64,000 nucleotides of DNA, from contig CAZKWA010000004.1 in assembly GCA_964556345.1 (NCBI GenBank), forward strand, positions 3,488 to 67,487, given 5' to 3'. The position numbers were made by a program, and so were the translations under genes. The notes beneath the pieces were generated by a model. The model was not told the origin of the DNA and searched no databases. It saw only the letters and a program-made list of their open reading frames with translations. This DNA is from an uncultured Alcanivorax sp. (GTDB taxonomy: Bacteria; Pseudomonadota; Gammaproteobacteria; Pseudomonadales; Alcanivoracaceae). Positions 1 to 64,000 of this stretch are shown here, piece by piece (the stretch's first letter is position 1; each line of letters begins with the position of its first letter).

Positions 1-1
1 G

Positions 2-382
2 GCGGCCTGGACCCTGGCGGGCATCTGGCTGGCGCTGCCGTTCGCCTTCCTCGAAGTGGGGCTGATTGGTTATCTGCTGTATCGGGTGTGCTTCCGCCTT
101 TCCTACCTGCATCAGCGCATCGCCGTGGAACCGGGCCGGGTGATCCTGCGCGAAGGCGTGCGCGGCCCGGACCGGGAGTGGACCCTGGCGCGCCCGGCGG
201 CGCATCTGCATGTGGTGCTGCCGGTCAAGGAAGTGGACATGATCGGCCTGCACCTGTGCGACGACGACACCCGTCTGGAGCTGGGCGCCTTTCTCAACGG
301 CGACGGCCGTGAACAGGCCCGCCGGGCGCTGCGCGACGCCGGCCTGGTGGAAACCTCGGACCGTTGGTGGGAACACGGCTGA
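2..382 (+). CDS. DUF2244-like integral membrane protein (5' partial, continues upstream of window)
   Basis: Reading frame of track ORF 56..382 stays open to the window edge (AAWTLAGIWLALPFAFLEVGLIGYLLYRV...). It shows hydrophobic helices followed by a soluble tail, as in DUF2244 proteins. Strong G/C third-position bias. No start codon inside the window. Confidence 0.5.
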   Translation, partial: AAWTLAGIWLALPFAFLEVGLIGYLLYRVCFRLSYLHQRIAVEPGRVILREGVRGPDREWTLARPAAHLHVVLPVKEVDMIGLHLCDDDTRLELGAFLNGDGREQARRALRDAGLVETSDRWWEHG

Positions 383-413
383 ACGGCCCGCCAACCCGCA
401 ACAGGAGAGAGCA

Positions 414-746
414 ATGAAGTACATCTTCGAAGTGCGCATGAAAGACGGCTACACCGTGGAGGAATACGCCCGGGCCTGGGTCGAAGCCAGCGAAATCATC
501 CAGCAGACCCCGGGCGCGCGCGGCACCTATCTGCACCGCAAGATCGGCGAGCCGGAGACCCTGCTGGCCATCGCCCACTGGGAGTCCAAGGCGCACCGGG
601 ACGCCAAGGACGACAGCCGCAGCGCCAGGGTGAAGGCGATCCTGGAGAAACACGCCCGCACCTGCGAGATCACCCCGCTGGGTGAATTCGAAGAACCGGA
701 ATGGGAAGTGCTGCCCAATAAGGGGGGAGGGGACAATGAAGGCTAG
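414..746 (+). CDS. ABM / dimeric alpha-beta-barrel (antibiotic biosynthesis monooxygenase-like) protein
   Basis: Track ORF 309..746 trimmed to ATG 414 behind GGAGAG. MKYIFEVRMKDGYTVEEY...LLAIAHWESKAHRDA resembles ABM-domain proteins. Confidence 0.6.
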   Translation: MKYIFEVRMKDGYTVEEYARAWVEASEIIQQTPGARGTYLHRKIGEPETLLAIAHWESKAHRDAKDDSRSARVKAILEKHARTCEITPLGEFEEPEWEVLPNKGGGDNEG

Positions 747-1083
747 ATGCCCGAGCTGGTTGCCGCCGATGTTGCTCGGTGTGGTTGTCGGGCTGGCCGG
801 TTGCGATTATTCCAACGCACCCCAGGCCGCGCCGCTGCGGATGCTCGCGGACCAGCCCGCGGACTACCAGGGCGAACGGGTGACCACCGCCGGCACGGTG
901 CGCCATTTCCAGGATCCGCTGCACTACTGGATCGAGGACGACGACCTGAACCGGGTGGCCCTTAAGCCGGTGGAGAAAGTGGAGCCCCACCTGGGCAAGC
1001 GGGTGCGCGTCACCGGCGTCTTCCGCTACCAGGAAAACGCCGGCCGCGAAATCGAGCTGGAGTCGATCCGGGAAGAACCCTGA
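736..1083 (+). CDS. small lipoprotein of unknown function
   Basis: ATG 736 behind GGGAGGGG, overlapping the upstream stop by 11 nt. The N-terminus MKARCPSWLPPMLLGVVVGLAGC carries a signal peptide plus an L-A-G-C lipobox. Confidence 0.6.
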   Translation: MKARCPSWLPPMLLGVVVGLAGCDYSNAPQAAPLRMLADQPADYQGERVTTAGTVRHFQDPLHYWIEDDDLNRVALKPVEKVEPHLGKRVRVTGVFRYQENAGREIELESIREEP

Positions 1084-2262
1084 TCAACCCTCGATCTGGA
1101 ACTTCAAGCCGGCGTTATCGACGAGACGCTTGATCAGTTTGTCACCGAACGCCGGCGCCGTGGTCCAGATACCACCGGCCGTGTCATCGGCATCCCGCAC
1201 CAGACACACCGCGCTCTCGGTGATCATCCGCGACGTGGAGCCGTAACCCGGGTCCCGGTTGCCGGACACGCTGGCCTTAAGCTGGCGGCCATCCTCGGTC
1301 TCGCCGATGAACAGCACGTCGTAGAAGCCGTTTTCCCGCTCTTCCTTGCTCGGGCCTTCACCGGGTTTGGGCGCGTCCTTACCGGACAGCGAACGGTCGT
1401 TGGTCACCGCCTCGGCGGTGGCCTTGCCCTTCTCGCCGGGGCCGGTGAGGATCATCTCGTCGTACACGAACTGCTCGCCGTAGGCGTGCCCCAGCAACTG
1501 GTTGGAGCGGTGCACGTTACGGGTGTTGATGGTCGCCATCACGAACGGCGCCAACCAGGTGTGCAGCTCATCGTCGTAGACCGGCTCCTTCGGCTCCGGC
1601 TGCTCCGGCCCCTTGAAGCCCGGCGTCAGGGAGAACGGATCGGTGAGCAGCTGATAGATCTTCGGGTCCTTCTTGGCGGCCACCAGCGTCGCCTGCAGGC
1701 TGGCGGCGGTGCCGCCGGAGAAAGTGCCCTTCATCTTGCGCACCCGGCCCTTCACGCGGGGCAGGTAGGCGCCCAGGTTGTCCTTGGCGTATTCCTGCAG
1801 GAAGTACACGCCCATATCGAACGGGATCGAATCAAACCCGCAGGAAAACACGATCCGCGCGCCGCTCGCCTTGGCGGCCTCGCCGTGGGCGTCGATCATC
1901 TGGCGCATCCACGCCGGCTCGCCGCACAGATCCACATAGTCCGTGCCGGTCTTGGCGCAGGCCGCCACCAGCGGCTCGCCGTACAACTGGTACGGGCCCA
2001 CCGTGGTCAGCACCACCCGGGTGCGCTTCGCCAGCGCCTCCAGGGTCTCCGGCTGGTCCGCGTCGGCGGTGATCAGCGGCACCGACTCCGGCACGCCGAT
2101 TTCCTCGCGTACCGCCTTCAGTTTCTCCTCGCTGCGGCCCGCCATGGCCCACTTCAGGTCGGCATCGGCGCCGTACTGCTGGTGCAGATACTCCGCCACC
2201 AGCCGGCCCGTGAAGCCGCTGGCGCCGTACACCACGATGTCGAACTCTCTCCCGTTGCTCAT
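1084..2262 (-). CDS. saccharopine dehydrogenase-like NAD(P)-binding oxidoreductase
   Basis: FDIVVYGASGFTGRLVAEYL Rossmann motif near the N-terminus, and ~390 aa length typical of the SCCPDH-like family. ATG at 2262 preferred over the GTG at 2295. Confidence 0.8.
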   Translation of the reverse strand: MSNGREFDIVVYGASGFTGRLVAEYLHQQYGADADLKWAMAGRSEEKLKAVREEIGVPESVPLITADADQPETLEALAKRTRVVLTTVGPYQLYGEPLVAACAKTGTDYVDLCGEPAWMRQMIDAHGEAAKASGARIVFSCGFDSIPFDMGVYFLQEYAKDNLGAYLPRVKGRVRKMKGTFSGGTAASLQATLVAAKKDPKIYQLLTDPFSLTPGFKGPEQPEPKEPVYDDELHTWLAPFVMATINTRNVHRSNQLLGHAYGEQFVYDEMILTGPGEKGKATAEAVTNDRSLSGKDAPKPGEGPSKEERENGFYDVLFIGETEDGRQLKASVSGNRDPGYGSTSRMITESAVCLVRDADDTAGGIWTTAPAFGDKLIKRLVDNAGLKFQIEG

Positions 2263-2483
2263 AATCGGCAATCCGTTCTGTTGCGAATGATGCACCCACT
2301 ATAGACCCCGTCCCGCGCCCTTGGGCAGGGTGGGGAACGGCTTTTTCATGGGCAGGACAGTCGTGGCCCGGGATGGCCAGAGGGGGCGGTGCATTGTAAG
2401 AGGTGACGCTTTCTGCTTTATTTTCTTGATCACAAAATAATCACGCCACACCCTTTGCTCGCCAATTTGCTCTAGGATGTTCT

Positions 2484-2788
2484 ATGGAAGGTCGGCTGAA
2501 AATCAGGCCGTTTGAAGAGAGCGACCGGCCACATGTCGTGAAGCTTTGGGATGATTGCGGCCTGAGCCGCCCCTGGAACGATCCGGACAAGGACATTTCC
2601 AGGAAGCTTTCCGTGCAACCAGAACTCTTCTTCGTTGGGGAATCCGACGGGAAATTGGTTGCCACGGCCATGGCCGGGTACGACGGACATCGTGGCCCAA
2701 TGAAAAGGTATTGTCTTTCTATCGGACTCTTGGCTATACCATCGATGATGTTATAAGCACGGGAAAGCGGCTAATTCCGGACGCCTGA
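2484..2788 (+). pseudogene. YpeA-like GNAT acetyltransferase, internal deletion plus frameshift
   Basis: Frame 1 (2484..) gives ...LWDDCGLSRPWNDPDKDISRKL...AMAGYDGHRG, matching the N-terminal half of YpeA-type GNATs. After about 2695 the homologous C-terminus (NEKVLSFYRTLGYTIDDVISTGKRLIPDA) continues in another frame (track ORF 2555..2788). About 40 codons, including the acetyl-CoA-binding motif, are missing. Confidence 0.65.
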
Positions 2789-2880
2789 GAAATGGTAATC
2801 CGTGTTGGATCCTATGCTTTGGCTTTTCGCAGAGATCGGCGATTTTCTTCCTCAGACCCGATCAGTATTTAGGAGAAGGT

Positions 2881-3231
2881 ATGAAGGTTCACTATCTGGA
2901 GATTGTATCCGAAGACGTGGATGCGGTATGTAAAGCGTATGAAGCAGCCCACGGCGTCAGGTTCGGTGACCCGGACGAACTGCTCGGGGGTGCCAGGACC
3001 TGCACGCTTTCCGATGGCTCGATTTTGGGCGTACGAGGGCCTCTGCGAAGCACGGAAGCGCCGGTGGTCCGACCCTATTGGCTGGTGGAGGATATTGACC
3101 GGGCGGTGGCTGACGCTGAGGCCGCGGGCGCCAGCATTGCGATGCCGCCAACGGAAATTCCCGGTAAGGGCAGGTTTGCGATCTATATCCTCGGTGGTAA
3201 CGATCACGGATTTTGGCAACTAAGTGGCTGA
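2881..3231 (+). CDS. VOC (glyoxalase/bleomycin-resistance/dioxygenase) family protein
   Basis: 116-aa ORF behind AGGAGAAGG. MKVHYLEIVSEDVD...GKGRFAIYILGGNDHGFWQ has the typical VOC beta-alpha-beta-beta-beta pattern. Confidence 0.7.
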   Translation: MKVHYLEIVSEDVDAVCKAYEAAHGVRFGDPDELLGGARTCTLSDGSILGVRGPLRSTEAPVVRPYWLVEDIDRAVADAEAAGASIAMPPTEIPGKGRFAIYILGGNDHGFWQLSG

Positions 3232-3272
3232 AGGGATAGGCGTCACCAGCGGCTTGTCGGGCAGGGGGAAAG

Positions 3273-3743
3273 ATGAGTCAGAATCCTGAGCTACTGCGCC
3301 GGTTATTGCGGGCGAAAGACCGGATGGACGCCGCCCCCCACGAGGCATGGCCGGTCCGGCGCTTGGCGCAGGTGAGCGTGGTCTCGGCGGCGCATTTCGC
3401 ACGCGAGTTCAAACGCGCCTTCGGTCTGCCGCCGCACCGCTATTTACTCACCCGTCGTATTGAGCGGGCCACGGCGCTGCTCCGCGATACCGACCTGCCC
3501 ATTACGGAAATCGCCCTCCGAACCGGTTGGAGCAGCGTGGGCACTTTTGGCCGCATTTTTCGTGACATTACCGGTGCGAGCCCCGGCGAGATTCGCGTGT
3601 GTGAAGGGGCGGCTCCTGCGCATGCACGGGAGGCCATGCCCGAGTGCATTGCGCGCACCGCCGACCGGCCGGATCTCAAGACAGCAGTTTCGGAGAAGCG
3701 TCGGTTGAAGGTCGCTGGCAAACTGGCGCTTCAATCCGATTGA
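3273..3743 (+). CDS. AraC-family transcriptional regulator (short, HTH-only type)
   Basis: Double HTH signature: SAAHFAREFKRAFGLPPHRYLLTRRIERATALLRDTDLPITEIALRTGWSSVGTFGRIFRDITGASPGE. Confidence 0.8.
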   Translation: MSQNPELLRRLLRAKDRMDAAPHEAWPVRRLAQVSVVSAAHFAREFKRAFGLPPHRYLLTRRIERATALLRDTDLPITEIALRTGWSSVGTFGRIFRDITGASPGEIRVCEGAAPAHAREAMPECIARTADRPDLKTAVSEKRRLKVAGKLALQSD

Positions 3744-3753
3744 AGGGGGTGCC

Positions 3754-4164
3754 ATGACGACGGGTGTGAATGTAGCAGGTTTGTATGTGCGCGATCAGGA
3801 TGAAGCTCTTGCCTTCTACGTCGAGAAGCTGGGCTTTATCGTTAATACCGATGTGCGCAATGGTGACTACCGCTGGTTGACGGTCCGGCATCCGCACCAG
3901 CCTTCGTTCCAGTTGGGCTTGTTCAAGCCGGGGCCGCCGGTGCATGACGTGGAAACCGCGCGGACCTTGCATGAGATTGTCGCTAAAGGGGCCATGCCGC
4001 CGCTGGTATTATTGGTGGACGACTGCCATGCGGCTTACGAGCGCTTGAGTCAGTGCGGGGTGGAGTTCACGCAGGAACCCGTGGAGCGTTACGGCACCGT
4101 GGACGCGGGCTTTCGGGATCCGTCCGGCAACGGCTGGAAGATGATCGAAGCGTCCGGTCCGTAG
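3754..4164 (+). CDS. VOC/glyoxalase family protein
   Basis: 136 aa. GLYVRDQDEALAFYVEKLGF...FRDPSGNGWKMIE is a classic glyoxalase-fold signature. Confidence 0.75.
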   Translation: MTTGVNVAGLYVRDQDEALAFYVEKLGFIVNTDVRNGDYRWLTVRHPHQPSFQLGLFKPGPPVHDVETARTLHEIVAKGAMPPLVLLVDDCHAAYERLSQCGVEFTQEPVERYGTVDAGFRDPSGNGWKMIEASGP

Positions 4165-4178
4165 TCTGGGAGGTTGAA

Positions 4179-4400
4179 ATGAGCTGGAACGCCTGGATTC
4201 GGCGGAGTCACCGTTGGCTGTCCATGATTTTCACGGCGACGGTGATTGCCAATTTCGCGGTCAGAGCCCTGGCTTCGGCGGAACCATCGCCGTGGATAAC
4301 CTACTCGCCGTTACCGCCGCTGTTTTTATTGCTTCTTACGGGCCTGTATCTCTTCGCGTTACCGCATGTACTCAGGTGGCGCGGCAGAAAACATACCTGA
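4179..4400 (+). CDS. small membrane protein, unknown function
   Basis: ATG 4179 behind GGGAGG, 73 aa, two hydrophobic helices (WLSMIFTATVIANFAV, LPPLFLLLLTGLYLFAL). No family recognised. Confidence 0.45.
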   Translation: MSWNAWIRRSHRWLSMIFTATVIANFAVRALASAEPSPWITYSPLPPLFLLLLTGLYLFALPHVLRWRGRKHT

Positions 4401-4534
4401 AAAGCCGAACGCCCGGGCGCGGACCAGGCCCCAACCGCAGGGTAGGGATTGGCCAACCCGGCGCACCGCTTCTCTGTGGCAAGCCGCTATTCATCCGTGT
4501 CAAAATCGGGGGCACGTGAACGGGAGGTTTCCCC

Positions 4535-4759
4535 ATGGATCTAGAGAAGATCGAAGATGAAGTGCTCCATCTTCCGAAAGAGGAGCGAGCGAAACTGATC
4601 CACCGGCTGGTATTGAGTCTGGATGCCCCCTCGGGGGAGGAGCTTCGGTCCGACTGGTTGCTGGAAGCCCGGCGGAGAGCGGAAGAGCTTGATAACGGCT
4701 CGGTTCAGGCGGTACCCGGGGATGATGTCATGAGAAAGGCACGGGCCCTGATTAAGTGA
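4535..4759 (+). CDS. type II antitoxin (putative addiction-module component family)
   Basis: 74 aa. LHLPKEERAKLIHRLVLSLD...DWLLEARRRAEELDNG matches the addiction-module antitoxin pattern. The stop overlaps the toxin start. Confidence 0.8.
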   Translation: MDLEKIEDEVLHLPKEERAKLIHRLVLSLDAPSGEELRSDWLLEARRRAEELDNGSVQAVPGDDVMRKARALIK

Positions 4760-5049
4760 ACTATTTTTTCCACCCGGCAGCGGAAGCCGAGTTTCTGGAA
4801 TCAGTCGGTTATTACGAATCGAGAGTTCCGGGATTGGGTGGTGCCTTCATCGAGGAAGTGGAGGCGATGGCCACTTTAATCGGCGAGACACCGAAAGTCT
4901 GGCAAGTTGAACAAGAACCGGATATTCGCAGGGCTCCTCTCCATCGGTTTCCGTTACCCATTGTTTATCGAGAACAGTCTGACGGCTTTCAGATTCTGGC
5001 GGTTGCGCATGATCGGCGACGGCCTCAGTACTGGCTTGGCAGGCTTTAG
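4756..5049 (+). CDS. ParE/RelE-family toxin (plasmid stabilisation system protein type)
   Basis: 97 aa. GTG start overlaps the antitoxin stop by 4 nt. FHPAAEAEFLESVGYYE...FQILAVAHDRRRPQYW is typical of RelE/ParE toxins. Confidence 0.8.
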   Translation: MNYFFHPAAEAEFLESVGYYESRVPGLGGAFIEEVEAMATLIGETPKVWQVEQEPDIRRAPLHRFPLPIVYREQSDGFQILAVAHDRRRPQYWLGRL

Positions 5050-5069
5050 ACGGCCTCTGGTATCCCGCC

Positions 5070-5091
5070 GGGTGGCTAGCGCCACCCTTTT
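5070..5091 (+). terminator. rho-independent terminator after the toxin gene
   Basis: Perfect 7-bp stem GGGTGGC / GCCACCC with a 4-nt loop, followed by TTTT. Located 21 nt after the parE-like stop. Confidence 0.55.
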
Positions 5092-5114
5092 GCGAGCCAG
5101 GCTCGCTCCCACAA
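5088..5114. repeat. REP-like palindromic element (single copy)
   Basis: GCGAGCCAGGCTCGCTCCCACAA closely matches the REP arms at 51834..51859 and 51952..51976. It has its own internal hairpin and lies intergenic between convergent genes. Confidence 0.5.
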
Positions 5115-5148
5115 TTTGAAATTTCATTCTCCCCTAATTCTTTTTTCG

Positions 5149-8100
5149 TTATTTGAAGTCTCTTGACCGCACGATGAGTTCGTTGAGGGCGTCGCTGGCG
5201 TCGTCGAGACGGCCGGCCATCAGGTGGACGATGCCTTCGGGGCTGATTTCCACGGTGCCGGTGATGGTGACCAGGGGGCTTTTCAGCAGCACGCTGCGGA
5301 AGCGTTCCTGGATGGCGCGCCAGATCACCACGTTGGTGTTGCCGGTTTCATCTTCCAGAGTCATGAACAGGGTACCTTTGGCGGAGCCGGGGCGTTGGCG
5401 GTTGGTGACCAGGCCGGCGACGCGCACCACCTGGCCGGGGCGGGCGCGTTTCAGATCCTTGGCGCGGTAGCCGCGTTTGAAGCGGGGCAGATGGCGGACC
5501 AGGGCCATGGGGTGCTTGCCCAGGCTGAGGCCCAGGTGGCGATAGTCTTCGATCAGGGTGGTGTATTCCGAGGGGGCGTCCAGGTAGACGCCGTCGTGGT
5601 CCCGTTCGGGGCCGTCCTTGAGCAGCGGGCGCTGGGCCTCCAGGCCCTGGACGTCCCAGTGGGCCTGGTGGCGGTGGCCGCTGAGGCCGCGCAGGGCGTT
5701 GCCGGCCACCAGGGCTTCCCGTTCGCGCTGGCCCAGGCGGGCGCGGCGGCAGAGGTCGCCGACGCCGGTGAAGGACGCTTCGTCGCGGGCCTGGACGAGG
5801 CGTTGGGCGGCTTCCGGGTTGAAGCCCTTGACCTGGCACAAGCCCAGGCGCAGGGCCGGTTGCACGCCGAGTTTTTCCCGTTGCAGCTCTTCCAGGCTGT
5901 GGTCCCAGTGGCTGTGGCGGACGTCCACCGGGCGTATTTCGATGGCATGGCGGCGGGCGTCCTGGAGAATCTGCGAGGGTGAGTAGAAGCCCATGGGCAG
6001 GCTGTTGAGCAGGCCGCAGTAGAAGGCGCTGGTGTGGTGGCGCTTGAGCCAGGCGGACACGTACACCAGCAGCGCGAAGCTGGCGGAGTGGGATTCCGGG
6101 AAGCCGTAGCCGCCGAAGCCTTTCATCTGCTCGAACAGGCGGCGCGCGTAGTCACCGCTGTAGCCGTTGGCGCGCATGCCGTCGATCACCTTGTGCTCGA
6201 ATTGCAGCAGTTCGCCGCTTTTGCCCCAGCGGGCCATGGCCCGGCGCAGCTGGTCCGCCTCGCCGCCGGAAAAGCCGGCGGCCACCATCACCAGCTGAAT
6301 CACCTGTTCCTGGAAAATCGGGATGCCCTTGGTGCGCGACAGCACGCCCTTTACCTTCTCGTCCGGGTAGTCTTCTTCCTCCAGGCCGTCGCGGCGGCGC
6401 AGGTAGGGGTGCACCATGTCGCCCTGGATCGGGCCGGGGCGCACGATCGCCACTTCCACCACCAGGTCGTAGAACTCGCGGGGCCGCAGGCGTGGCAGCA
6501 TGTTCATCTGCGCGCGGGATTCCACCTGGAACACACCCAGGCTGTCGCCTTTGCAGAGCATGTCGTAGGTGGCTTCGTCGTCGGCGGGGATGTCCTGCAT
6601 CGCCAGGGGGCGGCCCCGGTAGCCCTGCACCATATCCAGGGTTTTGCGGATCGCGGTGAGCATGCCCAGGGCCAGCACGTCCACTTTCATCAGACCCAGG
6701 GATTCCAGGTCGTCCTTGTCCCACTGGATCAGGGTGCGGTCGGGCATGGCGGCGTTTTCCACCGGCACCAGGGTGTGCACCGGGTCGCGCGTGATCACGA
6801 AGCCGCCCACGTGCTGGGACAAATGGCGGGGAAAGCCGACCAGCTCCTGGACCAGTTCCCGGTAGTGGCGGCCCAGGGTGGAGCCGCCCAGGCCCACCTC
6901 CCGGAACCGTTCCACCAGGGTGTCCGGTTTGTCCCACCAGGCCAGGTTGCCGCTCAGCCGTTCGATGATGTCCATGTCCACGCCCAGGGCGCGGCCCACG
7001 TCGCGCACCGCCGAGCGGGTGCGGTAGTGAATCACGGTGGCGGCCAGGGCGGCCCGGTCGCGGCCGTATTTGCGGTAGAGGTACTGCATGACTTCTTCGC
7101 GGCGTTCGTGCTCGAAGTCCACATCGATGTCCGGCGGCTCGTCGCGCTCCTGGGAGATAAAACGCTCGAACAGAAGCTGGCTGCGGCCCGGGTCCACCTC
7201 GGTGACACCCAGGCAGTAGCACACCGCGGAGTTGGCCGCCGAGCCGCGCCCCTGGCAGAGGATGCCCTGGCCACGGGCAAAGGCGACGATGTCGTGCACG
7301 GTGAGAAAGTAGTGCGCGTAGCCGAGCTGCCGGATCAGGTTCAGTTCCTTGTCCACCAGGGCGCGCACCGTGTCTGGCACGCCGTCCGGGTAGCGGGCCT
7401 CGGCGCCCTGGTGGGCGAGGGCGGCCAGATAGTCGTCGGCGTTCTGGCCCGGCGGTACCACTTCCTCCGGGTACTGGTAGGCGATTTCGTGCATCTCGAA
7501 ATCGCACTGGTCGGCGATCCAGGCGGCTTCCTCCAACAGCGCCGGGGGGTAGATCTCCGCCAGCCGGTCGAGGCCGCGCAGGTGGCGCTGGTCGTTCTGG
7601 AAACGGCGCCGGCCCAGATCGCGCACCGTGGTGTTGAGGCGCAGGGCGGTGAGCAGCTCCTGCAGGCGCTGGCGTTCCGGCCGGTGGTAGTGGACGTCGT
7701 TGGCGGCGGTCATGGCCAGCGTGAAGCGGTCCGCCAGCTGGTAGCAGTAGCGGTAGTGCAGGGCGTCGTTGCCGTCCTGGAGCAGCTCGCAGGCCAGCCA
7801 CAGGCGCTCGCCGAAGTGGTCTTTCAGCAGGGCGGCGTGGTGTTCGTCGCGCTCGTCGCCGGCGGGCAGCCACAGGCACAGGGCGTGGCGGTCGAGGCGC
7901 GTCAGGTCTTGCCAGTGCAGCCGGTAGTGGCCTTTTTCCGCGCGGCGGCGGCCGCGGGTGATCAGGGTGGCGATCTCGCCGTAGGCCTGGCGGTTCCGGG
8001 CCAGCAGCACCAGGCGCAGCTCGCCCCGGTCCTGGTGAAGGCGGAAATGGCTGCCCACGATCAGCCGGAAATCCAGCGTGCGGCCTTCATCCTCCAGGGC

Positions 8101-8277
8101 TTTCTTTAAGTTCTTGCGGGCCTGGTAGGCGCGCACCACCCCGGCCAGGGAGCCGTCGTCGGTGATCGCCAGGGCCCGGTAGCCCTGGCGCCAGGCCTGC
8201 AGCACCAGCTCCTCCGGCTGGCTGGCGCCAGTGAGGAAGGTGAAGGCGCTGGTGCAGTGCAGTTCGGCGAAAGCCAT
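5149..8277 (-). CDS. dnaE2: error-prone DNA polymerase DnaE2 (ImuC)
   Basis: 1042 aa. N-terminal PHP signature AELHCTSAFTFLTGAS. Length and position directly downstream of imuA-imuB fit DnaE2. Confidence 0.95.
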   Translation of the reverse strand: MAFAELHCTSAFTFLTGASQPEELVLQAWRQGYRALAITDDGSLAGVVRAYQARKNLKKALEDEGRTLDFRLIVGSHFRLHQDRGELRLVLLARNRQAYGEIATLITRGRRRAEKGHYRLHWQDLTRLDRHALCLWLPAGDERDEHHAALLKDHFGERLWLACELLQDGNDALHYRYCYQLADRFTLAMTAANDVHYHRPERQRLQELLTALRLNTTVRDLGRRRFQNDQRHLRGLDRLAEIYPPALLEEAAWIADQCDFEMHEIAYQYPEEVVPPGQNADDYLAALAHQGAEARYPDGVPDTVRALVDKELNLIRQLGYAHYFLTVHDIVAFARGQGILCQGRGSAANSAVCYCLGVTEVDPGRSQLLFERFISQERDEPPDIDVDFEHERREEVMQYLYRKYGRDRAALAATVIHYRTRSAVRDVGRALGVDMDIIERLSGNLAWWDKPDTLVERFREVGLGGSTLGRHYRELVQELVGFPRHLSQHVGGFVITRDPVHTLVPVENAAMPDRTLIQWDKDDLESLGLMKVDVLALGMLTAIRKTLDMVQGYRGRPLAMQDIPADDEATYDMLCKGDSLGVFQVESRAQMNMLPRLRPREFYDLVVEVAIVRPGPIQGDMVHPYLRRRDGLEEEDYPDEKVKGVLSRTKGIPIFQEQVIQLVMVAAGFSGGEADQLRRAMARWGKSGELLQFEHKVIDGMRANGYSGDYARRLFEQMKGFGGYGFPESHSASFALLVYVSAWLKRHHTSAFYCGLLNSLPMGFYSPSQILQDARRHAIEIRPVDVRHSHWDHSLEELQREKLGVQPALRLGLCQVKGFNPEAAQRLVQARDEASFTGVGDLCRRARLGQREREALVAGNALRGLSGHRHQAHWDVQGLEAQRPLLKDGPERDHDGVYLDAPSEYTTLIEDYRHLGLSLGKHPMALVRHLPRFKRGYRAKDLKRARPGQVVRVAGLVTNRQRPGSAKGTLFMTLEDETGNTNVVIWRAIQERFRSVLLKSPLVTITGTVEISPEGIVHLMAGRLDDASDALNELIVRSRDFK

Positions 8278-8278
8278 G

Positions 8279-9703
8279 TCAGAAAAAACCCTGCAACCAC
8301 CAGTGCGCCTGGTCGTCCTCGAACACCCAGCAACAGAGCCCGTCGGGGTGGTGGGCGACGCGGTAGCGGCGCGCGGGCAGGTCCTGCCAGGGCTGGCTGA
8401 AGTGTTCTTCCTGGGGAAACAGGGTCAGCGGCTGGCCGCGCCAGTGAGGCACCCGGTCGCGCAGGGTCAGCGGACGGGGCGGGTCGAGCAGCCACAGGGG
8501 GCGGTCCTGGTCGCTGTCGTGGTCGTCGGCGGCGGCTCTGGGTGGCGTCGCCAGCGGCGCGCGGCCCCGTTCGGTTTCCTCCGGCAGGTGGCCGTCGCCC
8601 CGGTCCGGGCGGTACACGCCCAGGGCCGGTTCGCCGTCCAGCTTTTCCAACAGGTCGGCCAGGGGGGGACGGGCGCCGGGGTCCGGGAACAGTTCGGCGA
8701 GCCCGGGGTTGCGCGGCCGGGGGCGGCCGCCGTCGAGGCCCAGGCCCAGTAGCGGGGCGCTCAGTTCGTGGTGGCCCAGGCGCCGCTGGCTGAGATCCAG
8801 CCAGGTGGCGGCGTCGTGGCCCTGGCGGGCGCGCCGTACAATCAGGGTGTCCCGGTGGCCGTTGTTCAGATACAGGTGCCAGCGCAGGGTCACCAGGCTT
8901 TCCTGGTGCCGGTTCAGGGTGTCCTCCAGCCGTGCCAGCAGCCGGGCCATGGGGCCGGCGAGCTGGTCCAGGTTGTCCAGCGGGTCGTCGAAGTCGAGGC
9001 GCTCCCGGAACGGGCGCGGCGGGGAGATCGGCCTGCGCGGGTCCGCCTTCTCGCCGAGCAGCCGTTGCAGCCAGTCGAGAAAATCGACCCCGAAACGTCT
9101 GCCCAGCGCCGTCCGGGGCAGGGGAAAAAGCTCGCCCAGGGTGCGGAAGCCGGGGGCCTGCAGGCGCTCGCGCAGGCGTTCCTCCAGGTTCAGCCCGGCG
9201 AGCGGCAGGTCCGCCAGCCAGGCCTGGAAGCGCGCCGTTTCCGGAAGCGCGTCCAGGGCCGGCGGATCGGTGAGGTGCCAGGCGGCCAGGGGCGTGGGGC
9301 CGATGCCCAGGCGGCTGGTCAGCGGGCAATGCAGCCGGTAGCGGTCGACCCGGGCAAGCAGTTGTTGGAAGCCGCCGAACAGTTTCAGGCAGCCGCCCAC
9401 TTCCAGCAGCACGGTGCTGGGCGGCGCCGGACAGACCTGGGGGGTAAGGGCCAGCAGCTGGCGGGCTTCGCGCAACAGGGCCTGGTGTTGCTGGTCCGCC
9501 CGCGCTTCGTGCACTTCCAGTTCTTCGCACAGGGCGCGGGCGGTGCCCAGGCGCAGGCCCGCTTCCACGCCGGCGGCGCGGGCCGCCGGGTTGGCCAGCA
9601 GCACCCGGTTGCCGCGCACCAGCACGCGGGGTTCCGGGCGCGGGCCGTGCTCCGCTTCCAGCGCCAGCAGCGGAAAATGCAGGGCCAGCCACAGCTCGCT
9701 CAT
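8279..9703 (-). CDS. imuB: ImuB, Y-family polymerase-like protein of the SOS mutagenesis cassette
   Basis: 474 aa. N-terminus LWLALHFPLLALE is typical of ImuB. There is a 1-nt gap to dnaE2 and a 4-nt overlap with imuA. Confidence 0.9.
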   Translation of the reverse strand: MSELWLALHFPLLALEAEHGPRPEPRVLVRGNRVLLANPAARAAGVEAGLRLGTARALCEELEVHEARADQQHQALLREARQLLALTPQVCPAPPSTVLLEVGGCLKLFGGFQQLLARVDRYRLHCPLTSRLGIGPTPLAAWHLTDPPALDALPETARFQAWLADLPLAGLNLEERLRERLQAPGFRTLGELFPLPRTALGRRFGVDFLDWLQRLLGEKADPRRPISPPRPFRERLDFDDPLDNLDQLAGPMARLLARLEDTLNRHQESLVTLRWHLYLNNGHRDTLIVRRARQGHDAATWLDLSQRRLGHHELSAPLLGLGLDGGRPRPRNPGLAELFPDPGARPPLADLLEKLDGEPALGVYRPDRGDGHLPEETERGRAPLATPPRAAADDHDSDQDRPLWLLDPPRPLTLRDRVPHWRGQPLTLFPQEEHFSQPWQDLPARRYRVAHHPDGLCCWVFEDDQAHWWLQGFF

Positions 9704-10452
9704 GGCCGTACCTCCGGGGCAAGGGGCGCGGGCAGCCGCAACACGGGCGAATGCAGCGCCGGTTCCGGGGCCGGCCGCCGGGTCAGGGCCGGCAGTTCAC
9801 GGCAGGCAGGCGGTACCCGGCGCAGGTGCTCGGGGAGCAGCGACAGGCGGCAGTGTTGTCCGGCCCGGCCGCCGGGTTGCTTGTGCACGGTGACGGTCAG
9901 TTCGCCGGGTGCCGGGCAGCTCAGTGTCAGGCGCAGCGGTGCCGGGCTGGGCTGTTGCCCGGCCTGGCGGGGGCGCACCAGCACCAGCAGGCAGCGCCCC
10001 TGTTGCGCGCCGAGATGCAGCCGCCGCAGCGTGCCCGCCGGCAACGGGCCGCCCGGCGCCCACAGTAATGCCAGCCGCACGGTGTCGCTGGCGATCGCCT
10101 CAAAGCAGGCGCGCAGCAGGGTGCCCCGGTCGCCGCTGCGCAGAATCAGCAGGTCGTCCAGCGGCACCCCGGTTCGCGCCAGCAGGGTGGCGGAAGGGCG
10201 CATCGGCGGGTTGGCGATCAGGCGCGCGCCGGGGCCGTCGCTGGCCAGCACCGGCAGCAGCAGATGCAGCACCGCCGGGCAGGGCAGGGGGCAGAGCAAT
10301 TCCACCAGCCCCTGTTCCGGCCAGCCGCCGCCGGCCAGTATCCGGTCCAGGTCGCTGAAACCGGTGCTTTGCCCCTGGCCGGTGCCGGTGCTTTCGCGGC
10401 CCCACCAGGTGTCCCTGCGGGCAAGCAGTTGTTGCAAGAAATCGGGCGGCAT
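9700..10452 (-). CDS. imuA: ImuA, RecA/SulA-like cell-division-inhibitor-type protein
   Basis: 250 aa. TGFSDLDRILAGGGWPEQGLVELL is the ImuA signature. First gene of the cassette, preceded by a LexA box. Confidence 0.9.
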   Translation of the reverse strand: MPPDFLQQLLARRDTWWGRESTGTGQGQSTGFSDLDRILAGGGWPEQGLVELLCPLPCPAVLHLLLPVLASDGPGARLIANPPMRPSATLLARTGVPLDDLLILRSGDRGTLLRACFEAIASDTVRLALLWAPGGPLPAGTLRRLHLGAQQGRCLLVLVRPRQAGQQPSPAPLRLTLSCPAPGELTVTVHKQPGGRAGQHCRLSLLPEHLRRVPPACRELPALTRRPAPEPALHSPVLRLPAPLAPEVRP

Positions 10453-10474
10453 GGGGGAATCCGGGTGTCTGTGA

Positions 10475-10494
10475 TACTGTACATAAGAACAGTA
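10475..10494. promoter_or_regulatory. LexA (SOS) box
   Basis: TACTGTACATAAGAACAGTA fits the gammaproteobacterial CTGT-N8-ACAG consensus. Core is 10477..10492, 25 nt upstream of the imuA start. Confidence 0.85.
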
Positions 10495-10517
10495 TCTGGA
10501 AGCCGGCGAGCGGTCAA
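10489..10517 (-). promoter_or_regulatory. putative sigma70 promoter of imuA-imuB-dnaE2
   Basis: On the minus strand: TTGACC (10517..10512), a 17-nt spacer, then TACTGT (10494..10489). The -10 lies inside the LexA box. Confidence 0.5.
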
Positions 10518-10626
10518 TGGGTTGTGCTGTGCTGAGCGGTCAAGGGGCGTTGTCAGGGTAAACATATTGTATTGCCCGGGCCTCTTGAGTAGCTTCAAGG
10601 CATCCCCGAGCGCGACGAGATACCCG

Positions 10627-11253
10627 ATGTCACAACAACAAACAGCCCGCCGGCTCTCCGCGGCCTTTCAGCAGGGCGTGACCCGGCGGCGGTTCCTCAA
10701 GTGGTCCCTGGTCGGTGGTGCCGGCGTGGCGGCCGCCGCCGCGGGCGGCTTCGCGCTGCTGCGCCCTTCCCCCCTGGACGACCGGCCCAAGCCGGACTGG
10801 GCCGACGGTCTGAGCCGCCAGGAATATCATTTGTTCGACCGGGCCCGGGTGGCGCTTCTGCCCACCGCGGGCACCGATCTCACGCCCAGCGACCAGGTGC
10901 CGGTGGTGCGTAATGTGCAGGGCATCCTGGGGTTCATGGACCCGGCCACCCGCAAGGACGTGGCCACCGGCCTGACCCTGTTCGACAACGCCGCGGTGGT
11001 GTTTCACGGCAAGCGTTTCGTGGATCTGGACGACGCCACCGCCCGCGACTATTTCGATGCCTGGAGCCGGGGCAACGTGGTGCAGCGCACCCTGGGCACG
11101 GTGATCAAACAGCTCACCTATACCTCTTACTGGCGCGATGAAAGCACCTGGGGGCCGGTGGAGTTCGACGGCCCGGTGTCCGAGCGCTGGGGCATCGCCT
11201 ATCTGGGGAACGCGCCCTTGCCGGACCAGGCCCGTGGGGAGGGCAAGGCATGA
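10627..11253 (+). CDS. Tat-signal small subunit (gluconate 2-dehydrogenase subunit 3-like)
   Basis: Track ORF 10264..11253 trimmed to ATG 10627. The twin-arginine motif TRRRFLKWSLVGGAGVAAAAAGG is present. Stop overlaps the GMC gene start (ATGA). Confidence 0.75.
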   Translation: MSQQQTARRLSAAFQQGVTRRRFLKWSLVGGAGVAAAAAGGFALLRPSPLDDRPKPDWADGLSRQEYHLFDRARVALLPTAGTDLTPSDQVPVVRNVQGILGFMDPATRKDVATGLTLFDNAAVVFHGKRFVDLDDATARDYFDAWSRGNVVQRTLGTVIKQLTYTSYWRDESTWGPVEFDGPVSERWGIAYLGNAPLPDQARGEGKA

Positions 11254-12788
11254 GTGAAGTGCAATGGCGGTCTTCCGGCTTGCCGGTGACCCAGGCGAAG
11301 GATATTACGCAAGGCACGCTGACCCTGGACGCGGACGTGGTGATTGTCGGCTCCGGCGCCGGCGGCGCGGTGGCCGGCTATGAGCTGGCCCGGCGCGGCA
11401 AGAAGGTGGTGATCCTGGAGGCGGGGCCCTATGTCCCTTCGAAAGACTTCACCGAGCGTTTTCCGGACAGCCTGGAAACCCTGTACCAGGACCACGGCGG
11501 TCAGACCAACAAAAGCGGCGATCTGCTGGTGCTGCAGGGCGCCTGCGTGGGCGGCTCCACGGTGGTGAACGGGTGCGTGTGCTTCCGCACCCCGGACTTT
11601 ATTCTGCAGGACTGGCAGCGCGATTTCGGGCTCAGCGATCTGACTTCCGAAGAGATGGCGCCGTATTTCGACCGGGTGGAAAAGAACCTCGCCATCGAGG
11701 AAAACAAGGAACACGAAATCGCCCGCCACGGGCAATTGATCCGCGCCGGCGCCAACAAGCTGGGCTGGTCGGTGAAACCGTTCAAACGCAACATCCGTGA
11801 CTGCGCCCTGACCGGCCACTGTCTGTCCGGCTGCAAGACCGAGCGCAAGCAGTCCATGCTGGTCAGCTATCTGCCCTGGGCCACCGCCCACGGCGCCCGT
11901 ATTTACGCCGACACCCGCGTTACCGAGGTGCTGGCCGGCGGCGGTCGGGCGCGCGGCGTGCGCGCCCAGGTCACCGGCCACGACGGCGCCAAGGTGGCGG
12001 ACATGACGGTCAACGCGGAACGGGTGATCCTCGCAGCGGGCGCCGTGCAGACGCCGCTGCTGCTGCTGAAAAGCGGCCTGGCCAACCGGTCCGGCCAGGT
12101 CGGCAGGAACTTCGCCTGCCACCCGTCGTTGTATGTGTCGGCCCGTTATCCGCAGCCGGTGCACGCCTGGCGCGGCGCCATGCTGGGGGTGTACGTGGAT
12201 GAATTCCTGCACCCGGACAAGGGCGGCTTCGTGCTGGAGGACGGCGGCGCCGGCCTGGCGGAGCTGGCGATGACCGCGGAGCCGGGCACCGGCGAGCCGT
12301 TCATGGGTTTCATGAAGGACGCCAAGTACCTGGGCGGCCTGGTCACGCTGATCCACGATCACAACGTGGGCACCATTCGCTGGGAGGACGGCCGCAAGGT
12401 GATCGACTATCAGCTCGCCAACTCGGATTTCCCCTCCATGAAGCGGGCCCTGAAAGCCGCCGCCAGACTGCACCTGGCCGCCGGCGCCGAGGAAGTCTAT
12501 GTGCCTTCCAGCGACCGCCGGGTGATTCGTTCCGAGGCGGATATCGACGGCGCCGTGGAAGGGCTCGAGAACCAGCCCCAGCATCTGCGCATGGTGAGCT
12601 ATCACCCGCAGGGCAGTTGCCGCATGGGCGCGGACCCGGACGCCAGCGTGGTCAACGCGGACGGCGAAACCCATGATGTGAAGGGGCTGTACGTGGCGGA
12701 CGCCAGCCTGCTGCCCACCTCGATCATCGTGAACCCCCAGGTGACGGTGTACGCCCTGGCCACGCGCATCGCCGAACGCATGGCCTGA
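11250..12788 (+). CDS. GMC-family FAD-dependent oxidoreductase (large subunit)
   Basis: 512 aa. ADVVIVGSGAGGAVAGYELARRGKKVVILEAG FAD fold, with C-terminal GMC signature ...YHPQGSCRMG...VADASLLPTS. Confidence 0.85.
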   Translation: MSEVQWRSSGLPVTQAKDITQGTLTLDADVVIVGSGAGGAVAGYELARRGKKVVILEAGPYVPSKDFTERFPDSLETLYQDHGGQTNKSGDLLVLQGACVGGSTVVNGCVCFRTPDFILQDWQRDFGLSDLTSEEMAPYFDRVEKNLAIEENKEHEIARHGQLIRAGANKLGWSVKPFKRNIRDCALTGHCLSGCKTERKQSMLVSYLPWATAHGARIYADTRVTEVLAGGGRARGVRAQVTGHDGAKVADMTVNAERVILAAGAVQTPLLLLKSGLANRSGQVGRNFACHPSLYVSARYPQPVHAWRGAMLGVYVDEFLHPDKGGFVLEDGGAGLAELAMTAEPGTGEPFMGFMKDAKYLGGLVTLIHDHNVGTIRWEDGRKVIDYQLANSDFPSMKRALKAAARLHLAAGAEEVYVPSSDRRVIRSEADIDGAVEGLENQPQHLRMVSYHPQGSCRMGADPDASVVNADGETHDVKGLYVADASLLPTSIIVNPQVTVYALATRIAERMA

Positions 12789-12797
12789 GCCCGGCGT

Positions 12798-13319
12798 TCA
12801 GCGGCCCTGCATCACCACTACCCGGTGCACGCCACCGGGTATTTTATAGCTGCGGATGTCACTCTCGCGGGCCATGCAGGCGCCGTGCTCCGGGTTAAGC
12901 CGGCACCAGCGCACCTGCCGGCCCGACGCCAGCGGCACGCTGAAGCGGGTGTTGTAGTTGCCACCGGCCTGCAGCGCGATCCACAGCTGGTTGGCCAGCC
13001 ACTTGCAGCCGTCCTGGTTGCGGAACAGGTCCAGCGGCACCTGGAAGCCCAGGCCCTGACCCCGACGTTCGGGGCGGAACTGGGTGCCCGCCTGGCTCAC
13101 CGGGCAGGTATCGCCCTCGGCCCGGTACACCACCTCGATCCGCACCTGATCCGCCGGCAACGGCGGGTCGATGCTCAACTGGTAGTGACGGATATCCCGC
13201 GGTGTCGGGTTGGGCGCCGGCTGGTAGCTCCGTTCGGTCATCGACACGCAGCCGCTGAGCAGCAGTACGCAAAGCAGCGGTAAACGCACCGGCAAAGACC
13301 GGGTCAGGCCAGGGGCCAT
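12798..13319 (-). CDS. lipoprotein of unknown function
   Basis: ATG 13319 behind AAGGAG. Signal peptide plus lipobox LLLSGC, and four further Cys in the mature part. No family recognised. Confidence 0.6.
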   Translation of the reverse strand: MAPGLTRSLPVRLPLLCVLLLSGCVSMTERSYQPAPNPTPRDIRHYQLSIDPPLPADQVRIEVVYRAEGDTCPVSQAGTQFRPERRGQGLGFQVPLDLFRNQDGCKWLANQLWIALQAGGNYNTRFSVPLASGRQVRWCRLNPEHGACMARESDIRSYKIPGGVHRVVVMQGR

Positions 13320-13400
13320 GGTGTTCTCCTTAAGGGTCACTGAATACCGGCGTCTAGGTTATCATTGCCGGCCTTGTCCGTATTGATCGAAGGAGCAGCT

Positions 13401-13880
13401 ATGAGTGACGCCAACAGCCAAGCCGCGCAGGCGAAACAACGGCCCGGGCGCGAGGCGTTCGGCTATTTGTGTCCGGTGGACAGCCGCTGGTCGGACAACG
13501 ACATTTACGGGCACATTAACAATGTCATGTACTACAGCTACTTCGATTCCACCATCAACCGCTACCTGATCGACAAGGGCGGGCTGGATATCCATAACGG
13601 CGACGTAATCGCTTATGTAGTGAGCTCGGGCTGCGATTATTTCGAGGCCGCCGCCTACCCGGACGCGCTCACCATCGGCATGCGCGTGGACAAGCTGGGC
13701 AACAGCTCGGTGCGTTATGGTTTGGCGTTGTTTTCAGAGAATGAGCGCGGGGAAAGCGGTGCCGCCAAGGCGCTGGGTTTCGTGGTGCACGTGTTCGTCG
13801 ATCGCGAAAGCGGCCGGCCGGTATCGATCCCTGATCCGCTGCGCGAGGCGCTGGCGGCTATTCAGTCTTCGGAGAAATAG
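13401..13880 (+). CDS. acyl-CoA thioesterase, 4HBT/hotdog fold
   Basis: ATG 13401 behind AGGAG. RWSDNDIYGHINNVMYYSYFDS is the typical 4HBT thioesterase motif. Confidence 0.8.
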   Translation: MSDANSQAAQAKQRPGREAFGYLCPVDSRWSDNDIYGHINNVMYYSYFDSTINRYLIDKGGLDIHNGDVIAYVVSSGCDYFEAAAYPDALTIGMRVDKLGNSSVRYGLALFSENERGESGAAKALGFVVHVFVDRESGRPVSIPDPLREALAAIQSSEK

Positions 13881-15067
13881 TTCTTCTCGGAAAAGTACAG
13901 CTCCGCCACGAAGTAGAAGTTCTCGCCGAACGGAATCCGATCCAGCTCGAAGCCCACGTTGGGATGCTGGCCGGGGAACCGTTCCGGGGTTTCCTCCAGC
14001 TGCGGGTCGTCCTGGTAGATCAGCCGGGCGGCGGTGTCGAAGCCTTCCGCGAAGTGCAGCCGGGCAAGCAGGGCGAAACCGCGTCCGGTGTCGAAGCGCA
14101 GCCAGTTTTCCGGCGGTACCGGGCGCCGCATCATGGCCTGTTCGGTGTCCGAGAGCTGGCCGTCCACCACCGCTTCCCGTTCGCCGGTCCAGCTGGTGCG
14201 CAGCCGGGCGCCCTGCAGATCGTGGCCGTCCACGCTGACCCGGGCACGGGGATCACGCAGCACGGTGGCGGCGATGCCGGGCAACGCGAAGCGGCTGTGG
14301 ATGGCGAGCCGGTTTTCCATCAGCACGAAGTGGTTGTGCACCGTGAGCACGCGCAGCCCGGCCACGCGCACCCGGGTGGTGGCGTACACCAGGGTCGCCA
14401 GCGGGCCTTCGATGACCTGCTGGATTTGCGGGTCCAGGTTTTCATTGGTGAGGGTGAGGCGGGCCTCTTCGCTGAACACCCCGGCGCTGAGGCGCAGCTT
14501 GAGGCTGTCCAGCAGGGTCTGTTGTGGCTGGCCGTCCGGGGCGCGGTAATGCCGGTAGCTGAAGTCGCCCCACTGGAACAGATTGCCGTCCAGGAATGCC
14601 AGCCGATAGTCCGCGGTGCGCAGGCTGAGCGGGTCGCCGTCGGCGTCGCGTTCCAGTGTCACCGGGGGCGTGAAGCCCTGGAACGGCGGCCGGGCGAGCA
14701 CGTAGAAATAGCCTTGCTGGCCGTCGAGCGCGAGCTCGCCGATCACGTCCTCGCCGGGGGACGGCAGCCGCTGGCCGGCGTCGGCGCCGTCCACCAGCAG
14801 CCGGTCACGGGGACCCACCCGGCCGGTTTCCCCGGCCCGGCGGCTGTCGTCGTCCTCGCTGAAATAGGGCCAGCCGCGCTGCGACCAGGCCAGCCACTGG
14901 TGGCGGACGCTGCGCAGCTCGCCGTCCCGGTAGGCGGCCACTTCCAGACGGTCGGTGCGCAGCCCGGTGAAGTCCTCCAGGGTTTCGCCCTGGAAGGTCA
15001 GCACCGCGCCCTGGGCGACGCCGGCCGTCAGCCAGAACAGCGCGAGCAGCAGCGACCGGCCCATCAT
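13862..15067 (-). CDS. secreted protein of unknown function, last gene of the liu/aacS operon
   Basis: 401 aa. Signal peptide MMGRSLLLALFWLTAGVAQG-A. Strong GC3 bias. Starts 2 nt after the acetoacetyl-CoA synthetase stop. No family recognised. Confidence 0.65.
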   Translation of the reverse strand: MMGRSLLLALFWLTAGVAQGAVLTFQGETLEDFTGLRTDRLEVAAYRDGELRSVRHQWLAWSQRGWPYFSEDDDSRRAGETGRVGPRDRLLVDGADAGQRLPSPGEDVIGELALDGQQGYFYVLARPPFQGFTPPVTLERDADGDPLSLRTADYRLAFLDGNLFQWGDFSYRHYRAPDGQPQQTLLDSLKLRLSAGVFSEEARLTLTNENLDPQIQQVIEGPLATLVYATTRVRVAGLRVLTVHNHFVLMENRLAIHSRFALPGIAATVLRDPRARVSVDGHDLQGARLRTSWTGEREAVVDGQLSDTEQAMMRRPVPPENWLRFDTGRGFALLARLHFAEGFDTAARLIYQDDPQLEETPERFPGQHPNVGFELDRIPFGENFYFVAELYFSEKNYFSED

Positions 15068-15069
15068 GG

Positions 15070-17015
<1,946 letters not shown>

Positions 17016-17019
<4 letters not shown>

Positions 17020-18983
17020 TGTTCCTCCGTTTCGGAATCCAGCAAATTAAAATCCAGCAGCAGCGTGCCTTCGGCGACGCTGTCGCCGCTGCCCACGTGG
17101 AAGCGTGCCACGGTGCCGGCGGCGCTGGCGCGCAGGGTGTGTTCCATCTTCATGGCCTCCAGGGTGATCACCGCGTCCCCGGCGGCCACGGCGGTGCCGG
17201 CCTCCACGTGACAGGCGACGATGGTGCCGCTCATGGGGGCGATAAAACCGTCCTGGCCGCCGGCCCGTTCGCTCTCCCGGGCCGGGTGCACGGCCACCGG
17301 GTAATCCTGGCCGTGCACGAAGACCGTCGGCTGTCGGCCGTCGCGGGGGGCCATCAGGTGGCCGGCCAGGTGCCGGTCGCCCCAGTGCAGCTCGAAGGCG
17401 GTGTCCCGGCGGCGCAGATGGAAGGGCGCCGGTGGGCCACCGTCCACCCGCGCCTGGTCGTTGTCCAGGATCACGGTGTGGTGTTGATCGCCCACGCGCA
17501 ATGGGACCAGGGTGCGCCTTTGTCCCAGCGGACGCCAACCGGGCAGCGAACCCCAGGGGTCGCTGCCGTCGCGGCGCTGTTCGGCAAGGGCGCCGGCGGC
17601 GGCCACGGCGATCAGGGTGCTGTCCGCCGGCGCCGGTGTCATCAGGTCGGGGTGTTTATCCAGCAGGCGGGTGTCCAGCTCGGCGTCGGCGAACACCGCG
17701 CTGCTCAGCACCCGGTGCAGGAAGGCGGCGTTGTGGTGCACGCCGCTGATGGCCAGGTCGTCCAGGGCGCCGACCAGCCGGCGGCGGGCCTGGTCGCGGT
17801 CGTCGCCGTGGCTGATCAGCTTGGCGATCATCGGGTCGTAATGGTCGCTGACCCGGTCGCCGGCCTCGAAGCCGCTGTCCACGCGCACCCGGTCCGGCCA
17901 GCGCAGGTATTCCAAACGCCCGGACGAGGGCAGGAACTGCTGGTACGGGTTCTCCGCGTACAGGCGCACCTCCATGGCGGCGCCGTGGCGCTGTATTTGA
18001 TCCTGGCTTTTCGGCAGGGGTTGGCCTTCGGCCACGGCCAACTGCCAGGCGACCAGATCCTCGCCGGTGATCAATTCGGTGACCGGATGCTCCACCTGCA
18101 GGCGGGTGTTCATCTCCATAAAGAAGAATTCACCCTCGGGGGAAAACAGAAATTCCACCGTGCCGGCGCCGCGATAGTCGATGGCGCGGGCGGCGCGCAC
18201 CGCCGCCTCGCCCAGGGCCTGGCGCTGGGTTTCGGTGAGGCCGGGGGCGGGCGCTTCCTCGATGATTTTCTGGTGGCGGCGTTGCACCGAGCAGTCGCGC
18301 TCGAACAGGTGCACCGCGTTGCCGTGGTTGTCGGCGAACACCTGCACTTCCACGTGGCGGGCGGTGGGCAGGTAGCGTTCCAGCAGCACCCGGTCGTCGC
18401 CAAAGGCGTTGCGGGCCTCGCGGCGGGCGGCGGCCAGGGCTTCCTCGAAGCCGGCGGCGTTGTCCACCGCGCGCATGCCTTTGCCGCCGCCGCCGGCCAC
18501 CGCCTTGATCAGCAACGGGAAGCCGACCTTGTCCGCCTCGGCGATCAGGGTGGCGTCGTTGGCGCCTTCCCGGTCGAAGCCGGGCAGCACCGGCACGCCG
18601 CTTTGCGCCATGTGCTGGCGGGCGGCGGCCTTGTCGCCCATCAGGCGGATGGCGTCGGCGCCGGGGCCGACGAAGATCAGGCCGGCGTCCGCGCAGGCGT
18701 CGGCGAAGACGGTGTTCTCGGAGAGAAAGCCGTAGCCGGGGTGGACGGCGTCGGCGCCGCTGTCCCGCGCCGCGCCGATCACCTTTTCAATGTCCAGATA
18801 GCTGTCCCGGGCCGGCGCCGGACCCAGCCGCACGGCGCGGTCCGCCTCGCGCACATGGGGCGCGTCGGCGTCGATGTCGGAGTACACCGCCACCGTGGTC
18901 AGGCCCAGCTCGCGGGCGGTGCGGATAATACGCCGGGCGATCTCGCCCCGGTTGGCGATCAATAGCGTCTTGATGGCGGCCAT
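17016..18983 (-). CDS. liuD: 3-methylcrotonyl-CoA carboxylase alpha (biotin-carrying) subunit
   Basis: 655 aa. Biotin carboxylase N-terminus IKTLLIANRGEIARRIIRTARELG and C-terminal biotinylation motif EAMKMEH. Lies within the liu gene context. Confidence 0.9.
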
Positions 18984-18985
18984 GG

Positions 18986-19768
18986 TCAGTTCCGGTTCGG
19001 TTTCCAGTTCGGCGGGCGTTTTTCCAGAAAGGCACCCAGGCCTTCCTGGCCTTCCGCGCCGGTGCGCAGCTCGGCGATCAGATCGGCGGTGTACTCGATC
19101 AGGCGATCGTCGACGGCGCTGTCGTCGGCGCGGTGCACCAGCTCCCGGGCGCGCCGTTGCGCTTGCGGGGCGCCGTCGAGCAGGGCGGTGACCAGCCGTT
19201 CCACGGTGGTGTCCAGTTCGTCCGCCGGCACCACCTCGTGAACCAGGCCGAGTGCGCCGGCGCGGGCGGCGTCGATCACCTCGGCGGTCATGAAGTAGCG
19301 GCGTGCCTGGCGGGCGCCGAGGGCGCGCACCACATAGGGCGCGATCACCGCCGGCAAAATGCCCAGCTTCACTTCACTGAGGCAGAAGCGCGCATCGTCG
19401 GCGGCCACCGCGATGTCCGCCGCGCAGATCAGCCCCAGGGCACCACCGTAGGCGGCGCCCTGGACCCGGGCGATCACCGGCTTGCCGGCCCGGTCGATGG
19501 TCTCCATCAGGGTGGCCAGGCGCAGGGCGTCGGCGCGGTTTTCCCGCTCGTCGAGCGCGCCCATGGCGCGCATCCAATTGAGATCGGCGCCGGCGGAAAA
19601 ATGCTTGCCGGCGGCGTCCAGCACGATCACCCGGCCGGCATCGGCGCCGGCCTTCTCAAACGCTTCGATCAGCGCTTCGATGATGGTGTTGTCGAAGGCG
19701 TTGCGTTTGTCCGGGTTGTTCAGGGTGATGTGGGTGACCGGGCCCCTGTGGGTGGTTTGCACGCTCAT
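18986..19768 (-). CDS. liuC: methylglutaconyl-CoA hydratase (crotonase family)
   Basis: Crotonase pattern VTHITLNNPDKRNAF...FSAGADL. ATG 19768 behind GGAG preferred; alternative starts at 19780 and 19783. Confidence 0.85.
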   Translation of the reverse strand: MSVQTTHRGPVTHITLNNPDKRNAFDNTIIEALIEAFEKAGADAGRVIVLDAAGKHFSAGADLNWMRAMGALDERENRADALRLATLMETIDRAGKPVIARVQGAAYGGALGLICAADIAVAADDARFCLSEVKLGILPAVIAPYVVRALGARQARRYFMTAEVIDAARAGALGLVHEVVPADELDTTVERLVTALLDGAPQAQRRARELVHRADDSAVDDRLIEYTADLIAELRTGAEGQEGLGAFLEKRPPNWKPNRN

Positions 19769-19779
19769 TGTTTTCTCCA

Positions 19780-21390
19780 TCACATCCGGAAGACGCCATA
19801 GCGCGTGTCTTCGATCGGTGCATTAAGGCTGGCGGAAATCGCCAGGCCCAGCACGTCGCGAGTGTCCGCCGGGTCGATGACGCCGTCGTCCCACAGGCGG
19901 GCGCTGGCGTACCAGGGCTGCGCCATGGTTTCGTACTGGGCGGTCATGTCGTCCTGAAAACGGCGGGCGTCGTCGTCGCTCCAGTGTTCGCCTTTCTTCT
20001 TGAGCGAGGCGGCTTTCACCTGGGTCAGCACGCTGGCGGCCTGTTCGCCGCCCATCACCGAGATGCGCGCGTTGGGCCACATGAACATAAAGCGCGGGTC
20101 GTAGGCGCGCCCGCACATGCCGTAGTTGCCGGCGCCGAAGCTGCCGCCGGTGATCACGGTGAACTTGGGCACGCTGGCGCAGGCCACCGCGTTGACCATC
20201 TTGGCGCCGTGCTTGGCGATGCCTTCCGCTTCGTATTTCTTGCCCACCATGAAGCCGGTGATGTTCTGCAGGAACAGCAGCGGAATCTTGCGCTGGTTGC
20301 ACAGCTCCACGAAATGGGCGCCCTTGAGCGCCGATTCGGAGTAGAGCACGCCGTCGTTGGCGAGGATGCCCACCGGGAAGCCGTGGATACGGGCGAAGCC
20401 GGTGACCAGGGTGGTGCCGTAGTTGGCCTTGAATTCGTCCAGGTCGGAATCGTCGACGATGCGCGCGATCAGCTCCCGCGCCGGCATCGGCGAGCGGGTG
20501 GTGGGCGGAATCAGGCCGTACAGCTCGTCCGGCTCATAGGCCGGCGGCCGTGCCTCTCGCACGTCCAGTTGCTCCGGTTTGTGCCAGTTGAGCCGGTCGA
20601 TGCAGCGGCGCGCCAGATCCAGCGCCTGGGGTTCGTCGTCGGCCAGGTGGTCCGCCACCCCGGACTGTTCGCCGTGCAGGGCGGCGCCGCCCAGTTCCTC
20701 GGCGCTGACCACTTCACCGGTGGCGGCTTTCACCAGCGGCGGGCCGGCCAGGAACACGGTGGAGTGGTTGCGCACCATGATCACTTCGTCGGCCATGGCC
20801 GGCACATAGGCGCCGCCGGCGGTGCAGGAGCCCAGCACCACGCTGATTTGAGGGATACCCCGCGCGGACATATTGGCCATGTTGAAGAAGATGCGCCCGA
20901 AATGGTCCCGGTCCGGGAATACCTCGTCCTGGCGCGGCAGGTTGGCGCCGCCGGAGTCCACCAGGTAAATGCAGGGCAGCCGGTTCTCGGCGGCCACCGC
21001 CTGGCAGCGCAGGTGTTTTTTCACGGTCAGCGGGTAGTAGCTGCCACCTTTCACGGTGGGGTCGTTGGCGACGATCATGCACTCCACGCCGGCCACCCGG
21101 CCAATGCCGCCCACGCAGCCGGCGGCGGGCACCTCCTCGCCGGGGTAAACGCCGTCGGCGGCCAGCGCCGACAGCTCCAGGAAGGGGGAACCCGGGTCCA
21201 GCAGGTGCTGGATGCGTTCGCGCACCGGCAGCTTGCCCTTGTCGCGCAGGCGCGCTTCCGCGGCCTCGCCGCCGCCGTGGGCGATACGGTCGAGTTTTTC
21301 CCGCAGGGTTTCGCGCAGTGCCAGGTTGTGCTCGCGGTACTGGCTGTATTCGGGGGCGCTTTTGTTCAGTTGGCTGATGATTCTGGGCAT
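19780..21390 (-). CDS. liuB: 3-methylcrotonyl-CoA carboxylase beta (carboxyltransferase) subunit
   Basis: 536 aa carboxyltransferase, positioned between the isovaleryl-CoA dehydrogenase and hydratase genes. Confidence 0.9.
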
Positions 21391-21393
21391 GGC

Positions 21394-22557
21394 TCAGGCA
21401 GTCTCGTTGAACAGTTCGCGGCCGATCAGCATGCGGCGGATCTCGCTGGTGCCGGCGCCGATCTCATAGAGCTTGGCGTCGCGCAGCAGGCGGCCGGTGG
21501 GGTATTCGTTGATGTAGCCGTTGCCGCCCAGGCACTGGATCGCGTCCAGGGCCATTTGCGTGGCGTTCTCGGCGCAGTACAGGATGGCGCCGGCGGCGTC
21601 CTTGCGGCTGCTGTGGCCGGCGTCGCAGTTGCGCGCCACCTGGTAGAGGTAGGCGCGGCTGGCGTTGAGGGTGACGTACATGTCGGCGAGCTTGCCCTGC
21701 ATCAGCTGGAACTCGCCGATCGCCTGGCCGAACTGCTTGCGCTCGTGCACATAGGGCAGCACCACGTCCAGACAGGCCTGCATGATGCCGGTGGCGCCGC
21801 CGGACAGCACCGTGCGTTCGTAGTCCAGGCCGCTCATCAAAACGCGCACGCCCTGATTGAGTTCGCCGAGGATGTTTTCTTCCGGCACTTCGCAGTTTTC
21901 GAACACCAGTTCGCAGGTGTTGGAGCCGCGCATGCCCAGCTTGTCCAGCTTCTGGGCGCGGGAAAAGCCGGGGAAATCGCGTTCGACGATAAAGGCGGTG
22001 ATGCCGCGCGGGCCGGCGTCCGGTTCGGTCTTGGCGTAGATCACATAGGTGTGGGCGTCGGGGCCGTTGGTGATCCACATCTTGTTGCCGTTGAGGACAT
22101 AGCGGTCGCCTTTCTTGTCGGCGCGCAGGCTCATGCCGACCACGTCGGAGCCGGCGCCGGGTTCGCTCATGGCGAGCGCGCCGATGTGCTCGCCGCTGAC
22201 CAGCTTGGGCAGGTATTTGTGGCGCTGGGCGTCGTTGCCGTTGAGCCAGATCTGGTTCACGCACAGATTGGAGTGGGCGCCGTAGGAGAGACCAATGGAG
22301 GCGGAGGCGCGGGAGATTTCTTCCATCACCAGGGTATGGGCCAGATAGCCGAGCCCGGCGCCGCCGTATTCCTCGCCCACGGTAATGCCCAGCACGCCCA
22401 GATCACCGAGTTTCTTCCACAGCTCGTTGGGGAACAGGTTGTCCTGGTCCACGCGCGCCGCGATCGGTGCGATCTCTTTGCGGGCGAAGGCCCGGGCGCT
22501 GTCTTGCAGCGCGGTGAGGGTCTCGTCGAACTGAAAATCCAGGCCGCCGTTAAACAT
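21394..22557 (-). CDS. liuA: isovaleryl-CoA dehydrogenase
   Basis: 387 aa ACAD with MSEPGAGSD and C-terminal [19 protein letters not shown]. First enzyme gene after liuR. Confidence 0.9.
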
Positions 22558-22954
22558 CGCTACTCTCCTTACTCTCCAATTCCTTCAGCGCCTGTTTGGC
22601 GCGTTCTTCGGCCGCGTCCAGGTCCTGTTGCATGATCTGGATGTCGATCTGTTGTTGTTGCAGCTGGGCGCGCTTCTCGTGGATCTTTTCAAGCAGGGCG
22701 CCGAGCTGCTGGCGGTTGTCGCCGGTGGGCTGGTACAAACGGATCAGGTCGCCGGATTCCGCCAGGGAAAAGCCCAGGCGCTTGCCGCGCAGAATCAGTT
22801 TCAGGGCGACCCGGTCCGCCGGGGAATAGATGCGCGTCTGGCCGCGCCGGCGGGGCGTGAGCAGGCCCTGGTCCTCGTAAAAACGGATGGTGCGCGTGGT
22901 CACGTCGAATTCCCGGGCCAGCTCGCCGATGCCGTAGCTTTGCTTGAGTGTCAT
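22550..22954 (-). CDS. liuR: MerR-family regulator of leucine/isovalerate utilisation (LiuR-type)
   Basis: 134 aa. [29 protein letters not shown]. Overlaps liuA by 8 nt. A palindromic operator lies upstream. Confidence 0.8.
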
Positions 22955-22975
22955 GGCGCAAAAGAGTAGGGGAAG

Positions 22976-22991
22976 TTTACGTTAACGTAAA
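22976..22991. promoter_or_regulatory. perfect 16-bp palindrome, candidate LiuR (MerR-type) operator
   Basis: TTTACGTTAACGTAAA lies 22 nt upstream of the liuR start, within a possible -35 TTTACG / -10 TACTCT promoter on the minus strand. Confidence 0.6.
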
Positions 22992-23011
22992 GCGCCGGAC
23001 GTGCGGCGTCC

Positions 23012-25294
23012 ATGACTAGCCTGCCCGGTTGGACGGTGTTACCTTTAGCGCCTTCTTCGTCCGAGGATGGTGGACGGGTGATTTACCGAAAAGATCGCAA
23101 GGTTCTGAAACGAGTTGATTACGGGGCCGCCAAAAACTCCCTGATGGGGGTGTTGGCGGCCCTTGTGGTTTATGCGCTGGTGACCGCCTGGGGTGGTGTC
23201 TACCGGGCTTTCGAGCTGGAGACGCTGATCGCCGGCGGCGCCGTGGTGGTGGTCACCGCCTATCGGCTGTGGCTGGTGGCGCGCTTCGACGCCCTGTACG
23301 GCGCCGGCCCGGCGCGCTGGCGCCGCCTGTTCGCGCTCGGCCTGATTCTGCATGCGGTGGTCTGGGGGGTGTTGCCCGCCTGGCTGGTGTGGCGCGTGGG
23401 CACCGGTTTCAACGTTTTTGTCGTGATCCTCTATAACGTCGGCGTCACCACCGCCCTGGGCAGTTCCTGGATGGCCGGTTTGCGGGTGCGTCAGGTCTAC
23501 ATCCTGCTGATGTTCCTGCCGTTGATCGCCACCTTGTTTTTCTCCGCCGGCCTGCAGGAATGGTTGCTGGGCCTGCTGGTGGCCGCTTATACCTTTTATC
23601 TGTTCCGCCTTTACCGGGGCCAGTACGAACTGTTCTGGCACGCGGTCACCCGTGAGCGGCGCGGCACCCACGAGCGGCGCCGGGACCTGCCCGCCAACAC
23701 CGATATCCAACTGAGCCTGGTGTACCGCCTGGCCCATGAGTTGCGCACGCCGATGAATTCAGTGATGGGCATGATGTCGTTGCTGGAAGACACCCGTCTC
23801 AGCGACGAGCAGCAGGAATACCTGCAGGTGGCCGGGCAGAGCGGCAAGCTGATGATCAGCCTGATCGACGACGTGCTGGATTATTCGCGGATTCTCACCG
23901 GCCGCATCACCCTGAGCCCGGATTATTTCGACCTGCGCGGGGCCCTCGAGCAGACCCTGGAAGCCTTCGGGCCGATGGCCCAGTCCAAGAACCTGGAGCT
24001 GTCCGCGGTGGTGGACCGCATGTTGCCCAAGCGGGTGCGCGGCGACCGTGACCGCTTGTTGCAGGTGCTCACCAATCTGCTCAGCAACGCCATCAAGTTC
24101 AGCAGCCAGGGTGAAATCCGCGTGGACGTGGACTTCACCAGCGAGGGCGAGAACGACGGTGTGCTGCGGGTGCGGGTCAGTGACCAGGGCCAGGGCATGG
24201 ACACCGATACCCTCAAGCATCTGTTCGAGGATCAGTTCCTGGCCGGCGCCCAGGATGCGTTCAGCGCCCGCCACGCCGGTTTCGGGCTGCTGGTCTGCAA
24301 GGGCCTGATCGAGGCCATGGGCGGCATGATCGGCGCGGAGAGCACCCCCGGTGAAGGTTCCACCTTCTGGTTCACGGTGCGCCTGGGCATGCAGGCGGAC
24401 ATGAGCGAAAGCACCAAGCTGGCCGGCGCCGTGGGCCAGGTGCAGGGCCTGGCGGTGGGCGCCAGCCCCGGGGGGCTGGCCTGCCTGCAGGAGGAGTTCG
24501 AGGCCCTGGGCAGTTACTGTCAGGGCGCCCGCGACTACGACCAGGCGTTGCAGGCGGTGCGCGCCGGCCACCGCGAGCACAGCGAATTCGAACTGTTGCT
24601 GGTGGACACCCATGGCCGCCGGGAGTCGGCGCTGAATCTGTGCCGCACGGTGCTTGAAGACCCGGGCCTGCGGCCCATGAAACTGATGTTGATATGCGCC
24701 ATCGAGGAGCGTGGCGAGCCGGCGGTGCAGCGGCTGGTGGACAAGCACGGTCTGGTGACGCTGGTGCGGCCGGTGCATCGCTCCGGGCTGCGCGTGGCGC
24801 TGGGTAAGCTGCTGGGCGTGCCGCGCCAGATGCCGGTGCAGGATCTGCCCACGGAAACCCCGGAGGAGCGCCAGCGCCGCAAGCTCTACCGGCTGTTGCT
24901 GGTGGAAGACAACGAAGTGAATCAGCTGGTGACCCGCGGCATGTTGGGCAAGCTGGGTTATCAGGTGAAAACCGTGAGCAATGCGGAAACCGCGCTGGCG
25001 TTGTTGGAGCAGGAATCCTTCGATCTGATCCTGATGGACTGCATGATGCCGGAACTGGACGGCTTCACCGCCACCCGTTCCCTGCGCGAAAGAGAGCAGA
25101 CCGGGGAGCGCGCGCGCACCCCGGTGATCGCCATCACCGCCAACACCGCCGAAGGCGTGCAGGCCCGTTGCCTGGCCGCCGGCATGGATGACTTTCTCGC
25201 CAAACCCGTGCATCTTCAGGAGCTGGAAACCGTGCTGCGGCGCTGGTTGCCCCGCGACGCGGACGCCGATGGGGAAGGTAACGACGACGAATGA
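23012..25294 (+). CDS. hybrid sensor histidine kinase / response regulator
   Basis: 760 aa. N-terminal multi-TM region, H-box HELRTPMNSVMGM, HATPase domain, a degenerate receiver-like segment, then a C-terminal REC (LLVEDNEVNQ...DLILMDCMMPELDG...AKP). Confidence 0.9.
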   Translation: MTSLPGWTVLPLAPSSSEDGGRVIYRKDRKVLKRVDYGAAKNSLMGVLAALVVYALVTAWGGVYRAFELETLIAGGAVVVVTAYRLWLVARFDALYGAGPARWRRLFALGLILHAVVWGVLPAWLVWRVGTGFNVFVVILYNVGVTTALGSSWMAGLRVRQVYILLMFLPLIATLFFSAGLQEWLLGLLVAAYTFYLFRLYRGQYELFWHAVTRERRGTHERRRDLPANTDIQLSLVYRLAHELRTPMNSVMGMMSLLEDTRLSDEQQEYLQVAGQSGKLMISLIDDVLDYSRILTGRITLSPDYFDLRGALEQTLEAFGPMAQSKNLELSAVVDRMLPKRVRGDRDRLLQVLTNLLSNAIKFSSQGEIRVDVDFTSEGENDGVLRVRVSDQGQGMDTDTLKHLFEDQFLAGAQDAFSARHAGFGLLVCKGLIEAMGGMIGAESTPGEGSTFWFTVRLGMQADMSESTKLAGAVGQVQGLAVGASPGGLACLQEEFEALGSYCQGARDYDQALQAVRAGHREHSEFELLLVDTHGRRESALNLCRTVLEDPGLRPMKLMLICAIEERGEPAVQRLVDKHGLVTLVRPVHRSGLRVALGKLLGVPRQMPVQDLPTETPEERQRRKLYRLLLVEDNEVNQLVTRGMLGKLGYQVKTVSNAETALALLEQESFDLILMDCMMPELDGFTATRSLREREQTGERARTPVIAITANTAEGVQARCLAAGMDDFLAKPVHLQELETVLRRWLPRDADADGEGNDDE

Positions 25295-25314
25295 CAATAA
25301 ACGAGGGTACTACC

Positions 25315-26010
25315 ATGAGCCGACGGGCCCTGCTGTTGGGCGCCACCGGTCTGGTTGGCGGACATTGCTTGCGTCTGCTGCTGGACTGCGACGCCTACCA
25401 GGAAGTGCGGGTGCTGACGCGCCGGCCACTGGGGGTCAGCCACCCGAAACTGATCGAGAAGGTGGTCGATCCGGCGCAATTTGAACGGGAAGCCGAGTTC
25501 TTCAATGTCGACGATGTGTTTTGCGCCCTGGGCACCACGCTCAAGCAGGCCGGCTCCAAGGAAGCGTTCCGCGAGGTGGACCTGGGCCTGGTGACCACCA
25601 TGGGCCGCATGGCGCGGGACGCCGGCGTGCAGCGCTTTTTGCTGGTGTCGGCGGTGAACGCCAACGCCCACTCGCCGTTTTTCTATGCGCGCACCAAGGG
25701 CCAGGCGGAGCGCGAATTGAAAGCGCTCAAGCTGCCGCTGCTGGCGCTGTTCCAGCCCTCGCTGCTGCTCGGCGAACGGGAGCGGCCGCGCCCGGTGGAA
25801 GCCTTCGGGATCCGTTTTTCGAAGATCATCGACCCGATCACCCGCTGGACCGACGCCCACTGGCTTCCGGTGAGCGGCGAACGGGTCGCCGAAGCCCTGG
25901 TGGGGATGGCGCTGGAAGGTCCGGCCACGGGGGTGTACCGGGTGCGCTTCCGCGATTTCGTGGTGTACGCCGGCAAGTTTCGTGAAAAATACCCCCAGCT
26001 TGCGTCTTAA
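25315..26010 (+). CDS. NAD(P)H-binding atypical SDR-like oxidoreductase
   Basis: ALLLGATGLVGGHCLRLLL Rossmann motif. ATG 25315 chosen within track ORF 25291..26010. Confidence 0.7.
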   Translation: MSRRALLLGATGLVGGHCLRLLLDCDAYQEVRVLTRRPLGVSHPKLIEKVVDPAQFEREAEFFNVDDVFCALGTTLKQAGSKEAFREVDLGLVTTMGRMARDAGVQRFLLVSAVNANAHSPFFYARTKGQAERELKALKLPLLALFQPSLLLGERERPRPVEAFGIRFSKIIDPITRWTDAHWLPVSGERVAEALVGMALEGPATGVYRVRFRDFVVYAGKFREKYPQLAS

Positions 26011-26025
26011 GTAGAAGGAGAGAAC

Positions 26026-26508
26026 ATGAGTTTCGTCACCTGTGATTTGTGCGATGACAACGCGGACCTGGTGTCCGTGGTCACCGGGCTTAACTGGTTC
26101 AGCTACGGGGGGCGTCGCGCCTTCGGCGGTGAGATCGTCACGGTGAAGTGTTTCGAGGACAATTCCCGCGTCAAGGCACACCTGGGCACCGACGGCAAAG
26201 GCAAGGTGCTGGTGGTCGACGGCGGCGGCAGCCTGCGCAACGCCCTGATCGGCGATATGATCGCCGAGAACGCGGTCAAGAACGGCTGGGAAGGCGTGAT
26301 CATCCACGGCGCCTGCCGTGATGTGGACGAGCTGGCGAAGCTGGATATCGGCGTGCTTTCGCTGGGCTGTGTGCCGATCAAATCGGTGCGCCGGGATGAA
26401 GGCCAGCTGAACATCGAAATCACCTTCGGCGGCGTCACCTTCCGCCCCGGCGACTACGTCTACGCCGACAATAATGGTGTCATCACCGCGCCCAAGCCGC
26501 TGCTTTGA
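26026..26508 (+). CDS. rraA: RraA, regulator of ribonuclease E activity
   Basis: 160 aa. [12 protein letters not shown]...[15 protein letters not shown]...[17 protein letters not shown] is the RraA family signature. Confidence 0.9.
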
Positions 26509-26653
26509 GAAGCGGCGGGCGGGTTTTGCGAAAATTTATACTTTATTGACGCTTTACCCCGTCCGTCTGGTTGTCACCCGGTTAACATCTGTTTGATGAT
26601 AGCGGCGTCGAGCCAGACGGTGCTCGGCACCATCAAGCAACGGGGTTGTGTAC

Positions 26654-28195
26654 ATGGAGCGTTTTCGGTGGTGGCCGGTGCTGTGGCTGGCCCTGGCGGG
26701 CTTGCCGCTTTCGGCGTCGGGTTTCGCTTTCCAGGATGTGATCGACAAGGCACGGGCTCTGGCCGACGAGTCCTACCAGGCACCGGCACCGATTCCCGCT
26801 TTTCTGCGCGAACTCACCTACGAGCAATACCAGGGCATTCGCTTCAAACCGGAGAACAGCCTCTGGATGAAGAGCAACGCCCGCTTTCAGGTGATGCTGA
26901 TGTCACCGGGCCTGTATTTCAAACACCCGGTGGTGCTTCACGAGGTGGACGCCGAGGGCGTCCACCCGATTCCCTTCAACAAGAACGACTACACCTACAC
27001 CAACGAAGAGCTGGCCAAGCGGATACCCGCGGATCTCGGCCATGGCGGCTTCAAACTGACCTATCCGCTGCAGGGGCCGGACAGCCGCAACCAGTTTCTG
27101 GTGTTCGCCGGCGCCAGCTACTTCCGCGCGGTGGGGCGCGACAACAGCTTCGGCCTGTCCGCCCGTGGCGTGGCGGTGGACACCGGCCTGCCGTCCGGCG
27201 AGCAGTTCCCCTCGTTCACCGAATTCTGGCTGGTACGCCCGGACGCCAAGGCGGACCGGATGACCGTTTACGCGCTGCTGGACGGGCGCAGCCTGACCGG
27301 CGCCTACCGCTTCGACGTGCGCACCGGCGACAATACCGTGATGGACGTGCAGGCGCGTCTGTTCATCCGTGACGACATCGAGAAGCTGGGTATCGCGCCG
27401 CTCACCAGCATGTTCTTTTACGGCGGCAACACCGCCCGCCCGCGCGGCGAATGGCGGCCCCGGGTGCACGACTCCGGGGGCCTGCTGGTTCATAACGGGG
27501 TCAGTGGTGAATGGCTGTGGCGCCCGCTGCTTAACCCGAAAAGTCTGAAGCTCGATTATTTCCAGACCGAATCAGTGCAAGGTTTCGGCCTGATGCAGCG
27601 CCAGACCGACTTCGAGGATTTCCAGGATTACGGCGCCAACTACCACCGCCGGCCGAGCGCCTGGGTGCGGCCCAAGAGCGACTGGGGCAAGGGCAGGGTG
27701 GTGCTGGTGCAGCTGCCCACCAACAATGAGACCAACGACAACATCGTGACGTTCTGGACGCCGGACGAACCGGTGCGCGAAGGCCAGGCGCTGTCGTTCG
27801 ATTATTCCCTCACGGTGGGCGGCCCCTCGGTGAGCGGCGGCGACCGGGCACGTGCCGAGAGAACCTTCGTCGGGGACGGCAACCGTGTCGGCGGTGGCAC
27901 CGTGGACGGGGCCTACCGGGTGATTGTCGATTTCGCCGGCGGTCCTTTGCAGGGCCTGCCCGCGGACGCCCCGGTGACCAGCACCGTGACCGCCGGCGGC
28001 GACGCCGAGGTGATCGAGCATTTCGTCGAATTCCTCAGCCCGGTCAACCGCTGGCGGCTGTCGATACTGGCGAAGCCGGCCCAGGGGCAGCCGCTGTCGT
28101 TGCGCGCTTTCCTGAAAAAGGAGGAAGAAGCGGTGTCGGAAACCTGGTCGTATGACATTCCCGCCGACAACGATATTCTCGGCGAGGCCCCCTGA
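26654..28195 (+). CDS. opgG: periplasmic glucan biosynthesis protein OpgG (MdoG)
   Basis: Sec signal peptide MERFRWWPVLWLALAGLPLSASG and MdoG-family length and sequence. Upstream of opgH. Alternative GTG start at 26648. Confidence 0.9.
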   Translation: MERFRWWPVLWLALAGLPLSASGFAFQDVIDKARALADESYQAPAPIPAFLRELTYEQYQGIRFKPENSLWMKSNARFQVMLMSPGLYFKHPVVLHEVDAEGVHPIPFNKNDYTYTNEELAKRIPADLGHGGFKLTYPLQGPDSRNQFLVFAGASYFRAVGRDNSFGLSARGVAVDTGLPSGEQFPSFTEFWLVRPDAKADRMTVYALLDGRSLTGAYRFDVRTGDNTVMDVQARLFIRDDIEKLGIAPLTSMFFYGGNTARPRGEWRPRVHDSGGLLVHNGVSGEWLWRPLLNPKSLKLDYFQTESVQGFGLMQRQTDFEDFQDYGANYHRRPSAWVRPKSDWGKGRVVLVQLPTNNETNDNIVTFWTPDEPVREGQALSFDYSLTVGGPSVSGGDRARAERTFVGDGNRVGGGTVDGAYRVIVDFAGGPLQGLPADAPVTSTVTAGGDAEVIEHFVEFLSPVNRWRLSILAKPAQGQPLSLRAFLKKEEEAVSETWSYDIPADNDILGEAP

Positions 28196-28449
28196 TGCCG
28201 TACCGGGCGGTGGAAGAGACCCTGACACGGGTGCTGACGTATTTGCGGCTGGCCGGTGTCGCGGTGACCCCGGATGTGGCCCGGCGGGCCCTGCGCCTGG
28301 TGGACGACGCCCTGGAAGAGGGGGATCAGCAATTGCTGGCCCGGGTGATGGAGCGGCTGCCGGCGACCTTTCCACTACCGGAAGACGCGTTGCCGCCCCA
28401 GACGCCGCTGGTGCACCACGCCAGTGTTCGTTACGCGGATTCCTTATGA
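28195..28449 (+). CDS. 84-aa protein of unknown function, translationally coupled between opgG and opgH
   Basis: Its ATG overlaps the opgG stop (TGATG) and its stop overlaps the opgH start (ATGA). Strong G/C third-position bias in this frame. No family recognised. Confidence 0.55.
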   Translation: MPYRAVEETLTRVLTYLRLAGVAVTPDVARRALRLVDDALEEGDQQLLARVMERLPATFPLPEDALPPQTPLVHHASVRYADSL

Positions 28450-30551
28450 GTGACGCCAGCACCAGGGATTCGGTGCCCGATCTCACCGGCCGCTGGAAAG
28501 CGGTGGCGGTGGCGCGCCGGACGGTGCTCACCCTGTTGGTGCTGGGCCAGACCCTGGCCGGCGTGTACGGCATGCTGTCGGTGTTGCCTTACCACGGCCG
28601 CGACCTGCTGGAACAAAGCATCGTTTTGTTGTTCGCGCTGCTGTTCGCCTGGATCTCGGTGGGCTTCTGGACCGCCATGCTGGGCTTTTACATGCGGCGC
28701 CGGGGCGGCGACCCGCAATCCCTGGCGCGCCGCCATGACGCCGACACGCTGGCGGCCACGCCGCTGGCCCGCACCGCCGTCGTGCTGCCGATCTATAACG
28801 AACCGGTGGACCGCACCCTGGCCGGCCTGCGCGCCACGGTGGAATCACTGCGCGCCAGCGGGCAACTGGACCACTTCGATTTCTACATTCTTTCCGACAG
28901 CCGCGACGCGGACGTCTGGCTGGCGGAACGGGCCGGCTGGTACGCGCTGTGCCGGGAGCTGGGTCTGGAGGGCCGGTTGTTCTACCGGCACCGGCCGGTC
29001 AATCTGAATTTCAAAAGCGGCAACGTGGCGGACTTCCTGCGCCGCTGGGGCGCCGACTATCGCTACATGGTGGTGCTGGACGCGGACAGCGTGATGGGCG
29101 GCGATACCCTGGTGCGCATGGTGCGACACATGGAACTGGCGCCCCGCATCGGCATTCTGCAAAGCAGCCCGTCGCTGATTAATGCTCAGTCCGCCTTCGC
29201 CCGGTTCCAGCAATTCGCCAACCGCCTTTACGGCCCCTTGTTCAGCACCGGCCTGGCCGCCTTGCAACTGGGAGAAGCGGCGTACTGGGGCCACAACGCC
29301 ATCATTCGCACCGCGCCCTTCATGGCGCATTGCGGCCTGCGGCGCCTGTCCGGCTTCGGGCTCTTCAAGGGCTCGATCATGAGCCACGACTTTGTCGAGG
29401 CCGCCTATATGGGACGCGCCGGCTATCAGGTGTGGATGGAGCCGGCGCTGCACCAAAGCTACGAGGAATCGCCGCCCACCCTGGTGGACGAGCTGACCCG
29501 CGATCGCCGTTGGGCGAAAGGCAATATGCAGCACCTCTGGCTGTTGTTGTTCGGCCGTCGTATCCGCTTCGCCCATCGCATGGCGTTCATCAACGGCATC
29601 CTGTCCTATCTGGCGTCGCCGGTGTGGTTCGTGTTCCTGGTGCTTACCAGCATCGAGGCCACGCGGCTGACGCTGTGGCCGATCGACTACTTTCCCGATC
29701 CGCAGAGCAGCATGTTCCCGGTATGGCCGGAGTGGCACCCGCACTGGGCGGTGGCGATGATTCTGAGCACCTTTTTCCTGCTGTTCTTCCCCAAATTCCT
29801 GGCGGTGGCGGACGTGCTGCTCAGCGGCGGGCGGCGACAGTTCGGCGGCTTCTGGAAGCTGCTTGTGTCGGTGTGCCTGGAGCTGCTGGTGTCCATGCTG
29901 CTGGCGCCGATTCGCATGCTGGCGCACAGCCGCTATGTGCTGGAGGCGCTGTTCAATGTGTCGCTGCACTGGGGCGGCCAGAACCGCACCGACGAGACCG
30001 GCTGGGGGCAGGCGCTGGTGAACCAGGCACCGGGCACGGTGCTGGCCGCCGGCTGGGCGGCGCTGGCCCTGTGGCTGGACCCGATGTTCTTTTACTGGTC
30101 GCTGCCGGTGGCGCTGCCGCTGATTCTCGCGGCGCCCACCTCGGTGCTGCTGAGCCGGGCGGCCATCGGCCGCTGGCTGCGTGAGCGCGGTCTGCTGCTG
30201 ACCCCGGAAGAGCAGCGCCTGGTGCCCCTGGTGAGCACGGTCGCCGAACCGGTCACGTTGAACCCGACACCGCTGAGCGCGTTTGAAGCCGCCGTGATCG
30301 ATCCGCGCTTGAACCGGCTGCACCGGGAGCACGCCCGCCAGCGTCGCACCGTGGACCCGGACACTCTGGGGCAATGGGCCGGGCGCTGCCTGGAGCAGGG
30401 GCCGCGCGGATTGAATCGCTTTCAGCTCAATGCGCTTGCCCGTGACGCGGGCAGCCTGAAATGGCTGCACCGGCAAGCCTGGTGCTCGGAGCCGGGCAGT
30501 TATTGGGGGCGGCGCATCGCGCAACTCGGGGTGGTCGCGCGCGGCGCTTGA
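28446..30551 (+). CDS. opgH: glucans biosynthesis glucosyltransferase OpgH (MdoH), short N-terminus
   Basis: 701 aa from ATG 28446. GT2 motifs ILSDS, LDADSVMGG and RDRRWAKGN are present, with multiple TM helices. Lacks the ~115-aa cytoplasmic N-terminal domain of enterobacterial and pseudomonad OpgH. Confidence 0.9.
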   Translation: MSDASTRDSVPDLTGRWKAVAVARRTVLTLLVLGQTLAGVYGMLSVLPYHGRDLLEQSIVLLFALLFAWISVGFWTAMLGFYMRRRGGDPQSLARRHDADTLAATPLARTAVVLPIYNEPVDRTLAGLRATVESLRASGQLDHFDFYILSDSRDADVWLAERAGWYALCRELGLEGRLFYRHRPVNLNFKSGNVADFLRRWGADYRYMVVLDADSVMGGDTLVRMVRHMELAPRIGILQSSPSLINAQSAFARFQQFANRLYGPLFSTGLAALQLGEAAYWGHNAIIRTAPFMAHCGLRRLSGFGLFKGSIMSHDFVEAAYMGRAGYQVWMEPALHQSYEESPPTLVDELTRDRRWAKGNMQHLWLLLFGRRIRFAHRMAFINGILSYLASPVWFVFLVLTSIEATRLTLWPIDYFPDPQSSMFPVWPEWHPHWAVAMILSTFFLLFFPKFLAVADVLLSGGRRQFGGFWKLLVSVCLELLVSMLLAPIRMLAHSRYVLEALFNVSLHWGGQNRTDETGWGQALVNQAPGTVLAAGWAALALWLDPMFFYWSLPVALPLILAAPTSVLLSRAAIGRWLRERGLLLTPEEQRLVPLVSTVAEPVTLNPTPLSAFEAAVIDPRLNRLHREHARQRRTVDPDTLGQWAGRCLEQGPRGLNRFQLNALARDAGSLKWLHRQAWCSEPGSYWGRRIAQLGVVARGA

Positions 30552-30589
30552 CGTTAGTCTTCTCTCAAACCGCTTCAAAGGACGAAGCC

Positions 30590-31006
30590 ATGTTGAATAC
30601 ATTACAGGTAAGGGACTACATGATTCGTGACCCCTTCCTGCTTTCTCCCGCCATGTCGGTCACCGAGGCGATCCGTGTGTTACTGGCCCAGGGCCTGGCC
30701 GGGGCGCCCGTGGTGGAACGGGGCAGGCTGGTGGGCATGTTCTCGGAGTCCGACGGTTTGAAGGGCGTGCTTGACGCCGGCTACCACCATATCGGTATCG
30801 GCTGCGTGGCCGACTATATGAGCCGGGAGGTCAACCGGCTGAGCTGCCATGCCACGGTTCAGGAAGCCGCGGAAATGTTTCTTCGTAACCACCGCCGTTG
30901 CTTGCCGGTGGTGGACGGCCAGCGGCTGGTGGGGCAACTGAACCGTTGCGATATTCTGCGCGCCGTCTCCTTGGAGGGCGCGCCGATGGAGGCAACAACC
31001 AACTAA
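30590..31006 (+). CDS. CBS-pair domain protein
   Basis: 138 aa from ATG 30590 behind AAGGA. Two CBS repeats (VRDYMIRDPFLL...PVVERGRLVGMFSESD; VADYMSREV...LPVVDGQRLVGQLNRCDIL). Confidence 0.8.
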   Translation: MLNTLQVRDYMIRDPFLLSPAMSVTEAIRVLLAQGLAGAPVVERGRLVGMFSESDGLKGVLDAGYHHIGIGCVADYMSREVNRLSCHATVQEAAEMFLRNHRRCLPVVDGQRLVGQLNRCDILRAVSLEGAPMEATTN

Positions 31007-31024
31007 AAGAACTGGGGGAATACC

Positions 31025-31594
31025 ATGAACCAACCTTACGCGTCACCGGCCTCGGCGTTGGAGGCCGGCGCGGAAAGCCGCTATCAACCGCGTTTATTCC
31101 AGGTGCAGGGACGCCTCGGCAGGGTGCGTTATTTCGTCTACGTCATGGCCATCAGCCTGATTGTCTATGCGGTGATGACCGCGATGGCGGTGATCTTCGG
31201 TCTCGCCGGGGCGTCAACCGACCCGGACAGCGGCGGCGCCACCCTGCTGGTGATGATGCCGTTGCTCGGCCTGTGTGGCCTGTTCGCCTTCGTGATGAGC
31301 ATTATTTACGGTGTGCGCCGGTTCAATGATATGAACATGAGCGGCTGGCTGATCCTGCTGATGTTCGTGCCACTGGCCAACTTTGTGATCGCCCTGATGA
31401 TGTTGTTCGTGCCGGGCAGCAAGGGTGGCAACAAGTACGGCCCGGCGCCGACCGCCAATGGCGGCGGGCTGATCGCCGCGCTGGTGATCATGTTGTTGGT
31501 GATGGTGGGGTGGATCGGCGTCCTCGGCGCGGTGGCGATTCCCGCCTACCAGGATTACGTGGAGCGCGCCCAGATGCACCAGATGCAGCGCTAA
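31025..31594 (+). CDS. DUF805 inner-membrane protein with a type IV pilin-like C-terminal helix
   Basis: DUF805 hallmarks are GRLGRVRYFVY...RRFNDMNMSGW...GNKYGPAP. The extra 45-aa tail contains IGVLGAVAIPAYQDYVERAQ. Confidence 0.75.
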   Translation: MNQPYASPASALEAGAESRYQPRLFQVQGRLGRVRYFVYVMAISLIVYAVMTAMAVIFGLAGASTDPDSGGATLLVMMPLLGLCGLFAFVMSIIYGVRRFNDMNMSGWLILLMFVPLANFVIALMMLFVPGSKGGNKYGPAPTANGGGLIAALVIMLLVMVGWIGVLGAVAIPAYQDYVERAQMHQMQR

Positions 31595-31628
31595 AAAAAG
31601 GGCCTCCTGATGGAGGCCCTTTTTTTTG
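31593..31628. terminator. bidirectional rho-independent terminator
   Basis: A-tract, then 8-bp GC stem GGGCCTCC / GGAGGCCC with loop TGAT, then T-tract. Lies between convergent DUF805 and mdh genes. Confidence 0.85.
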
Positions 31629-31660
31629 ATCAGCGGTCCTGTTGAGAGACCGGGATCGTC

Positions 31661-32641
31661 TTACGGCAGCAGATGCTTCACCGCGTCACGCTCTTCGGCC
31701 AGCTCGGTTTCGGTGGCGGTCATGCGCTCGCGGGAGAAGTCATTCACTTCCAGGCCCTGAACGATTTCCCAGTCGCCGTTCTTGCAAACGCACGGGTAGG
31801 AGTAGATCAGGCCTTCCTGAATGCCATAGGAGCCGTCGCTGTAGATGCCCATGGACACCCAGTCGCCGTCGTCGCTGCCCAGCGCCCAGCTGCGCATGTG
31901 GTCGATCGCGGCGTTGGCGGCGGACGCGGCGGAGGACGCGCCCCGCGCCTTGATGATGGCGGCGCCGCGCTGCTGCACGGTGGGGATGTAGTCGTTCTCG
32001 TACCAGTCCTGCTCGACCTGATCGATGGCGGGCTTGCCGTCCACTTCGCAGTGGTGCAGGTCCGGGTACTGGGTGGAGGAATGGTTGCCCCAGATGGTCA
32101 TCTTCTTAACGTCGTTGATGCTCTTGCCCAGCTTGTTGCCCAGCTGCGCCATGGCGCGGTTGTGGTCCAGGCGGGTCATGGCGGTGAACTGACGCGGATT
32201 GATGTCCGGTGCGTTGCGCTGCGCGATCAGGGCGTTGGTGTTGGCCGGGTTGCCGACCACCAGCACCTTGATGTCGCGGCTGGCCACTTCGTTGATGGCC
32301 TGGCCCTGGGCGGAGAAGATCGCGGCGTTGGCTTCCAGCAGGTCCTTGCGCTCCATACCCGGACCGCGCGGACGCGCGCCCACCAGCAGGGCGTAATCGG
32401 CGTCCTTGAAGGCTACCTTGGCGTCGTCGGTCTGCACGATACCGTCGACCAGCGGAAAGGCGCAGTCTTCCAGCTCCATGGCCACGCCTTTGAGGGCTTC
32501 CAGGGCGGGAGTGATTTCGAGAAGCTGGAGGATAACCGGCTGGTCTTTGCCGAGCATGTCGCCGGAGGCGATGCGGAACAGCAGGGAATAGCTGATCTGG
32601 CCAGCGGCGCCGGTGACAGCTACGCGTACGGGTGCTTTCAT
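31661..32641 (-). CDS. mdh: malate dehydrogenase
   Basis: 326 aa from ATG 32641. [30 protein letters not shown] and [12 protein letters not shown] are MDH family signatures. The longer track ORF (to 32947) was rejected. Confidence 0.95.
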
Positions 32642-32750
32642 TAAAAATCTCCTTGGAATCGTCGGGAGAACTGAGGAGCCTCTGAATACGACCTTGGCGG
32701 GCAGGGCGCATTCGGAGGTTCCCCGGGCCGCGCGCATTATAGAGTAGCTG

Positions 32751-33905
32751 ATGGGCGAGCGCACGGATCGCCGGTCAAACCGAGCAGGAGGACAGGTCAG
32801 GGTGAGCCAATGGGACGTGATCGTGGTTGGCGCCGGCCAGGCGGGCTGCGCCGCCGCCTGGGATCTGGCCGCCGGCGGTGCCCGGGTGTTGTTGCTGCAC
32901 AGCGGCCCGGAGCGCCACAAGCCCTGCGCCGGCGGCCTGACCATCAAGGCGCTGCGCCGCTACCGGTTCGCCCTCGACAGCGTGATCCGCGAGCCGGTGC
33001 GCCGCCTTACCTTGCGGCGCGACAGCGGCCTCGCCGCCACCTTTGTCACCCAGGCGCCGTTCTGCGTGATGACCCACCGTCGCGAGCTGGACGCGCTGGC
33101 GCGGCGCCAGGCGTGCCGGCGGGGCGCGGTGTGGCGGCGCACCGCCGGCGTGCGCCGTTTGCGTCAGGACGCCGCCGGGGTGTCGATTGTCACCGAAGAG
33201 GGCGAACACCACCGGGGCCGCTGCCTGATCGCCGCCGACGGCGCCCATAGCCCCCTGCGCCGTCTCTTGCACGGTCAGGGCGACGGCCTCGGGGCGCTGG
33301 CGCTGGAAGGGCACCTGCCGCGCGAGCGGGCCGGCCATTACCCGCCCATGACGCTGGATTTCGGCGTGCTGGCCGGCGGTTACGGCTGGCTGTTTCCCAA
33401 GGGCGACCATATCAATGTGGGGCTTTACACCTGGTGCCGGAACCGCGCCCGGCCCACGGCTTCCGCCCTGGCCGACTATGCCCGGCGCGCCCTGGGCAGC
33501 GACCGGCTGGAGGCGGTCGGCGGCTATCCCCTCGGCACCTGGCTGAATCGCAGGCCGCCGCTGTGCGGGCGGGTGCTGTTCGTGGGGGACGCGGCCGGCG
33601 CCACGGAGCGATTGCTGGGCGAGGGCATCTACGGCGCGGTGTTGAGCGGGCAGCTGGCCGCCACGGCGGTGCTGGCCGGGCGCCCCGGGGATTACCCGTT
33701 GCTGTTGAGCGCCTGGCGGGAGGAACTGGATCAGGTGGAGAGCCTGACGAGGCGGTTCTACGCCGTGCCCGGTCCGGCGTACGCCGCCCTGCGGCGCTGG
33801 CTGGCGCCCGGGCTGCTGGGCGGTTACGCCGAGGGGCTGACCCTGGGTGGCGTCAAACGGGCCTGGTTCAGTGGCCGCCGCTTTCCCGGTAGCTCACCGG
33901 CGTGA
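32751..33905 (+). CDS. FAD-dependent oxidoreductase, geranylgeranyl reductase-like
   Basis: [29 protein letters not shown]...KPCAGGLT. The true start may be GTG 32802, behind AGGAGG. Confidence 0.75.
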
Positions 33906-34902
33906 CCCCGAACCAGCGCTTAAAGGCGCGGTTGAAGGCGCTTTGCTCGGAATAGCCGAGATCCAGCGCGATCTGATTCACCGAGCGGTTGCTGTGCAGC
34001 AGCCAGTCGCAGGCGAGCCGGCGCCGTTCCTGCTCCAGAAGGGTGGAAAAATCGGCCTGTTCCGCCCGTAGCCGGCGGCGCAGCGTCCAGGGCTTGACGC
34101 CCAGGCGCTCGGCGATCGGTTCCAGTTGCGGCACCCCCTCCACCAGCCGTTGCTGAATTTCCAGGCGGACCTGTTCCAGCAGGTTGTCCCGCGCGCGGTA
34201 CTGGGTCACCGCCCTCTGCATCCGCGAGCGGGCGATGCGGTTGACCTCCGGGTCGGCGTCGCGCAGCGGCAGGTCGAGCACGGCTTCATCGATAACCAGC
34301 GCATTGCAGGGCTGGGAAAACGACACCGGGCAGCCGAACAGGCGCTGGTATTCGCCGTCGTCGTCACCGGCCGGGTGGCGAAAATGCACCGCCATCGGGT
34401 TGAGTTCGGCGCCCAGTATCCAGCGCCCGAACACCACCGAGCCGGCGAAGAAGGCGTCCACCCGGTGCGGCGAGGTGGGCAAATCCTCGAAGGGCGTATC
34501 CAGGATCAGCCACAGCTCCCTGTCGTGCCACTCGAAGCGCAGCTCGGCGAACTCCGTGGTCACCCGGGCGAACGGGATCATCAGTTCGATGGCGTCGCGC
34601 AGGGTGGCGCTGGACATGCTGGCGTAGCCCAGCTCGCCCATGAAGCGCGGCCGGATGCATTCGCCCATGTGCAGCCCGAAGAGCGGGTCGCCGCTGCCTT
34701 CCAGGGCCAGCTCGAAAAGCCGGTTCTCCACCTTGAGCGGCACCCGGGCACGGGGCGACTCCAGTTCCGCCTCGCTGACGCCCAGGCGCACCAGGGCGTC
34801 ACTGAGGTCCACGCCGGCGTGCAGGGCCGCGTCCAGCAGATACTCGATCCAGAACGACGCCACGGTCAGCGAATGCAGGGCAGGAGGGTGAGAATCAGAC
34901 AT
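33868..34902 (-). CDS. AraC-family transcriptional regulator (with N-terminal ligand-binding-like domain)
   Basis: 344 aa. C-terminal double HTH ...[32 protein letters not shown]. Confidence 0.85.
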   Translation of the reverse strand: MSDSHPPALHSLTVASFWIEYLLDAALHAGVDLSDALVRLGVSEAELESPRARVPLKVENRLFELALEGSGDPLFGLHMGECIRPRFMGELGYASMSSATLRDAIELMIPFARVTTEFAELRFEWHDRELWLILDTPFEDLPTSPHRVDAFFAGSVVFGRWILGAELNPMAVHFRHPAGDDDGEYQRLFGCPVSFSQPCNALVIDEAVLDLPLRDADPEVNRIARSRMQRAVTQYRARDNLLEQVRLEIQQRLVEGVPQLEPIAERLGVKPWTLRRRLRAEQADFSTLLEQERRRLACDWLLHSNRSVNQIALDLGYSEQSAFNRAFKRWFGVTPVSYRESGGH

Positions 34903-34975
34903 AGGCCGGCTTTGTCTTACGTGAAGTGAGGCAAAGTCAACGTGATTGGCGCCGGGCAGTCAATGGCGGGAAACC

Positions 34976-34997
34976 GACCGGGCCGGTGGGCCCGGTC
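34976..34997 (-). terminator. hairpin downstream of the phasin gene (weak terminator candidate)
   Basis: Perfect 9-bp stem GACCGGGCC / GGCCCGGTC with loop GGTG. Only a short T-run follows on the minus strand. Confidence 0.3.
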
Positions 34998-35005
34998 AAG
35001 GGCGA

Positions 35006-35350
35006 TCAGTTTGCTTTTTGTTCGCGGGACAGTTTGTTGACCTTGCGGTTGATGCGGTCGAGCTTCTTATTCAGGGCGTCCATTTCGTCGCGGGTGGGCA
35101 GGCCGAGCGTGTGAGCCAGGCGCGCGCGCCACTCATCGACGCCTTTGCCGCTGGTTTTGGCCCGCAGGGACTCGCCGCTTTTGACCAGCTCCTGAAAGAA
35201 TTCGTTACCGGATTCGCTGAGCCGGGTCACCGCACCCTGGGCCGCTTTGCTAAGCTTGTCCGCCGTGGTGCTGATTTCCGTGCTCAGCTCGGAGAGCTTG
35301 GCATTCAGGCTGGTGGTGGGGGATTCGGTTTTTGCTTGTGTCTCGCTCAT
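35006..35350 (-). CDS. phasin-family (PHA granule-associated, PhaI-like) protein
   Basis: 114 aa from ATG 35350 behind AAGGAG. GNEFFQELVKSGE and LGLPTRDEMDALNKKLDRI match PhaI/PhaF N-domain motifs. Confidence 0.7.
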   Translation of the reverse strand: MSETQAKTESPTTSLNAKLSELSTEISTTADKLSKAAQGAVTRLSESGNEFFQELVKSGESLRAKTSGKGVDEWRARLAHTLGLPTRDEMDALNKKLDRINRKVNKLSREQKAN

Positions 35351-35475
35351 GAGTAAGGGTCTCCTTATCCAACGTGTGACGCCGATGGTAAGCAAGACGG
35401 CGTTCTGGATGTCTTTTGTTGTCCTACAATTAAACAAGGTGTTCCGCCAAGCCGGGGCACATCGGGAGAGAGTGC

Positions 35476-37023
35476 ATGAAGGTAGAGCTTCCCCAGGGTG
35501 GGTATCAGGGCCTGACCGGCGACGGCGTGGTGGCATTCCGGGGGGTGCCGTTCGCCCTCCCGCCGGTGGGCGACCTCCGTTTCAAAGCGCCCCGGCCCCT
35601 TCCGGAGAGCGACCGGAGCGTCAACGCGGACCGCTATCCGCTGCCGTCGCTGCAGGTCAGGAACCCGCTGATGGGCGTGGAGGAATCCGGCGAGGACTGC
35701 CTGTATCTCAACATCTGGGTGCCGGAGGGCGAGGGCCCCTTCCCGGTGATGCTCTGGTATCACGGTGGCGGCTATATCGCCGGCTCGGTGTCCCAGCCGC
35801 TCTATAACGGGGCGGCGCTGGCGGCCAGTCAGCAGGTGATCGTTGTGCACGCGGCCTACCGCCTCGGCGCCCACGGCTTCGCCGACTTCGCCGCCATCGC
35901 CCCGGAACTGGGCGCGGACACTAACCTGGGCCTGCGCGACCAGGTGGCGGCGCTGGAATGGGTCAACCGCCACATCGAAGCCTTTGGCGGCCGGCCCGAC
36001 CGGGTGACCCTGTTCGGCGAATCCGCCGGTGGCTTCAGCGTCGCCACCCTGATGGCCACGCCCCGGGCGCGGCCGCTGTTCCAGGGCGCCATCGTGCAAT
36101 CCGGCGCCGGCGACTTCGCGCTCGCCCCGGAAGAGGTGGGCAAGGTCACTCGCGCCTTCGTGGACGCCTTGCCCGGCGACGGCAGCGCCGCCGACAAGCT
36201 CCGTCAGGCCGACCCCAAAGCCTGGATCGCCGCCCAGAACCAGGCCCTGCGTACCCTGGTCAAGCGCGGCCTGCGCGACACCACGCCGCAGTTCGCGATG
36301 AATTTCCAGCCGATGGTGGACGGCGACCTGTTGCCGCGCCTGCCGGTGGACGCCATCGCCGACGGCGAGGCCCGGGATATCGCCCTGATGGCCAGCGTCT
36401 GCCGCGATGAATACCATTTCTTCCAGTACGCCGGCCCGATGGCGGGCTTTCCCTCGGTGGAAGAGCTGCGCCGCTTCGACGAAGCGGAGATCCTGCGCCG
36501 TTTCCAGCGCGCCTTGCCGCGCCACGGACAGCAGGCGCTGAGCTACTACCAGCGCACCGTCACCCCGGATCCCGAACGCAGCAACATGGACTGGTTCTCG
36601 GCCATGGAGACCGACCGGCTGTTTCGCGTGCCCACCCTGCGGCTGCTCGATGCCCAGGCCGCCCACCGGGACGACACCCGGGGCTTCCAGTTCACCTGGA
36701 CCAGCCAGCAGTTCGGCGTGCCCATGGGCGCCTGCCATGTGATCGACGTGCCGTTCGTGTTCGGCGTCACCGATACCCCGGCGGGCATGTTTTTCACCGG
36801 CGGCGGCGAGCCGGCCCGTGCCCTGGCGGCGGAAGTGCAACAAGTGTGGGGCGATTTCGCCCACGGACGGGCCGTGCGGGGGCCGGCCTGGAAGGATACC
36901 CGCCGGGTACGCCAGTTCGGCCCCGGCGACGCCGAAGCCGCCTTGCTGGATGCGGACGGGGAAGCCCTGTGGGCGGACATCATTCCCGTGCCGGGGACTG
37001 CAAAACCGGGCCAGGGCGCGTAA
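35476..37023 (+). CDS. type-B carboxylesterase/lipase
   Basis: 515 aa. FRGVPFALPPVGDLRF, EDCLYLNIW and the nucleophile elbow FGESAGG are type-B carboxylesterase signatures. Confidence 0.9.
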   Translation: MKVELPQGGYQGLTGDGVVAFRGVPFALPPVGDLRFKAPRPLPESDRSVNADRYPLPSLQVRNPLMGVEESGEDCLYLNIWVPEGEGPFPVMLWYHGGGYIAGSVSQPLYNGAALAASQQVIVVHAAYRLGAHGFADFAAIAPELGADTNLGLRDQVAALEWVNRHIEAFGGRPDRVTLFGESAGGFSVATLMATPRARPLFQGAIVQSGAGDFALAPEEVGKVTRAFVDALPGDGSAADKLRQADPKAWIAAQNQALRTLVKRGLRDTTPQFAMNFQPMVDGDLLPRLPVDAIADGEARDIALMASVCRDEYHFFQYAGPMAGFPSVEELRRFDEAEILRRFQRALPRHGQQALSYYQRTVTPDPERSNMDWFSAMETDRLFRVPTLRLLDAQAAHRDDTRGFQFTWTSQQFGVPMGACHVIDVPFVFGVTDTPAGMFFTGGGEPARALAAEVQQVWGDFAHGRAVRGPAWKDTRRVRQFGPGDAEAALLDADGEALWADIIPVPGTAKPGQGA

Positions 37024-37058
37024 AATAGCGTCCCTGTAACCCCCTCAGGAGTATCACG

Positions 37059-37403
37059 ATGTCCGTGGCCGAGGCCATTGAAAGCAAAGTGCGCGACGCC
37101 TTGCCGGTCGCGCACCTGGAGTTGGAAAACGAAAGCCACCGGCACAATGTGCCGGCCAACTCGGAAACCCACTTCAAACTGGTGCTGGTGTCCGACGCCT
37201 TTCAGGGCCAGATGCCGGTGCGGCGCCACCAGGCGGTCTACCAGGCACTGGCCGAGGAGATGAAAGGGCCGGTGCACGCGCTCGCCCTGCATCTGTTCAC
37301 GCCCGCCGAATGGCGCGACCAGGGCGGCGACGTGGCCGACTCCCCGGACTGCCGGGGTGGCGACGGGCGGGCCAGCGAGCGCGCCAAGGGACCCCCGCAA
37401 TGA
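37059..37403 (+). CDS. bolA: BolA-family protein
   Basis: 114 aa. [29 protein letters not shown]...[14 protein letters not shown]...CRGG parallels E. coli BolA. Confidence 0.8.
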
Positions 37404-38356
37404 GTCCGGTGGCGCAGCCGGGCGAAGGCCCCGTGGTGGTGGCGGCGCTCTACCGCTTTACCCGCCTCGACGACTACCAGGCCCTGCGTGAGCCGCTGCT
37501 GGCGGCGATGCTCGAGCGTGACGTGCGCGGCACCCTGTTGCTGGCCCACGAAGGCATCAACGGCACCATTTCCGGCGCCCGCGACGATGTCGATGCGATT
37601 ATCGGCTGGCTGCGCGCGGACCCCCGTTTCCAGGAAATGGAATACAAGGAGTCCTTCGCCGCCGAACACCCCTTCCTGCGCACCAAGGTCAAACTCAAGA
37701 AAGAGATCGTCACCATGGGCGTGGAGGATCTCGACCCCAACGCCAATCGCGGCACCTATCTGGAAGCCGAGGAGTGGAACCGGGTGATCGCCGATCCGCA
37801 AACCCTGGTGATCGACACCCGCAACGACTACGAATACGAAGTCGGCACCTTCCGGGGCGCGGTCAATCCCAACACCAAGGCGTTCCGGGAATTCCCGGAC
37901 TACGTGAAGCAGAACCTGGACCCGACCAAACACAAAAAAGTGGCGATGTTCTGTACCGGCGGCATCCGCTGCGAGAAATCCACCGCCTATCTGCGTGAAC
38001 AGGGCTTCGAGGAGGTCTACCACCTCAAGGGCGGCATCCTGAAGTACCTGGAGGAAACCCCGCCGGAAGCCTCGCTATGGCAGGGCGAATGCTTCGTGTT
38101 CGACGAGCGCGTCACCGTCGATCACGAGCTGCGACCGGGCGGTTACGACCAGTGCCACGCTTGCCGCCGGCCGATCTCCGAGGCCGATAAAACCTCGCCG
38201 TTGTATCGCCAGGGCGTCTCATGCCCCCACTGCCATGATGAATCCACCCCGGAGCAGAAAGCCCGCTTCGCCGAGCGCCAGAAGCAGATCGAGCTGGCCC
38301 GCGAGCGTGGCGAGCCGCACCTGGGGCACGATCCGCGCCAGAGCGACGAACGCTGA
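37400..38356 (+). CDS. trhO: rhodanese-domain tRNA uridine(34) hydroxylase TrhO (YceA/UPF0176)
   Basis: ATG 37400 overlaps the bolA stop (ATGA). [12 protein letters not shown]...[11 protein letters not shown], the rhodanese CTGGIRCE loop and a C-terminal Cys cluster are present. Confidence 0.85.
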
Positions 38357-38528
38357 TCGTCCTGGCCCGTCACCCCCGACGTGGCCGTACGTCACAAACC
38401 CAATTTATTTCTATGCGCTGATTTGCAATCTTTGTCATGACTCGGCAATGATAAGTGGCAGGGGTAATCAAGCTGGGTCCAGAGCGTGGCGAGGGTCTCG
38501 GACAAGGACGAAAAAGGGGGGGATCGAT

Positions 38529-39254
38529 ATGGTTGAAGTGGAGTTCCATATTCTTTCGGACCGCAAGGAGGGATTGCTGAGAGACTTGGGTCAGGTGGTG
38601 GTGAGCAGCCGCTTCAACCTGATCAGCCAGCGCCTCGAGCGGGCCGACGAGGGGGTCCGGCTGCGCCTGTTGCTGCGTGGCCCGGAGGCGGACCTGATGG
38701 ACCTGGAAGAAGGGCTCGCTTGCCACCCCCGGGTTCAGGGCTATGAGTCGATCCGCCACGATGCCGCGGCACCGGTGACCGCCGGGCGCGGGGAACAGCA
38801 GGAACCGGCCGTGCATCAAGTGGAGGCGGTGCTCGGTTCCATAGCCCAGGATTATCCCATCGTTTTTCCCCGTCTGCTGGGCCTGCGCCGGGCTTTGTCG
38901 GAAACGGCCCGCGCCTCGACCTTGCGTTACGCCGGCCACCGCGTGGGGGTCTGGGTCTACAAAAGGGACTATGCCCTGGGCGGCAAGCTCACCTTTCAGG
39001 ACGCCCTCAAAAACATCGCCTTGCCGGCGGTGAAAAACCTGATCGGCGCCGAACTTCACGGACAGCGCCTGCGCATCGAAAGCACGCCGCTGTGTCGTCC
39101 CGGGGAAGGGGGCTTCAACGGTCATTTCTTCAGTGGTTATCTGGAGGGGTTGCTCGGCGAGGCCGATGTCGCGCGGGGGCTCAGGGTGGATGAAATCCGG
39201 TGTTGCAGTGACGGCGCTGAACATTGTGAATTCGAAATAAATACAACGACCTGA
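38529..39254 (+). CDS. ACT-like N-terminal domain plus V4R (4-vinyl reductase-type) ligand-binding domain protein
   Basis: 241 aa from ATG 38529 behind GGGGG. The N-terminus VEVEFHILSDRKEGLLRDLGQVV has an ACT-like pattern. The C-terminus CRPGEGGFNGHFFSGYLEGLLG...EIRCCSDGAEHCEFEI is the V4R Cys pattern. Confidence 0.7.
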   Translation: MVEVEFHILSDRKEGLLRDLGQVVVSSRFNLISQRLERADEGVRLRLLLRGPEADLMDLEEGLACHPRVQGYESIRHDAAAPVTAGRGEQQEPAVHQVEAVLGSIAQDYPIVFPRLLGLRRALSETARASTLRYAGHRVGVWVYKRDYALGGKLTFQDALKNIALPAVKNLIGAELHGQRLRIESTPLCRPGEGGFNGHFFSGYLEGLLGEADVARGLRVDEIRCCSDGAEHCEFEINTTT

Positions 39255-39268
39255 AAACGGGGGAATCT

Positions 39269-40006
39269 ATGGAAGGCGAATACAGCTGGGGCCTGGTGGC
39301 CCTCTCTTATGGCGTTTCAGTGCTGGGCGCGCTGACCGCCCTGCAGTTGGCGATCGGTATCCCGTTGGCGCGCGGGCGGACCCAGCAGTTCATGGCGGTA
39401 CTGGCGGCCGCGCTGGCCATGGGGGGCGGGGCGATCTGGTCGATGCATTTCATCGCCATGCTGGCTTACGAAATGCCCGTGCCGGTGGTCTATGATACCG
39501 GCCTGACCCTGATCTCCGCGATCATCGCCGTGCTGTCATGTGCCCTGGGGCTGGCCATGGCGGGGATTGGCACCTTCACCCTGGGCAAAGTCATCGCCGC
39601 CGGCTCATTCATGGGCCTGGGCGTGGCCGGCATGCACTACACCGGCATGGCGGCGATGCGGATGCCGATGGCGATCCATTATGACCCGGCGCTGTTGCTG
39701 TTGTCGGTGGCCATCGCCATGGGCGCGTCCATGGTGGCCTTGAGGCTGGCGTTCACATTGCGCGGCGGTTGGCAGATGGCCGGTAGCGCGGTGATCATGG
39801 GCGTGGCCGTCTGTGGCATGCACTACACCGGCATGGCCGCGGCACGCTACACCCCCTTGGACCGCGCCGCTCCGGCGGGCGCCTTGGGCACCCTGGGCGG
39901 CGACTACCTGGGGCCGACGATTTTTCTGATCACCGTGGTGTTGCTCGGCGTGGCTTTGATCGTCAGTCATACTCGCCATCAGCGCCGCCAGGCGGTGAGT
40001 ATATAG
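39269..40006 (+). CDS. stand-alone MHYT-domain membrane protein
   Basis: 245 aa, all transmembrane. Three MHYT-type motifs are present (SMHFIAM, GMHYTGM, GMHYTGM). No C-terminal output domain. 14 nt downstream of the V4R gene. Confidence 0.8.
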   Translation: MEGEYSWGLVALSYGVSVLGALTALQLAIGIPLARGRTQQFMAVLAAALAMGGGAIWSMHFIAMLAYEMPVPVVYDTGLTLISAIIAVLSCALGLAMAGIGTFTLGKVIAAGSFMGLGVAGMHYTGMAAMRMPMAIHYDPALLLLSVAIAMGASMVALRLAFTLRGGWQMAGSAVIMGVAVCGMHYTGMAAARYTPLDRAAPAGALGTLGGDYLGPTIFLITVVLLGVALIVSHTRHQRRQAVSI

Positions 40007-41078
40007 GCAGCTCGCCGGTCTGGCCGCGCCAGTCCGGCGCCAGGCCGAAGCGAAGTTCGCCGGTGGTAATGGTGCTGGTGCCGGAAAAGAAAAACATCCC
40101 CAGGGTGATCAACTGCAGGCTGATGATCACCCCGGGTTGCCAGAGCGCCGCCAGCCCCGCCGCCAGGGAGGGCGGGGTGGCGCCCGCTTCGGGCAGCAGC
40201 AGGCTGATCAGCACTCCGTAACCGGCGGCCAGCAACGCCATGCTCTGGTAGGCGGAAAAGCCGCGGCTGCCGCCACGGTAGTCGGCGCGCAGAAATTCCG
40301 AATACACCCGCCACAACTGGCTGCCCACCAGGGCCAGGGCGAACGCCGCCGCGAACCACCCATGGAAAAACAGGCTCATGCACAGCAGCGCCAGGGCGGT
40401 GTGCAGCACGCAGGTGAGCGCCTGGATGGGCACCACCCGCACCGCTTCCATATCGCCGGCGAACGCGATCTTCTTGGTCTTTCCCACGAACACATGATGC
40501 AGGCGGGCGAAGCAGCGGCGGGCCCAGCGCGGCGCCAGGTGCACCGGTTTGCCGTAGCAGCAGCCGAAACTGATGCAGGCCAGGCGGCCGACGCCTTCGC
40601 CGAGCACATAGGCGATCGCCATGGCGGCCAGCAGCGGCATGATCGGCAGGGCGGTGTGCCAGATCGAGCGGGCGGCGGCGTCGGCGCCCCACAGCAGCAG
40701 TGGCGTCAGCATAATGCCGATAAAGCTGGCGCCGCCCACGGTGAAGCCATGGCGGTTCTTCTCCACCACGGTGGCGATGATCTTGGCCGCCGGCAGACAG
40801 ACGGCGAGCACGCCGGCGGTGAGCCCCAGGGCGATGGCCAGCGGTACCTGGGAGGCGCCGGTGAGCACGATGAAAGCGGCCACGCCGACGCCCCCGGCGA
40901 GGCCGGTGAACAGGCCGTAGAACGTCAGATTGAGTCCGCGCCAGGAGCCGTCGTCGTTTTTCGCCAGGGGCAGGGAGGCGACGAACTGCCAGCGCTCGCG
41001 GGGCAGCTCTCGGAACAACACCCGGTAAACGACGGCGAACACCAGGGCCAGGGCCAGTATCAACAGATCCGCGTGCAT
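39963..41078 (-). CDS. Lgt-family (prolipoprotein diacylglyceryl transferase-like) membrane protein
   Basis: 371 aa polytopic protein. GEGVGRLACISFGCCYGKP resembles the GR..C...GCCYG variant of the Lgt family signature. Its 3' end overlaps the MHYT gene by 44 nt. Confidence 0.55.
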   Translation of the reverse strand: MHADLLILALALVFAVVYRVLFRELPRERWQFVASLPLAKNDDGSWRGLNLTFYGLFTGLAGGVGVAAFIVLTGASQVPLAIALGLTAGVLAVCLPAAKIIATVVEKNRHGFTVGGASFIGIMLTPLLLWGADAAARSIWHTALPIMPLLAAMAIAYVLGEGVGRLACISFGCCYGKPVHLAPRWARRCFARLHHVFVGKTKKIAFAGDMEAVRVVPIQALTCVLHTALALLCMSLFFHGWFAAAFALALVGSQLWRVYSEFLRADYRGGSRGFSAYQSMALLAAGYGVLISLLLPEAGATPPSLAAGLAALWQPGVIISLQLITLGMFFFSGTSTITTGELRFGLAPDWRGQTGELPIYSPPGGADGEYD

Positions 41079-41149
41079 GGTTTCTCTCCCTTGAACGTTG
41101 TCTCTTGACCGTTAACAGGAGCAGGCTAGGCCGGGCCCGGGGACGCACC

Positions 41150-41177
41150 GGTGACAGCGTGGTGACGGTTCGGTGAC
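41150..41177. promoter_or_regulatory. three GGTGAC direct repeats at exact 11-bp spacing
   Basis: GGTGAC occurs at 41150, 41161 and 41172, in the 184-bp divergent intergenic region between the Lgt-like and GMC genes. The helical-phase spacing is typical of winged-helix response-regulator sites. Confidence 0.3.
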
Positions 41178-41262
41178 CGTCGCCGCGTGGACAAGCCGCG
41201 ACGCCCGAATTATGGTGCATAAAAAAGCATTAGTGCCCGGCCGGGCGCATAGGGGATAAACC

Positions 41263-42831
41263 ATGGAAAGGGTGAGCACGCTGATTATCGGCAGCGGCTT
41301 CGGCGGTGCCGTCATGGCCTGCCGGTTGGCGGAAAAAGGGGACAAGGTGGTGGTGCTGGAGCGGGGGCGGCGCTGGTTGCCGGAGGACTACCCCAGCGTC
41401 AGCCAGCGCGACTGGTTGTGGGACGAGGACGAGCCGGAGCAGCAAAACGGCTGGCTGGATTTCCGCTATTTCGGCGACATGAGCGTGGCCCTGGGCGCCG
41501 GCGTGGGGGGCGGTTCGCTGATCTACGCCAATGTCAGCGTGGCGCCGCCACCGGAGGTGTTCGAGCAGGGCTGGCCGGAGGCGATCCGCTTCGACACGCT
41601 GCGCGAGCATTTCCGCGTCAGCGGCGAAATGCTCAACGTGCAGACCCTGCCGGACCACCAGTGGACCCCGCGCACCCGTCTGATGCACGAAGCCGCCGAC
41701 AAGCTCGGCCAGCGGGACCGGTTCCGGGTGGTGCCCCAGGCGATCAGCTTCGATCCTGACTGGCACGAGGGTCTGGATAACGCCTACAGCTACCGGCGCA
41801 GTAAAACCTGGGTCAATGCCCAGGGGCGGCGGCAGGGCACCTGCGTGCACTGTGGCAATTGCGATCTGGGCTGCCCGGTGCAGGCCAAGAATACCCTGGA
41901 TCTCAACTATCTGGCCCGGGCCGAGCAAAAAGGCGCGCGGATCCGTCCGCTTCATCACGCGCGCTGGATCCGCCCCCTGGACGGCGGCGGCTACGAAGTC
42001 GGGGTACGCGACCTCGACGCCCGGGCCTGGCGGCTGCTGCGCGCCGACAAGGTGATCGTCGCCGCCGGCAGCGTCGGCTCCACCGAGCTGTTGCTGCGCT
42101 GCCGCGATCAGTACAAAACGCTGCCCCGGCTGAGCCGCGCCCTGGGCCGGGGCTGGACCAGCAACGGTGACTTTTTCACGCCGGCGTTCTACCCCGACCG
42201 GCAGCTGGCGCCGAGCCGTGGGCCCACCATCACCTCCGCCATTGATTATCTGGACGGCAGTGACGGCGGCGCCCGGTATTTCGTGGAGGACGGCGGGGTG
42301 CCGGATGTGCTCGGCAACCTGCTGCGCCATGCCGGCAAACACCCCAAGCTGGCGCGCACCCGGCTGGCGGCGGCGCTGCTGGAATACCGCCGCGACAACA
42401 CGCCGTTCGAGCACATGATGCCCTGGTTCGGGCAGGCCCGTGACGATCCGGGCGGGCGCTTTTATCTCGGGCGGCGCTGGTACGCGCCCTGGAAGCGCGA
42501 CCGGCTGCGGTTGCGCTGGGACTACCGCAAGGCGGAGAAGGCGGTGCAGGGGCTGGCGGACCGGCACCTGGCGCTCACCGAGGTGACCGGCGGGCGGGCC
42601 ACCACGCCGGCCACCTGGCGGTGGTTCAGGAATCTGATCACGCCGCACCCGCTGGGCGGCTGCAATATGGCCGATACCGTGAAAGAGGGCGTGGTCAACC
42701 ACGCCGGCGAGGTGTTCAATTACCCTCAATTATTCGTGGTCGACGGCGCCACGGTGCCGGGCTCCCTGGGGTTGAACCCCTCGCGCACCATTGCCGCGCT
42801 GGCGGAACACGCCGCCGCGCAATGGCGCTGA
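41263..42831 (+). CDS. GMC-family FAD oxidoreductase, cholesterol-oxidase-like
   Basis: 522 aa. TLIIGSGFGGAVMACRLAEKGDKVVVLERG, with C-terminal ...HPLGGCNMA...FVVDGATVPGSLGLNPS. Confidence 0.8.
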   Translation: MERVSTLIIGSGFGGAVMACRLAEKGDKVVVLERGRRWLPEDYPSVSQRDWLWDEDEPEQQNGWLDFRYFGDMSVALGAGVGGGSLIYANVSVAPPPEVFEQGWPEAIRFDTLREHFRVSGEMLNVQTLPDHQWTPRTRLMHEAADKLGQRDRFRVVPQAISFDPDWHEGLDNAYSYRRSKTWVNAQGRRQGTCVHCGNCDLGCPVQAKNTLDLNYLARAEQKGARIRPLHHARWIRPLDGGGYEVGVRDLDARAWRLLRADKVIVAAGSVGSTELLLRCRDQYKTLPRLSRALGRGWTSNGDFFTPAFYPDRQLAPSRGPTITSAIDYLDGSDGGARYFVEDGGVPDVLGNLLRHAGKHPKLARTRLAAALLEYRRDNTPFEHMMPWFGQARDDPGGRFYLGRRWYAPWKRDRLRLRWDYRKAEKAVQGLADRHLALTEVTGGRATTPATWRWFRNLITPHPLGGCNMADTVKEGVVNHAGEVFNYPQLFVVDGATVPGSLGLNPSRTIAALAEHAAAQWR

Positions 42832-42855
42832 CCCTTCGACAGTAAGCGAGACGTT

Positions 42856-43446
42856 ATGAGCGACGACAACCGATACCATGTACGCCTGACCGGTGAACTG
42901 ATGGCCGGCGCCGACGCCGCCGAGGTGGCGGCGAACCTGGCGCGCCTGTTCAAGATGCCTGAGCAGAAGGCCGCCCTGTTGATCAACGGTACGCCCAGGG
43001 TGGTGAAGAAAGACGCCGACGAGGCCACCGCGCGAAAGTTCCAGGTCGCCCTGCGGCAGGCCGGGGCGCGCTGCGAACTGCTGCCGGTGAACGACGAGGC
43101 GGCTCCCGCGGCGCCGACGCCGGCACCCCGGGACGCGGCGCCTGAAGAGCCGGCGCCCCGGGAGCCGGCGGCATCACAAGCCGTCGCGGCTTCGGCGACC
43201 GCCGCGCCTCAGAGTGGGGACCTTGAAACGGTGGGGACGATCCGCACCGGCGGTACCGGTTTCAGCGGTGCCTTTGAAGTGGCGCCGGTGGGCGCGGATC
43301 TGGATACCTCGGAGAAGGACCAACCGGCGGCGCCGGATGTCAGCCACCTTTCCATGGCCGAGCCCGGCGCCGACCTGGAGCCGCTTAAACCGCGCCAGGA
43401 CGTGGTGGTGCCGGACATCAGCCACCTGTCGATCAAACCGGACTAG
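42856..43446 (+). CDS. hypothetical protein with Pro/Ala-rich linker and repeated PD(V/I)SHLS motif
   Basis: 196 aa with coding-type GC3 bias. It has a small N-terminal globular domain, a low-complexity middle, and two PDVSHLSM / PDISHLSI repeats at the C-terminus. Confidence 0.55.
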   Translation: MSDDNRYHVRLTGELMAGADAAEVAANLARLFKMPEQKAALLINGTPRVVKKDADEATARKFQVALRQAGARCELLPVNDEAAPAAPTPAPRDAAPEEPAPREPAASQAVAASATAAPQSGDLETVGTIRTGGTGFSGAFEVAPVGADLDTSEKDQPAAPDVSHLSMAEPGADLEPLKPRQDVVVPDISHLSIKPD

Positions 43447-43459
43447 CGCTCAACGTGCA

Positions 43460-44002
43460 TTAGCCCTGGGGGCCGTCCGGGCCCTGGAAATGCAGCATCA
43501 TTTCTTCCAGCACGTCGGGGATGCCGTTGGCCATTTGCCGCACCAGCTGGCTGTCGTTCCAGACTTCGTCCAGGGCCGGGTCGTCGTCGACGCCGGAAAT
43601 CAGCAGCATGGGCAGCAACCAGGTGGCCATGGGGTCGTCGTCTTCGTCGCTGTGCCAGCGCTCTTCGTGGAGCAGCATGCCGCTCAGGAAACCGGCGCAC
43701 CAGGAGGCCAGATCGGCGCCGTCGTCCTCGCGGTAAGGGTCGAGCAGGCAGGGCAGTTTGATGCGCTCGCCGCCCAGAGTGTCGGTGAGCAGGCGGCCGC
43801 GCAGTTCGTCCAGCGCGCCGGCCACCGCTTCCGGCAAGGACATCTCCAGGGCCAGGCCGAAATCCGCCGGGCCGTCATAGGGGCCCACGGTGAAGGCGCA
43901 GATCAGCCCATGGGTCTCCACCCAGGAGGGGGCTTCCTCGCCCTGGCCGGCGAAGTAGGTTTCCACGGTGTGTTTCAGGTGGGGGTTGGAAATTCCGCTC
44001 AT
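43460..44002 (-). CDS. UPF0149 (YecA/YgfB-like) family protein
   Basis: 180 aa. ...ETHGLICAFTVGP...SWCAGFLSGMLLHEERW pattern of UPF0149. Confidence 0.65.
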   Translation of the reverse strand: MSGISNPHLKHTVETYFAGQGEEAPSWVETHGLICAFTVGPYDGPADFGLALEMSLPEAVAGALDELRGRLLTDTLGGERIKLPCLLDPYREDDGADLASWCAGFLSGMLLHEERWHSDEDDDPMATWLLPMLLISGVDDDPALDEVWNDSQLVRQMANGIPDVLEEMMLHFQGPDGPQG

Positions 44003-44018
44003 ACTGTCGCCGCTGCCG

Positions 44019-45167
44019 TTAATTGGGACGGCAAGGATACCCGCTTGCCGGCGCCCCTGAAACCGGCGGCGCGCAGTTGGTTCGCAGGGTGTCGCGGCCC
44101 GCGGCTTTCGCCTGATAGAGGGCCTGGTCGGCGCGCTCGATGAAGGCCAGGGCGGTTTCGCCCCATTGGTGGCCGGCCAGCCCGCAGGACAGGGTCACCC
44201 GCAGCGACGGGTCGAAACCGTAACGCTGTTCGGCGAACTTCTCCCGGAGACGGTTCATGGCCGCCTCGCAGTCGGCGTGGTCGGACTGCGGGAACAGCAC
44301 CACGAATTCCTCGCCGCCGTAGCGGGCGAGCACGTCGGAGCGCCGCAGGCACTGGCTGGCGAGGTCGGCGAAGCGTTTCAGCACCTCGTCGCCGGCCGGA
44401 TGGCCGTAGGTGTCATTGATGCGCTTGAAGTGATCCAGGTCCACCAGCGCGATGTGCAGGGGAATGTGCTCCCGGTCGGTGCGCGACAATTCCTCTTCCA
44501 GCCGCTCGAGAAAGTGGCGGCGGTTGAACAGGTCGGTGAGTTCATCGCGGATGGCGATGCTGGCCAGGCGGTCGTGGGCCTGGCGCAGCGATTCGCGCTG
44601 GGTCCGGAAGCGCTGCTGAAGATTGTGGATGTAACCGCCCATGTACACGAACCAGGCGAGGATCAGCGCCAGCACGCCCCATTGGCTCAACGACAGGGCG
44701 AGAATCTGGGTCAGTGGCAGTTCCACCCATTCGTAGACCAGCAGCACCGTGAACGACAGCTGGGCGGTGACCGCCATCACGATCTGCTGGCGGCGGTCCA
44801 GGGAGAAGACGCCAAAGGTCATCATGATCAGATAAAGACTGAGCAAGGCGCCACGCAGCTCCCGAGCGTAATGGAGCAGCAGGGTGATCACCAGGATACC
44901 GGCGAACATCTGCGCCATGGTCAGGCTGGGGTCCTTGAAACGCTCGGTGAAGCCGCTGCGCACCAGGACGAACACCACCAGATTGATCGCGAACAGGCTG
45001 CCGAAGATCACCAGATGGGGGGTGCGCGGGTCAAAGGCGGCGATTTCCACGCCGACCACGGTGCCGGCCCAGAGCAGCAGGTAGGAGTAGATCGCCATCA
45101 GTTGCCGGCGCAACCGCAGGGCGCGTTCGGGACGGTGGGAAAGAACCAGCTTGGTATCGTTATTCAA
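44019..45167 (-). CDS. membrane-anchored diguanylate cyclase (GGDEF)
   Basis: 382 aa. About 6 N-terminal TM helices, then RDELTDLFNRRHF...LDHFKRINDTYGHPAGDEVL...RYGGEEFVVLF. Confidence 0.9.
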   Translation of the reverse strand: MNNDTKLVLSHRPERALRLRRQLMAIYSYLLLWAGTVVGVEIAAFDPRTPHLVIFGSLFAINLVVFVLVRSGFTERFKDPSLTMAQMFAGILVITLLLHYARELRGALLSLYLIMMTFGVFSLDRRQQIVMAVTAQLSFTVLLVYEWVELPLTQILALSLSQWGVLALILAWFVYMGGYIHNLQQRFRTQRESLRQAHDRLASIAIRDELTDLFNRRHFLERLEEELSRTDREHIPLHIALVDLDHFKRINDTYGHPAGDEVLKRFADLASQCLRRSDVLARYGGEEFVVLFPQSDHADCEAAMNRLREKFAEQRYGFDPSLRVTLSCGLAGHQWGETALAFIERADQALYQAKAAGRDTLRTNCAPPVSGAPASGYPCRPN

Positions 45168-45349
45168 TGCAAAGGCCCGCCTGGTGTTGCCGCCCCTGGC
45201 TGTTTCTCAAGGTGTCCGGTCCCTGAGATGAACGCCGCATCTCATACTTTATCATTGTGTCATGGTTCACACTTTAGTGGTTGCTGGTACCAAAGCAAGG
45301 GTATGACTTGCCGGTCACACCGAAATAGTGCCAGACTCGTCGAGTTAAA

Positions 45350-45359
45350 CAAACGTTTG
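45350..45359. promoter_or_regulatory. CAAACGTTTG palindrome upstream of the ACAD pair (candidate TetR/PsrA-like operator)
   Basis: Perfect 10-bp palindrome 20 nt upstream of ATG 45379, embedded in TTAAACAAACGTTTGATT. It resembles the AAAC...GTTT half-sites of fatty-acid-degradation repressors. Confidence 0.3.
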
Positions 45360-45378
45360 ATTGGTTTATGAGGATGCC

Positions 45379-46476
45379 ATGTCCACCGATTTGCCTATCG
45401 ATCTGAGATTGTCCGAAGAGCAGCGCATCAGCCGCGAAGGCATGCGCCGCTTCGCCTCGCAGACCCTGGCGCCCGGCGCTCGCGCCGCCGATGAAGCGGC
45501 CGCCGCCGACCCCGGGGTGCTGGCGGGCATCGCTGGCTTCGGCCTGACGCTGATGAGCCTGCCGGAAGCCCTGGGCGGTGCCGGCCTGCCGCGCTCGCCG
45601 ATGGGCAATGTGCTCGCCTGCGAGGACCTGGGGGAGGGCGATCTGAGCCAGGCCCTGGCAGGCCTGGCGCCGCTGGGCGTGGTCAATGCCCTGCTGGATT
45701 TCGGTGACGAGGCCCAGCACGAGGCCTGGCTGCCGCGCTTCGCCAGCGAACAGCCGGTGCCGGCGGCGGTGGCGCTGGCGGAACCGCGCGCCACCTTCGA
45801 ACCCGGCGACCCGCGGACCACGGCCCGCCGCGACGGCGATCACTATGTGCTGGACGGCGAGAAATGCCTGATCCCGCTGGTGGAGCAGTGCCAGTTGTTC
45901 CTGGTGGTGGCCGCCGCCGACGACGGTCCGGCGGCCTTCATCGTCGAGGCGGACAGCGCCGGCCTGGGCCGTGAGCGCCGTGATTACATGGGTCTGCGCA
46001 GCGCCGAGCCCGGCACTCTGACCCTGGAAGGGGTGCGTGTTCCCGCCTCCCAGCGCCTGGCCCATTTCGATCTGGAGCGGTTGGTGAGTCTGTCCCGGAT
46101 CGGCCTGGCGGCGCTGGCCACCGGCTGTTGCCAGGCGGTGCTGGCGCAATGCGTGCCTTATGCCCTGGAGCGCAAGGCGTTCGGCGAGGCGATCGCCCGG
46201 CGTCAGTCGGTGGCCTTCATGATCGCGGACATGGGCATCGAGATTGAAGGCATGCGCCTGCTGACCTGGCGCGCCGCCAGCCGCGCGGAGCAGGGCCTGC
46301 CGTTCCAGCGCGAGGCCTATCTGGCGTTCCTGCAAAGCATGGAGAAAGCCATGCGCATCGCCACCGACGGCGTGCAGGTGTTCGGCGGCGCCGGCTTCGT
46401 GCGCGATTACCCGCTGGAAATGTACTACCGGAACCTGCGCGGCCTGTCGGCCCTGCACGGCGTTTTGATGGTGTGA
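45379..46476 (+). CDS. acyl-CoA dehydrogenase-fold protein lacking catalytic and FAD motifs (putative beta subunit)
   Basis: 365 aa from ATG 45379 behind GAGGA. ACAD fold throughout, but LAEPRATFEP replaces TEPxxGSD. The C-terminus ends YRNLRGLSALHGVLMV, with His where the catalytic Glu of the EGT motif should be. Confidence 0.75.
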   Translation: MSTDLPIDLRLSEEQRISREGMRRFASQTLAPGARAADEAAAADPGVLAGIAGFGLTLMSLPEALGGAGLPRSPMGNVLACEDLGEGDLSQALAGLAPLGVVNALLDFGDEAQHEAWLPRFASEQPVPAAVALAEPRATFEPGDPRTTARRDGDHYVLDGEKCLIPLVEQCQLFLVVAAADDGPAAFIVEADSAGLGRERRDYMGLRSAEPGTLTLEGVRVPASQRLAHFDLERLVSLSRIGLAALATGCCQAVLAQCVPYALERKAFGEAIARRQSVAFMIADMGIEIEGMRLLTWRAASRAEQGLPFQREAYLAFLQSMEKAMRIATDGVQVFGGAGFVRDYPLEMYYRNLRGLSALHGVLMV

Positions 46477-46489
46477 GGAGGCCCCGCCG

Positions 46490-47698
46490 ATGATTAACCT
46501 CGAACTTCCCAAGTCTCTCAAGAACCTTCAACAAATGACCCACCAGCTTGCCGAGCAAGGGTTCCGCCCGATTTCGCGCAAGTACGATCTCATAGAGCAC
46601 GGCGACACCCCGGCGGAACTCAAGCCCCTGGCTCAGATGATCGCCGCTGGGCGTCCGCGCGGCGGCGGCAAAGGGGAAAAAACCGACACCGACCCGGACG
46701 CGGTCAAGAACGGTAGCAATCTGATGGGTATCGTCAGCGTCGAGGAAATGTGCTGGGGCGATACCGGTCTGATGCTCTCCCTGCCGGCGTCCGGCCTGGG
46801 CAACGCGGCCATCCAGGCGGTCGGCACGCCGGAGCAGAAAGAGCAGTACGGCAAGCTCTACTGCGCCATGGCGATCACCGAGCCGGGCGCCGGCTCGGAT
46901 TCGGCGGCGATCAGCACCACCGCCCGCCGTGATGGCGATGAATGGGTGCTCAACGGCGAGAAAATCTACTGCACCGGCGGCCAGCGCTGCGACGCCGTGG
47001 TGGTGTGGGCGACCCTGGACAAGTCGCTGGGCAAGGCGGCGATCAAGTCGTTCATCGTGCCCCGGGACAACCCGGGCATGCAGCTGGTGCGGGTGGAGGA
47101 CAAGATGGGCCTGCGCATCTCCGACACCGCGGCCCTGGCGTTCACCGACTGCCGGATTCCGGCGGACCATGTGCTCGGCTCGGCGGAGATCGCCGACACC
47201 GAGGCGGCCCGCAAGAAAGCCTTCGGCGGCGTGATGCAGACCTTCGACAACACCCGGCCGATGGTCGCCGCCATGGCCCTGGGCGTGGCCCGCGCGGCCC
47301 TGGAAATCACCACGGAACTGCTGGAAAAAGAAGGGGTTAAAGCGGATTTCTCGAAATCACCTTATAATTCCAGCGCCATCGAACTGGAGCTCTATCGCCT
47401 GGAAGCGGACCTGGACGCGGCCCGTCTGATGACCTACAAGGCGGCCTGGATGGCGGACAACGGCCAGGCCAATTCCAAGGAAGCCTCCATGTGCAAGGCC
47501 AAGGCCGGGCGCATGGGCAACGACGTAACCCTCAAGTGCGTGGCGCTTTGCGGCGAACTGGGTTACTCCGAGCGCTACCTGCTGGAGAAGCTGGCGCGGG
47601 ATTCCAAGATCATCGACATCTTCGAGGGCACCCAGCAGATCCAGCAGCTGATCGTCGCCCGCCATCTGCTGGGGTTGTCCTCCCGGGAACTGAAATGA
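46490..47698 (+). CDS. acyl-CoA dehydrogenase (catalytic, putative alpha subunit)
   Basis: 402 aa. AITEPGAGSDSAA and IFEGTQQIQQLIVARHLLG are intact. Starts 13 nt after the preceding ACAD-like gene. Confidence 0.85.
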   Translation: MINLELPKSLKNLQQMTHQLAEQGFRPISRKYDLIEHGDTPAELKPLAQMIAAGRPRGGGKGEKTDTDPDAVKNGSNLMGIVSVEEMCWGDTGLMLSLPASGLGNAAIQAVGTPEQKEQYGKLYCAMAITEPGAGSDSAAISTTARRDGDEWVLNGEKIYCTGGQRCDAVVVWATLDKSLGKAAIKSFIVPRDNPGMQLVRVEDKMGLRISDTAALAFTDCRIPADHVLGSAEIADTEAARKKAFGGVMQTFDNTRPMVAAMALGVARAALEITTELLEKEGVKADFSKSPYNSSAIELELYRLEADLDAARLMTYKAAWMADNGQANSKEASMCKAKAGRMGNDVTLKCVALCGELGYSERYLLEKLARDSKIIDIFEGTQQIQQLIVARHLLGLSSRELK

Positions 47699-47763
47699 GT
47701 CGCGGCGGCGGGCCGATCTGCTAGCATGCGGGGTTGATACTGAACCAACCCCAGGAGTGCGGC

Positions 47764-48561
47764 ATGTCGTCATCACTGGCCGATCAGGTGATCTGGATCA
47801 CCGGTGCTTCTTCCGGCATCGGTGAAGCGGTGGCTTCGGAATACGCCCGTTACGGCGCCAAACTGGTGCTTTCGGCGCGCCGTCGCGACGAACTGGAACG
47901 GGTGCGCGGCGAGCTGGTCAACGCCGACGAGCACCTGGTGCTGCCGCTGGATCTGACCGACCAGGACGCCATGGCGCCGGCGACGGAAACGGTGCTGCGC
48001 CATTTCGGCCGGCTCGATCAGGTGGTGCACAACGGCGGCATTTCCCAGCGCTCGCTGGTGCGCGACACCGCCATGGCGGTGGACCGGCGCATCATGGAGG
48101 TGAACTACTTTGGCGCGGTGGCGCTCACCAAGGCGGTCCTGCCGGCGTTTATCCGCCAGGGCGGCGGCCGCTTCGTGGTGGTCACCTCGCTGGTGGGCGA
48201 GCTGCCCACGCCCAAGCGTTCCGCCTACAGCGCCAGCAAACACGCCCTGCACGGCTTCTTCGAGGCGCTGCGCGCCGAGGAATTCGACAACGGCGTGCGC
48301 GTGACCCTGGTGCTGCCGGGCTTTATCCGCACCCAGGTGTCGGTCAACGCGCTCACCGCCGACGGCAGCGCCCAGGGCAGCATGGACGACCTGCAGGCCA
48401 ACGGCATGGACCCGGCGCTGTGCGCCCGGCGCCTGGTGGAGGCCGTGCAGCGCGGCCGCGATCAGGTTATCATCGCCGGCCGCGAGGGGGCCGGTATCTA
48501 TTTGAAACGCTGGTCACCGCCCCTGTATCGTCGCGTGATCCGCAAGGTCAAGGTGAGCTGA
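47764..48561 (+). CDS. SDR-family oxidoreductase
   Basis: ATG 47764 behind AGGAG. TGASSGIGEAVA cofactor motif and catalytic YSASKHAL. Confidence 0.85.
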   Translation: MSSSLADQVIWITGASSGIGEAVASEYARYGAKLVLSARRRDELERVRGELVNADEHLVLPLDLTDQDAMAPATETVLRHFGRLDQVVHNGGISQRSLVRDTAMAVDRRIMEVNYFGAVALTKAVLPAFIRQGGGRFVVVTSLVGELPTPKRSAYSASKHALHGFFEALRAEEFDNGVRVTLVLPGFIRTQVSVNALTADGSAQGSMDDLQANGMDPALCARRLVEAVQRGRDQVIIAGREGAGIYLKRWSPPLYRRVIRKVKVS

Positions 48562-48603
48562 GCGCCTTGATCTCTCCCCGTTTCCGCTATCCGACAGCCG
48601 ACT

Positions 48604-49479
48604 ATGAGCACCGCCGACACCTTCGCCGACACCAGAATGGACGCCAAGCACCGCACCCGTCTCAATAAGCTGCAGAAGAAACTGCGCCGCGAGACCGGCC
48701 GGGCGATCGCCGACTTCAACATGATTCAGGACGGCGACAAGGTGATGGTGTGCCTGTCCGGCGGCAAGGACTCCTACACCATGCTGGAGATTCTGCGTAA
48801 TCTTCAGCATTCCGCGCCGGTGGACTTCGAGCTGGTGGCGGTCAACCTGGACCAGAAGCAGCCCGGTTTCCCGGAGCATGTGCTGCCCGAATACCTGGAA
48901 AAGGAAGGGGTGGACTACCACATCCTGGAAAAGGACACCTATTCCATCGTCAAGGAAAAGGTGCCGGAGGGAAAAACCACCTGCGGGCTGTGCTCGCGCC
49001 TGCGGCGCGGCAGCCTGTACGGCTTCGCCGAGGAGATCGGCGCCAACAAGATCGCCCTCGGCCATCACCGCGACGACATCGTGGAAACCCTGTTTCTGAA
49101 CATGTTCTTCGGCGGCAAGATGAAAGCCATGCCGCCCAAGCTGCGCAGCGACGACAACCGCAACGTGGTGATCCGCCCGCTGGCCTACTGCCGCGAAAAG
49201 GACATCATTGAATTCGCGCGCTATAAGCAATATCCGATCATCCCCTGCAACCTGTGCGGCTCCCAGGAAAACCTGCAGCGCCAGGCGGTGAAGGACATGC
49301 TGCGGCGCTGGGACAAGGAGCACCCGGGCCGGGTGGAGAGCATCTTTTCCTCGATCCAGAACATCGCCCCCTCGCAGCTGGCGGACACCCGCCTGTTCGA
49401 CTTCGAACACCTGGAAGAAGGCCAGAATCAGGGCGGCGCCGGCGCCCACCGTCTGGACGTGGTCAACCTGTTCGGCTAG
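48604..49479 (+). CDS. ttcA: tRNA 2-thiocytidine(32) synthetase TtcA
   Basis: 291 aa. PP-loop CLSGGKDS and Fe-S Cys motifs [10 protein letters not shown] and CNLCGSQ. Confidence 0.9.
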
Positions 49480-49608
49480 CGGCCGCGCGTACCACATGAT
49501 TCGCGCCGCCGTTTCCGCTAAAATACGCCCCGCCCTGTGGCCGGCAGGGTGGCCGCCCGCCGCCCCGGCCCTCTCTCTTCGCACTCTCGACCTGAAAGGT
49601 AGGAGCAC

Positions 49609-51774
49609 ATGACCGATCGCATTAAAAAAGGTGGCCTTGAGATTGCCGCCGAACTCCACGACCTGGTAGCCAACGAGATCGCTCCGGGCACCGGCGTGGA
49701 GCCGGATCATTTCTGGACGCAGTTCGAGAACATCCTGGCGGACCTGGTACCGCACAACGAGATGCTGTTGACCAAGCGGGACCAGCTTCAGGAAGTGATC
49801 GACGTCTGGCACCTGGAGAAGAAGGGCGCGAAGATCGACCTTGAGGAGTACAAGGCCTTTCTCGAGGAAATCGGTTACCTGCTGCCCGAAGGCGAAGACT
49901 TCAAAGTGGGGACCGCCAATGTGGACGAGGAAATCGCCCACATCGCCGGTCCCCAGCTGGTGGTGCCGGTGCGCAACGCGCGCTTCGCGCTGAACGCGGC
50001 CAACGCGCGCTGGGGCAGCCTCTACGACGCCCTTTACGGCACCGACATGATCTCCGACGAGGGCGGTGCCGAGAAAGGCGGCGCCTACAACCCCAAGCGC
50101 GGCGACAAGGTGATCGCCTGGGCCCGCGACTTCCTGGACCAGTACTTCCCGCTGGCCAACGGCTCGCACAAGGACAGCACCGGCTACGCCATCGTTGACG
50201 GCAAACTGGTGGTGCGTCTGAAGGACGGCGAAAGCGGCCTGAAGGACGAAAGCCAGCTGCGCGGCTACCGTGGCGACTCGGCCCGCCCCGAAGGCGTGCT
50301 GCTCAAGCACAACAACCTGCACGCGGAAATCCAGATCGACGATCAGCACCCGATCGGCGCCGAGGACCCGGCCCACGTCAAGGACGTGCTGATGGAGTCC
50401 GCCATCACCACCATCCAGGACTGCGAGGATTCCGTGGCCGCGGTGGACGCGGAAGAGAAGGTCGAGGTTTACCGCAACTGGCTGGGCCTGATGAAAGGCG
50501 ACCTGAGCGAGAGCTTCGAGAAGGGCGGCCGCCGCGTCACCCGGGATCTGCATCCGGACCGTGAATACACCGCTCTGGACGGCTCCACGCTGACCCTGCA
50601 GGGCCGTTCCCTGCAGCTGGTGCGCAACGTGGGCCACCTGATGACCAACCCGGCGATCCTCTACAACGGCGAGGAAATCCCCGAGGGCATCATGGACGCC
50701 ATGATCACCGTGCTGGCGGCCATGCACGACCTGAAGAAAACCGAAGGCCCGCGCAACAGCCGCACCGGCTCCGTGTACATCGTCAAGCCGAAAATGCACG
50801 GCCCCGAGGAAGTGGCCTTCGCGGTGGAATTGTTCGAGCGGGTCGAGGACGCGCTGGGCCTGCCGGAAAACACCCTGAAGATCGGCATCATGGACGAAGA
50901 GCGCCGCACCACCATCAACCTGAAGGAGTGCATCCGCGAAGCCCAGGACCGGGTGATCTTCATCAACACCGGCTTCCTGGACCGCACCGGCGACGAGATC
51001 CACACCTCCATGGAAGCCGGCCCGATGGCGCGCAAAGGCGACATGAAAGGCCTGCCGTGGATTAACGCCTACGAGAACTGGAACGTGGACATCGGCCTGG
51101 AATGCGGCCTCAAGGGCGTGGCGCAGATCGGCAAGGGCATGTGGCCCAAGCCCGACGAAATGGCGGAAATGATGGCCACCAAGGCCGGCCACCCGAAAGC
51201 CGGCGCCAACTGCGCCTGGGTACCGTCACCCACCGCCGCCACCCTGCACGCCACGCATTATCACCAGATCAACGTGCAGGAGGTGCAGGACCAGATCGCC
51301 GGCCGTGGCCGCGCGTCCCTGGACGACATCCTCACCATTCCGCTGCTCGACCGCGAGCTCAGCGCCGAGGAAATCCAGCAGGAGCTGGACAACAACGCGC
51401 AGGGCATCCTGGGTTACGTGGTGCGCTGGATCGACCAGGGCGTGGGCTGCTCCAAAGTGCCCGACATCAACAACGTGGGCCTGATGGAAGACCGCGCCAC
51501 CTGCCGGATCTCCAGCCAGCACATCGCCAACTGGTTGCACCATGACGTGGTCAGCAAGGACCAGGTGATGGAAACCATGAAGCGCATGGCCAAGGTGGTG
51601 GACGAGCAGAACGCCGGCGACCCGACCTACACCAATATGTCGGACGACTTCGACGCCAGCCTGGCGTTCAAGGCGTCCTGCGATCTGGTGTTCGAGGGCA
51701 CCGACCAGCCCAGCGGCTACACCGAGCCGGTGCTGCACCGCCGTCGCCGCGAGCTGAAAGCCAAGCGCGGCTGA
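49609..51774 (+). CDS. glcB: malate synthase G
   Basis: 721 aa, with family-typical N-terminus and length. AGGAG RBS upstream. Confidence 0.95.
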
Positions 51775-51803
51775 TCCTTCCGCGACGCTTGCAGCACCAC
51801 AAG

Positions 51804-51832
51804 AAAGCCCGGCCTTGAGCCGGGCTTTTTTG
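51804..51832 (+). terminator. rho-independent terminator of glcB
   Basis: 8-bp stem AGCCCGGC / GCCGGGCT followed by TTTTTT, 30 nt after the stop. Confidence 0.8.
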
Positions 51833-51833
51833 T

Positions 51834-51976
51834 TTGTGGGAGCGGGCCCCGCCCGCGAAAGGGAGCGAAGCTCCCGGCAGGATGCCAGAGAGCGTTCTAA
51901 CGGCAGCACAAACACCGTCTCCGGGATCCTGCCGGCCGGCTTTGCCGGCCTTTCGCGAGCAGGCTCGCTCCCACAA
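51834..51976. repeat. inverted pair of REP-like elements enclosing a nested palindromic spacer
   Basis: Left arm TTGTGGGAGCGGGCCCCGCCCGCGAA (51834..51859). The right arm (51952..51976) is the reverse complement of TTGTGGGAGCGAGCCTGCTCGCGAA. An inner 10-bp inverted repeat CCGGCAGGAT / ATCCTGCCGG lies at 51874..51883 and 51926..51935. Confidence 0.65.
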
Positions 51977-52123
51977 ACCGAGCGCCGAACCTTTCTGGGA
52001 AGGTCCTGGCGGTTGCTCTGACCCGTGGCGGTGACGCTGCAAAGTGAGTGGGACAATGCGATGAACCTTTTTTTGTTCAGCGGGCATTGCCGGAACTGGC
52101 CTTGTTCGTAGCTGCCCTCGCGG

Positions 52124-53029
52124 TCAGTTCCAGACCGGATGTTCGGCCAGCCGCTCTTCCAGAAATGCCACGAACGCCCGCACCCGGGGCGGCACCAGCC
52201 GCCGTTGAGGCATCACCGCGTGGATGCCGGTTTCCGTGAGCCGGTAATCCGGCAGCACCACCTTCAGCCGGCCGCTGCACAGATGTTCGTGAATATGCCA
52301 CACCGAGTGCTGGGCGATGCCCAGGCCGCCGAGTACCGCCTCGGTGAGCATCTCGCCCTGATTGCTGCGTATACGACCGCTGACCTGCACCGTCTCGCTT
52401 TGCCCCTGCTTGTCGGTCAGGTGCCATAGGTCCTGGCGTCGCCGGTTGCTGGAAAGCACCAGGCATTGGTGGTCGGCCAGGTCGCCGGGGCGTTGCGGGG
52501 TGCCGTGGCGGTCCAGGTAGTCCGCGGTGGCGCACAGCACTCGCCGGTCGTCGGCCAGGCGCCGGGCCACCAGGCTGGAATCCTCGAGGATGCCGATACG
52601 AATGCCCAGATCGTAGCCCTCTCCGACCAGGTCCACGACCTGGTCGGAGAGGCCGACGTCCAGGTCTAAACGGGGATAGCGGTTGAGAAACTCCGGCAGC
52701 AGCGGCGAGATGTACTGGCGCCCGAAAGAGTGGGGCAGGGTGACGCGCAGGGTGCCGGTGACGTTCTCGGCGCTGCCGCGCAGGTCCTGGGTGAGCGCTT
52801 CCAGGTCCTCCACCAGGTCGCGGCCCTGTTCCGCCAGCGCCAGCCCTTCCGGGGTCGGGTGCAGGCGCCGGGTGGTGCGGTGCAGCAGCCGCACGTTGAG
52901 GCCCTTTTCCAGCCGCTGCAGGCGCTGGCTGGCCACCGCCGACGACAGGTCCAGGCTGCGGGCGGCGGCGCTGATCGAACCCAGATCGAGCACGCGAAGA
53001 AACAGGGCGATGTCGCTTAGACGGTCCAT
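52124..53029 (-). CDS. LysR-family transcriptional regulator
   Basis: 301 aa. N-terminal HTH DIALFLRVLDLGSISAAARSLDLSSAVASQRLQRLE. Divergent from the MFS gene. Confidence 0.9.
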   Translation of the reverse strand: MDRLSDIALFLRVLDLGSISAAARSLDLSSAVASQRLQRLEKGLNVRLLHRTTRRLHPTPEGLALAEQGRDLVEDLEALTQDLRGSAENVTGTLRVTLPHSFGRQYISPLLPEFLNRYPRLDLDVGLSDQVVDLVGEGYDLGIRIGILEDSSLVARRLADDRRVLCATADYLDRHGTPQRPGDLADHQCLVLSSNRRRQDLWHLTDKQGQSETVQVSGRIRSNQGEMLTEAVLGGLGIAQHSVWHIHEHLCSGRLKVVLPDYRLTETGIHAVMPQRRLVPPRVRAFVAFLEERLAEHPVWN

Positions 53030-53042
53030 GGCGGGCTCATTA

Positions 53043-53057
53043 TCAATAAATTATTGA
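53043..53057. promoter_or_regulatory. LTTR-box-like inverted repeat
   Basis: TCAAT-AAATT-ATTGA lies 14 nt upstream of the lysR start, in the divergent lysR/MFS intergenic region. Confidence 0.4.
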
Positions 53058-53138
53058 AAGTGATTGAAGATCGTAAAGGTATCAGGGAAAGCGAGCCGGG
53101 CCTAGCATGCGCCTCATCGATTTCTGACGGACGTTGCC

Positions 53139-54353
53139 ATGACTGCTTCAACCGCTTCACGCCCAGTGCCCTGGGCGCTCTACGCCTTGACCATCGGTGC
53201 CTTCGGCATCGGCACCACCGAATTCGTGATCATGGGCGTGCTCGAACAAGTGGCCGCCGACCTGGGCGTGAGCATCCGCAGCGCCGGCTTGCTGATCTCC
53301 GGGTACGCCCTGGGCGTGTTCGTGGGCGCGCCGCTGCTCACCATCGCCAGCGCCCGCTGGCCGCGCAAGACGGTTCTGGTGGCGCTGATGGTCATTTTCA
53401 CCCTGGGGAATCTGGCCTGCGCGCTGGCGCCGAACTACGCCATGCTGATGGTGGCCAGGGTGGTCACTTCTCTGGCGCACGGCACTTTTTTCGGCGTCGG
53501 CTCGGTGGTCGCCACCGGGCTCGTGGCGCCGGACAAGCGGGCCAGCGCCATCTCCATCATGTTCACCGGCCTTACCGTGGCGACGCTGCTGGGCGTGCCC
53601 GCCGGCGCCTGGCTGGGGCATGAATACGGCTGGCGCGCCACCTTCTGGGCGATTACCGGCGTGGGCATACTGGCGACCCTGGTGATCACCCTGATGGTGC
53701 CGCGCGACAGCGGCGGCGGCGAGGCATTGGGCTGGCGCAAGAGTCTGGCGTCGATTGGTCGACCGACGGTCTTGCTGGGGCTGCTGATGACCGCGCTCGG
53801 CATCGCCGGGGTGTTCACCGTGTTCACCTACATCCAGCCGATCCTGACCGGGATCGCCGGTTTCTCCCAGGACGCGGTGTCGCTGATTCTGTTGGTGTTC
53901 GGCGTCGGCATGATTGTCGGCAACCTGCTCGGCGGACATTTGGCGGACCGGGGGCTCGCGCCCGCTCTGCTGATCACACTGGCAGCGCTGGTCGCGGTGC
54001 TGGGCCTGTTTCCGTTCGCGCTCGCCTATCAATGGACGGCGGTGGCCTTCGTCGGCCTGTTGGGCATGGCCTGCTTCGCCACGGTGGCGCCGTTGCAACT
54101 GTGGGTACTGAACCGGGCGGAAGGCGCGGCCAGCCTGGCGTCCAGCTTCAACATCGGTGCCTTCAACCTGGGCAACGCCCTAGGCGCCGGCCTGGGCGGT
54201 GTGGTGATCGAGCGGAGCGGCGGCTTTACCGCGGTGCCCTTTGTTGCCGCGCTGGTCACTCTGGCCGGGTTGGTGGTGGCCGTTTGCGCCATCAAGCGAG
54301 AACAAGGCGGGGCCGTCCGGCTCGCGCCGTCCATTCCCTGCGAACAGGAGTAA
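53139..54353 (+). CDS. MFS transporter (sugar/purine efflux-type, 12 TM)
   Basis: 404 aa, hydrophobic throughout. MFS motif-A-like SARWPRKTVL sits between TM2 and TM3. Confidence 0.85.
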   Translation: MTASTASRPVPWALYALTIGAFGIGTTEFVIMGVLEQVAADLGVSIRSAGLLISGYALGVFVGAPLLTIASARWPRKTVLVALMVIFTLGNLACALAPNYAMLMVARVVTSLAHGTFFGVGSVVATGLVAPDKRASAISIMFTGLTVATLLGVPAGAWLGHEYGWRATFWAITGVGILATLVITLMVPRDSGGGEALGWRKSLASIGRPTVLLGLLMTALGIAGVFTVFTYIQPILTGIAGFSQDAVSLILLVFGVGMIVGNLLGGHLADRGLAPALLITLAALVAVLGLFPFALAYQWTAVAFVGLLGMACFATVAPLQLWVLNRAEGAASLASSFNIGAFNLGNALGAGLGGVVIERSGGFTAVPFVAALVTLAGLVVAVCAIKREQGGAVRLAPSIPCEQE

Positions 54354-54355
54354 GA

Positions 54356-55390
54356 ATGATGGAATATCGTTATCTGGGACGGTCTGGTTTCAAGGTGCCG
54401 GCCCTGGGCTTCGGGGCCGGCACCTTCGGCGGCAAGGGGCCGCTGTTCAGCGCCTGGGGCAATACCGACGTGGCGCAAGCGACGCGGCTGATCGACATCT
54501 GCCTGGACGCCGGCGTCAATCTGTTCGATTCCGCCGACGTGTATTCCGACGGCGCCTCGGAGACCATCCTTGGCGCGGCGATCAAGGGCCGCCGTGACCG
54601 GGTGATCCTGTCCACCAAGATGTCGCTGCGCAGCGGTGAGGACGCCAACGACGCCGGCAGTTCCCGCCACCACCTGATCCGCGCCACCGAGCGCGCGCTG
54701 AAGCGCCTGGGCACCGATTATATCGACGTGCTGCAGTTGCACCATTTCGACGCCATGACGCCGGTGGAAGACGTTATGTCAGCGCTGGATGATCTGGTGC
54801 GGGCCGGCAAGGTGCGCTATCTGGGCGCGTCCAATTTCTCCGGCTGGCAGTTGATGAAATCCCAGAGCGTCGCCGAGCGCCACGGCTATGCGCGCTTCGT
54901 GGCCAACCAGACCTATTACTCCCTGGTGGGCCGGGATTACGAGTGGGAGCTGATGCCGGTGGGGCAGGACCAGGGCCTGGGTGCCCTGGTGTGGAGCCCG
55001 CTGGGCTGGGGCCGCCTGACCGGCAAGATCCGTCGTGGCCAGCCGTTGCCCGCCGGCAGCCGTCTCCACGACACCGAAGGGTTCGCGCCGCCGGTGTCGG
55101 ACGAGCGACTGTACCGGGTGCTGGACGTGTTGTTCGAGATCGCCGAGGAGATCGGCAAGACCGTGCCGCAGGTGGCGATTAACTGGTTGCTGCGCCGGCC
55201 GACGGTGGCGTCGGTGCTGATCGGCGCCCGCGACGAAACCCAGCTGCGGCAGAACCTCGGCGCGGTCGGCTGGCGCCTCGACGACGACCAAGTGGCGCGT
55301 CTGGACGCGGCGAGCGCGGTGACCCCGCCTTACCCCTATTACCCGTACTGGAATGGCCAGTTCGCGGAGCGCAATCCGCCGCCGGTGTGA
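54356..55390 (+). CDS. aldo/keto reductase
   Basis: 344 aa from ATG 54356, within track ORF 54032..55390. YRYLGRSGFKVPALGFGAGTFG...FDSADVYSDGASE. Confidence 0.85.
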   Translation: MMEYRYLGRSGFKVPALGFGAGTFGGKGPLFSAWGNTDVAQATRLIDICLDAGVNLFDSADVYSDGASETILGAAIKGRRDRVILSTKMSLRSGEDANDAGSSRHHLIRATERALKRLGTDYIDVLQLHHFDAMTPVEDVMSALDDLVRAGKVRYLGASNFSGWQLMKSQSVAERHGYARFVANQTYYSLVGRDYEWELMPVGQDQGLGALVWSPLGWGRLTGKIRRGQPLPAGSRLHDTEGFAPPVSDERLYRVLDVLFEIAEEIGKTVPQVAINWLLRRPTVASVLIGARDETQLRQNLGAVGWRLDDDQVARLDAASAVTPPYPYYPYWNGQFAERNPPPV

Positions 55391-55412
55391 CCGGCGGGGC
55401 CGCCATCGGCCA

Positions 55413-56405
55413 TCAGCGCCCGCGGGCCGGCGGCGCCATGAACTCCGGGCCCACCGGGTCGCTGATGGTGTCCACCAGGATGGCGTCGATATCGGCCTGG
55501 TCCTGGTCGCTGAGGTGCCAGCCCATGACCTCGCGGACCGGCTGGATCTGCTCCGGGCGGCGCGCGCCCCACAGGGCCACGGAAACGTCGCGCCGGTCGA
55601 GCAGCCAGCGCAGGGCCAGGTGCAGGACCCGTTTGCCGTGGCGCTCGCGGGCCAGGGTGTCGAGCTTGTCCACGGCGGCCAGATAGTGCGCGTAGCGGGG
55701 CGCCTTGAACTTGGGATCGTGGTTGCGCAGGTCGTCGCCTTCGAAGCGGGTGTGCTCGCGCATCTTGCCGGAGAGCAGCCCCCGGCAGAGCGCCCCGTAG
55801 GTGAGAGTGCTCAAGCCCAGTTCGCCGAGGACCGGTGCCAGAGTCTCTTCCATTTGCCGTTCGAAAAGGTTGTAGGGCGGTTGCACCGTGGAGAGCGGGC
55901 AGACGGCGTGGAACGCCCGTATCTGGTGGGCGTCGAAGTTGCTCACGCCGACGGCGCGAATCTTGCCGGCGCGTTTCAGCTCGAGCATCGCTTCGGCGGC
56001 TTCCTCCACCGGGCGGGTGGAGTCCGGCCAGTGGATCTGATAAACATCGATCACATCCGTGCGCAGCCGTCGCAGGCTGTCCTCGACCTCTTTGGTGATA
56101 CGGGCGCGGCTGGCGTCCCGGTAGGGCCCGTCGTCGTCCCAGTTGAGCGCGCACTTGGTGGCCAGGGTAACCCGGTTTCTCAGACGCTCCTGGTAGAGCG
56201 CCTCGCCCACCAGCCGCTCCGACTCGCCGAAGCCGTAGACCGGCGCGGTATCGATGGCGGTAATGCCCATTTCCACCGCTTCCTGGACGGTGCGGGTGGA
56301 CTCCTGGCGATCGTTGCCGCCCCACATCCAGCCGCCGATGGCCCAGGTACCCAGGGCGATACGGCTGCAGGTGATGTCACTGTTGGCGAGCGTCACGGTT
56401 TCCAT
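55413..56405 (-). CDS. aldo/keto reductase
   Basis: 330 aa. SRIALGTWAIGGWMWGG...IDTAPVYGFGESE. Confidence 0.85.
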   Translation of the reverse strand: METVTLANSDITCSRIALGTWAIGGWMWGGNDRQESTRTVQEAVEMGITAIDTAPVYGFGESERLVGEALYQERLRNRVTLATKCALNWDDDGPYRDASRARITKEVEDSLRRLRTDVIDVYQIHWPDSTRPVEEAAEAMLELKRAGKIRAVGVSNFDAHQIRAFHAVCPLSTVQPPYNLFERQMEETLAPVLGELGLSTLTYGALCRGLLSGKMREHTRFEGDDLRNHDPKFKAPRYAHYLAAVDKLDTLARERHGKRVLHLALRWLLDRRDVSVALWGARRPEQIQPVREVMGWHLSDQDQADIDAILVDTISDPVGPEFMAPPARGR

Positions 56406-56447
56406 GAAAGCTCCCTGCTCCGGAACGATAGGATGATGTTAGGACGT

Positions 56448-57224
56448 TCAGCGGGGGCCGTCGTTCCCGGCCACCTCCACTTTGACCTCCAGGGGCAGCG
56501 ACAGCCGCTCGGTGCGCGTGGTCGCGCCCTCCAGGCCCGCCCCGGCGCTGTTCTCACTGACCGTGATCTGCCCCAGCGGCTGCCATTGCCCGGGTGTCAC
56601 CACCAGGGTGCTGCTGGCGTCCTGAGTGCGCGCCCGGCGGTGACCGGTGGGCTCGTCGAAGCGTTGCCGGATGGTCAGGCGCACCCGCCCGTCGCTGGTG
56701 ATCACCGGGGTGATGTCGATGCCTTGCTTGAGCGCCAGCAGCGCCGGGAACTGGGTGCCGGTGAGGGCCACCAGGCTGCCCTGGCTGATGCCCGCGGGGT
56801 GGCCCGACAGGGTGTTGATGCTGTAGCTGTCCTGGCGCCGGGTGGTGACGGTGTGGGCGCCGGTGCGCACGCCCCGGTCGTCGATGCGGAGATCGCCGCC
56901 GGCGCTTTGGCTCTCGCCCTGGCGGCGCAGCTGTACCGTCACGGTGCGTGGCACCTCGGGCATGTCGCCGAGGGCAGCGAGTATCTCATCGAAGTTGCGG
57001 TCGTCGGTGCGGATCACCAGCTTGCCCTGGTAGGCGTTGGCGTAGCCGCCCTCGGGCAGCAGCGGGCGGATCACCGGCAGCAGGGCCTCGGCGTCGGCGC
57101 GCTGGATGACGTGGATCGACATTTCCTCGGCGCGGGCCGCGCCGGCCAGTAACAGCCCGAGCAGGGCCAGCAGCAGCGTCAGGCGGGACGGTACGAGCCG
57201 GGCGGGGCGGGTTGATGACGTCAT
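56448..57224 (-). CDS. small secretin-like protein (secretin N-type domain plus compact secretin core)
   Basis: Signal peptide ...LLLAGAARA-EE. IHVIQRADAEALLPVIRPLLPEGG...KLVIRTDDRNFDEILAALGDMP resembles a secretin N domain. ...GIDITPVITSDGRVRLTIRQRF...STLVVTPGQWQPLG resembles the secretin beta-domain core. ATG 57224 behind GGAAGG; alternative start at 57245. Confidence 0.55.
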   Translation of the reverse strand: MTSSTRPARLVPSRLTLLLALLGLLLAGAARAEEMSIHVIQRADAEALLPVIRPLLPEGGYANAYQGKLVIRTDDRNFDEILAALGDMPEVPRTVTVQLRRQGESQSAGGDLRIDDRGVRTGAHTVTTRRQDSYSINTLSGHPAGISQGSLVALTGTQFPALLALKQGIDITPVITSDGRVRLTIRQRFDEPTGHRRARTQDASSTLVVTPGQWQPLGQITVSENSAGAGLEGATTRTERLSLPLEVKVEVAGNDGPR

Positions 57225-57381
57225 GGCGGTGCCTTCCGTGTGCATGGTGTTCCGGCATGATAGCGGTAACGGCGTATCGGTTTCACCCTGTGTCGGCGGT
57301 TGCGCCGCCCCCCAAACCCCGCATAATGGCCCGCCCCGAAACGAGGCGCGACAATCGCGTTGTCGGTATGCGAGAACCAGG

Positions 57382-58056
57382 ATGTTTGGTAACAGCCGGT
57401 CGGTGACCAGTAATCAGGAAGGGCCGCACCCTGCTCTGGAGGCGACGGTGCGTCGCCACCTGACGCACCCCTGGCGCGCGCCGGTGGCGGACCATGACCG
57501 GGCCGCTTTCGCCCGGGCCTCGGCCCGGGTTGGCGCCGCCGGCGACCGGCTGATTGTCGACTCCGGGTGCGGCACGGGGCGCTCTTCAGTGGCGCTGGCG
57601 CGGCGTTACCCCGAGGCACTGGTGCTGGGCCTGGACCAATCACGGCACCGGTTGCAGCGTGCCGAGCGCCGCTTCGCCCCCTTGCCGGACAATCTGCTGT
57701 TGCTGCAGACCGACTGCACCGGCTTCTGGCGTTTGGCGGCCGAGGCCGGCTGGCGCGTCCGGCGGCACTTTCTTCTTTATCCCAATCCCTGGCCGAAAAG
57801 CGCGCACCTGAAACGGCGCTGGCACGGCCACCCGGTGTGGCCGGCGCTGCTGGCGCTGGGCGGCACTCTGGAAATGCGCAGTAACTGGTCGTTATACCTG
57901 CGGGAAGCGCGGGCGGCGCTGGCCGTCAGCGGCATCCCCGCCCGGCTCACCGCCTTGTCCCCGGGGGAAGAGGCGCTGACCGATTTCGAAGAGAAGTACG
58001 CCGCCAGCGGCCAGCCTCTTTGGCGCTTGACCGCGGCGCTGGACGAGCCGGTCTAG
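57382..58056 (+). CDS. TrmB-like SAM-dependent methyltransferase
   Basis: 224 aa from ATG 57382. VDSGCGTGRS SAM motif, and LYPNPWPKSAHLKRRW resembles the TrmB FPDPW.KKRH.KRR motif. Confidence 0.6.
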   Translation: MFGNSRSVTSNQEGPHPALEATVRRHLTHPWRAPVADHDRAAFARASARVGAAGDRLIVDSGCGTGRSSVALARRYPEALVLGLDQSRHRLQRAERRFAPLPDNLLLLQTDCTGFWRLAAEAGWRVRRHFLLYPNPWPKSAHLKRRWHGHPVWPALLALGGTLEMRSNWSLYLREARAALAVSGIPARLTALSPGEEALTDFEEKYAASGQPLWRLTAALDEPV

Positions 58057-58283
58057 ACCCGTCCCGGGCATCCCTTTCCGGCGATTTTGTGCGCCGCTTC
58101 TCCTTTCTTCCGGGAACTCTGCCCGGGGCCGCTACCCGAGTGACCACCGTGCTGCGAATCGGGGCCTTGCTGTGATAGCTGCCCGCTGAAGCCGACTTCT
58201 AGAATCAAAGAGTGTTGCCGCGGAGGCTCCGCGGTCACCAAGGAAGAAAATTCGCCTATTCCGATAAAAAAAGGATGAAAGCA

Positions 58284-59105
58284 ATGAAACTGAACACTCT
58301 GAATACAGCGTTTGGCACCAGATGGCTGACCACCACCGCCGCTTTGTTGGCCGGTGTTCTTCTGGCTCCCGCCGCCCTGGCCGGGGACGACGATAATCCG
58401 CTTGCCCCGTTCGAGGACACCGGGCCGTACTCCACCACCCGGGACACCGGGTTCAGCTGCACCATTTACCGGCCGATCAGCCTCGACAGCGATCACCCGG
58501 TGATTATCTGGGGCAATGGCACCGGCACCTCGCCGTCCACTTATGGCAGTGGCCTGGAACACTGGGCGTCCTGGGGCTTCGTGGTGGCCGCCGCCAACAC
58601 CAGCAACGCCGGTTCCGGCGAAGAGATGCTTGATTGCATTGATTATCTTGAAGGCCGCAGCTACGCCGACGACCTGGATTTCTCCAAGATCGGCGCGTCC
58701 GGGCACTCCCAGGGGGGCGGCGGCACCATCATGGCGGCCCGCGACGGACGTATTACCGCCACCGCGCCGATGCAGCCGTACATTCTCGGTCTCGGCCATG
58801 ACACCACCTCCCAGTATCAGCAGCATGCGCCGATGCTGTTGATGTCCGGCTCCGCCGACACCCTGGCCGGCCCCACGCTGAACCAGGCTCCGGTGTACCG
58901 GCGCGTGGACGTGCCGGTGTTCTGGGCGACGCTGAACGGCGCCAGCCATTTTGAACCCACCGGCGATTTCGGTGACTTCAAGGGCCTGAGCACCGCCTGG
59001 TGGTTGTATCAGCTGGAAGGTGATTCCGATGCTGCGAGCCTGTTCACGGGCGCCTGTTCCGCCTGTGATATAAGTGGTTGGGACATGGAGCGTAAGGGCC
59101 TGTAA
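58284..59105 (+). CDS. secreted alpha/beta hydrolase of the cutinase / PET-hydrolase / Streptomyces exfoliatus lipase fold
   Basis: Signal peptide ...LLAPAALAG. Nucleophile elbow GHSQGGGG, acid in SGSADTLAG, His in GASHFEP. These occur in the same order and spacing as in that family, with a C-terminal Cys pair (GACSACD). Alternative start at 58275. Confidence 0.65.
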   Translation: MKLNTLNTAFGTRWLTTTAALLAGVLLAPAALAGDDDNPLAPFEDTGPYSTTRDTGFSCTIYRPISLDSDHPVIIWGNGTGTSPSTYGSGLEHWASWGFVVAAANTSNAGSGEEMLDCIDYLEGRSYADDLDFSKIGASGHSQGGGGTIMAARDGRITATAPMQPYILGLGHDTTSQYQQHAPMLLMSGSADTLAGPTLNQAPVYRRVDVPVFWATLNGASHFEPTGDFGDFKGLSTAWWLYQLEGDSDAASLFTGACSACDISGWDMERKGL

Positions 59106-59115
59106 GCCACCGGTC

Positions 59116-59143
59116 GGGCTCCATGTCGTCGGACATGGGGCCC
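59116..59143 (+). terminator. hairpin after the hydrolase gene (no U-tract)
   Basis: 12-bp stem with one mismatch (GGGCTCCATGTC / GACATGGGGCCC) and loop GTCG, 11 nt after the stop. Confidence 0.3.
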
Positions 59144-59258
59144 GCGACACTTAACCCCATGCCGATGGCAAACTGGTTCTGGCAAGCGGATTGCGGGGCC
59201 GGGTGCCCTCGCACCGTTGCCGCTGCCAAAAGAATAATAAGGTTTGGGAGCGAGAACG

Positions 59259-60311
59259 ATGAACTCGAAACTGGATGACGGCCTGATGCCGCTTCACCGG
59301 CATCCTCTCGGTTTTATCGAAGCGTTTTGCAGTCTCGGCGCGAGCCAGGAGGCGCTGCTTCGAAACACCGGTATCTCGGCCTCGATGTTCGGGATGCAGG
59401 ACATCCACATCGGCCACGATCAATTCCAACAACTCCTTTATAACGGCATCGAAGCGTGCTCGCGCCCCGCGCTCGGGGTGGCGGTGGGCATGCAATTCGG
59501 CTGGTCGTACTGGGGGCCGGTGGGTTATGTGATCCATTGCAGCCCCAGCTTGAAGCTGGCCGGCGAGGCCTTCCGGCGTTATCTGGTGATGTCGCAACCC
59601 TATTACGCCGAGCACGCCTCCAGGCCGAACGCCTATCTGGACGCCGACAACCGGGTGGTGGAACCGATTGACTACACCACCGGCAGCGAGCAGCAAACGG
59701 TGTTGCGCGACTTTATCCGCGAATGGCGGCTGGCGGTGACCCTGCGGCTGTGGGACCTGTGTGGCAATAAGGCGGTCGCCGATCCGGCGGTGCATGTGCG
59801 GCTGGACCGGCCGCGCCCCTGCTCCGACACCCCCTATCAGGCGCTGCCGTGCCGGAGTATCGCCTTCGATTGCGACGAGTTTTCCATCTCCGCGCACGCG
59901 GACTACGTATTCCGACGTTTCCGGCCACTGCGCAAGCGCGCGTTCGAGCGCATTATCGAAGAGTGCGAGCGGGAACTGAGCCGGGTGCCGGAGCGCCTGC
60001 CGTTCACGGAACGGGTGCGCTCGCATATCCGCGCTCATTTTCGGCCGGACCTGACCCTGGAGACGGTGGCCCGGCAACTGCATCTCACACCCCGTGGCCT
60101 GAGTCGGCGCCTCGCCCGGGAGAGAGCGTCGTTCCGCCGTTTGCTGCACGCCGTGCGTATGGAAATCGCCAGTTATCAGCTGCGTCATTCGCGGCTGGAT
60201 GTGGAGGACGTGGCGGCCCTGGCCGGGTTTTCCTGCGCGTCCAGCCTGCGCCGCGCGGTGAAGAGCTGGACCGGGACCACGGTGGGGGAAATACGCGAGC
60301 TGACCGAATGA
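59259..60311 (+). CDS. AraC-family transcriptional regulator
   Basis: 350 aa from ATG 59259 behind GGGAG. C-terminal HTH ...LETVARQLHLTPRGLSRRLARE...VEDVAALAGFSCASSLRRAVKSWTG. Confidence 0.85.
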   Translation: MNSKLDDGLMPLHRHPLGFIEAFCSLGASQEALLRNTGISASMFGMQDIHIGHDQFQQLLYNGIEACSRPALGVAVGMQFGWSYWGPVGYVIHCSPSLKLAGEAFRRYLVMSQPYYAEHASRPNAYLDADNRVVEPIDYTTGSEQQTVLRDFIREWRLAVTLRLWDLCGNKAVADPAVHVRLDRPRPCSDTPYQALPCRSIAFDCDEFSISAHADYVFRRFRPLRKRAFERIIEECERELSRVPERLPFTERVRSHIRAHFRPDLTLETVARQLHLTPRGLSRRLARERASFRRLLHAVRMEIASYQLRHSRLDVEDVAALAGFSCASSLRRAVKSWTGTTVGEIRELTE

Positions 60312-60320
60312 GGCGCGGTG

Positions 60321-61049
60321 ATGTTCAATAGCAGAGGATCCGTCGGGCGCTGGCTCGGTGGCGCCGCGATCACGCTGGCGCTGGCCGCCGGCCTCTGGCT
60401 GGCCGGCAACCCGCCGGTGCCGGACGCGCCGCCCATGCCGGAGCCGGTGGCCCCGGCGCCGCCGAGCGCGCGCGCGCCGGACGCCGGACCGGCTCCGGCG
60501 GAGCAGGAAGGACGGGCCGCCGTCGAGCCGGGCACGCCGTCCCGCGCGCCGCTCCCGGAGCAGGCGGCGGTCACGGAAGCGCTCGGCGGTCTGCAATGGG
60601 ACCGGCAAGGGCGGTTGCGGGTCGACGCCGAAGTCAGAGCGCACCTGGACGCCCTGTTCATAGAGCCGGAAACGCCCATCGATCCGGCCCGGTTCGAGAC
60701 CCTGAAGCGGAGAATCCTGGCCGCGTTGCCGGACGACAAAAGCCGGCAGGTGCTGGAGGTGGTGGAGCGCTATTACCACTACAGCAGCGTCTACCGTGAT
60801 CTGGCCGATAATTTCCGCTACCTGGGCAGCGAGGAAGAGATCGCCCGGGGGCAGCGCCAGCTGTACGCACTGCGGCGGGATTACCTCGGCGCGGAGCTGG
60901 CCGAGGCCCTGTTCGGCGAAGAGGAGCGCATGATGCGCGTGACCCTGGAGAACATGCGCATCCAGTCCGATCCGACGCTGACCGAGGCGCAAAAGCGGGA
61001 ACGGCAGCAGCCGCTCAACGGAACGCAGGAACCGGACGAAGACCGCTAG
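60321..61049 (+). CDS. Lif-type lipase chaperone (lipase-specific foldase family), short form
   Basis: N-terminal TM anchor and Pro/Ala linker. Then segments parallel Pseudomonas LipH: LQWDRQGRLRVDAEVRAHLDALF, LEVVERYYHYSSVYRDL, LRRDYLGAELAEALFGEEERMMRVTLENMRI...LTEAQK. Starts 9 nt after the araC stop. Confidence 0.65.
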   Translation: MFNSRGSVGRWLGGAAITLALAAGLWLAGNPPVPDAPPMPEPVAPAPPSARAPDAGPAPAEQEGRAAVEPGTPSRAPLPEQAAVTEALGGLQWDRQGRLRVDAEVRAHLDALFIEPETPIDPARFETLKRRILAALPDDKSRQVLEVVERYYHYSSVYRDLADNFRYLGSEEEIARGQRQLYALRRDYLGAELAEALFGEEERMMRVTLENMRIQSDPTLTEAQKRERQQPLNGTQEPDEDR

Positions 61050-62565
61050 CGCCGATCAAGGCCCGGCACAGCGCCACCGCCGTCACCAGGTAAAGCAGCC
61101 GGATGAACCAGCCCGGATGGCGGGTAAAGAAGCTGTCCGCCGCCGATGCCGGCATCGGAATATCCACCCAATAGGCGGCTTCCCGGCCGTACTCGGACTG
61201 CAGCAGGCGGCGCCCGCTGGGCAGGATCACCGCCGAGGGGCCGTTGTTGATCACGTGCAGCAGGGGGCGGCGGTTTTCCACGGCGCGCAATACCGAGGCG
61301 TCGAGGTGCTGGTGGGGCTGACGCGAGGCGCCGAACCAGGCGTTATTGGACAGCACCACCAGCAATTCCGCCGCGCCACCACCCCGGGCGGCGTTCGCCA
61401 CCAGGCGGGGAAACAGCGCCTCGTAGCAGATCAGGGGCAGGGCCTCCAGGCCGGCGGCGGCGAAGCGCCGTGGCCGGTCCCCCGCGCTGACCTTGCTGAA
61501 AAAGCCGCCAAGCTGTTCGCGCACCCGGCTGCCGGTGCGGGGAAAGGCTTCCAGCAGCGGCAGGTATTCGCCGAAGGCGACGCGCCGGATTTTCCGATAG
61601 CGGCCCTGTTCGTGCCCGTCGGCGTCGATCAGAACGGCGCTGTTGAACTGTTCGCCGGCGTCCGCCTCCATGCCCTGGAAGATCAGCGCGGCGTCCAGTT
61701 CGTCCACGGAGCGGCGCAGGGCCTCGGCGACCCGGGGCGCGGCGAAGTAATCGTCGACGCCGGTTTCCGACCAGACCACCAGGTCCGCGCCGTCCCGCGC
61801 CAGGGGCTCGGACAGCGCCAGGGCGCGCGGGTAGGCGAAGCCGTGGCCGGGGGCGGGGGGCGAGGCGTCCCGCGACAGGTTTTCCTGCACGAAACCGACG
61901 CGCCGCGACGGGGCGTCGTCGCCGGCGTTGTCCCAGTGGTGGAGAAGGGCGCCGCCGCAGCCCAGCCACAGCACCGGCAGGGCGGCGGCCGCCAGGCCGG
62001 CTTTGTCGTTCAGGCCGCGCGCCGTCGAACGGCGCTCGAAGAGCCAGCGATAGAGCAGAATGTTGACCAGGGCGATGACCGCGTCCAGGGCGTGCACGCC
62101 GCCCCAGGCGACCGGCTGCAGGGCGGTCAGGAAGGCGCTCTGGCTTTCACCCAACTGGGCCTGGAACAGCATCGGAAAGCGGGCGAAGAACAGCGCGGTG
62201 AGCACCGGAAACAGCAGCAGCGCGGACCAGCCGGTGTGCCGCCGCAACCCCTGGAAGGCGAGCATCAGCAGCGCCGGCAGCTGGGCGCTGTAAAGCCAGA
62301 ACAGGAACGCCAGCCCGGCGGTCACCAGCGGGCCGGGCGACCACAGGTTCTGGAGGAAGGCGATGATCCAGAAGGCACCCAGGCCGTAGAACACCAGCCC
62401 GCAGACCAGCCCCAGGCGGTAAGCCCGGGCCGCGCCGGCGTCGCGGACGGCCACCAGCAGGGGCACGAACGCCACCCAGGCGAACAGGAACAAGGCGTTG
62501 TGCAGGAACGGCAAGGCCAGCAGCACGCCGGACAGGCCCGCCAGCAGGACATCCCGCCACCGCAC
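61015..62565 (-). CDS. apolipoprotein N-acyltransferase (Lnt) family protein
   Basis: 516 aa. N-terminal polytopic domain plus a CN-hydrolase domain with the E-K-C triad context (VVWSETGV, YRKIRRVAFGEYLP, LICYEALF) and NNAWFG...QHL. GTG start behind GGGGAGG, 2 nt after the upstream stop. Confidence 0.8.
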   Translation of the reverse strand: MRWRDVLLAGLSGVLLALPFLHNALFLFAWVAFVPLLVAVRDAGAARAYRLGLVCGLVFYGLGAFWIIAFLQNLWSPGPLVTAGLAFLFWLYSAQLPALLMLAFQGLRRHTGWSALLLFPVLTALFFARFPMLFQAQLGESQSAFLTALQPVAWGGVHALDAVIALVNILLYRWLFERRSTARGLNDKAGLAAAALPVLWLGCGGALLHHWDNAGDDAPSRRVGFVQENLSRDASPPAPGHGFAYPRALALSEPLARDGADLVVWSETGVDDYFAAPRVAEALRRSVDELDAALIFQGMEADAGEQFNSAVLIDADGHEQGRYRKIRRVAFGEYLPLLEAFPRTGSRVREQLGGFFSKVSAGDRPRRFAAAGLEALPLICYEALFPRLVANAARGGGAAELLVVLSNNAWFGASRQPHQHLDASVLRAVENRRPLLHVINNGPSAVILPSGRRLLQSEYGREAAYWVDIPMPASAADSFFTRHPGWFIRLLYLVTAVALCRALIGASGLRPVPAFR

Positions 62566-62567
62566 GG

Positions 62568-63107
62568 TTACCGTGCCTCCCCGCCGGTGTCCGCCCGGAT
62601 CGCGTCACGCATGGCGTTTTCGTCCTGGAACAAGGTTGCCGCCCGGTCTCCGAAATGGCTTTCCTGCAAGCGCCGGCGCGCGGGGGACGCCCCGGCGGGC
62701 AGCGCCGCCAGGGCGTCGCGGTAGGCCAGATAGTCGGCCAGCAGGGCCCGGGTTTGGTCCGCCGCCGCCGGCAGGGCGCGCGACGTCAGCAGGCGCAGGC
62801 GCTGACGCTCGGCCGGGGTCAGCGGGCCCTGAACGGCGTCCGCCGCGCGTCGCACCGCCGCCAGCGTGCGCGCGTCATAGCGCAGGCGCCCGTCCGGGTC
62901 CACGGGCAGGCGTTTCAGCATATGATCGAGCGCCGGCCACAGGTCGGGATTGCCGGCTTCGGCCCAGGCGGGCAGGGTGGCGCGCCCGGACGCGGCGGTA
63001 TCGGCGGCGGGCCACCGCGAATGCAGGGCGGCCAGCCCGAGCAGGACCAGCAGCGCCAACGCCGGCCAGCGGTCCGCTGCACCGGGTGACAGACCAGAAT
63101 CGTGCAT
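62568..63107 (-). CDS. short membrane-anchored Lif-like (lipase-chaperone-like) protein
   Basis: 179 aa from ATG 63107. TM anchor RWPALALLVLLGLAAL. Segments LPVDPDGRLRYDARTL, ALLADYLAYRDALAAL and LQESHFGDRAATLFQDENAMRDAI align in order with the Lif-type protein at 60321..61049. Confidence 0.5.
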   Translation of the reverse strand: MHDSGLSPGAADRWPALALLVLLGLAALHSRWPAADTAASGRATLPAWAEAGNPDLWPALDHMLKRLPVDPDGRLRYDARTLAAVRRAADAVQGPLTPAERQRLRLLTSRALPAAADQTRALLADYLAYRDALAALPAGASPARRRLQESHFGDRAATLFQDENAMRDAIRADTGGEAR

Positions 63108-63235
63108 GTTTGAGCGCTCCGGCGTGGGAAACCGGTTCGATGGTAGCACCGACCACCAGGATCGCGACCCGGGCGGTGACGCCACGCGCCCGGCGGGCCG
63201 GTTTTGCGTGTGTGGGGTATGCCGGCGGCGGCGAC

Positions 63236-63733
63236 TTACAGGTGCAGTTCCCGCAGCTCCCGGCTGCCGCGGGCCCGTTCCCAGGTGCGCAGGAATTCAT
63301 CCGCCCGGCGCGGCGCCCGGGGCAGGGCATGGCCGCACAGATCAAGCCGCTCCGGGCGGGGCCAGCCGGTGGCTTCGAACAGGCCGGTGCGGTCGGCGAC
63401 GGCGAAGCACAGGCGCCCGTCGACGTCGTCGGGCTGGGTCTGGCGCAGTTGCAGCCGCGACGGCAGCCGCCGGCTCAGAGGCACCAGGCCGTGGCCGTTT
63501 TTCACCGCGCGTTCGACGTCGTCGAACAGAATGCGCAGATCGGCGCGCGGTGAGGACAGGGCGAGGCGTTTGAGGGCCTCGAGAACGTCCGCGTCGTCGG
63601 TGAGCGCGTCCAGCGCCGGCACCCGCAACCACAGACGCCGCCCGCAGGCGCGGATCAGCGCCGCCAGACCCGCCGTCGCGGAAGACGGGTGGTGCAGGGT
63701 GTCGTCCTCGCCGATCCGAACGTCCATGGACAT
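63236..63733 (-). CDS. hypothetical protein (165 aa)
   Basis: Coding-type GC3 bias. Starts 7 nt after the upstream GNAT stop. No family recognised. Confidence 0.55.
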   Translation of the reverse strand: MSMDVRIGEDDTLHHPSSATAGLAALIRACGRRLWLRVPALDALTDDADVLEALKRLALSSPRADLRILFDDVERAVKNGHGLVPLSRRLPSRLQLRQTQPDDVDGRLCFAVADRTGLFEATGWPRPERLDLCGHALPRAPRRADEFLRTWERARGSRELRELHL

Positions 63734-63740
63734 CGCCGCC

Positions 63741-64000
63741 TCAGGTGAGCAGCTTGAACATCTGCCGGTGGGGGATGTGCGCGTCCATGAAAATGCCCCC
63801 GGAGGCGGAGAAGCCCGCCGCTTCGTAGAAGCTGGTGGCGTGGGTCTGGGCGTAGAGGAAGATCTCCCGCATGTTGGCGGCGCGGGCCGCTTCCTCGGCG
63901 GCCACCAGCAGGGCCCGGCCGATGCCGCTGTTGCGGCGGGTTTCCAGCACGCACAGGCGGCTGATCTGGCCGCTGCCGAGCAGCCGGATACAGCCGATCG
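63741..64000 (-). CDS. GNAT-family N-acetyltransferase (5' part lies beyond the window)
   Basis: The frame stays open to the window end. ...IGCIRLLGSGQISRLCVLETRRNSGIGRALL (acetyl-CoA motif R..G.G) ...SFYEAAGF. Confidence 0.75.
   Translation of the reverse strand, partial: IGCIRLLGSGQISRLCVLETRRNSGIGRALLVAAEEAARAANMREIFLYAQTHATSFYEAAGFSASGGIFMDAHIPHRQMFKLLT

Follow-up and report, generated by a model that had tools for sequence, protein, structure and literature searches.

Two adjacent genes, here called A and B, in a 64,000-nt stretch of DNA from an uncultured Alcanivorax sp. (the window) may form a self-contained two-gene operon encoding a split, non-covalent sensor, a reading that we put a little short of an even chance. 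Protein A joins an ACT-like domain to a V4R/Bet3-fold domain, and protein B is a stand-alone MHYT membrane protein. Both genes are intact, they recur in strict order and adjacency in other genomes, no output gene or third gene accompanies them in the loci compared, and the paired MHYT proteins carry clade-specific residues. The most economical reading of two output-less proteins encoded side by side is probably a dedicated pair, that is, a split sensor acting by protein contacts, as the original prediction made from the window sequence had proposed.

Results

Gene Organization and Upstream Region

Gene A (positions 38529..39254, plus strand, ATG to TGA) encodes a 241-aa protein with an ACT-linker-V4R layout, and gene B (39269..40006, plus strand, ATG to TAG) encodes a 245-aa stand-alone MHYT protein with seven transmembrane (TM) helices. 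The two genes lie on the same strand and B starts 14 nt after A, so that the predicted co-directional arrangement was found as described. The spacer (39255..39268, plus strand, AAACGGGGGAATCT) is exactly 14 nt long and contains a Shine-Dalgarno (SD)-like GGGGGA; to judge from the sequence, this short gap with gene B's own SD implies co-transcription of A and B. The start of gene A is backed by its homologues, all of which begin with M-[VI]-E-[VL]-E, and by the SD-like run GGGGGGGA, which ends 7 nt before the ATG.

Upstream of gene A lies an intergenic region of 172 bp (38357..38528, plus strand) that presumably holds the promoter. Its GC content is 54.7% vs 66.4% for the window, so it is AT-rich in relative terms only. 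The length given for an "AT-rich promoter" region was thus correct, and its composition needs this qualification; the promoter label itself gained no support, as a consensus scan of the window's upstream region found no sigma-70, sigma-54, FNR, Fur, NsrR, or CueR-like site. The close relatives L161-L163 match the region at 95% identity, too alike for phylogenetic footprinting, and these three loci also have the 14-nt A-B gap. In Dyella, a conserved FNR/CRP-like box is found upstream of A, orphan A genes included.

Downstream, a convergent Lgt-like gene begins immediately after gene B, leaving no downstream coding remnant. A GGDEF gene, earlier pointed out as a possible c-di-GMP connection, is indeed present about 4 kb downstream (44019-45167), on the strand opposite to the pair; the link gained no support, since a GGDEF neighbor was seen in one other sampled locus only. 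Of the window's neighbors, the GGDEF and the TrhO-like gene each adjoin the pair in just one further taxon group among those sampled.

Protein A Combines an ACT-Like Domain With a V4R/Bet3 Fold

The AF2 model of protein A (pLDDT 85) has an N-terminal beta-alpha-beta-beta-alpha-beta domain (aa 1-77, 38529..38759, plus strand) made up of E2-10, H16-26, E30-39, E42-51, H53-64, and E71-77, all modeled with pLDDT >90. Foldseek matched this domain to ACT domains from PGDH, homoserine dehydrogenase, and Rel with an rmsd of 1.7-2.5 A over 73-82 columns, the matches being the ACT domains of 1sc6, 6dzs, 3ibw, and 6lxg together with the NikR C-terminal domain. Of the 99 homologues, 91 retain Gly15, which sits in the loop between beta1 and alpha1 (DRKEGLL). 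Pfam ACT gave no match in the window protein at E up to 1, and in relatives there were weak sub-threshold matches to ACT (3/18, best E 1.3e-3) and ACT_AHAS_ss (3/18, best E 7.8e-4). The predicted ACT domain therefore stands by fold (AF2/Foldseek) and not by Pfam; on the evidence of the model, the N-terminal domain of A is "ACT-like" by fold, not by profile. It is followed by an Ala/Pro-rich, disordered linker of variable length (aa 78-94, 38760..38810, plus strand), with pLDDT <50 at aa 79-89. This is the large indel region of the family alignment, and a longer linker explains the family members of 330-358 aa.

Pfam and Foldseek both place a V4R/Bet3-fold domain at aa 95-238 (38811..39242, plus strand). 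The score of the window protein against V4R (PF02830) is borderline at 31.1 bits vs a cut-off of 31 (aa 182-238, nt 39072-39242); the same model matches 16 of 18 diverse family members (best E 1.2e-11), and Foldseek aligned the C-terminal domain with the Bet3/TRAPP entries 1wc9, 1sz7, and 2pwn (E 8e-5 to 2e-4, probability 1.0), which upholds the V4R assignment with its Cys pattern. The family-A profile also weakly matched the MJ1460 V4R structure (E 0.15). Within the V4R/Bet3-fold domain of the family there are residues conserved at ≥90%, and a family signature, WVYKRDYALG, is found at aa 142-151 (nt 38952-38981), where Trp142 is kept in 88% of homologues. MopR anchors phenol through a His/Trp pair; in the V4R half of family A the best conserved His reaches 49%. 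HNOB (PF07700) did not match A or its relatives, there is no conserved proximal His in the C-terminal domain, and H-NOX-type heme binding by A is disfavored for want of a conserved His in the V4R half.

The C-terminal Cys residues make up a predicted tetrahedral metal (zinc) site (39093..39227, plus strand) with Cys189 (39093-39095), Glu222 (39192-39194), Cys225 and Cys226 (39201-39206), and Cys233 (39225-39227). The family motif is [E/H/Q]-x2-C-x7-C, present in the window protein as E222-x2-C225-x7-C233 plus C189. C225 and C233 are found in 98 of 98 homologues. The canonical first Cys, at position 198, is replaced by Gly in the window protein; all homologues without C198 (9/9) retain C189 and E222, and those without E222 all have an extra Cys. 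Four candidate ligands can be named in 98 of 99 homologues, the remaining sequence being incomplete at the C-terminal motif. Judged from these sequence patterns, the window protein A may bind metal via the compensating Cys189 and Glu222.

The register of the motif matches the zinc sites of MopR and H-NOX and the C-x7-C of MsvR. In MopR-type sensors the zinc site consists of 3 Cys + Glu and has a structural role (PMC10715001); the H-NOX site (C139/H161/C164/C172) is a redox switch that controls how H-NOX binds a partner whose gene is adjacent (PMC7108781); and the MsvR C-x7-C motif gives redox sensitivity (PMC3729527). The Cys motif had been taken as a hint of ligand binding, and it turned out to correspond to the zinc site of these proteins, not to a ligand pocket. 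The match to the H-NOX zinc redox switch and to MsvR speaks for a split sensor, and the loss of the canonical first Cys in the window protein speaks against it.

Family A is small. It comprises 44 clusters when grouped at 90% identity; at 50% identity, 211 representatives were found among 1.84 billion proteins, and all 211 are at most 358 aa long. A profile search of these representatives found no fusion to MHYT, HTH, AAA+, or an enzyme, and an exhaustive profile search gave no Rosetta-stone A-MHYT fusion. Profile searches of both proteins, including the 211 representatives, agree with the earlier statement that neither has an enzymatic or DNA-binding output. The family is essentially confined to the A-MHYT context; being small and never fused, it has the look of a specialized partner. 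On sequence grounds protein A looks like a cytoplasmic, dedicated partner of this stand-alone MHYT clade.

The proposed kinship with XylR/DmpR-type regulators found no support, as protein A has no XylR_N, AAA+, or HTH domain. The BchJ model (TIGR02019) scored 14.1 bits vs a cut-off of 74.3 and the MsvR model (NF053755) 17.3 vs 220, far under their cut-offs, with only the last ~40 residues aligned. The family-A profile does not retrieve XylR/DmpR/MopR/PoxR, BchJ, or MsvR proteins.

Protein B Is a Full-Length Stand-Alone MHYT Protein

MHYT (PF03707) matches protein B in four stretches with 141.4 bits vs a cut-off of 21; the V4R and MHYT profiles, whose absence the original prediction had named as a refutation, thus both match the pair. 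The AF2 model of B (pLDDT 92, pTM 0.88) has seven TM helices (aa 7-28, 37-66, 77-99, 105-128, 140-163, 167-190, and 214-244), with the N-terminus predicted to be outside and the C-terminus inside. No covalent output domain is present on B: the protein ends 13 aa after TM7 in a basic cytoplasmic tail (39965-40003, plus strand). The description of B as 245 aa of pure membrane protein with three MHYT-type motifs was therefore accurate. B belongs to a large family of stand-alone proteins of 245-251 aa with the same ends and 55-73% identity. A Foldseek search of the PDB with the B model gave a best E of 0.23 (TM ~0.3) and no resemblance to a transporter, channel, or enzyme; there was no MHYT chain among the results.

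Three Met-His-Tyr/Phe motifs (39443..39829, plus strand) are located where TM2, TM4, and TM6 come closest to the periplasm: MHF at aa 59-61 (39443-39451), MHYT at aa 122-125 (39632-39643), and MHYT at aa 184-187 (39818-39829). All of 50 homologues agree at M59, H60, F61, M122, H123, Y124, M184, H185, and Y186, and the motifs are also kept across paired, unpaired, and fused MHYT proteins. MHYT was predicted as a sensor more than 20 years ago, and experimental support first came in 2024 with the fused protein CoxC, whose MHYT domain carries out copper-dependent CO sensing with O2 as antagonist; MHYT proteins of a single domain are recognized as well (PMC11347149). By analogy, the motifs of B are proposed to be copper ligands.

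Two residues set the paired clade apart (39362..39565, plus strand). Pro32 (39362-39364) is found in 44/44 paired MHYT proteins vs 4/21 unpaired and 1/19 fused ones (Fisher p = 1e-18), and Gly99 (39563-39565) in 91% of the paired vs 33% of the unpaired and 21% of the fused. In the AF2 model they map to short cytoplasmic turns (aa 29-36 and 100-104), on which protein A might dock. Cytoplasmic B columns were not enriched in an inter-protein covariation analysis (MI-APC) of 96 unique A-B pairs, whose Neff of only ~43 is too low to be informative. That the surface of B available for docking consists of very short cytoplasmic loops and a 13-aa tail counts against a split sensor.

The Gene Pair Recurs Across Distant Taxa

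A-B adjacency recurs in >110 loci (>100 other genomes), which is more than expected by chance. We surveyed species-representative genomes from both sides. Among 77 matches to an A pattern from a narrower alignment, a sample biased to Lysobacterales and Microbulbifer, 73 are followed on the same strand, after a gap of 24-228 nt, by a stand-alone MHYT gene. The MHYT-anchored sample was ordered by likeness to the window protein, so the paired fraction is inflated: an A homologue lies upstream of 44/65 stand-alone MHYT genes and 0/19 fused ones (Fisher p = 4e-8). The conserved adjacency that had been proposed as a check on the pair was thus found from both anchors. In other genomes the A-B gap ranges from 14 to 228 nt, and the order is always A then B.

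The carriers are Lysobacterales, Microbulbifer, Psychrobacter, Burkholderiales, Acidobacteriota, and Alcanivoracaceae, and the pair spans eight taxon groups and at least two phyla. It is phylogenetically scattered, with a frequency of ~0.05% of species-representative genomes. ORF clustering over ~4-5 kb around the pair in the eight taxon groups found only A and B in common; neither an output gene nor any third gene was conserved. By Pfam, what flanks the pair is unrelated between taxa (PepQ, GcvP, MFS, SLT, amylase, M23 peptidase, and hslVU/ubiE). Order, orientation, and short spacing are kept across distant phyla as the flanks all change, which is a signature of interacting products, not of simple co-regulation.

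The two genes can also exist apart, which, like the absence of an A-MHYT fusion, counts against a split sensor. Orphan A paralogues occur in three Dyella genomes (L135, L139, and L156); in some Dyella loci a PALP gene is followed directly by MHYT; L018 has an MHYT protein 90% identical to a paired one without an adjacent A; and the B-type MHYT proteins of L053/056/066 have no adjacent A. At L028, genes for a REC protein and a CheA-like kinase come after the pair. Other stand-alone MHYT clades adjoin CheX-domain and REC-domain soluble signaling proteins, which fits stand-alone MHYT proteins signaling through separate partners.

The bulk of the carriers are Lysobacter, Dyella, Microbulbifer, and Psychrobacter. 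Neither A nor B was found within 3 kb of the syntenic trhO-like gene in Alloalcanivorax marinus, the nearest reference species, and in the species-representative genomes neither the best 80 of the 574 MHYT matches nor the 77 matches to the A pattern included an Alloalcanivorax. The hint of hydrocarbon sensing given with the original prediction is not borne out by this spread of carriers or by the failed XylR/BchJ/MsvR memberships. Hydrocarbon or phenol sensing is disfavored by the taxonomic spread, the apparent absence in the nearest Alloalcanivorax, and the outcome of these membership tests.

Discussion

We infer an A-B complex in which the signal flows from B to A. B would bind copper via its three Met-His-Tyr/Phe motifs on the outer side of the membrane, and the signal to which it responds may be a diatomic gas (O2, CO, or NO), redox state, or copper status. 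Its conformational change could be read by A at the short cytoplasmic turns with Pro32 and Gly99 and at the basic tail. A would be a cytoplasmic adaptor or co-sensor, whose putative Cys3-Glu/Cys4 zinc site could be a thiol redox switch and whose ACT domain could serve for dimerization or as the binding site of a small metabolite. Whether A is bound or released, or which conformation it has, would then be signaled through protein-protein contact to a target or targets encoded elsewhere, which are proposed because no output gene travels with the pair. The direction of signaling is an assumption.

Signal could instead run from A to B, as in GlnK-AmtB: A would be a redox or metabolite sensor (zinc-thiolate site, ACT pocket), B a gated copper-dependent or gas/metal-handling membrane effector, and membrane sequestration of A possibly part of the regulation. 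An autonomous pair with the soluble regulator gene first and the membrane gene second is like glnK-amtB (by analogy only), regulation through ligand binding is typical of ACT domains and sensing is typical of V4R/H-NOX folds (PMC10715001; PMC7108781), a linked output gene is not expected if B is the endpoint, and A is missing from all fused, clearly sensory MHYT proteins. We nevertheless consider this reverse flow unlikely, if a serious contender, since MHYT is the N-terminal input in every characterized or fused context and CoxC senses CO through copper (PMC11347149), the B model has no transporter, channel, or enzyme likeness in the PDB (best E 0.23), and the full retention of the copper-ligand motifs between B and fused sensors argues for the same sensory chemistry. 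It is very improbable that A is an assembly or maintenance factor, that is, a Cys-rich metallochaperone or quality control protein for loading the copper centre of MHYT or mending it, with B signaling laterally to membrane kinases or cyclases encoded elsewhere. The conserved Cys cluster of A, the tight linkage with A first, and the copper requirement of the CoxC MHYT for its CO response (PMC11347149) would suit such a role, and B-type proteins without adjacent A (L018, L053/056/066) are what one would see with a dispensable helper; yet the motif is the buried zinc site of the V4R/H-NOX/MopR fold and not a surface Cu(I) CxxC (PMC10715001; PMC7108781), A is cytoplasmic and the MHYT ligands are near the periplasmic face, fused MHYT sensors that need the same copper centre never have A (0/19), and an ACT domain is atypical of metallochaperones.

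The conserved order, orientation, and short spacing of the genes across distant phyla amid changing flanks, the confinement of family A essentially to the pair context, and the location of the paired-clade residues on the cytoplasmic turns of B all argue against A and B being merely co-expressed and acting independently, perhaps within one oxygen or redox regulon and with no complex between them. This explanation draws on the occurrence of both orphan A paralogues and A-less MHYT genes, on covariation without an interface signal (Neff ~43), and on the FNR/CRP-like box upstream of Dyella A genes, orphans too, which suggests shared regulation; we regard it as quite improbable. We give almost no credence to the idea that the B ORF is what is left of a longer MHYT signaling protein, by truncation (as raised with the original prediction) or as a pseudogene, and the pair an annotation curiosity. 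The histidine kinase NCBIfam NF038348 (T2SS_HK) does align to B through its N-terminal positions 1-236 of 574, but the score of 161 bits is far under the cut-off of 450 and the MHYT part alone aligns. The remnant reading also runs against the uniform stand-alone B family, of which the window protein is a full-length member (245-251 aa), and the convergent Lgt-like gene right after B. Only at L098 does B seem longer, an artefact produced by a masked run of N. An origin of B from an MHYT-kinase or MHYT-GGDEF protein by truncation is rejected in view of this full-length family and the 7-TM model with pLDDT 92.

Should the split-sensor reading be right, the co-inherited soluble partner is a candidate route for signaling by an output-less MHYT protein through a putative contact between A and B. 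How single-domain MHYT proteins transmit a signal is not addressed in the literature searched, and no paper linking MHYT with V4R or 4-vinyl reductase in this sense was found in the searchable library. Going further, the pair could be the first recognized MHYT sensor that signals via a dedicated non-covalent cytoplasmic transducer, a dual-input coincidence detector with copper-based gas/redox input at B on the outer side of the membrane, thiol-redox (zinc-Cys switch) and metabolite (ACT domain) input at A, and unlinked targets reached by membrane sequestration or a switch of partners; if this is extended, stand-alone MHYT proteins in general would be hubs with interchangeable soluble partners (ACT-V4R, CheX-like, and REC). 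This larger proposal is speculative and on balance doubtful. The module is rare but scattered, and its importance is therefore that of a specialist rather than general one. Protein A might also help to stabilize an MHYT protein for structure determination. For the V4R/H-NOX fold the pair would represent a new architecture and role, joined to ACT and partnered with a membrane sensor, not with an enzyme or DNA-binding domain.

Comparison With Known Systems

Among V4R sensors, those of XylR/DmpR/MopR/PoxR, BchJ, and MsvR share with A the V4R C-terminal motif and the 3-Cys plus Glu/Cys site (PMC10715001; PMC3729527). In contrast to the sigma-54 activators XylR/DmpR/MopR/PoxR, A is without XylR_N, AAA+, and HTH. 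MetOD1, a V4R-like domain with a 3-Cys cluster, holds the output position of archaeal response regulators (PMC5847659), and one family-A member matches it weakly (E 0.011). The REC-MetOD1 proteins differ in being archaeal and REC-fused, with no ACT domain or MHYT partner.

The C-terminal domain of A falls into one fold group with H-NOX. HNOB is related to V4R (PMC5847659), and A has a [H/Q/E]-x2-C-x7-C zinc site in common with the Vibrio cholerae H-NOX redox switch (PMC7108781). The family-A profile matched the H-NOX entries 2kii and 4u9b weakly (E 0.6), over the zinc-motif strand only. Like the stand-alone H-NOX proteins with an adjacent partner (H-NOX/HnoK and H-NOX/diguanylate cyclase), A is a small, output-less sensor fold encoded beside its partner; H-NOX acts by protein-protein contact, as is proposed for A. 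The pair differs from H-NOX systems in the extra N-terminal ACT domain of A and in its neighbor, which is a sensor-type module and not a kinase or cyclase.

GlnK-AmtB is a two-gene operon in which a soluble ferredoxin-like regulator is encoded first and docks onto the membrane protein. The A-B pair has the same order, with a small soluble protein first and an integral membrane protein second, and is likewise an autonomous, widely transferred unit. The likeness is one of analogy only: there is no homology, A is ACT+V4R and not PII, B is MHYT and not Amt, and no transport is indicated for B.

The MHYT one-component sensors (CoxC, MHYT-LytTR; MucR and NbdA, MHYT-GGDEF-EAL; and the MHYT histidine kinases) have the same 7-TM module, and all three motifs are present in B. 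Unlike them, B ends 13 residues past TM7, is paired with a soluble protein from a separate gene, and carries Pro32 and Gly99 of its own.

Gene organization and surroundings of the A-B pair

Re-derivation of the ORF coordinates showed that both predicted genes are real and correctly placed. Gene A runs from ATG at 38529 to TGA at 39254 on the forward strand (241 aa), and gene B from ATG at 39269 to TAG at 40006 on the same strand (245 aa). The predicted gap of 14 nt between them is exact and bears its own SD-like sequence GGGGGA. A longer in-frame ORF for gene A begins at 38235, but the start at 38529 is preferred because homologues all begin with M-[VI]-E-[VL]-E there and there is a GGGGGGGA run just ahead of this ATG. 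The intergenic region upstream of gene A (38357-38528) had been described as a 172-bp AT-rich promoter region. The length holds and the region is AT-rich in relative terms alone (54.7% GC vs 66.4% in the window), but the promoter part was not borne out, since no sigma-70 consensus was found in 38357-38528 by consensus scan.

On the upstream side there are a BolA-like gene (37059-37403) and then a TrhO-like UPF0176/rhodanese gene ending at 38356. The start of the latter is ambiguous: the longest ORF begins at 37310, and the 318-aa homologues in L161 and L162, two loci from close relatives of the window, imply a start near 37397. Two Dyella loci (L001 and L021) likewise have a TrhO-like gene no more than 3-4 kb away from gene A, in both cases probably by coincidence. 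Gene B and a convergent 371-aa membrane ORF on the reverse strand (39963-41078) overlap by 44 nt at their 3' ends (39963-40006), and we found nothing resembling a terminator between them. The ORF has a weak match (28.4 bits) to Lgt, prolipoprotein diacylglyceryl transferase. A 196-aa ORF (42856-43446) situated between a GMC oxidoreductase gene and a UPF0149 gene has an Ala/Pro/Glu-rich C-terminal half and no Pfam match.

Conservation and mobility of the A-B adjacency

The adjacency is conserved in other genomes. We searched a collection of species-representative genomes twice, with gene B and then with gene A as the anchor. The B-anchored sample, ranked by similarity to the window MHYT protein, comprised the best 80 of 574 tblastn-confirmed loci (from at least 600 pattern matches) plus the window and three metagenome loci. 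In this sample the family-A profile detected a homologue directly upstream on the same strand at 44 of 65 stand-alone MHYT loci vs 0 of 19 loci encoding MHYT fused to a longer protein (Fisher p = 4e-8). When the survey was anchored on gene A with the pattern G[AVT]WVYKRD, which favours gammaproteobacteria, in 73 out of 77 loci gene A was followed on the same strand, after 24-228 nt, by a stand-alone MHYT gene; the four that depart from this are three orphan paralogues from Dyella and the odd locus L132. An apparent 1031-aa MHYT protein at locus L098 was discarded because it arises from a masked stretch of N.

The pair occurs in Lysobacterales, Microbulbifer, Psychrobacter, Burkholderiales MAGs, Acidobacteriota/Thermoanaerobaculia, Kangiellaceae, Alcanivoracaceae, and the window's own clade, with a frequency of ~0.05% of species-representative genomes. 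ORF clustering over ~4-5 kb around the pair found A and B as the only genes common to all eight groups, and Pfam annotation revealed unrelated flanking genes in each lineage. The TrhO-like protein of the window shares 84% identity with its Alloalcanivorax marinus counterpart, which assigns the window to Alcanivoracaceae; neither A nor B was present at 80 TrhO-anchored loci, Alloalcanivorax marinus included, and no Alloalcanivorax genome is among the best 80 of 574 MHYT matches. We concluded from the latter two results that the pair is an accessory, mobile two-gene unit. Its mobility is also evident from the next-closest relatives after L161-L163, the loci L164 (5222-8997), L165, and L003, whose B proteins are about 70-73% identical to that of the window. 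There the pair sits between hslVU and a DUF8198-ubiE-ubiJ(SCP2)-ubiB-hisE-tatABC cluster, whereas in the window it lies among BolA, TrhO-like, and Lgt-like genes.

In Dyella-type genomes the start of gene A is preceded, at a fixed distance of about 86-92 nt, by a palindrome [A/T]TGAx-N4-xTCAC (for example TTGATGCCAATCAC; L002, L021, L091, L093, L100, L105, L106, L107, L116, L125, L135, L139, L155, and L156). The palindrome is also found upstream of orphan A paralogues, and is absent from the window's own upstream region. Its half-sites are conserved and its spacer is variable, a pattern that fits a putative FNR/ANR- or CRP/Clp-family operator.

Protein B and the residues specific to paired MHYT proteins

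Protein B matches Pfam MHYT with 141 bits, and its model (pLDDT 92, pTM 0.88) has seven TM helices followed by 13 basic residues and nothing more, in agreement with the original prediction of a membrane protein with three MHYT-type motifs and nothing else. In the model, TM2, TM4, and TM6 carry the motifs MHF (59-61), MHYT (122-125), and MHYT (184-187) at their periplasm-proximal ends. The possibility that B is a truncated remnant of a longer protein was ruled out: it is a full-length member of a large stand-alone family of 245-251 aa (55-73% identity) found in Microbulbifer, Lysobacter, Pseudoxanthomonas, Dyella, and others.

The putative copper-ligand motifs do not differ between paired, unpaired, and fused MHYT proteins. 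Pro32 is present in 44/44 MHYT proteins paired with an upstream family-A gene vs 4/21 unpaired and 1/19 fused ones (p = 1e-18), and Gly99 in 91% of the paired vs 33% of the unpaired and 21% of the fused. Both residues map to two short cytoplasmic turns of the B model (aa 29-36 and 100-104); a partner in the cytoplasm would need to dock there.

Domains, family, and predicted metal site of protein A

The AlphaFold2 model of protein A (mean pLDDT 85) consists of a beta-alpha-beta-beta-alpha-beta unit (aa 1-77, pLDDT >90), a disordered linker (pLDDT <50 at aa 79-89), and a helical plus alpha/beta domain (aa 95-238). The predicted C-terminal V4R domain is upheld: the Pfam match at aa 182-238 is borderline (31.1 bits vs a cut-off of 31), 16 of 18 diverse relatives match V4R (best E 1e-11), and Foldseek matched the C-terminal domain to Bet3/TRAPP proteins, structural relatives of V4R, with E about 1e-4. 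The predicted ACT-like domain is supported by fold and not by profile, as the window protein itself matches none of the ACT profiles. Foldseek matched the N-terminal unit to the ACT domains of PGDH (1sc6), homoserine dehydrogenase (6dzs), and Rel (3ibw and 6lxg), as well as to the NikR C-terminal domain, all within 1.7-2.5 A. Of 99 homologues, 91 retain Gly15 in the beta1-alpha1 loop, and weak Pfam matches to ACT families occur in a few relatives; the label "ACT-like" was accepted on the basis of the ACT fold matches, Gly15, and these weak matches.

Searching 1.84 billion representative proteins exhaustively with the profile yielded only 211 family-A members, all of them 358 aa or shorter and none fused to MHYT, HTH, AAA+, or an enzyme. 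The family is small, uniform in architecture, and nearly confined to the A-B context. Its best-conserved residues are G136, G140, Y144-K-R-D147, G151, P166-A167, F200, G203, G207, C225, and C233. C225 and C233 are invariant (98/98 homologues) and C198 is present in 85/99. The nine homologues without C198, that of the window among them, all retain C189 and E222, and every homologue without E222 has an additional Cys. In the alignment this pattern behaves as a predicted four-ligand metal site.

Unpaired copies and possible alternative partners

The MHYT protein of L018 (MAG SZAS-108) is 90% identical to the paired one of L011 (Solilutibacter silvestris), yet it has no upstream ACT-V4R gene; the opposite-strand ORF upstream is, by eye, presumably a pseudouridine-synthase gene. 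This suggests that A was recently lost or relocated while B was kept. Microbulbifer sp. HZ11 (L112) carries A followed by two tandem MHYT genes, of which the second comes after about 1 kb, and Microbulbifer litoralis has one paired MHYT and an unpaired paralogue elsewhere in the genome (loci L012 and L026/L085). Dyella nitratireducens and a Dyella MAG have orphan ACT-V4R paralogues without a downstream MHYT gene. Ahead of these orphans lies a gene for a heme-oxygenase-like "iron-containing redox enzyme" of about 303 aa (L001, 4850-5758, which is also the gene at L135, 2829-3758; L156, 2807-3775). Its Pfam Haem_oxygenas_2 score of 27.5 bits is just below the cut-off of 28.9, and the encoded protein may be an alternative partner.

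Stand-alone MHYT genes without ACT-V4R adjoin genes for CheX-domain proteins in Thermoanaerobaculia and for receiver-domain proteins in Cellvibrionaceae and Marinimicrobium (L045, 280-1179; L046, 4108-4974; L044, 3877-4977; and divergent upstream genes in L039, L040, L052, L061, and L070). In the Acidobacteriota locus L028 (5692-9471), genes for a receiver protein and a CheA-like hybrid kinase come after the A-B pair. These neighbours lend support to a general view in which MHYT proteins of a single domain signal via separately encoded partners.

Discussion

The best-supported model, which we favour tentatively, is that the A-B pair forms a split sensor. Protein B would sense a gas, redox, or copper signal; CoxC's MHYT domain is a copper-dependent CO sensor with O2 as antagonist (PMC11347149). 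Protein A would dock onto the cytoplasmic face of B and integrate its own inputs through a putative zinc-thiolate site and the ACT pocket, and the state of the complex would be relayed via protein contacts to unlinked targets. Against this model, the docking surface of B is small, orphan A paralogues and A-less MHYT genes both occur, and the 211 family-A members include no A-MHYT fusion. The main rival, by analogy with GlnK-AmtB, reverses the flow, so that A would be the sensor and B a regulated membrane effector. We consider it less likely: in all other contexts MHYT serves as an input, and in a fold search against PDB the B model resembled no transporter or enzyme (best E 0.23). It is less probable still that A and B are merely co-regulated, and least probable that A is an assembly or chaperone factor for B.

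All domains involved are already known, as is the principle by which a stand-alone sensor works with a partner encoded beside it, and single-domain MHYT proteins have been acknowledged (PMC11347149). In the literature searched we found no paper that connects MHYT in this way to V4R or 4-vinyl-reductase proteins. Nor did we find a solved structure of the MHYT fold. The pair offers a concrete handle on signalling by output-less MHYT sensors and on the MHYT fold.

Protein A does not belong to the XylR-type sensors, BchJ, or MsvR by the features that define them. Its Cys register, C-x23-[E/H/N/Q]-x2-C-x7-C, corresponds to the structural zinc site of three Cys plus Glu in MopR, CapR, and PoxR (PMC10715001) and to the three conserved redox-active Cys in the V4R domain of MsvR (PMC3729527). 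Searched against PDB sequences, the family-A profile gave only weak matches, to the V4R protein MJ1460 and to H-NOX, on the zinc-motif strand. H-NOX binds heme via a His, whereas the V4R half of A has no conserved His among the homologues, so H-NOX-like heme ligation by A is unlikely. The register also corresponds to the zinc site of H-NOX, formed in Shewanella oneidensis by Cys139/His161/Cys164/Cys172; the equivalent site in Vibrio cholerae (Cys149, Gln171, Cys174, and Cys182) is a thiol switch controlling inhibition of the adjacent kinase HnoK (PMC7108781).

Follow-up and report, generated by a model that had tools for sequence, protein, structure and literature searches.

Gene organization of the Lnt2 locus

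The window, i.e. the whole 64-kb stretch of DNA that was analysed, contains a gene for a 516-aa Lnt-family protein, here termed Lnt2, an upstream 179-aa ORF, and genes encoding a Lif-family foldase, an AraC-family regulator and a secreted alpha/beta hydrolase (Table 1). The 179-aa ORF begins with ATG and has a GC3 of 0.85. The original prediction placed the GTG start of Lnt2 2 nt past the stop of this ORF and the Shine-Dalgarno sequence of Lnt2, GGGGAGG, inside the 3' end of the same ORF, and both statements were borne out by the sequence.

Table 1. Coordinates, in the window, of the genes and sequence features at the Lnt2 locus
Feature	Position	Strand	Basis
Secreted alpha/beta hydrolase, PETase / P. 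mendocina cutinase type, GHSQGGG	58284..59105	+	PF12740, PDB
AraC-family regulator, ends 6 nt before Lif start	59244..60311	+	Pfam Arabinose_bd and HTH_18; kept in cluster
243-aa Lif-family foldase, convergent with Lnt2	60318..61049	+	PF03280, NCBIfam, PDB
3'-end overlap of the convergent Lnt2 and Lif genes, 35 nt	61015..61049	.	ORF coordinates
Lnt2, 516-aa accessory Lnt paralog, LNT_N membrane and periplasmic CN-hydrolase domains (predicted)	61015..62565	-	Pfam, TIGR00546, alignments, AF2
Codon of catalytic acyl-accepting Cys380 (predicted), motif LICYEALFP	61426..61428	-	Clade alignment
Codon of catalytic Lys325 (predicted), motif RYRKIRRVAFGEY	61591..61593	-	Clade alignment
Codon of catalytic Glu267 (predicted), motif VVWSETGV	61765..61767	-	Clade alignment
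Translational-coupling junction: GGGGAGG 62576-62582, TAA 62568-62570, 2-nt gap, GTG 62563-62565	62563..62582	-	Sequence
Short Lif-like protein, 179 aa, predicted C-terminally truncated lipase-foldase homolog	62568..63107	-	Ortholog PF03280 matches, hhalign, AF2/Foldseek

The 243-aa Lif scored 54.8 bits against PF03280 over profile positions 3-90 of 192 and matched PDB 2ES4_D with E = 7e-11; its scores against the NCBIfam lipase secretion chaperone models were all under the curated cutoffs (best 69.8 bits, cutoff 285). This protein is also shortened, matching residues 22-223 of the 332 residues of B. glumae Lif. The same overlap of the Lnt2 and Lif 3' ends, of 34-58 nt, was present in loci L001-L012. 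In the PDB the hydrolase matched 9K0H (293 bits) and 2FX5 (271 bits), and its signal peptide, ending in ...APAALA, is followed by GDDDNPLAP.

The 179-aa ORF encodes a predicted short Lif homolog

The 179-aa protein is predicted to consist of an N-terminal membrane anchor at about residues 16-28, a disordered linker, and a helical periplasmic domain at about residues 56-174. Its AF2 model has a helix at residues 10-30, disorder over residues 31-55 and six helices over residues 56-174, with a pLDDT of about 90.

Searches of Pfam, NCBIfam and PDB sequences with the 179-aa protein alone gave no match, phmmer against the whole library recovered only 13 short relatives, and BLASTP against the 243-aa Lif gave E = 0.009 at 32% identity over 82 aa, which is weak for a single pair. 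Comparison of the short-Lif family with the neighbouring Lif by hhalign gave a probability of 98.35% and E = 1.1e-14 over 150 columns. PF03280 scored 20.5-23.5 bits against close orthologs of the 179-aa protein, under the gathering score of 25.7, and 30-52 bits, over this score, against more distant positional orthologs. The best PDB matches of the AF2 model in Foldseek were the B. glumae and A. baumannii foldases (2ES4_E, 2ES4_D and 9G8U_B), with 132 of 278 target residues covered by the alignment. The Lif-like character that had been proposed for this ORF therefore stands at the level of the family, where hhalign, the ortholog PF03280 matches and the fold agree, and is weak for the single pair; the Lipase_chap profile did not match the window protein itself, and the homology appears only through its family. 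Placed by positional orthologs, profile-profile comparison and predicted fold, the 179-aa protein is probably a membrane-anchored, C-terminally truncated Lif homolog.

The truncation is apparent from the profile, of which the orthologs match positions 1-95 only and the 179-aa protein ends at about position 60-90 of 192. The defining Lif motif, RxxFDY(F/C)L(S/T)A, lies in mini-domain 1, and canonical Lifs clamp their lipases by this motif together with the C-terminal mini-domain. The motif is absent from the short Lif (TLAAVRRAADA is aligned with VREFFDYCLTA of B. glumae Lif), as is C-terminal mini-domain 2. Like canonical Lifs (LipH, LipB, LimA; PF03280; 2ES4, 9G8U), it has an N-terminal anchor, a variable linker and an all-helical periplasmic domain, as predicted, and is encoded in a lipolytic-enzyme cluster. 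It differs from them in being about half as long (179 aa versus about 340 aa) and in the position of its gene, which does not adjoin or follow a family I.1/I.2 lipase gene but is coupled to the acyltransferase gene directly downstream, the neighbouring enzyme being the PETase/cutinase-type PF12740 hydrolase.

Lnt2 is a predicted accessory Lnt paralog

Pfam assigned residues 12-170 of Lnt2 to PF20154 (LNT_N, 60.9 bits) and residues 247-462 to PF00795 (CN_hydrolase, 70.9 bits), and the TIGR00546 score of 217.9 bits was above the equivalog cutoff of 132.9. The catalytic motifs align with those of P. aeruginosa and E. coli Lnt. E267, K325 and C380, as well as W265, E333, E382 and W410, were invariant in 48 clade members, and Y381, present in Lnt2, was conserved in at least 90% of them; in E. 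coli Lnt numbering the triad is Glu267-Lys335-Cys387, with the essential neighbours E343, Y388 and E389. The AF2 model (pLDDT 91.4) had a TM of 0.74-0.81 against Lnt structures. Lnt2 thus appears to share with the Lnt of E. coli (b0657) and P. aeruginosa (PDB 5N6M) the eight-helix LNT_N and periplasmic CN-hydrolase domains, the Glu-Lys-Cys triad, and equivalents of W237/E343/Y388/E389/W415. The intact E-K-C context reported earlier for this gene is present, and the agreement of Pfam, TIGR00546 and the modelled fold makes a solid case for an Lnt-family enzyme, of predicted function, that retains the complete Lnt fold together with the Glu-Lys-Cys residues for acyl transfer. The characteristic activity of Lnt itself is N-acylation of the diacylglyceryl-cysteine of apolipoproteins.

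The identity of Lnt2 to E. coli and P. aeruginosa Lnt is 20-28%, with a score of only 64 bits against the latter. The Lnt2 clade is set apart by bit scores that descend from 1147 to 286 and then fall to 166 for generic Lnts. A scan of 185,579 species genomes with the clade-specific motif [LM][VLI]H[VAL][IMV]NNGPS found about 96 matching stretches in few species per genus, including a minority of Marinobacter and Alcanivorax species and none of the Burkholderiales genomes. Two clade members occurred in one MAG (L060 and L062). Housekeeping lnt in gammaproteobacteria normally lies downstream of ybeZ-ybeY-ybeX(corC), a context confirmed here for E. coli lnt. As had been stated in the original prediction, the window gene is outside this context: no YbeX, YbeY or YbeZ homolog was found within 10 kb of Lnt2, either here or at any of the 88 related loci. 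Lnt2 therefore lacks both features of a housekeeping lnt, namely this context and near-universal single-copy presence in the genus.

On these comparisons Lnt2 is very probably an accessory, non-housekeeping Lnt paralog, which differs from E. coli and P. aeruginosa Lnt in being patchily distributed, Lif-coupled and located inside a lipase/cutinase cluster without ybeZ-ybeY-ybeX neighbours, and the TIGR00546 equivalog label probably over-reaches for it. The ordinary reading, in which the genome's housekeeping lnt is oddly placed beside a 179-aa ORF that is lineage-specific noise, would accommodate the TIGR00546 score and the finding of no second lnt within the 64-kb window. However, the upstream ORF and the junction are conserved across many genera, and the restriction of the clade, the 0/88 loci with ybeZYX genes, the very low similarity to Pseudomonas and E. 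coli Lnt and the MAG with two members also speak against this reading, which is extremely improbable.

Conservation of the pair and of the surrounding cluster

A Lif-family ORF was located directly upstream of Lnt2 in 37 of 78 species-level loci from many genera, and the Lif-linked loci were monophyletic on the Lnt2 tree. The stop/start junction fell within -11 to +10 nt in 38 of 40 distinct loci, 18 of these having a 4-nt overlap; the coupling of short Lif and Lnt2 is more than chance. Flanks of 4.5 kb or more were available on either side of 26 Lif-linked loci; a second Lif was present in 24 of these and a PETase-like hydrolase in 16. The genes flanking the conserved cluster varied from genus to genus. 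Short Lif and Lnt2 are a conserved, translationally coupled unit that forms one arm of a lipolytic-enzyme cluster. Conservation of the pair in relatives was thus confirmed, and the core idea of a Lif-like partner reserved for an Lnt-type enzyme holds. The pair does not stand alone. The pairing had been put forward as undescribed, and no paper on it was found in the literature. Confidence in the identity of the parts, i.e. of the components of the short Lif and Lnt2 cluster, is high.

In Alkalilimnicola, Ectothiorhodospiraceae and Aquisalimonas, a PETase-like gene lies directly upstream of Lnt2 without a Lif, and in Marinobacter an unrelated GDSL/SGNH lipase gene follows Lnt2. Judging from gene order, Lnt2 is tied to the hydrolase and not to Lif alone. 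A Halopseudomonas subclade of Lnt2 is solitary, so that neither Lif nor a neighbouring hydrolase is needed for the enzyme to work; these solitary genes adjoin a divergent gene for a PlsC-type acyltransferase (PF01553).

Comparison with known systems

In the Aat/Cex systems of EAEC/ETEC, AatD/CexD, an Lnt homolog under AraC control, attaches an acyl group to the N-terminal Gly of CexE (PMC7943197; PMC7478709). The mature CexE N-terminus is GGGNS and additional Gly residues result in more acylation (PMC7943197; PMC7478709), and an aatD mutant can be complemented by E. coli Lnt (PMC7478709). Lnt2, likened to AatD/CexD by description, is similarly an accessory Lnt-family member encoded with a candidate Sec-exported substrate and with an AraC-family gene. 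The signal-peptidase-I-cut substrate with a Gly/Ser-rich N-terminus known from Aat/Cex (PMC7943197; PMC7478709) has a putative counterpart in the Lnt2 cluster. In contrast to the six TM segments reported for CexD in PMC13622617, the Lnt2 model shows all eight TM segments of the Lnt architecture. No AatPABC-type transporter genes, as in the aatPABCD and cexPABC-cexD systems, were found among the called neighbours of Lnt2; its candidate substrates are enzymes of 270-310 aa rather than small dispersin-like proteins; Lif-family partners are encoded beside it; and the N-terminal Gly of the hydrolases is not invariant.

The Lif gene adjoining IsPETase was reported to be conditionally essential on PET (bioRxiv 10.1101/2025.11.11.687616). 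Piscinibacter (Ideonella) sakaiensis shares with the Lnt2 cluster a Lif-family gene beside a PETase-type hydrolase gene, but neither an Lnt paralog nor a second short Lif is mentioned in the same report, where the terms 'N-acyltransferase' and 'Lnt' have 0 occurrences.

Possible role in maturation of a secreted hydrolase

That the pair lies in a conserved secreted-esterase cluster of marine bacteria points to a maturation step not described so far, which may be lipid anchoring. The best explanation as a whole, which falls somewhat short of an even chance, is that the pair belongs to a cluster for maturing a secreted lipolytic enzyme, in which Lnt2 would lipidate the hydrolase with the short Lif presenting it. 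What is observed are the gene structure, the homologies, the catalytic residues and the conservation of both pair and cluster; what we infer is the acyl acceptor of Lnt2 and that the short Lif acts as an adaptor. The mechanism, tentatively proposed by analogy with the action of AatD/CexD on CexE and with a probability clearly below even, is that the short Lif presents the Sec-exported hydrolase and Lnt2 N-acylates its Gly/Pro-rich N-terminus. Export by Sec and cleavage by signal peptidase I would expose a flexible Gly/Pro/Asp-rich N-terminal tether of the hydrolase, which would be folded by Lif. The short Lif-like protein, made in stoichiometry with Lnt2, would keep the hydrolase at the membrane and offer its N-terminus to Lnt2. 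An acyl chain would then pass from phospholipid onto Cys380 of Lnt2 and on to the N-terminal amine of the hydrolase, and the product would be a lipid-anchored, cell-associated polyesterase/lipase.

In both hydrolase families encoded near Lnt2, the PETase/cutinase-type and the GDSL enzymes, a signal peptide is followed by a low-complexity tether (GDDDNP, GGGGGGS, IGGGGGSS, xxPGGG or FTPDPDP, with cleavage sites read by eye), and these N-termini look like lipidation tethers. Several observations count against the mechanism. The predicted mature N-terminal residue varies (G, A, M, L, I, F, T or Y), whereas AatD has a strict requirement for Gly, the Lnt2 model departs from the six-TM type of AatD/CexD, the short Lif is without the motif and mini-domain that canonical Lifs use on lipases, one Lnt2 subclade, that of Halopseudomonas, is solitary, and no Aat/Lol-like exporter was found in the cluster.

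It is possible that Lnt2 instead acts on lipids in envelope lipid remodelling (e.g., lysophospholipid or N-acylated lipids), which might shield the inner membrane from active periplasmic lipase or cause Lif to let go of the hydrolase; the short Lif would make this activity depend on the hydrolase being present. The donor-side catalytic residues, all of which are conserved, and the PlsC-type lipid-metabolism neighbour of the solitary Halopseudomonas Lnt2 would fit such a role, and what is known of lipase release from Lif leaves room for it. However, we know of no Lnt-family member whose physiological role involves a lipid acceptor, and the low-complexity tethers of two unrelated hydrolase families would be left unexplained; action on lipids is considered unlikely. 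Translational coupling implies 1:1 synthesis of short Lif and Lnt2, which probably form a complex, and could also mean that the short Lif serves Lnt2 alone, as its chaperone or as a regulatory subunit, and that Lnt2 is an additional apolipoprotein N-acyltransferase of general action that is induced with the lipase cluster, as the score above the TIGR00546 cutoff and the full Lnt fold would allow. This appears quite unlikely, in that Lif members bind alpha/beta-hydrolase lipases rather than proteins with a CN-hydrolase fold (complexes 2ES4 and 9G8U), the pair is found specifically together with lipolytic enzymes, and the Halopseudomonas and Ectothiorhodospiraceae subclades do without any Lif; housekeeping Lnts, as far as we know, require no Lif-like partner either. 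Given the lipolytic-cluster context, the Lif-like protein more probably serves the hydrolase than the periplasmic domain of Lnt, which the original prediction had offered as one possible client.

The Lif-like proteins might themselves be the substrates of Lnt2, signal-peptide cleavage and acylation of the new N-terminus yielding a lipid-anchored mini-foldase chaperone. The tight adjacency and coupling of the two genes would agree with this, and AXA-like sites follow the hydrophobic segment in some orthologs, such as ...GVMA/SASPD and ...GVAAA/PDPGAG in Marinobacter (slashes mark the sites). In the window protein, however, no cleavage site is convincing (…AALHSRWPAAD), canonical Lifs are uncleaved N-in anchors, and loci with hydrolase and Lnt2 and no Lif exist, all of which make the Lif-like proteins very improbable substrates.

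Significance

PET-type hydrolases have been studied intensely as isolated enzymes, and to our knowledge little is known of their native maturation and localisation. A conserved cluster that links them to two foldase-type proteins and a dedicated Lnt paralog implies that further steps, not recognised so far, lie between their export and their function. Such steps could account for the poor heterologous expression of these enzymes, and the cluster suggests co-expression partners for engineering. If lipidation of the hydrolase by Lnt2 is true, the cluster would be a widespread environmental counterpart of AatD/CexD, so far known only in enteric pathogens, and would include the first Lif-family protein with an acyltransferase partner. 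In its most specific form, which we regard as doubtful, Lnt2 and a Lif-derived adaptor would be a dedicated machine that N-acylates non-cysteine N-termini of signal-peptidase-I-processed PETase/cutinase-type and GDSL hydrolases. Bacterial lipoproteins without a lipobox would then comprise, besides CexE/Aap, these hydrolases as a second class of independent origin from the first, and many marine 'secreted' polyesterases would really be lipid-tethered on the cell surface. Current pipelines annotate the pair as a plain 'apolipoprotein N-acyltransferase' and a 'hypothetical protein', which hides the module.

The gene pair and the Lnt family membership of Lnt2

The 516-aa protein is clearly a member of the Lnt family. 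Its Pfam domains are LNT_N and CN_hydrolase, it scored 217.9 bits against TIGR00546 (cutoff 132.9), and the intact E-K-C context noticed in the original prediction is present as E267, K325 and C380, together with W265, E333, Y381, E382 and W410. The catalytic-site residues are invariant or nearly so among 48 relatives and line up with the catalytic motifs in the Lnt proteins of both P. aeruginosa and E. coli, and the AlphaFold2 model (pLDDT 91.4, pTM 0.91) matched all solved Lnt structures at TM 0.74-0.81. Sequence and model together showed Lnt2 to be a putatively complete Lnt-type acyl-transfer enzyme.

The junction was located as originally described, with the Lnt2 start 2 nt past the stop codon of the 179-aa ORF and a Shine-Dalgarno sequence inside the end of that ORF. 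An alternative 205-aa reading of short Lif from a GTG at 63185 is possible, and public assemblies call another start. A search for promoters and terminators over 57.9-64 kb of the window gave no promoter matches and weak terminator-like sites only.

Coordinates of features in the window and in loci from other genomes
Feature	Locus	Position	Strand	Basis
265-aa exported protein	window	56448..57245	-	
PETase-like hydrolase	window	58284..59105	+	
AraC	window	59244..60311	+	
Lif, 243 aa	window	60318..61049	+	
Shared 3' ends of Lnt2 and Lif	window	61015..61049		
Lnt2 ORF, 516 aa, GTG start at 62563-62565	window	61015..62565	-	ORF reading
Short Lif ORF, 179 aa, ATG start, TAA stop at 62568-62570	window	62568..63107	-	ORF reading
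GGGGAGG, within 3' end of short Lif ORF	window	62576-62582	-	sequence
DUF7931 gene (PF25559, 100 bits) and GNAT acetyltransferase, just 5' of short Lif gene	window	63236..63950	-	Pfam
Single full-length Lif	Bermanella MAG L021	7220-8314		
Single full-length Lif	Oleiphilus MAG L041	8854-9963		
GDSL/SGNH hydrolase	Marinobacter L029	11493-13243		
PlsC-type acyltransferase	Halopseudomonas L074	8884-9810		

Lnt2 as an accessory paralog

The homolog search delimited a discrete Lnt2 clade whose members scored between 286 and 1147 bits (37-100% identity). The next matches, generic Lnts mainly of Myxococcota and Acidobacteria, scored no more than 166 bits. Against P. aeruginosa Lnt, Lnt2 scored only 64 bits, and its identity to E. 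coli Lnt was 28.5% over 214 residues. When one genome for each of 185,579 species was searched for the clade-specific motif [LM][VLI]H[VAL][IMV]NNGPS, only 96 matching stretches were found. The nearest relatives are in Alcanivorax MAGs (~81% amino-acid identity), so that the window most probably derives from a relative of Alcanivorax. Few Alcanivorax and Marinobacter species are represented in the clade, which fits an accessory rather than a housekeeping gene. Tblastn with Lnt2 found no clade member on plasmids, where generic Lnts below 30% identity were the only matches, and tblastn of the window found neither a second lnt nor further Lif-like ORFs.

The E. coli lnt context is ybeZ-ybeY-ybeX-lnt, as expected. 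The ybeZ-ybeY-corC context, named in the original prediction as the mark of a housekeeping lnt, is lacking around Lnt2 in all 88 loci, with no YbeX, YbeY or YbeZ homolog within 10 kb (0/88). By structure Lnt2 belongs to the Lnt family, but it fails the housekeeping-ortholog tests, and we infer a canonical lnt elsewhere in the same genome. Two Lnt2-clade members (L060, L062) occur on separate contigs of a single MAG, Pseudomonas sp. BHT04_PCL_gam2.

Short Lif as a truncated foldase homolog

The likeness of short Lif to the 243-aa Lif of the window, which had been put forward as shared sequence blocks, holds as family-level homology and barely by single-pair BLASTP (E = 0.009, 32% identity, 82 residues). 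Profile searches of the two proteins, which had been suggested as a check, were likewise divided: Lnt2 matched its expected domains, and short Lif alone matched neither Lipase_chap nor any other entry in Pfam, NCBIfam, PHROGs or PDB sequences. Several distant positional orthologs of short Lif exceeded the PF03280 gathering score of 25.7 bits (30.3, 36.8, 37.3, 41.5, 41.7 and 52.0 bits), and closer orthologs fell below it (20.5 and 23.5 bits).

An exhaustive phmmer search of 1.84 billion representatives returned only 13 relatives of short Lif, with no canonical Lif among them; 12 were 107-188 aa long and the thirteenth was a 1,752-aa protein aligned over a short repeated stretch. A word-indexed homolog search gave only 7 clusters when queried with short Lif itself and 12 when queried with a profile. 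Because direct searches yielded so few homologs, the family was assembled from genomic loci, as an alignment (A2) of the ORFs directly 5' of Lnt2 in related genomes. Short Lif aligns full-length within A2, and pairwise it matched the upstream ORFs of L011 (5.8e-36), Microbulbifer (1.8e-27) and M. nanhaiticus (1e-16). Comparison of A2 with the 243-aa Lif by hhalign gave a probability of 98.35% (E = 1.1e-14, 150 columns).

The AF2 model of short Lif (mean pLDDT 78.8, ~90 over residues 56-170) has a membrane helix that a disordered linker joins to six further helices. Its top PDB fold matches were foldases: B. glumae 2ES4_E (probability 1.00, E = 0.018) and 2ES4_D (probability 0.99, E = 0.092), and A. 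baumannii 9G8U_B (probability 0.92). The family alignment, the PF03280 scores of the orthologs, the hhalign result and the modeled fold together indicate that short Lif is a degenerate, truncated Lif homolog. Unlike canonical Lifs, it has neither the C-terminal mini-domain nor, at the aligned position, the RxxFDY(F/C)L(S/T)A motif.

The 243-aa Lif is itself shortened, corresponding to residues 22-223 of the 332 of the B. glumae foldase and to positions 3-90 of the 192-position Pfam profile, and the C-terminal mini-domain is missing in both foldase homologs of arrangement B (see the table of arrangements). The second Lif of arrangements A and C is full length (312-374 aa). In L021 and L041, one full-length Lif (364-369 aa) directly 5' of Lnt2 takes the place of Lif and short Lif, which suggests that the short form may have arisen through Lif duplication followed by truncation.

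Conservation of the cluster

Loci were mapped with home-built HMMs. The Lif-like/Lnt pairing proved to be conserved in several genera, as a Lif-family ORF lies directly 5' of Lnt2 on the same strand in 37 of 78 species-level loci, and a neighbor-joining tree of Lnt2 proteins placed the Lif-linked loci in one subclade. Complete genomes with the module include those of Marinobacter nanhaiticus (AP028878), Hydrocarboniclastica marina (CP031093) and Microbulbifer halophilus. Of 40 distinct loci, 38 have the stop/start junction between -11 and +10 nt, and 18 of these show a 4-nt overlap. Where a Lif-linked locus had 4.5 kb or more of flanking sequence on both sides (26 loci), a second Lif was found in 24 cases and a PETase-like hydrolase in 16. 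These comparisons showed that Lnt2 is apparently produced along with a Lif homolog anchored in the membrane, and that its gene is persistently co-located with genes for predicted Sec-exported lipolytic enzymes, a foldase and an AraC regulator.

Arrangements of the Lnt2 cluster
Arrangement	Gene order	Genomes
A	[AraC], PETase-like, [AraC], Lif (~320 aa), short Lif (~225-250 aa), Lnt2; one strand	Oleiphilus, Ketobacter, Allohahella, Shewanella, Alteromonadaceae
B	short Lif and Lnt2, convergent with PETase-like, AraC, Lif	window, other Alcanivorax, Microbulbifer halophilus, Marinobacter nanhaiticus
C	short Lif, Lnt2, GDSL/SGNH lipase, FGE-sulfatase-like gene, convergent full-length Lif	most Marinobacter
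D	PETase-like gene directly 5' of Lnt2, without Lif	Alkalilimnicola, Ectothiorhodospiraceae, Aquisalimonas
E	solitary Lnt2, adjoining a divergent PlsC-type acyltransferase (PF01553)	Halopseudomonas

Arrangements C and D tie Lnt2 to the hydrolase itself, beyond Lif. The genes flanking arrangement B vary from genus to genus, and the Halopseudomonas clade members have no Lif or hydrolase neighbor.

N-termini of the linked hydrolases

The window hydrolase belongs to the P. mendocina cutinase type (271 bits to 2FX5); it scored 293 bits against 9K0H and the same against 9W68, deposited as 'PETase'. In two unrelated Lnt2-linked hydrolase families, a signal-peptidase-I-type signal peptide is followed immediately by a low-complexity tether. 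With cleavage sites (slash) assigned by eye, the predicted N-termini are ALA/GDDDNPLAP in the window, AYS/GGGGGGSDEE in Shewanella and Alteromonadaceae, and AWA/IGGGGGSS in the Marinobacter GDSL lipase; tethers in other loci read xxPGGG or FTPDPDPDP. The predicted +1 residue differs among the hydrolases and is not conserved. A lipobox in the hydrolase was discarded, there being no Cys at the cleavage site.

The Marinobacter GDSL/SGNH hydrolase gene lies 3' of Lnt2 in L029 and also in L024, L031, L033, L035 and L066, with the FGE-sulfatase-like gene 3' of it. In its product, IGGGGGSS leads directly into the catalytic GDS block, and a conserved Cys in L-A-S-C of the signal peptide makes a lipobox reading also possible.

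Possible functions of the cluster

AatD/CexD is, to our knowledge, the only accessory homolog of Lnt to have been characterised. Under AraC control, it attaches an acyl group to the glycine that signal peptidase I exposes at the N-terminus of CexE (PMC7943197, PMC7478709). Mature CexE starts GGGNS, and extra glycines raise acylation (PMC7943197); E. coli Lnt is able to replace AatD (PMC7478709), and CexD is reported to have six TM segments (PMC13622617). Lnt2 is similar to AatD/CexD in logic but not in architecture. A Lif adjoining IsPETase was recently reported to be important for growth on PET, in a paper that makes no mention of an N-acyltransferase (bioRxiv 10.1101/2025.11.11.687616). The partner of Lnt2 is a Lif homolog failing several defining Lif features. 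The pairing had been predicted to be undescribed, and in agreement with this, full-text searches of the literature found no paper that connects an Lnt paralog with Lif or PETase/cutinase genes, nor any report of an Lnt-Lif-hydrolase cluster. As judged from sequence, the cluster is a conserved, undescribed combination of known families with a putative function; the synteny evidence for an Lnt2 module is strong, and its mechanism is what we infer.

Cluster linkage, the N-terminal tethers and the AatD/CexD precedent led to a working model of protein lipidation, in which short Lif would be an adaptor presenting the hydrolase, folded or still in the course of folding, to Lnt2, which would N-acylate the hydrolase N-terminus, and this acylation would tether the hydrolase to the cell envelope. 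Lipidation is the likeliest of the mechanisms considered for Lnt2, a tentative proposal in which our confidence is rather less than even. The variable +1 residue, the assignment of cleavage sites by eye, the partnerless Halopseudomonas Lnt2 and the lack of canonical client-clamping elements in short Lif weaken it, as does the lack of any Aat-like exporter in the cluster.

A lipid as the acyl acceptor of Lnt2 is unlikely; the Halopseudomonas gene beside a PlsC-type acyltransferase speaks for it and the tethered hydrolases of the other loci speak against it. Short Lif might alternatively be a chaperone or regulator of Lnt2, which is distinctly unlikely; the close junction of the two genes favors this reading and the Lif-less arrangement D does not. 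The same junction and arrangement D weigh in like manner on the very unlikely reading that short Lif is a substrate of Lnt2. It is extremely improbable that Lnt2 is a plain housekeeping lnt.

Additional features of the loci

The DUF7931 and GNAT genes accompany the pair only in the Alcanivorax lineage and in L011; they were therefore not counted with the module and probably represent local context. The 265-aa exported protein of the window has a sub-threshold secretin-like match (PF00263, 18 bits, cutoff 27.5); in related Alcanivorax loci, a 259-aa gene with no Pfam match lies 3' of a TrmB-like methyltransferase and is similar in size. In two loci (L014 and L018) a tandem pair of PETase-like genes lies 5' of Lif, short Lif and Lnt2, and in L018 each of the tandem genes has a separate AraC-type gene. 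The convergent 3' ends of Lnt2 and Lif share 35 nt in the window, and the loci of Alcanivorax, Microbulbifer and M. nanhaiticus retain such an overlap (34-58 nt), which leaves no space for terminators between both transcription units; antisense interference could occur between them.
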